Positions 1 through 64,000 of a stretch of 64,000 bases of DNA are shown here, one piece after another. The stretch comes from Eledone cirrhosa. Lineage: Eukaryota. Position 1 is the first letter of the stretch. The number at the start of each line of letters is the position of its first letter. The position numbers and the translations under genes were made by a program. The stretch lies in contig OZ024742.1 in NCBI GenBank assembly GCA_964016885.1, positions 23,932,001 through 23,996,000 on the forward strand. Direction: 5' to 3'. The notes beneath the pieces were generated by a model. It had not been told where the DNA came from. It saw only the letters and a list, made by a program, of their open reading frames with translations, and ran no database searches.

Positions 1-13006: not shown

Positions 13007-13038
13007 ACGTGAAGAAGGGCTTATGCCCGAAACGTCGT
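13007..13038 (+). ncRNA. Minimal PLE-type hammerhead with G3 core
   Basis: ac-GTGAAGA-agggc ttat gccc-GAAA-cg-TC-gt; AATAAA at 13075; then (TA)n. Confidence 0.6.
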
Positions 13039-13307
13039 TCCCCACTACCACCCCACTCTCAAGAGCGTGAAATTAATAAACATTCGTTGTACTGCCTCTC
13101 TGTTTTGTTCCTGTTCAAATTTTCCATTATATATATATATAGGAAAATGTATGACGCCGACGGCAGAGCTCAAGCCATTTGGACGGCTACTTCTGGACTA
13201 AAATAGCCGTCGGGGTCATACATGTTTCTATTACACACTCTACTACCCTAAGTATCGAGTAATCTGGTGCGTTATGATCCATATGGTTCCTTACCACAAT
13301 TCCTTTG

Positions 13308-13338
<31 letters not shown>

Positions 13339-13341
<3 letters not shown>

Positions 13342-13931
13342 CGTTTCTGAATTTGTTTAGCAAGATTCTTTATCTGAAATCGTGTGTTGAAACCGATATT
13401 GTTATACTTTGGGAGGGTCTTGTTGCCAATAAGAAACACACGCACCAGTAGATTCCACTTCAATTTATTATATATTTATAAATTTACAAATTTATTTATA
13501 AATTTCTGGTTGGTTGGTTGGTTGGTTCCACAACCAGATAGTTGTTTATATATAGTCATAGTTCTTTCGTCACACACTCTGTGACCTCTTCAGTGACTGG
13601 GGATTTCTTTCTTTGTTTCTGTGCCTCTCCTTTGTTCTGTCCTACGCCATTTTCTTTCTGTGTGTCCAGTCACACAGAAACAAAATGGCGTAGGACAGAA
13701 CAAAGGAGAGGCACAGAAACAAAGAAAGAAATCCCCAGTCACTGAAGAGGTCACAGAGTGTGTGACGAAAGAACTATGACTATATATAAACAACTATCTG
13801 GTTGTGGAACCAACCAACCAACCAACCAGAAATTTATAAATAAATTTGTAAATTTATAAATATATAATAAATTGAAGTGGAATCTACTGGTGCGTGTGTT
13901 TCTTATTGGCAACATGACCCTCCCAAAGTAT

Positions 13932-13938
<7 letters not shown>
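13339..13938. repeat. Near-perfect palindrome with ~270-bp arms (centre ~13667) and an HHR in each arm
   Basis: Mirror ORFs 13542+/13590- are nearly identical; flanked by (TA)n. Confidence 0.9.
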
Positions 13939-13978
<40 letters not shown>

Positions 13979-14060
13979 GCTAAGTTATTCCGAATTGGAG
14001 GTAACCACAGTAAGTAAGGTACTCAATACATAGGAGAGTATAAAAGTGTTAATATAGATG

Positions 14061-14111
14061 AGATTCTACAAGACTAGAACTGTTTAATTCTTTAGAAATC
14101 ATCAGAAATCT
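14061..14111 (-). ncRNA. Degenerate hammerhead (G12 lost)
   Basis: agattt-CTGATGA-tttct aa agaat-tAAA-cag...tg-TA-gaatct. Confidence 0.5.
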
Positions 14112-14573
14112 GGCTTTCCAAAATAAATGTTGTGGTATTTATCTATTTTCAGGTGGTAGGAGAGGGTGGGGAGTGGGATGGGTGGAGGTCATTGGTTGAA
14201 AGAAAAGGTAATACATTAAAAGCTAATTCTTTTAAGCTATAATTTATATTTAGAGTGACAAAGGCAGAAAGAATTCTATAAACAAGTTCAGGATGGTGTG
14301 CCACTTCTTATTTTTAAGTTTCTCTTAAGCTAATATTTCAGGTGTCTATAAGATGGTTGGGGGTCGGTCATGGTTGATGGATTTAAAGAAATGGGAAATT
14401 CTTTAAAAGCTAATTCTTTAAAGCTCTAATTAGAGTGACAAAGGCCAAGAGAATTCTATAAACCAGTTCAAAATATTGGGTGCCAATCATATCATTATTG
14501 TCATGTTTCTCGTAAGCTATATACCAGGTGTCAACAGACACATTCACACACAGACACACACACACACACACAC

Positions 14574-14632
<59 letters not shown>

Positions 14633-14653
14633 CATATATATACAAATATATAG

Positions 14654-14720
<67 letters not shown>

Positions 14721-14810
14721 CATATATATATACATATAAATATACACATATACAAAATGCATAAATACACATACAGAAATATATATAATATATATATATA
14801 CATACACACG

Positions 14811-14888
<78 letters not shown>

Positions 14889-14904
14889 TACACATATATA
14901 TATA

Positions 14905-14936
<32 letters not shown>

Positions 14937-15009
14937 ATACATACATATACATATACATATATATATACATACATATACATATATATATATATATACATAT
15001 ACATATAAG

Positions 15010-15069
<60 letters not shown>

Positions 15070-15080
15070 CATACATACAC

Positions 15081-15114
<34 letters not shown>

Positions 15115-15426
15115 ATGTTTGTGTGTATGTGTGTATATATATATATATATATGCGTATGTGTGTATATATATGTGTATATATATATATGTATAGAGTTGA
15201 GAAATAGCCGTCGAAACGGCTTGAGCCCTGCCGTTGGGGTCATACTTTTTCTTATATATATATATAATGTATAATAAACAATACAATATAATTACCTCAT
15301 TACCAAAGGTTTCCCGAATAAGACGAATACGAGAAACGTGCTCATTCGTTCGTCAGACAAGGCAATTTAAAACATAGTGAAATATTTGAAAAATCTCCTC
15401 AAGAAAGGCAAAAGTTTAACGGGCAA

Positions 15427-15458
<32 letters not shown>

Positions 15459-16009
15459 AAGTAATGCAAGAGATATATACAAATAAAATAAGGAAATATA
15501 GTAAGGGTATGTGTATAAATGTGTGTATATGCACCTACAAATGTACATATGTGTATATGTTCAAATACATGTGTATAGTGAAAAAATGTGTGCGTAAGTA
15601 CATACATTAGGGCAAGCATATCAGTGTATGTGTGACCACAAATACGTATATAATATATGTTGAAAAAAAGAAATTGTAAGATAATAGAGTTAGCGTACAC
15701 ACAGACTCAGGTACTCAGGATTGAAATATATACACATACAAGTACGAAAGCACGCGTATAAACACACACGCGCAACCACATACATACATGTGATATATAC
15801 AGGGAAAGGCGTGTATCAGTCAAAGAAGTGTCAGGCTGAAGGTCGATGCATATATAAAAATATAAAATATGAAATGAAAAAATGAAAAAAATATATGAGA
15901 ATAAAAAAATTAAATCCAAGAGAATGTAAGAGGGAGGGGTTATCAATTATAAAGTAACACTAGAAAAAATAGGAAACATACCCAACAATACTAACTCCTT
16001 TAAACATAA

Positions 16010-16699
16010 TAGGAAAAGAAAAATAATCTGGTTCACACCCCTACTCTTTAGCAGTTAAATCTAATGTAGGCAAAAATTTACCAGAGCTCTTAGATAAACA
16101 TTTCCTTAGAACACATAGATACTATAAGATCTTCAATAGAAACTGTGTCAAAATCAGCTACTCTTGCGGTCTCCCTATTATATCTTATATCCTAATAAGA
16201 AAATACCCAGAGAAGATCAAAATTGCTCCTGTAGAGTCAAAAGTGAATGCCACTACAAGGTAAATGCAACACCAAAACCATTGTATACGCGGCTAAAGTG
16301 ACAACCACCAGCAACAACCTACCAGCCACCAGCGAACGGTATGTGGGCATGACACAAGACAAATTCAAAACGCGTTATTACTCATATGTCGCATCTTTCC
16401 GACATCCTGAAAAAAGATTTACAACAGCTCTGGCTAGCAGAATATGGGATTTGAAAGACCAAGGTATCCATTATGAATTAGATTAGTCAATTTTGAACCA
16501 ATCTAAAGAATATGCAAGAGGAACAAGAAGATGCGCACTCTGCATAAGTGAAAAATATTGGATTTTACAAAACATTAAATCACCAAAAACCTGCCTAAAT
16601 GCAAAAACAGAAATTTTCACCAGTTGCCCACACATGAAATTACACTTGGTTTCCAGCTCATATAAACTTAACTCACTTTCAGATACTTATCCTCAATAA
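16010..16699 (+). pseudogene. PLE linker and GIY-YIG endonuclease remnant (frameshifts and stops)
   Basis: IIWFTP...KIFNRNCVKISYSC...NCSCRVKSEC.LQGKC...IVYAAKV...YVGMT...KTRY...CALCISEK...LNAKTEIFTSCPH. Confidence 0.85.
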
Positions 16700-17910
16700 A
16701 CTCTTGTTCTTCACTTTCCTTAACTTACGTTCTTTACAGACTTCTCTTTCTGATTTACTTTTAATTTTAACTTTATTTTTACTTCACATCCACCATTGAA
16801 GCCCCCCCCCCTGCTTTTTTATTTACTTTATATCTTCACAATTTTAAATATTTTACTTCCCCCTTTTCTTTCACTACCTGATATGACATGTCACTTGCGT
16901 TTTCAACACCAGATATATTCTATTTTCCCTCAGCCGCTTTTATGTATGATTACTTGCGTAAAATTTGTACTCATTTATTCATACGGCTGGTTTTTATATT
17001 GTATGTATGCGTGTAAGTGTGCATATGTGTGTATACGTGTTTGTATATGTATATGAATGCATTCGTATGTGCGCGTGTATTTGTATTTGTATTTGTATAT
17101 GTGTGTGTGTATGTGTGTTATTATATGTATGTTTTTTACACACTTATATATATGTGTGTGTGTATATGTATATATATATATATGTGTGTGTGCTTCGTGT
17201 GTATGTATGCGCGCTTTTGTATGTATGTACGCATGTATGTGCTTTTGTCTGTACGTATTTATATATATATTTATATATATATGTGTGTGTACGAACCTCT
17301 GAATGTTTTCTATTTTTTCTAGTGTTACTTCATAATTGATAACCCCTCCCACTTACTTTCTCTTGGATTTAAATTTTTTTATTCTCATATATTTATTCAT
17401 TTTTTCATTTCATATTTTATATTTTTATATATGTATTGACCTTCAGCCTGACACTGTTTTGACTGATACACTCCCTTCCCTGTATATATCACATACATGT
17501 ATGTGGTTGGGCGTATGTGTGTGTTTATACGCGTGCTTTCATACTTGTATGTGTATATATTTTAATCCTTACTCCCTTAGTCTGTATGTACGCTAACTCT
17601 ATTATCTTACAATTTCTTTTTTCAACATATATTATATACGTATTTGTGGTCACACATACACTGATATGCTTGCCGTAATGTATGTACTTACGCACACATT
17701 TTTTCACTATACACATGTATTTGTACATACACACATATGTACATTTATAGGTGCGTATACACACATTTATACACATACCCTTACTATATTTTCTTATTTT
17801 ATTTGTATATATCTCTTGCATTACTTTTATTTATATATATATATATTTTTTTTTTTTTGGCCCGTTAAACTTTTGCCTTTCTTGAGGATACTTTTCACTA
17901 TGTTTTAAAT

Positions 17911-17982
17911 TGCCTTGTCTGACGAACGAATGAGGACGTTTCTCGTATTCGTCTTATTGGGGAAACCTTTGGTAATGAGGTA
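17911..17982 (+). ncRNA. Type I hammerhead in the PLE 3' repeat (inverted copy 15293-15364)
   Basis: tgccttgt-CTGACGA-acgaat...-GAAA-cc ttt gg-TA-atgaggta. Confidence 0.8.
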
Positions 17983-18076
17983 ATTATATTGTATTGTTTA
18001 TTATACATTAGATTTAGCTCTGTAACTTACATAGAGCACTCTTTACTCGTATGATTTTTTCAATTTTCAACGAAAC

Positions 18077-18186
<110 letters not shown>

Positions 18187-18506
18187 TATATATACACATA
18201 TATATATATATTAGAGAGAGAAATCACAAGAATCAAAGCTATTTTCTAGGCATTTATTCACTTACAATTGTTTCATCCAAACCTAGGCTAAGAGTCTTCG
18301 GAGAATTTTTTAATGTTTGTACATATATATTATACTATACTAATTTGTATAGCAATTCAAATTTAAAATCAAAATTAAAATAGATTGCTATACAAATATA
18401 GTATAATATAATATATGTCACTCCACTGTACATCAATATATATATATGTATCTGCATGTCTCTTGCGTTGGATATGAGGTCAATTATATGTACAGACATT
18501 AAAAAA

Positions 18507-18553
18507 TGCTCCGAAGACTCAAAGCCTAGGTTTGGATGAAACAATTGTAAGTG
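18507..18553 (+). ncRNA. Hammerhead with U4C core (copies 18259-18304 minus, 24784-24830 plus)
   Basis: tgct-CCGAAGA-ctc(c)aagc ctag gtttggat-GAAA-caattg-TA-agtg, then aataaa. Confidence 0.7.
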
Positions 18554-18722
18554 AATAAATGCTTTGAACATAGCTTTGATTCTTGTGAATTCTATATAAC
18601 TGCACTATAGAACAACTGATGTTCTTACATTGAGCTATTTATCTTACTGGTAATAAGGTAGTAATAAATTACTGGCCTTCCCTGTTTATAGATTAAAATA
18701 TACATAACTATAAATAGTATCC

Positions 18723-18762
<40 letters not shown>

Positions 18763-18881
18763 TAGTAATAATAATAAATTTGAAGACTAAAATATGTCTA
18801 CGACTTCTTTATTGATTCCATAAACGCGGTTTTGTCTGCGTGTAATTGATTTTCACCGCTCCAAATAATGACATATTATAT

Positions 18882-19005
18882 TACGATCTGAGTTCAAATC
18901 CCGCCGAGGTTGACTTTGCCTTTCATCCTTACGGGGCCGATAAATTAAAGTACCGGTAATGCACTGGGTAATTGGTGGCCTTGTGCCTAAAGTAGAAACA
19001 ATTAT
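18882..19005 (+). mobile_element. 5'-truncated tRNA-derived SINE inserted in an HHR-family element (18820-19168)
   Basis: B box gagttcaaatcc; attatatt duplicated on both sides; the empty site is visible near 41177. Confidence 0.8.
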
Positions 19006-19287
19006 ATTCGTTTTTTCCCATTCTTTGCCAGGAAACGTTTCCACGAACCAAAGTATCGTCTTCCTGTCTTACTCCGGTTGCAACGTTTTTTGAAATATTC
19101 ACTTCTGCCTTTACAGATTGACTTTGTTAGTTTCATAAGATCCCGTTAAGGGTGAAAGCAGCGATTCTTATATATATTTTATATATTCTATATATATTTT
19201 AATACATATATATATATATACACGCACATACACATATATATACATATACACAGACATACACATATATACATATATATATATACATAT

Positions 19288-19329
<42 letters not shown>

Positions 19330-19938
19330 GTATATATATATATATACATACACACATACATACACATACACATATATATGTATATATACACACACATACA
19401 TATATATTTATGTGTTTTAACTATCCCAACAAGTATTAATCTGAGTTTGATCATTTATGCATAAACATACTTCATACTATTTTAGAGCGTATCATATGCT
19501 ATATTATACTAAGTGCAATTTACTACACCGTACTATATTGTGTTTGTTAAGTTGTATATTATCCATTACTGCATTTCATTATCTTATTATAATTTTCATC
19601 TTTTAATATACTTTCTTTCCTAGCCATAACTTTAATTTATATTCATCTTAAAACTCAATACAACACTAATCACCATTTATTTTGACATTCCTTTTAAATT
19701 CACTATACCAGATACATTCAACTATCAGTTTGAGAATCCCTTTCCTCCTAATAGATTTTTGTGCCAAGTCTACTATCAACACCCTTCAACCATTCATTTC
19801 AAAGGGTCATGACCTCAACTAAAGTGTATTACTTTTCATCTTAACACCATATGAAAAAAAAATTTGATTCGTTAGTTCTTCAACAACCTCCAAATAAGGA
19901 CATGATACTAACATACTACTAATTCTGAATAAAATTAT

Positions 19939-20080
19939 TATTGCTTTTGAAAACAGCTGGTGATATGCATGTAAGTAAATATTCTCTTTATCTGATAGTT
20001 TGTAACTAACCTTACATAGAGCAATAACTGAGTATAGCTACAATGTATTATCACCATATAGAAACGATCGTAAAGCAGTG
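19939..20080 (+). ncRNA. Hammerhead with U3-A8 core and long stem II
   Basis: tattgctt-TTGAAAA-cagc tggtgatatgcat...atgtattatcacca tata-GAAA-cgatcg-TA-aagcagtg. Confidence 0.75.
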
Positions 20081-20256
20081 AAGTATATCTCTAATGACTT
20101 GATTTTTTATTTCATTGTTTTAACTTATATCATGACTCTGTTTTCCTTTTAATGTTTTATTGTTTGCCGAGATTTATCTTAACCTTCAACATTTTCAACA
20201 TATGGATTACATCGAGTTCTTCATGCAGAATAGACCCCACAACTTACTGTAGATAC

Positions 20257-20313
<57 letters not shown>

Positions 20314-20683
20314 CATACATACACACACACATACATACACACATACACATACAAATATAAATACATATACATACACACATACATACATGTGTACATATAT
20401 ATACATATATATACACATATACACATATACATATATGCATACATACACAAATATATACATATATAACTATATATATATATCTATATATATATATGTGTAT
20501 ATATATCTATATATCTATATACCTATATATATATATATACATGTATATATATATTTACATATATATATATATATATGTACATATACAAACACACATATAT
20601 ATATATATATACATACACACACACATACATACATACATACAAATATACATACATATACATACACACATACATACATGTGTACA

Positions 20684-20715
<32 letters not shown>

Positions 20716-20935
20716 CATACGCACATACATATATACATATGCATACATACACAAATATATACATCTATATTCTGAGTCCAGAATTAGCCGTCGAAACGGC
20801 TTGAGCTCTGTCGTCGGGATCCTACTTGTTCCTATATATATACATATATATATAGAAAGAGAGAGAGAGATACATATAAATATGTATGATGTATGTATAT
20901 ATATATATATGTATGTATATATATATATATATGTA

Positions 20936-21031
<96 letters not shown>

Positions 21032-21205
21032 TGTTTGTATGTATATATGCAGATATAGAGAGACACACGTATACAGTAAAATAGCAATCATGATTAGAAT
21101 ATTGAGAGGTAATTTAAATAAAAAATATGTTGATATTATGAAAAGAGTTGATAGAAAAATAAATTTAATTTGATAATTGCTTTCTCTTGACTGATTGTTG
21201 TAACA

Positions 21206-21279
<74 letters not shown>

Positions 21280-21280
<1 letters not shown>

Positions 21281-22098
21281 TGTGTGTATCAGTACAAGAG
21301 AGCGTATGCTGGTGTCTGTATGAGAGTGTTTGTGAGCATGAATATGTGTGAGTGTCGCTGTGTGAGAGTGTACGTGAGCATTTGTGTGTGTGTGAGTATC
21401 AGTGTATGCGAGTGTGTGTGAGCATGTGTGTGTGGGTGTGTGTGTGTGAGAGACTGTGTATCAGTGTATGAGAGTGTGTGTGAGCATGTGTGTGTGTGAG
21501 CCTGTGTATCAGTGTATGAGAGTGTGTGTGAGCATGTGTGTGTGTGAGCCTGTGTATCTGTGTATGAGAGTGTGTGTGAGCATGTGTATCAGTGTATGAG
21601 AGTGTGTGTGAGCATGTGTGTGTGTGAGCCTGTGTATCAGCGTATGAGAGTGTGTGAGCATGTGTGTGTGTGAGCCTTTGTATCAGAGTATGAGAGTGTG
21701 TGTGAGCATGTGTGTGTGTGTGTGTGAGACTGTGTATCAGTGTATGAGAGTGTGTGTGAGCATGTGTGTGTGTGTGTGTGTGAGCCTGTGTATCAGTGTA
21801 TGAGAGTGTGTGTGAGCATGTGTGTGTGTGTGTGTGAGCCTGTGTATCAGTATATCAGAGTGTATGTGAGCATGTGTGTGTGTGAGCCTGTGTATCATTG
21901 TATGAGAGTGTGTGTGAGCATGTGTGTGTGTGAGCCTGTGTATCAGTGTATGAGAGTATGTGTGAGCATGTGTATGTGTGAGTTTGTGTGTATCAGTGTA
22001 TGAGAGTGTATGTGAGCATGTGTGTGCGTGTGAGTGTCGCTGTGGGAGAGTGTACGTGAGCATATGTGTGTGTGTGTATCAGTGTATGCGAGTGTGTG
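21280..22098. repeat. GT-rich minisatellite, ~45-55-bp unit
   Basis: tgtgtatcagtgtatgagagtgtgtgtgagcatgtgtgtgtgtgagcc repeated about 15 times. Confidence 0.9.
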
Positions 22099-22609
22099 TT
22101 GGTGGTGGTGGTAGTGGTGGTGGCAGTGGTGGTGGTGGTGGCTGTGGTGGTGGTGGTGGTGTTAGTGGTGATCCTTGTGTTGTTAATAGTGGTGGTGGTG
22201 ATGTTATAGATGTTAGCTGTGGTGGCAGTGGTACTAGTGTTGTTAGTATTGGAATATTTGTTTGGTTTTGTTGTTGCTATTGTTGGTGAGGTTCCCATTA
22301 TGCTATTGCTGTTAATGATGGCGATGGTGGGAGTTTTGCTTTTTCTATGTTTTCTTGTTGTTGTTCTTGGCGGTGATAGAAGAAGAAAGAGAGGATCAAC
22401 AACAACAATATTAACCAATATCTCAACAAAAACGATATATTTATATATATATATATATATCAACATAAAATGTACGCAATGCAGATGTTGGGTAGACAAG
22501 AGATGTAGTGGGATATCAGGCAAACTAACAGGTAGGGAAACTACGTATGCAGTAGAGGTACAGTGAAAGTTGGCAGTAGTAATCGCAGTGATTGACACAT
22601 TTTTCCAAT

Positions 22610-23250
22610 GCAGGTGGTCTTTATAGAAGAGGTTGATAGCTTCCGGTACCTAGGTGATTAAATTAGCATGGGAGGTGGTGTTCCGAGGCCATAGTATCTA
22701 GAATTAGGACGGGTTGGAAGACGTTTAGGGAGCTGCTTCATCTGTTGACAAAGAAGGGTTTCTACCTGCGTACGAAAGGACGGTTACATGATGCCTCTTT
22801 GAGATGCGCGATGCTGCATGGTAGTGAGACATGGGCAGCAACTGCAGAGGATATGCGACGGCTGGAGAGAAATGAAGCAAGCATGCTCCGTTGGATGTGC
22901 AATGTCAATGTGCGTGAACGACCAAGTATAGACGAGTTGAGAAAGAAACTGGGTATAAGAGGGATAAGTTGTGGTGTGCAGGTGAGAACACATGTGATGC
23001 GCATGGAGTATGCCCGCTGGGTTAAGAAGTGCCAAGAAATCCCAGTAGAAGGAATACGCAGTAGAGGTAGACGACGAAAAACATGGGTGGAGGTGGTGAG
23101 AGCAGACCTCAGATCGCTGAAACTCACGGTGGAGATGACGAAGGACTGTGACAAGTGTAGAGATGCTGTGTTGAATAGGACCCAATCCACCCTTGCAAGC
23201 AGGTAAAAGCGGACGTAAAATGATGAGGATGATGATGATGATGATGATGA
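22610..23250 (+). mobile_element. RTE-clade LINE 3' end with (GAT)n tail
   Basis: EEVDSFRYLG...KGRLHDA...AMLHGSETWA...LERNEASMLRWMC...RGRRRKTW. Confidence 0.9.
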
Positions 23251-24270
23251 TCAACAGTCCATTGGCTTTCGTCAAATCGGACCGAGGAAACAATGTTTTC
23301 ATTGGTCTTTCCAATTGCTAATATTATCTATCGGTCCCAAATCCAGGTAGAAGGAGCAATGTGAAATAAAGTCTCTTGCCCAAAGACATAACACATCGCT
23401 TAGTCCGGGAATGAAACTCACAATCTCACGAATGCGAATTCAATTCTCTAAAGAAGAAAAAAAAAATGATTTTACATAGAAGCATTGAACTTCTATTATA
23501 CTGTGACATATTGGTTCCAACTTTATTTATTTCACCACTTACCTGGGCACTGTCACCCATAATGCAGAGGAGGTAAAGGTAACCACTTCCTTTTTCTGTC
23601 TGTGTTCTCAATGGTGAACAACTACTACCTTTTCCTACCAGACACCGCCAAGATTTCTATTGTTTTTGGTCTGTAAGTTGCTGTTTTCCACCACAAAATG
23701 AAATGAAGTTTATCTCACTTAAGGAAGGAACCCCATTAGGTAGAATAGATGACTTTGCAGATGTTGTTTATTCTCTGCAGCAATACATTTACCATCTTGT
23801 TTGCAGAGTGCAGTAGAGATACACCACACAGCTCACTCCTTCCCTTTTCGTTCCCGTCTTTCCTTTATGTAATCTTAACATTTTTCCTTTTTTTTTCTCT
23901 CTTCCCATTTACTATCTTAATTCTTTACTTTTAATACTTTCATCACTGTCTACATCTGTTCAACAATAAATTCGCTTTTTATTCATTTGGCAATGAATAA
24001 GACGATTGTAGATTGAATAGATAGAGGTATTATAATTTAGCATGGAATAGAAAGATGTTAAAGATTGTACACATTCATTAGTTGTAGATCTCAATAATGT
24101 CAATGTTAAATAATGTTAAAGTCTCTAAAGAACTTGTAGGTTTCTTGAAGATCCTGTCAATGATAATATTGATTGCTTAAATATACTCACAATAATTATA
24201 TCCTAATTAAGATTATCAAAATATGCATCACTGCTGTTGCTACAGCATTATATATATATATATGTATATA

Positions 24271-24634
24271 TATTAGTAAAAAGGAAAAGAAAATGCTGAC
24301 AAATGTTTCCCAGTGAAAATTAGTTTAATTAGGAATAAGTATAAATTAGTAATAAGTATTAGCTAGTATTCAGTTTTAGTTTTAAGTTTTTACCGGTTGC
24401 GCATTTCTTATGCTTTTCAAAAATAATTTTGAGATAGAGTGCGATTAGAGCGAAAATCACGAGCACTCTATCTCAAAATTATTTTTGAAAAGCATAGGAA
24501 ATGCGCAACCGGTAAAAACTTAAAACTAAAACTGAATACTAACTAATACTTATTACTAATTTATACTTATTCCTAATTAAACTATTTTTCACTGGGAAAA
24601 ATTTGTCAGCATTTTCTTTTCCTTTTTACTAATA
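24271..24634. repeat. Palindrome with ~170-bp arms, each with a U3-A8 hammerhead-like motif (24388-24423 minus, 24482-24517 plus)
   Basis: ttt-TTGAAAA-gcat aggaa atgc-GCAA-ccgg-TA-aaa. Confidence 0.8.
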
Positions 24635-24870
24635 CATCACAACACGCGTGTCAAACCTCTATTTTTTTTAAAATATATATATATCTCGTTAAGGATGAAA
24701 GCAGCGATTCTTTGTTTAAACTTAATAAATATATATATCTTGCGTTGGAAAGGAGGTCAATCATGCGTACAAACATTGAAAAATGCTTCGAAGACTCCAA
24801 GCCTAGGTTTGGATGAAACAATTGTAAGTGAATAAATGCTTTGAATATAGCTTTGATTCTTGTGAATTCT

Positions 24871-24934
<64 letters not shown>

Positions 24935-25150
24935 CATCATCATCATCATCATCCTTATCATCTTCGTTTAACGTCCATCTTCCACGCTAGCATGTGTTAG
25001 ATGAGAGTTGTCCCACTTGAGGCAAGGTTGGTCGAGTGAACGTGTCTCGCTCATGTAGGACTATCTGGCAGGTTTTCTATGGCTGGATGCCCTTCCTAAC
25101 ACCAACCTCATTTACAGTATGGACTGGGAACTTTTTACCGTATTACCTTC
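24935..25150 (-). mobile_element. RTE-tailed non-autonomous repeat (related pieces 8735-8870, 46740-47030)
   Basis: (CAT)n-gtttaacgtcc...ggctggatgcccttcctaac. Confidence 0.6.
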
Positions 25151-25249
25151 ACGGCCACATTACAGCGTGGACTGTGTGTTTTTTTTTTTTGTTCTGGGTC
25201 TACCTACTCAGGGTCTACCTACTCCGTAACTTCCATCAATTTTGATCGC

Positions 25250-25565
25250 CCTGTACTTTTGTTATACAGCTGTCGTCTTTCATGCGCATCACGTGACCAT
25301 ACCAACGTAGTCTTCTCTAAAGTAAACAGCATCTGATCCCTCTTATTCCTAATTTCTCACTTAGTTCATTTATGCTTTGCGGTTCATGTATGTTACTATT
25401 ACACATCCAACGGAGCATGCATGCTTCGTTCCTTTCCAGTCTGCGCAGGTCCTCTGCACGCAATGCCCACGTTTCACTGCCATGTAGCATTGCTGTTCGT
25501 ATACAGGCATCAAACAATCTGCCTTTCACTTTTAAAAAGAGATAAACCTTTTGTGGCCAACAGCG
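25250..25565 (-). mobile_element. RTE LINE RT-thumb fragment
   Basis: KVKGRLFDACIRTAMLHGSETWAL...LRWMC. Confidence 0.85.
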
Positions 25566-26259
25566 ATATATATATATATATGTATATGATGGCTGCAAAC
25601 TCTGCTAAGAGTATTGCAATCACTTGTCAGATTATAGAGTTTGGTGCACTTTTAGGCTAAGCTCAAGCACACTACATTGTAACATACACTAAAAAGGCAA
25701 TGCCTGTGCATTGAAGGTTTGTTTAGGTGGGGAAAGGCCTTGTACTCCACCATTCCTACTTTCTGAGCATCGAAACACTACCCAAAAAGGAGCTATGATC
25801 AACATCATATGATGCCTTGGAAGCCGCAGGGTTTTTTTTCAGTATTCCTCTCTCCTAGAAAGATATTGAGACAACAACTGAGGGCCTATCACTCCCAGAT
25901 AGAAAAAGAAAAACAAAAGAAAACGAATATACGGATGGCTGTTGGCTCTGCTAAGTTCCATCGACCTTTCCCGGGTCTTGTATTTCATCCTACAGGATGT
26001 CCAAGTATCACTCTCCTCGCCAAGCTAGCTTGGTAGAGTTGCAAGTTTAGTTGCCGACGACCGGACCATGAGACAGGTTGTACTGGGTTACATGTTACCA
26101 GTAGCACTAAAGAGTGATCTGACATATATATATATATATGTATATTCATTAGTTAAGCAAAACAAGACCACAAATTTCACAAGGAATCATTATTAAAAGA
26201 TTGTCAACATATTTTAGTTTGATGTAAGGAATGTAGAGAATAATAATAATAATATTAAT

Positions 26260-26452
26260 AATAATTGTTTCTACTTTTGGCACAAGGCCATCAATTACCC
26301 AGTACATTACTGGTACTTTATTTTATCGACTCCGTAAGGATGAAAGGCAAAGTTAACCTCGGCGGAATTTGAACTCAGATCCTAAAGGGACGTAACTTTA
26401 TGCTTCAAAACATGGTCTCCGACTCTCTACCGATACTGCCAATCCACCGTCC
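26260..26452 (-). mobile_element. Full-length tRNA-derived SINE with ~16-bp TSD, inside the PLE repeat
   Basis: A box tggcagtatcgg, B box gagttcaaattc; aataatattaataata on both sides. Confidence 0.85.
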
Positions 26453-26477
26453 AATAATATTAATAATACTAATGTCC

Positions 26478-26596
26478 GTTTACAATTGTTTCGCTACCCC
26501 ATATAATATTTCTGGATCAAATGATTATAGATAATTATTGATCTGGTTCAGTTGAAAATAATTAACATAGGTAAAAATAGAGCAGCTCATCGGAAC
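26478..26596 (-). ncRNA. Hammerhead with U4C core and ~95-nt stem II region (inverted copy 29001-29119)
   Basis: gtt-CCGATGA-gctgctc...gggtagc-GAAA-caattg-TA-aac. Confidence 0.7.
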
Positions 26597-26989
26597 TTCA
26601 AAAGGAATATAAATTAAAATAAGGAAAGAATGTTACATAAATGTAACGTTCCATATATTGGTATTTCACTATGGTGTCCTGTGTATATCAATATTCTGCC
26701 ATAGTCGAGCAGTATTCTTCTGTCGAGGCTGCATTGTGTGAGATCTGCCTATGGGTAACAAGATGGCCGTCAATGGACATATTTACCTTACTAATTAGAG
26801 GGTGGTTTCAAGGGAAGTAACTCCTCGAGAGATTAGAAATTGTGGGTAATTTATAGTTAAGTGCTAATTTTTTAATGTTTTAATTGAGAAACAATGTAAG
26901 GGAGGTAACTTATAATTATCTAAGTTAGTTATAACTATTTAACTTATTAGCTACAAGTAAAAATGAGGCTAGATGACTATGTTGGGTCA

Positions 26990-28998
26990 AATATTATGTT
27001 TGCGAAGGAATTAGCCCTTCGATGTTGACAGCTAATAGTTACCTCCGTTCTATCGTTAATCGGTAGAGGTCGTGATAGAGTTATGTAATATGCTTCGGTA
27101 AGACAGAGGTCACAACATTTTCTTCGTCCATTGAACGGTTGGGCCCTAGCCAAGATATCCTATGTTAGTGAGTATTCAATGTTGGTTAATTTAAGGTTTT
27201 TAATGAGACTAGCTAGAGATGTCGAACATCTGTTGTTAGGGTCTCGGAAGGAAAAAGAGTGCACGTTATAGTGTACCTGAAAATGATTAGAGGTAGACCT
27301 GATATAGGAGCTGGTATGCGAAGCAGTTTTAACCGTGCACCTATAAACTATATTGGGTGTCGGGCAATGTCCATTTAGTGGGCATGCATTAGGGTAGCGG
27401 CAGTTGCAGTTACTTCTGCGATTAATGAGAGTAGGCTTGTTTAACCTAAGTGGTTCGTCCGTGCTAGAAGGATTAGATGGGGGAGGTGTGCTACTAGAGT
27501 AAGTATTGGTGTAGTGGCGTGGTGTATTTGATGGGGGTGGTGGTACCGCGTTGTGGGAGTTATACTGTCTTAGTTTATGATGGTTACTGAATGCGATGTG
27601 GCTAGCTAGGTTAGGTGTTGTGGAGATGAGATTTTAATGTTATTTTTATTAAAGAGTTTGTCATATCTATGGTGGCGGGGGGGGACATGTTTAGATAGGA
27701 TAGAGAAGAAGCGTTTAGGGATATTAGTGGCTAGATTAGATGAGAATGAGAGGTTAAGCCAGGTGCTATTTCTAGGCCTATTCCTTCTAGAGGTTCTAGT
27801 GGAGTTGGTAGGGGCCTTCATGGGCTTATTATTACCTGGGCAGTTATTATTTGTCATCCCATTGCTCATTCCTATTCTAGGGTTGATTTTTAGTTTGCTA
27901 CTTGGAGTGGGAAGCAGGCCACTGCCACCATTAAGGTTCCCTGTATAGGTGCTGTTACTGCTAAAATTCCGGCGAATTTGGCTATATGCTAAGGTATTTC
28001 TAGTTCTAGTGTTAAGTTCATTATGGTTGTGGTGAATTGCTGTGTTATGGCATTTAGGTATGTAGTAAATGGACTGTTCATAACCATATTCAAAAAGAGT
28101 CTTATTATAATATGCCGCATGGTTTATAAATATCTCCTCATTTGCTGATAGCATGGAGATCCTATACGAGATAGATTTGATTACTGCTCTGATGATTACC
28201 GGTGGGTGGTTAGAGTGCGGGCTAATATATGTAAGTATTTCACATGGTTTATGATACGTGTAATATAGGTTATTGTTAAGATCCAGGGTAACGTCTAGGA
28301 AGTTTACTACTTTATGGTTCGGCTCGATGGTGATAGAGAGACAGTTATTTTTAAAAAAATCTATGTAATTGTTTTTGAGAAAGTCAATGCCTCGATTAGT
28401 GCAATTGTGGACTGCAAATATGGCGTCGTCCCTCTATATTCCGCCTTGCAAGGGTTGGATTTCGGCTCTGATGTTATGTAATAGGTAAATTCCAACTAAA
28501 TCGGTGATTTGCGCAGAGTCAGTTGAGCCCATCGTGATGTCAAAGTTGTCTGTTCTGTCTTTTCTAGTCCAGAGTGCTCCGTTGAATTCAATGATGGTCT
28601 TCCTAGCCATAAGTATGATGTCAATCTCATTATTGGTTATGTCAGAGTTGGTGCTGGCTAGGGTTAATGCTTTGTTGAGCAGTTCCGGGGTTATTGAAGT
28701 GTAATAGCTGTCAATGTCAAATTGGATGAACCTCATAGATTCCTTGGACCTTAGATCGGAGAACCATCTAATGACTTGGCCGGTGTTGGACCACATCTTG
28801 TAGGTGATATCATCCCGTAGCCCAGGGATGATCCTGTCAAGGATGTTCTTACTGATACGACCCAAGTCGGATGTGGTTGGGCTTATAACTCTAATAGATG
28901 GGTTCTCTATAAAGTTTGGCTTGTGTTCCTTGAGAGAGAACCTTGGAGTTGTAGGTACACAAGGGTGGGTAAATCTATCCAGATGCAAGTCCTTAACC
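26990..28998 (-). pseudogene. PLE reverse transcriptase plus C-terminal GIY-YIG endonuclease (disrupted)
   Basis: LKEHKPNF..NPSIRVISP; FIQFDIDSYYTSI; FDITMGSTDSAQITDLVG; GI*RDD (YRDD with a stop); VNFLDVTLDL; CNCRYPNACPLNGHC..IVY; YIRSTS; CDLCLTE. Confidence 0.9.
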
Positions 28999-29405
28999 AA
29001 GTTCCGATGAACTGCTCTATTTTTACCTATGTTAATTATTTTCAACTGAACCAGATCAATAATGATCTATGATCATTTGATCCAGAAATATGATATGGAG
29101 TAGCGAAACAATTGTAAACGGACATTATTAATATTAATATTATTATTATTCTCTACAATCCTTACATCAAACTAAAATATTTTGACAATCTTTTAATAAT
29201 GTCTTCCTTCTGTGGTCTTGTTTTGCTTAACTAATAAATATTTCCAGCTCTGTGCACCTAACCTCTGCATGACCCCAGCCACCTAGCTGATTTCCACTGC
29301 ATATTGCACATTGTGCACATGCCTTTACGTTTTGGCTTCTAACTAATTCACCAATCTCTCCTCTCCTATCTCCATCTCTCTCTTTAAGATTGGTTACTCT
29401 TAAAC

Positions 29406-29473
<68 letters not shown>

Positions 29474-29530
29474 TGTATATATATATATATTTATATATAT
29501 ATATATATATGTATATAGATATGTATATAA

Positions 29531-29604
<74 letters not shown>

Positions 29605-29610
29605 GTATAT

Positions 29611-29681
<71 letters not shown>

Positions 29682-30583
29682 TATGTATGTATATGATGGC
29701 TGCGCCCTCCTTATTGAGTATGGCCATTGCACGATATACCATTATTAATAATTATTAATTAATTCTATCGTGCAATGCCTGTGCGTCAAGATATTTTTTA
29801 AAGTGAGGAAAGACTGTGCACTGAGCCAATCCCACTCTCTGTGCGACAGTAGCTGTAACCCGAAAAGAAGAAAAGATCAACATCATCGGTAACTACTGAG
29901 CCGCAGTTTTTATATCGGAGTTATCCCAGTTTCATCAGTCGGCTTCTCCTAGAAGAATGCCCTGACAAAGGCTAGGAGTCCTTTACTCCCAGTGGTTTAA
30001 CCGCGCGATCGGGTGTCCAGCCCGACTATTTCTATGTCCCCGCGCATATACATACATATATACATGTATATATACATATTTACATACTTTTGGATGGCCG
30101 TTGACTCTTATGAGTTCTTCCGCCCTTTGTCTGGTTTTGATTTTTGTCCTGCAGGGTGTCCAAAATCACCCTCCTCACCAAGTAAACTTGGTAGGATTGC
30201 CGGTTTAGTCGCCGACGATCCAACCATGCGACAGGTTGTACTGGGTTACATCTTACCAGTAGTACTCAAGAGTGAACCGACATATATATATGCATACATA
30301 GATACATATACATACGTATATATATATATATATGTATGTATATGTATCATTTCTGATTTTTGCGTTTCGCTTCGCTTTTCCTGCCCGCCGAAAATGCGAT
30401 TCTTGCTGAATCTTTATTTGTATATATATATATTTATTTATTAAAATAACAGAATAAAATTTAAGCAAATAATCACTGCTTTCACCCTTAACGGGATCTT
30501 CTGCTCTACGGTTCGTATATATTTGATATTTATTTATCCTTATCGAGCCCTCATTGGATTTTAGTCTTCAAATTTATTGTTAT

Positions 30584-30650
<67 letters not shown>

Positions 30651-30654
30651 CCAA

Positions 30655-31330
30655 AGATTAATATGGTTCATTGATTACTCAATGAATATAGTTTTACAAT
30701 AGATTAAAAGCACTCAACAGTGACGTTTTCTGGAGTTATTAATATTATTCAAAATATTAATAAATGAAGACGTTCACATAATCAAAATATATGTTTTATT
30801 ATATATATTTCTTAGGTACTGTGCTGTTTTTTCAGTACGTCCTCATCAGCTAAAATATATGAAATGATGTATGACATACCTCAACTGTCTTGATGGTTCA
30901 ATTCCAGTATTGGCCGTGATTTATTACAACAAATCTCAATATTTATATACACAAATAATAACATGATAAACTTAAATATGATGAAATAGAGGATGTGGAG
31001 TGATATATAAGTATAAGGCGGGGGTGAGTATGAGAAAATGTAAGAAGAAATAAATAAACACATACGTACATAAATATTTAAATATTTAAATGCGTAAATA
31101 TCTGTGTTAGGGAAGAAAAGGAAGAGAGAGAGAGATAGAAGAGAAGAAAGAAGAAGAGAGAAAAAAGAAGGAGAGAGAGAGATAGAAGAGAGAAGATGGA
31201 ATACCTAACTGCAAAAAGGAAAGAATTAAAGAAAGAAAGAAAGAAAGAAGAAAGGGACATGATGCGTGACCGTTGTTTTTAAATATTAAGTCAAATAGAA
31301 GCGACCAATTAAATACCATGAAATTTTTAA
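30655..31330 (-). mobile_element. HHR-bearing repeat (second copy 54640-55212)
   Basis: Two similar copies, each starting at a (TA)n tract. Confidence 0.75.
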
Positions 31331-32214
31331 TATCTTTTGTATTTGGTTATGTTCGAGCTAATTATACTAATATATTATATCAAAATTAAACAATATAAAA
31401 ATATTTTCTATAATAATCAGAAGCATAGTTTAATTAATAAATATATTCAATATGTTGTTACAAAATTCAAACATCAAAAACATGTTTGCCTACCAAGCAA
31501 GTTTACAAACATATTAAATATGTATAAGGATATTTACCACAACTTATTCGCATATCACCATCAGTATATGCATTTTATATAATTATTATCTGAATTATTC
31601 TTTTTACATTATAAACAGTTGTCATTTACTTATAAGATTAATAAATAGTTATATTTACTCTTGAAAGTATTATTATTTAGATTTTAATTCCGTAACTATA
31701 TCATAATATTATAATATATGTAGTTTCCCTTTAAGGATTAATATTATAAATCATGTTAAATATACATTATTAATCTATTTGGATAGAACGAAAATTATAT
31801 ACGAAGACTGTAAACAAAGGAAGGTAATCCATGTGTGATCATTTACATTAACTAAGTGCTTTGAAAGCCAGAAATATTTCAAACCGCAAATTCAGAAAAT
31901 TCTAGTTATACAATGACCATTCTAAAACCGAACTTAGGATACTGAGTCACATCATGAGATTAATTTACATTATTAAAAAACTGATATACAATGTTTAAGG
32001 TAAAGCAAAACATTATATATATAATAATAATAATAATATTTCAAGAATTATGAATAATAGTCAATATTTTTTTCCTTCAGTATTTTTTCTAAATTAGATG
32101 CTCAAAATGTCTTTTCAGAATTATGGAGACAAGTTGCACATAATTCGTTCTTTTTATTAATTAAATTACCATAATTGGTAATTATTAAAGCACTTAGTTA
32201 ATATAAATTTACCA

Positions 32215-32462
32215 CATTCTGAGAAGTGGTATAAGCATAAGCCAGAGTCAGTGATAGAAAACGATCAGGTGAAGGTGCTATGGGATTTTAGCATAAAGAC
32301 GGACAAGAAATTAGAACACAATAGGCCTGACCTGGTGGTTTTGGACAAGGAAAAAAAGATTGTGCAGGATTGTAGATGTGGCCTGCCCATTTGACACGAG
32401 CGTGCAAGAAAAGGAAAGGGAGAAAATTAACCGATACCAGGACTTAAAGTGGGAGGTAAAAA
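32215..32462 (+). mobile_element. R4/Dong-like REL endonuclease fragment
   Basis: EKWYKHKPESVIENDQVKVLWDFSIKTDKKLEHNRPDLVV...IVDVACPFD...EKINRYQDLKWEV. Confidence 0.85.
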
Positions 32463-32464
32463 AT

Positions 32465-33608
32465 TCAGGATTTGCGAACCATAAATGCTCTTTCTCGAAC
32501 TCCAAGAGGAAATCATCCACGTCTTTATCACAGCTCATATGGTCAAAGAGAGGAATTTAAAATACTCCATTCTTTGGACTAAACTTCGGAACTGTGGAGT
32601 TTACCGCAACTCCAGTATATCAAATAACTGCGCGCTCTGTACAATGGAGACCCTGTTGATTATTAATAACTATGAAACCCTAATTAACAAAAAAAGTGAA
32701 TTATTCTCTAGTTGCCTCCATAAAGCTACGTCCACACTATTAGCCTCCCATAAAACGAGAATAAAAGAGAGAGAAGCACTTAACCATTAAAAACCTGGTT
32801 GTCAGACGTATATAATCAACAGGGGAAAACATTAATGGCCTTTAATATTGCATTATCTTATAACTATCTATAGAAGAAATAACGCTCGAATGAAAGACAC
32901 TTGTTCAATAACATCCTATCTAAGTTTTAAGTTTTAGTTTAATATCCAACCCATACATTTTTATGGAACTTATTTCTAACTGTGAATCTTTCATGTGTTT
33001 TTGATTATTATTTATTTCGAACTATGAATAATTAATGCATTTACACCCTGTTATATTTAGGTATATATTTAACTTTAGCATGCCTCAATCTTTTTGTTAT
33101 CATTTACCTAAAATATACTGGCTCATTAATAAATATCTATATACATAATCGTTATTTAAATATTTCTAACAATAAGTACTTCATAAGATTTACATACCAT
33201 ATATGTAGACAATGATTAACTTCGGTAAAGTTTACATTTAGGAAAATATTCAACAGTGTAAACTTTCTTTGCTTTTCTTATATATATATATATATGTATT
33301 TAACTATAACACGTTCGAAATTTATTATATAAAATTATAACCGTTATCATTTACCTAAAGTATACTGTATCAATAATATCTAATTTATATCAATAATACC
33401 TAATTTATATCCATATAAACTTCCATATATCTTTCTATACATAATTTTTAATTAACTTCTAAATTTATTGAGTATCATTTATTTCGAACTATGAATAATC
33501 AATGCATTTACACCCTGTTATATATAGGTATATATTTAACTTTAGCATGCCTCAATCTATTATTTTATTTTTAATTTCGTTATCATTTACTTAAAATATA
33601 CTGGCTCA

Positions 33609-33656
<48 letters not shown>

Positions 33657-33990
33657 TAATAGTTATTTAAATATTTCTAACAATAAGTACTTCATAAGAT
33701 TTACATACCATATATGTAGACAATGATTATCTTCGGTAAAGTTTACATTTAGGAAAATATTCGACAGTGTAAATTTTCCTTTCCGCTGGCCAGCTAAATC
33801 CTTTAAAAGTTATCCTCATAAAATTCCGAAGTTTAGAAATGTTAAAACACTTATAGAATTTACAAAACAAATAAATATAAATAACTATGGAAACATCTTG
33901 TTGAGTCAAACAAAGCCGTACGTTAAAACTATCCACGACGCAGAGAACCCACAACCTCTAACTGGATTACCTATAACAATAACTTGGTAT
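32465..33990 (+). mobile_element. PLE GIY-YIG C-terminus plus a 3' region with an internal duplication
   Basis: CALCTMETLLII...LINKKSELFSSCLHK; 33008-33265 is repeated at 33477-33780. Confidence 0.75.
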
Positions 33991-33991
33991 C

Positions 33992-34042
<51 letters not shown>

Positions 34043-34081
34043 GTATTTCCATAGAAAAGGTAAAGACATCCATATTAAATT

Positions 34082-34154
34082 TTCCTTTCCGATGAACGAG
34101 TTTGGACACCTATGTTGAGGTCGCCTGTCTTCGTGAAACCTTTGGTAAATGGAA
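34082..34154 (+). ncRNA. Hammerhead with U4C core
   Basis: ttccttt-CCGATGA-acgag...ttcgt-GAAA-cc ttt gg-TA-aatggaa. Confidence 0.75.
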
Positions 34155-34179
34155 CAATTGTATTGTGTTGTTCATTATA

Positions 34180-34274
<95 letters not shown>

Positions 34275-35119
34275 ATTTAAGCCTACATGACACATATCCA
34301 ATGCTGGAAGAAGTGATGTTTTATCGTCAGGAGGTGAATTCTTCATAAGATTATGGGACAAGGATTTGAGAAAGTCACCTGCATAGTCAATCAGATAATA
34401 CAGGGTGTTGAGATACACAATGACTGGCACAGTACAACCATTAATTGTTACAAGAGATAAAGCAATGTTCTAGAAAGGAGCAAGTTCTGAAAGTGAGATG
34501 AAGAGATCTACCACAACTAATTAGAGAAAGAATCAAATTATATGAGATGCAGTTTAGTTTTGGGCCAAGAAGGCCTCTCTTTAGTAAGACAACTACAACA
34601 GAAGACCTTAACTAAGAGTAAGCCTCTATATCTAGCTGTTGTTGATCTAAAGAAACCCTTTGACAGTTCAGGAATGTCCAGGAGACTGAAAGTGATGGTA
34701 GATGGATATATTTAGTAGACAGAAACTGCAGATTCTGTCAAATATATACATGTGAGGATCATCATCATCGCTATAATCATTGTCTTACATCAAATTGTTC
34801 ATGCTGTCATGTTGTACAGCTGGAAACCTTTCTTCATCGTAACTCTTATAGCCACTTCTTGCGACACACCAAAATATCGTGAACCTATTCTAAACTGGAT
34901 ACACATGAGTGTGTTTCTGTGTGTGGGGGGGGGGGGGGCGTGTGTGGTTATGTGTGTGTATGTGTGTCTTTGTGTGTGTTTATTTGGTGGAGGTTAACAG
35001 TTTGACCAAAAGAAGGTTGTAAAACGCCAGGCATGAAAAAATGTGTACAGTGACACAATAAAATAATATATACAGTAATAAATTAATTGAAAGATTAAAA
35101 ATATATATAAAAATAGGTT

Positions 35120-35415
35120 TGGATCATGATCTTAAGGTTGTCAGTTTGATTCTCGATGATGCTTTGTGAACTTGAGCAGGCAGTGTATTTAATATTGATC
35201 CAGTCCACCCACCTAGCAATAACAAGTTGGACTAGTAATTCAAAGACATATTTTTTATTGAACTCTCTGTCACACTGATTCTTCCTGAGAACTAACTACG
35301 TAAAATACACCTAAGACTGTGGAATGCTCTGCCACTTGCACCTAAATTTCACAAGTATCATATACCATAGATCAAACAACTTGGATGCTCGTCATCGTAA
35401 CCGACGGAAGTCCAA
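35120..35415 (+). mobile_element. Degenerate SINE-like repeat
   Basis: tRNA-arm-like start followed by CORE-like gtgaacttgagcaggcag; diverged. Confidence 0.4.
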
Positions 35416-35755
35416 CATATCTTTATAAGAAATATTATTCCGCAATGAAGGAAAACAAAGAAATCGTATGCAAAATATTTCTGTGTAGTTGTAGAAATTA
35501 TTTCTTTGAAATTGTCTGAAAGAAAATGGAAACTGGCTTATCTTCTGTTTTCTGGGGAAGAAAAAGAAATGTTTAATGTTTCTGGTTTTGTTTTGTGGTT
35601 GTATTTTTGTTATCAGAGCAAGACCAGATTTTACTGTTAGACCTATTATGTGCATTGACATATGTATAAGTATGGGTGTATAAACTTATATAATACATGT
35701 ATATACATATGTACTTACATGTATATGTCTCGGTGTAAGTATGGATGTATGAATA

Positions 35756-35824
<69 letters not shown>

Positions 35825-35846
35825 ATATATATATGTATACATATAC

Positions 35847-35879
<33 letters not shown>

Positions 35880-35881
35880 AG

Positions 35882-35932
<51 letters not shown>

Positions 35933-35984
35933 GTATATATATACATATATATATATATATGTATATATATATGTGTATATATAC

Positions 35985-36053
<69 letters not shown>

Positions 36054-36079
36054 ATATATATATATATAGATATGTATTC

Positions 36080-36136
<57 letters not shown>

Positions 36137-36158
36137 ATATATATATGTATACATATAC

Positions 36159-36189
<31 letters not shown>

Positions 36190-36191
36190 AG

Positions 36192-36242
<51 letters not shown>

Positions 36243-36295
36243 GTATATATATACATATATATATATATATGTATATATATATGTGTATATATACA

Positions 36296-36365
<70 letters not shown>

Positions 36366-36391
36366 ATATATATATATATAGATATGTATTC

Positions 36392-36449
<58 letters not shown>

Positions 36450-36517
36450 GAATACATGTGCATATTTAATCCAGATGATTATACATATATAAAAACAACA
36501 CACATCTTATGTATGTA

Positions 36518-36565
<48 letters not shown>

Positions 36566-36729
36566 CCTCTCTCTCCCTCTCTCTCCCTCTCTCACTCTCT
36601 CACTCTCTCTCATTGTCTCCCTCTCTGTATATATATATATATATAGTTGAAGCTAATTCGAACACACCGATACCTTAACACAAAGAAATATTATATATAC
36701 CGACACTCAAAAATACACATATAGATAGA

Positions 36730-36900
36730 TATACATAGGTATATAGTCACAAATAAATATGTTTGTATGTGCACACCTATATGTATGTATATATATAAAC
36801 GTGCATATATATATATATATATGCACGTTTATATATATACATACATATAGGTGTGCACACACAAACATATTTATTTGTGACTATATACCTATGTATATAT
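36730..36900. repeat. Palindrome with ~80-bp arms centred on (AT)n
   Basis: Direct reverse-complement match. Confidence 0.85.
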
Positions 36901-37869
36901 TTCGTATCATGCATTTGATATTATATAGTTGAAGATCCCTGTTAAAGGAACTCTAGTACACAGTTTTTTGTTAATTTCTCTTTTTTGTTAATTTTTCTGT
37001 TGAAACTTTGAAGTATTTCTGGCACTATAGAATGTCTTGTACTGATTTATTTGGTAGCCCCAAACTGAGAGAAGCTGAGAGAACCCAGATATTTTGAGAA
37101 TGTATTCTGCGATAATGTTCCTCCCTTAGCAATTAATTCTAATTTTATTAATCGTGTAATTGTATTTTGTGGTGTGTCGTTTACTTTTTGTTTTTATTGT
37201 ATTTATCGTAGGGTATGGTATTGTAATATAGTTGTGATGGTGACATGATTAAAAAAAGCGCCCTGTTTTTTTCCTTTTGTGCCATGATACAAACACGCAG
37301 TGCACTCTGTAATGTGGTCGTGCTGGTGACATAATGAAACCACACCCAGTCAACTCTAGAGGATGGTCATTTTAGTGTCATGAAACAAACCCCCATTCCA
37401 GACAGTAACATTGTTGGCATTAGGAGAGGCTCCCCGGTGCAGTAGCGACCATGTGCATCTGCATGCATTTTCAAACCCATACATCAGTTCGGAAAGGAAA
37501 CTCTGCCTGCTTATTTGTCTTACTTCGACTGTTTCAACTTCACATCTGAAATTAATGTAATATCCCGGAAATATTTTGCTAAAATGTACTGGGTAAAACA
37601 TTATTTTGTTTTGATTTATTTTCTTTGGCATTATTTGCCTTTTGTATTTTTCTACCACACTCTATCCGCTAAAATGTTAGTCTTTACCTGTATATATATA
37701 TATATATATATTTGATATATCTCATATGAAATGATACACCCAATTTTCCACACAATACAATTAGTTAGCACCCGAACGTTTAATTAGCAATATACTCAGG
37801 TATTTCCTAATGTTTGTTGAGTGAGTTTGAATTTGGCCGGAGTATCGCTATTAGCTTCCTCCGATAATG

Positions 37870-37926
<57 letters not shown>

Positions 37927-38132
37927 AATTAGTATATCTACCAACATATATATACAATTAATTAACCTCGATGTCACGTGATTCGTTCTTTTGAATTTGC
38001 CACCGACCAAGTAGGCAGTGATTTTTTCAATGTCTTGGAATTTAGTCCTCGCTTGCTTTTTTCCATCCACGGAATTATTTTTGTATAAGTTCCCTGTGTC
38101 CCCGCATCGCCTGGGAACTTAGCTGAGAATTG

Positions 38133-38215
38133 ACTCCTGATGACGAAAGGACTTCTCCATGTTGTTCCATTCGGAAACCATGTTTATTCCCTTTCAGAAA
38201 CTAATTAGTTGGAGT
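38133..38215 (+). ncRNA. Type I hammerhead with extended stem II
   Basis: actc-CTGATGA-cgaaagg...cctttca-GAAA-ctaattag-TT-ggagt (one-base irregularity in stem I). Confidence 0.65.
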
Positions 38216-38374
38216 GAAATTTTAGTAAGTAAGTTAATTTTTATAATTTTCTTATATTACGTCTTTCATATATATATATATATATATATGTGAGTGTCTG
38301 TGTATATATATGTATATATATGTATATATATATATATGTATATATTTGTATATATATATTTATATATATATATT

Positions 38375-38413
<39 letters not shown>

Positions 38414-38528
38414 CAAAGAAAGTGTAGTAAGGAACCACGTGAACCATAAGACACCAGACTACTCAATACTTAGGGTAGTAGAGTGGATAATAGGAAAAGA
38501 GTCAGTTCCCGATGGCCCTGACTCTTTT

Positions 38529-38576
<48 letters not shown>

Positions 38577-38828
38577 TATATATATGTATGAATATATACA
38601 CATATATATATAAATACACATGTGTGTGCATGTATGAGTATGTGCATAAATATATATATATATATATGCATATATATATATCACATTATCATCATCATTG
38701 TTTAACGTCCATCTTCAATGCTGTGTATACACATATATAAATATTATATATAAATGTATGTGTGTGTGTATATATACATTATATAAATATGTGTGTGTGT
38801 ATATATATATATATAAACACACACACAC

Positions 38829-38905
<77 letters not shown>

Positions 38906-39035
38906 ATCACTCTTATATCGACTCTTACATATAGCCACAGGTTGACCAGGATATTTTGAGATAATCTTTTACAGCTAGATGCCCTTTTTGATAACAACCC
39001 ACTTATGATATGAAGGGATAAACAAGTCTAATAGG

Positions 39036-39210
<175 letters not shown>

Positions 39211-39283
39211 ATATATACATATATATATAAATGTTATATATATGTATATACGCATACATATAAACGCATATATATATATATAC

Positions 39284-39319
<36 letters not shown>

Positions 39320-39349
39320 GTATTATATATATATATATATACGTATATA

Positions 39350-39383
<34 letters not shown>

Positions 39384-39396
39384 CGCATTATATATG

Positions 39397-39531
<135 letters not shown>

Positions 39532-39853
39532 ATATATCATTAACATAGCTCTGCTGAAAAAAGATTAACTTATGATTGGAAAATTTAAGTGTTGACAAAT
39601 TTACTGCTGCAAAAATGATTTATTATACATTCCATTTGTCCATGAAATATAAAAAGAGGAGCTCTCTGAGGAAATTCCTTGATAAAGTAACTCTTAATGA
39701 TGCATGAAATTTATAGAAAACTGCAAGAATTTACCGTAATAAAAATGATCCATATATTAGAACGTTTGCTATCCAAGACCTAGCAGATGAATGTGGTGAA
39801 GAAGAAATTCTTTTGAGATGAAAATTTATTTTGAACATCACAAATTTATATAA

Positions 39854-39902
<49 letters not shown>

Positions 39903-39916
39903 TATGTATATATGTA

Positions 39917-39953
<37 letters not shown>

Positions 39954-40225
39954 TTGCGAGGTTTTTTTTTATATGAAATCGTGTGTCGAAACAAATATTG
40001 TTATACTTAGGGAGGGTCATATTTGTGTAATATTGCCAGAATTAATAACAGAACACACTCACTGTTTGGTTGGTTTTCGCTTCTCACTTCTGTGTCTTTT
40101 ATATTAGATTACCGATATAAAAGACACAGAAGCGAGAAGCGAAAACCAACCAAACAGTGAGTGTGTTCTGTTATTAATTCTGGCAATATTACACAAATAT
40201 GACCCACCCCAAGTATAACAATATA

Positions 40226-40389
<164 letters not shown>

Positions 40390-40399
40390 CATACACACA

Positions 40400-40443
<44 letters not shown>

Positions 40444-40453
40444 CATACACACA

Positions 40454-40497
<44 letters not shown>

Positions 40498-40507
40498 CAT
40501 ACACACA

Positions 40508-40590
<83 letters not shown>

Positions 40591-40654
40591 TATATATATA
40601 TTATATATATATAATATATATATATATATATTATATATATATAATATATATATA

Positions 40655-40785
<131 letters not shown>

Positions 40786-40793
40786 CGTGTGTG

Positions 40794-40837
<44 letters not shown>

Positions 40838-40851
40838 CATACACACATATA

Positions 40852-41465
40852 TATTTATTAAAATAACAGATTAAAGTTTAAGCAAAGAATCGCTGCTTTC
40901 ACTCTTAACGGGATCTTCTGAAACTAACAACGTCAATCCGTAAACGCAGAAGTGGATATTTCAAAAAACGTTGCAACCGGAGGAAGCCAGGAAGACGATA
41001 CTTTGGTTCGTGGAAACGTTCCCTGGCAAAGAACGGGAAAAAACGAATATAATACGTCATTAATAGGAACGGTGAAAAACAATTACGCGCAAAGACAGAA
41101 CCATGACCTCTTTTATACCATAAACGTGGTTCTGTCTTTGCGCGTAATTGTTTTTCACCGCTCCTATTAATGACCTATTATATTCGTTTTTTCCCGTTCT
41201 TTGCCAGCGAACGTTTCCACGAACCAAAGCATCGTCTTCCTGTCTTCCTCCGGTTGCAACGTTTTTTGAAATATCCACTTCTGCCTTTACAGATTGACTT
41301 TGTTAGTTTCAGAAGATCCCGTTAAGGTTGAAAGCAGCGATTCTTTGCTTAAACTTTAATCTGTTATTTTAATAAATATGTGCTCTACGGTTCTTATATA
41401 TTTGATATATATTTATCCTTATCGAGCCCTCTTTGGATTTTAGTCTTCAAATTTATTATTATTAC
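40852..41465. mobile_element. Head-to-head pair of an HHR family with U4A core (HHRs 40876-40924 minus, 41306-41354 plus; other copies 55589-55637, 19130, 30460-30502, tails at 8470-8545, 42100-42205, 55437-55565)
   Basis: gttt-CAGAAGA-tccc gttaa gggt-GAAA-gca...tgc-TT-aaac. Confidence 0.75.
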
Positions 41466-41598
41466 TATATATATATATATATATATATATATGAATATAT
41501 ATATATATATATTTATATACATATACATATATATACATATACATATATATATACATATACATATATATATACATATACATATATATATATACATATAT

Positions 41599-41634
<36 letters not shown>

Positions 41635-41692
41635 TTATACATATTCATATATATATATACATATATACATATACATATATATATACATATAC

Positions 41693-41725
<33 letters not shown>

Positions 41726-41869
41726 CATATACATACATATACATATATATATAGATATATATATACATATATATATATAAAATATACATATATATATATA
41801 TATATACATACATATATATATATATATACATACATATACACATATATATATATACATATATATATATAT

Positions 41870-42060
41870 AATAATTGTTTCTACTTTAGGCACAAGGCCA
41901 GCATTTACCCAGTATATTACTGGTACTTTATTTTCTCGACACCGTAAGTATGAAAGGCAAAGTTAACCTCGGCGGGATTTGAACTCAGACCGTAAAGGGA
42001 CGTAACTATGCTGGAAAGCATGGCGTCCGACTCTCTACCGATACTGCCAATCCACCGCCC
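41870..42060 (-). mobile_element. tRNA-derived SINE (further copies 42420-42612, 43458-43548, 48490-48675, 49040-49150)
   Basis: A/B boxes plus a conserved central domain gcctttcatccttacggggtcgataaaataaagtaccag (Nin/Deu-like) and an (ATT)n tail. Confidence 0.85.
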
Positions 42061-42291
42061 TTATATATATATAATAATATATATATATATATATAATAAT
42101 AAAAATAAATGTGAAGACTAAAATCCAAAGAGGGCTCAATAAGGATGCTGTTAATGGTGAAAGCAGCGATTATTTGCTTAAACTTTAATCTGTTATTTTA
42201 ATAAATATATATATATATATATTCCTATGTTCCAAGGCTCTGATACCATCAACACTATACACACAGAGCTGGCATATCTAAGAACTGACTA

Positions 42292-42347
42292 ACTGCCTGA
42301 TGAGGTCATAGCCATTCAATGGCTATCATCGAAATATATATAGCAGT
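42292..42347 (+). ncRNA. Type I hammerhead followed by AATAAA
   Basis: actgc-CTGATGA-ggtc atagccat tca atggctat catc-GAAA-tatata-TA-gcagt-aaataaa. Confidence 0.9.

Positions 42348-64000: not shown

Follow-up and report, generated by a model that had tools for sequence, protein, structure and literature searches.

C4-core type I hammerhead motifs in Penelope-like elements of Eledone cirrhosa

Several hammerhead motifs in a 64,000-nucleotide stretch of Eledone cirrhosa DNA (contig OZ024742.1; hereafter, the window) carry C instead of U at position 4 of the CUGANGA core, which raises the question of whether these motifs descend from elements that already had C4 or have decayed individually, and whether they can still cleave. 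A sequence-only reading had placed C4 cores in what it called three independent families, and our analysis bore out their positions: CCGAAGA at 18511 (+) and 18301-18295 (−), TCGAAGA at 24788 (+), and CCGATGA at 26593-26587 (−), 29004 (+) and 34089 (+). All six are type I hammerheads, and after each core come stem II, GAAA, a short palindromic or near-palindromic stem III (CAATTG or CCTTTGG) and the GUA site that had been claimed for it. Counting these copies as independent evidence was nevertheless mistaken, as the six motifs represent four insertions: 18301 and 18511 are arms of one, and 26593 and 29004 arms of another. Nor are all stems intact. At 18301, stem I has 2 bp and stem II is disrupted (score <20), stem II of 18511 contains an A·G mismatch, the best stem II of the set belongs to 24788, which yet has a C3U change, 29004 has an A10.1·C11.1 mismatch and 34089 has a U·U mismatch in stem I.

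We scanned the window with a stem-scored search that permitted one change from CUGANGA and required a score of at least 22. This yielded 25 matches, comprising 16 canonical, five C4, two U3, one G3 and one A4 core. The reversed window gave one match, and the mean over eight block shuffles was 0.75, with C4 in none; the C4 motifs in the window are real and far above chance. One of the five C4 matches, at 23282, scored at the threshold and was left out of later counts. The resulting tally of 33 copies also excluded 16136 (antisense within the family D ORF described below), three CTGAGGA copies near 58-59 kb with no clear cleavage site, and two core-less stubs of a further family, M. In the C4 copies, constrained folds and stem scores recovered the three-stem arrangement about the core with its open end at stem I, weakly so at 18301. 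C3, G5, A6, G8, A9, G12-A13-A14, A15.1-U16.1 and H17 are present in five of the six, 24788 having U3. U4 of the CUGA turn is absent from all six, its replacement by C being a published tolerated exception.

The motifs at 26593 and 29004 lie, as the sequence-only reading had proposed, in both arms of a reverse transcriptase (RT)-encoding element. This element, family B, is a 5′-truncated and 5′-inverted Hydra-clade Penelope-like element (PLE) at 26142..29241 (−), whose left arm is split by a high-copy repeat at ~26266-26452. Its ORF (26998..28990, −) encodes a broken RT and, C-terminally, an endonuclease of GIY-YIG type with the CxCX5C linker characteristic of the Hydra clade, and contains stops in both domains and a frameshift near 27630. 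The ORF matched P0010/P0013 by tblastn and BLASTP, while Pfam gave no significant match for three ORF pieces. The truncated window copy ends before the N-terminal RWK/DKT, and its closest homologue, P0010, has DKT. By-eye comparison with supplement sequences showed the family B RT to be clearly like that of Hydra-1_Obim. Assignment to Naiad, a clade said to lack hammerheads, was rejected on the C-terminal endonuclease and the CxCX5C linker. The 3′-end hammerhead (26474..26607, −; core 26593-26587, C4 at 26592) has a 94-nt stem II with a long insertion, stem III CAATTG and GUA; that of the inverted arm occupies 28989..29123 (+; core 29004-29010).

Family A comprises an inverted insertion at 18219-18596 and a second insertion. 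The left-arm hammerhead of the former (18250..18315, −; core 18301-18295) has degraded stems I and II, while the right-arm hammerhead (18497..18563, +; core 18511-18517) has a palindromic stem II with C·U at its base, stem III CAATTG and GUA at 18547-18549. The second insertion (24774..24840, +) combines C4 with its private C3U and is followed by a (TA)n tail. Family C has one copy in the window, at 34075..34158 (+; core 34089-34095), with stem III CCTTTGG and GUA, followed by (TA)n. A degenerate Hydra-type endonuclease fragment at 32465..32754 (+), 1.3 kb upstream, presumably belongs to the same element. For comparison, family D is one inverted insertion at 15259..18016 (+) that carries pieces of a Hydra-type ORF at 15873-16675. 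It has its stem III and tail in common with family C and is the hammerhead look-alike of that family, but has U4, with canonical CTGACGA hammerheads at 15356 (−) and 17919 (+).

These are type I hammerheads in the 3′ ends (pseudo-LTRs) of PLEs, of the Hydra clade where an ORF survives. Families B and D show the 3′-end location and the inverted or tandem insertion in (TA)n, family C is placed by proximity to the endonuclease fragment, and family A, which has no ORF, by its inverted layout and (TA)n tail; stem I is bulged in families A, B and M. Rfam found no hammerhead at gathering score across 24600-34400 or at E≤10 around A (18215-18620), C and M, in both cases without a separate run on canonical copies as a positive control, and a window-wide E-value scan gave only microsatellite-driven matches among the 150 of 332 listed.

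Was C4 then inherited? In family A, it is present in three of three copies and both insertions, which are ~92% identical, showing that the master element carried it. For family B, we turned to sequencing reads, using four runs with 1679 contigs and ~9000 reads per run and core-bin depths of ~240 and 146 reads. At fifteen sites private to the window copy, at least 85% of reads differed (X1, X6, X7), such differences spanning 85-100%, and stem II pairs are restored by the letters that the family has at 26498 and 26533. The change that would return U4, 26592 G>A, was absent in all four runs among the 40 differences listed, each with a maximum share of at least 0.598, as were changes at the other core positions. 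If, as appears, these 40 rank by share above 179 further differences, U4 lies below ~60% in the reads, a loose bound. Because the private changes of the window copy surface at 85-100% and 26592 does not appear among those listed, we infer that C4 in family B was likewise inherited from its master. In family C, C4 is probably family-level (a rough posterior of ~0.9, with a prior from the same window). The earlier conclusion of an inherited variant rather than decay therefore stands for families A and B, but its step from inheritance to function does not, since family-wide C4 shows only that the master carried C4 and still amplified.

Position 4 is also altered in family M, a hammerhead-shaped motif with U4A at 41288..41366 (+; core CAGAAGA at 41310-41316) and an inverted arm at 40920 (−). 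Further insertions at 55593 (+), 30503 (−) and 19134 (+, also G5U) bring U4A to four of four. Relaxed selection fits this amplified U4A family at least as well as our preferred explanation. Across the window, 4 of 17 hammerhead groups have a letter other than U at position 4, and it is there alone that several insertions have a core change in common; the other core changes (C3U twice, C3G and G5U) are confined to single copies. With the observed per-site rate of 0.024, private decay alone would give U4C in at least 3 of 17 groups with P ~0.002. We looked for a universal compensatory partner of C4 and found none: families B and C have U at N7 where family A has A, and an alternative CCGA/UUGG pairing was gained in family C only.

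The same substitution occurs in PLMVd, CtaHVd-LR1, zeta virus ZV1 and betaviroid-like RNAs, reportedly with self-cleavage kept (PMC3088659, PMC9608096, bioRxiv 2026.09.16.752053). The natural CCGA core of PLMVd cleaves, as cited in PMC3088659 and PMC9608096, and the ZV1 (−) CCGA hammerhead cleaves in vitro at a RACE-mapped site (bioRxiv 2026.09.16.752053). At the same time, U4C reportedly “considerably decreases activity in vitro”, and single mutants of the CUGA region all had low activity in one type III hammerhead (PMC9901934). Of the tolerated natural core variants, U4C, active in viroid-like RNAs, is the best known, which lowers the surprise of finding it here; what is new is the setting, at family level in animal PLEs, for which a literature search with incomplete coverage of key papers found no report. 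The viroid-like hammerheads, type III where stated, sit in circular RNA replicons, and their active C4 examples have stable stems, whereas the window has DNA-encoded, dimer-type type I motifs of animal retroelements in which the proximal stem I is 2-4 bp long and stem III is of the dimer type.

The closer relatives are the Hydra-clade PLE hammerheads of Craig et al. 2021 (PMC8557442, File S2), which share the type I topology in the 3′ end, a 3-4 bp near-palindromic stem III, a frequent pyrimidine mismatch at the stem II base and (TA)n targets. They differ in having CUGA in all 25 listed families (of 27), against C4 in A, B and C and the 94-nt stem II of B; that survey is biased, because its search demanded CUGANGA. 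None of A, B and C matches the Hydra-1_Obim hammerhead, and at the first five places for each CCGA term in the supplement (20 of 69) no hammerhead context was present. A metagenome search returned six Hydra-type loci, three of which retained the 3′ end and there a hammerhead-like motif, in each case with U4; the other three lacked the 3′ end or matched within the ORF only. Viral-contig stretches with C4 or U4 cores and stem III CAATTG (46 and 86) were dismissed as chance matches, 1 of 132 passing the stem filter, a weak U4 case. A family-wide core variant that standard descriptors miss has a precedent in the U3-A8 min-HHR of the Schistosoma PLE Cercyon (~1,300 matches; Cervera and De la Pena 2014, PMC4209133), although U3-A8 is a compensated pair swap, whereas U4C and U4A are uncompensated U-turn changes.

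Can C4 motifs of this design still cleave? ACAAUUGU and ACCUUUGGU gave no monomer fold, with self-duplexes of −6.4 and −5.1 kcal/mol, respectively, and the dimer MFE of family B uses ACAAUUGU; a short palindromic stem III unstable as a monomer is a feature expected of dimer-type PLE hammerheads. The free MFE fold lies 4.8-10.4 kcal/mol below the constrained hammerhead fold in every C4 copy, with gaps of 0.3-8.8 in U4 copies. The window copies individually are dead insertions with private mutations, and in the inverted-arm insertions the two motifs lie on opposite strands and therefore cannot dimerise in cis. For the families, we lean towards inherited C4 in masters combined with slow cutting at GUA, as dimers. 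The master of A carried C at position 4 and amplified with it, and that of B would have done the same. U4C is the mildest change to the CUGA turn. Predicted self-cleavage at GUA was most likely kept, slower than in U4 forms and possible only as dimers, in which tandem copies within one precursor RNA would pair by way of the palindromic stem III. Since PLE hammerheads are slow in any case, a modest further loss would be tolerated. In short, the C4 motifs are most likely slow cutters, and their cleavage is possibly dispensable.

That second possibility, in which masters whose core was crippled (by C4, or in M by A4) amplified and C4 is a frozen master-copy mutation without catalytic relevance, is a tentative but substantial alternative. 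U4A, fixed in family M, is said to be inactive in PLMVd. Craig et al. 2021 call the function of PLE hammerheads unclear. Naiad and most Chlamys PLEs proliferate without canonical hammerheads (PMC8557442); the low activity of CUGA mutants points the same way, as does the lack of demonstrated covariation within C4 families or of compensatory change after C4 was acquired. Dispensable cleavage fits less well with the confinement of multi-insertion changes to position 4, three of the four being the one known tolerated substitution, with the single-copy status of all other core changes, and with family B, whose family letters re-form stem pairs and whose other core positions are absent from the listed read differences. 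Moreover, C4-G5 is a CpG, so mutation would be expected to return position 4 to U4 (CpG o/e 0.72).

The claim of three independent families holds for sequence distinctness, the B and C endonucleases sharing 29% identity over 87 aa, but does not extend to separate C4 origins, because an endonuclease tree of 11 rows failed to reject a B+C clade (p-AU 0.21). C4 may thus have arisen once in a host-specific Hydra sublineage and passed to A, B and C, in keeping with the stem III CAATTG common to A and B, instead of being recurrent. We consider this rather unlikely: the best tree needs two changes, albeit with weak support and long branches, the family C hammerhead is far closer to U4-bearing D than to B, K and P, two U4 groups, have CAATTG as well, and B-C endonuclease identity (28-29%) is no closer than that of either to D. 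A single origin would fit either activity model, slow cutting or dispensable.

Copy-specific decay, with U4C arising after each insertion, is highly improbable overall. Four core changes outside position 4 in 33 copies predict ~0.8 private position-4 changes, all copies bear other private damage, and decay is possible for C alone, a single copy whose look-alike D has U4, although the posterior given above favours family-level C4 there too. It is excluded for A by the C4 common to two separate insertions, and very unlikely for B, where C4 behaves unlike the private changes in the reads. Host C-to-U RNA editing or a protein cofactor that restores U4 function, making C4 a regulated form, is scarcely credible despite the suggestion of Cervera and De la Pena that PLE hammerheads may need host factors, since reverse transcription of an edited RNA would yield U4 progeny and erase C4 from the family, and A4 would be unaccounted for.

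A bolder reading is that position 4 of the U-turn is effectively free in the Penelope elements of this genome, with U, C and A families amplified, core and stems kept, and useful cleavage rates both for C4 dimers and for the A4 motif of M, which is monomer-type. We regard this as doubtful; if true, it would widen the hammerhead consensus, roughly one in four PLE ribozyme families (4 of the 17 groups in this window) would escape CUGA-anchored searches, and some PLEs scored as ribozyme-less may be among those missed. CUGANGA and short-stem descriptors undercount such motifs. High-copy families fixed for C4 or A4 beside U4 families in one genome offer a natural experiment on whether PLE hammerhead cleavage is slow but needed, or dispensable.

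All six hammerhead motifs with C instead of U at position 4 of the CUGANGA core (C4, or U4C) were re-located where the sequence-only reading had placed them: 18301(−), 18511(+) and 24788(+) in family A, 26593(−) and 29004(+) in family B, and 34089(+) in family C. Each starts with stem I and the core, goes on through stem II and GAAA to a short palindromic stem III, and ends with GUA and stem I again; this arrangement assigns them to type I. The window is 33% GC, abounds in (TA)n and derives from a repeat-filled animal genome, probably cephalopod-like. A stem-scored scan of it, permitting one change in CUGANGA and counting scores of 22 or more, returned 25 matches (16 canonical, 5 C4, 2 U3, 1 G3 and 1 A4), against a single match in the reversed window and a mean of 0.75, without any C4 match, over eight shuffles. 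Rfam models did not detect the six motifs in targeted scans of the stretches tested. The 64 kb contain no fewer than 33 hammerhead copies, which fall into 17 groups; Rfam picked up none in the stretches tested.

Independent observations are nevertheless fewer than claimed. 18301 and 18511 form the two inverted arms of a single insertion, as do 26593 and 29004 of another, so the six motifs reduce to four insertions. Nor are all stems intact, as had been stated: 18301 has a stem score under 20, 18511 an A.G mismatch, 29004 an A10.1.C11.1 pair and 34089 a U.U within stem I, and 24788 carries C3U besides C4.

The proposal that C4 is an inherited variant and not decay held for families A and B, whereas for C it rests on one copy. 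In family A, C4 occurs in both insertions and is evidently inherited. For family B, sequences of four runs were aligned to 26453–27250 at 80% likeness. The alignment took in 1679 and 39 contigs together with 9337 and 9035 reads, and ~240 and 146 reads cover the core bin; B is a high-copy family. At 15 sites the window copy departs from a letter that reaches 85% or more in runs X1, X6 and X7, and at 26498 and 26533 the letters of the family re-establish pairs in stem II. Among the 40 differences listed of 219, whose maximum shares are all 0.598 or higher, neither the change to U4 (26592 G>A on the plus strand) nor any other core position appears. If these rows are ranked by share, as we infer, U4 would lie under ~60% in every run, including one with a different species label, and C4 would thus not be private to the window copy. 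For B this would place a loose bound on the family consensus, in which U4 was to have spoken against inheritance. Family C has a single copy in the window. In a tally of 33 hand-picked copies from 17 groups, four changes at other core positions (0.024 per site) predict ~0.8 private position-4 changes, so C could be decay; private decay alone would give three or more U4C groups with P ~0.002, and a rough posterior makes a family trait very probable. Taken together, the C4 feature is real and largely inherited.

Family B (26142–29241) is a 5′-truncated, 5′-inverted Penelope-like element (PLE) whose RT is broken and whose C-terminal endonuclease has a CxCX5C linker. These endonuclease and linker features mark the Hydra clade (PMC8557442), and by them family B is assignable to that clade. 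Its RT resembles that of the reference family Hydra-1_Obim in a comparison by eye only, but the hammerheads are unlike. The 94-nt stem II of family B, with a distal hairpin (26493–26586(−) and 29011–29104(+)), exceeds every Hydra hammerhead listed in Craig File S2. Long stems II occur with U4 as well, of 105 nt in group O (5218) and 61 nt in group P (10573). A SINE-like high-copy short repeat of ~190–230 bp lies at 26266–26452 and many other sites (e.g. 41862–42079, 53111–53601 and 62435–62855); the copy at 26266–26452 entered B's left arm later than the element's own landing.

A Hydra-type endonuclease fragment lies 1.3 kb upstream of hammerhead C, and the two probably form one element. Stem III and tail are common to C and family D, a single Hydra-type insertion, likewise inverted, whose cores are the canonical CUGACGA. 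At 33767–33785, the 5′ strand of C's stem I plus CCG is repeated within an internal duplication upstream of the hammerhead. Family A is without an ORF and has the inverted layout and (TA)n tail of the other families. Its stem II (18518–18537, 24795–24814) is a near-palindrome through which the predicted dimer pairs, so stems II and III both could swap between monomers.

C4 had been assigned to three independent families. B, C and D are indeed distinct, since their endonucleases are only 28–35% identical, but separate origins of C4 are not established: an 11-row endonuclease tree requires two changes to C4 and has no strongly supported branch, and the data are compatible with a clade of B and C (p-AU 0.21). 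C4 is not general across the Hydra clade. CUGA is listed for 25 of 27 families in PMC8557442, whose own search required CUGANGA, and U4 was found in all three metagenomic Hydra loci possessing the 3′ end.

Position 4 also varies in family M, which left seven traces, five with a core, from four insertions (cores at 41310(+), 40920(−), 55593(+), 30503(−) and 19134(+); stubs lacking the core lie near 24688 and 42150). Its type I shape is complete: stem I is bulged, stem II, with U.U at its base, resembles that of canonical group K, stem III is stable with 5 bp, and the site is CUU. The core reads CAGAAGA, or CATAAGA in one copy, so A4 is common to all four insertions; the free fold is unremarkable (z −1.3), and one copy only exceeds the scan threshold. 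U4A is reportedly inactive in PLMVd. Its presence in M is arguably more surprising than U4C. Among the 17 groups position 4 is U in 13, C in three and A in one, and across the 33 copies it alone among core positions shows a change shared between insertions.

Elsewhere, three identical hammerhead regions with canonical cores (family E, 1472–2404) recur at 422-bp spacing in a retrozyme-like tandem array, where dimerisation in cis may in principle be possible. Single-copy hammerheads at 12301(+) and 61188(−), with C3G and C3U cores, are either private decay or further family variants. A young element (57684–59758), 98–99% identical, inverted and duplicated, has CTGAGGA...GAAA cores at 59441, 58494 and 57971 that lack a clear cleavage site. 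Fragments at 22667–23206, 25240–25560, 45540–46049 and 51019–51660 we take to resemble ORFs of other non-LTR retrotransposons.

The mode of action proposed for PLE hammerheads is cleavage of tandem precursor RNA by dimers, and in vitro they act slowly (PMC4209133 and PMC6765202). Stem III sequences in the window are computed to self-pair and not to fold alone, which fits dimer cleavage. U4C lowers activity but supports viroid infectivity (PMC3088659), turns up again in a viroid-like RNA associated with citrus (PMC9608096) and, in the ZV1 CCGA hammerhead, accompanies cleavage at the expected site (bioRxiv 2026.09.16.752053). C4 in these PLE families would be an inherited variant, slower and predicted still to work, which we regard, with modest confidence, as the best reading. 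The main rival, that cleavage is dispensable for these elements, seems less probable. In its favour, Naiads (another PLE clade) thrive in the absence of canonical hammerheads (PMC8557442), CUGA mutants proved weak in a deep scan (PMC9901934) and the A4 family was amplified as well. The window copies of the C4 motifs are themselves decayed.

In the literature passages searched, neither U4C nor U4A was found described at family level for animal PLEs; Luense et al. 2017 could already describe C4 in PLEs. In the 56-motif alignment of PMC4209133 both CCGA matches fall in flanks or stems. U4C is an already known, tolerated substitution and what is new is its setting, to which the neighbouring U4A family adds interest.
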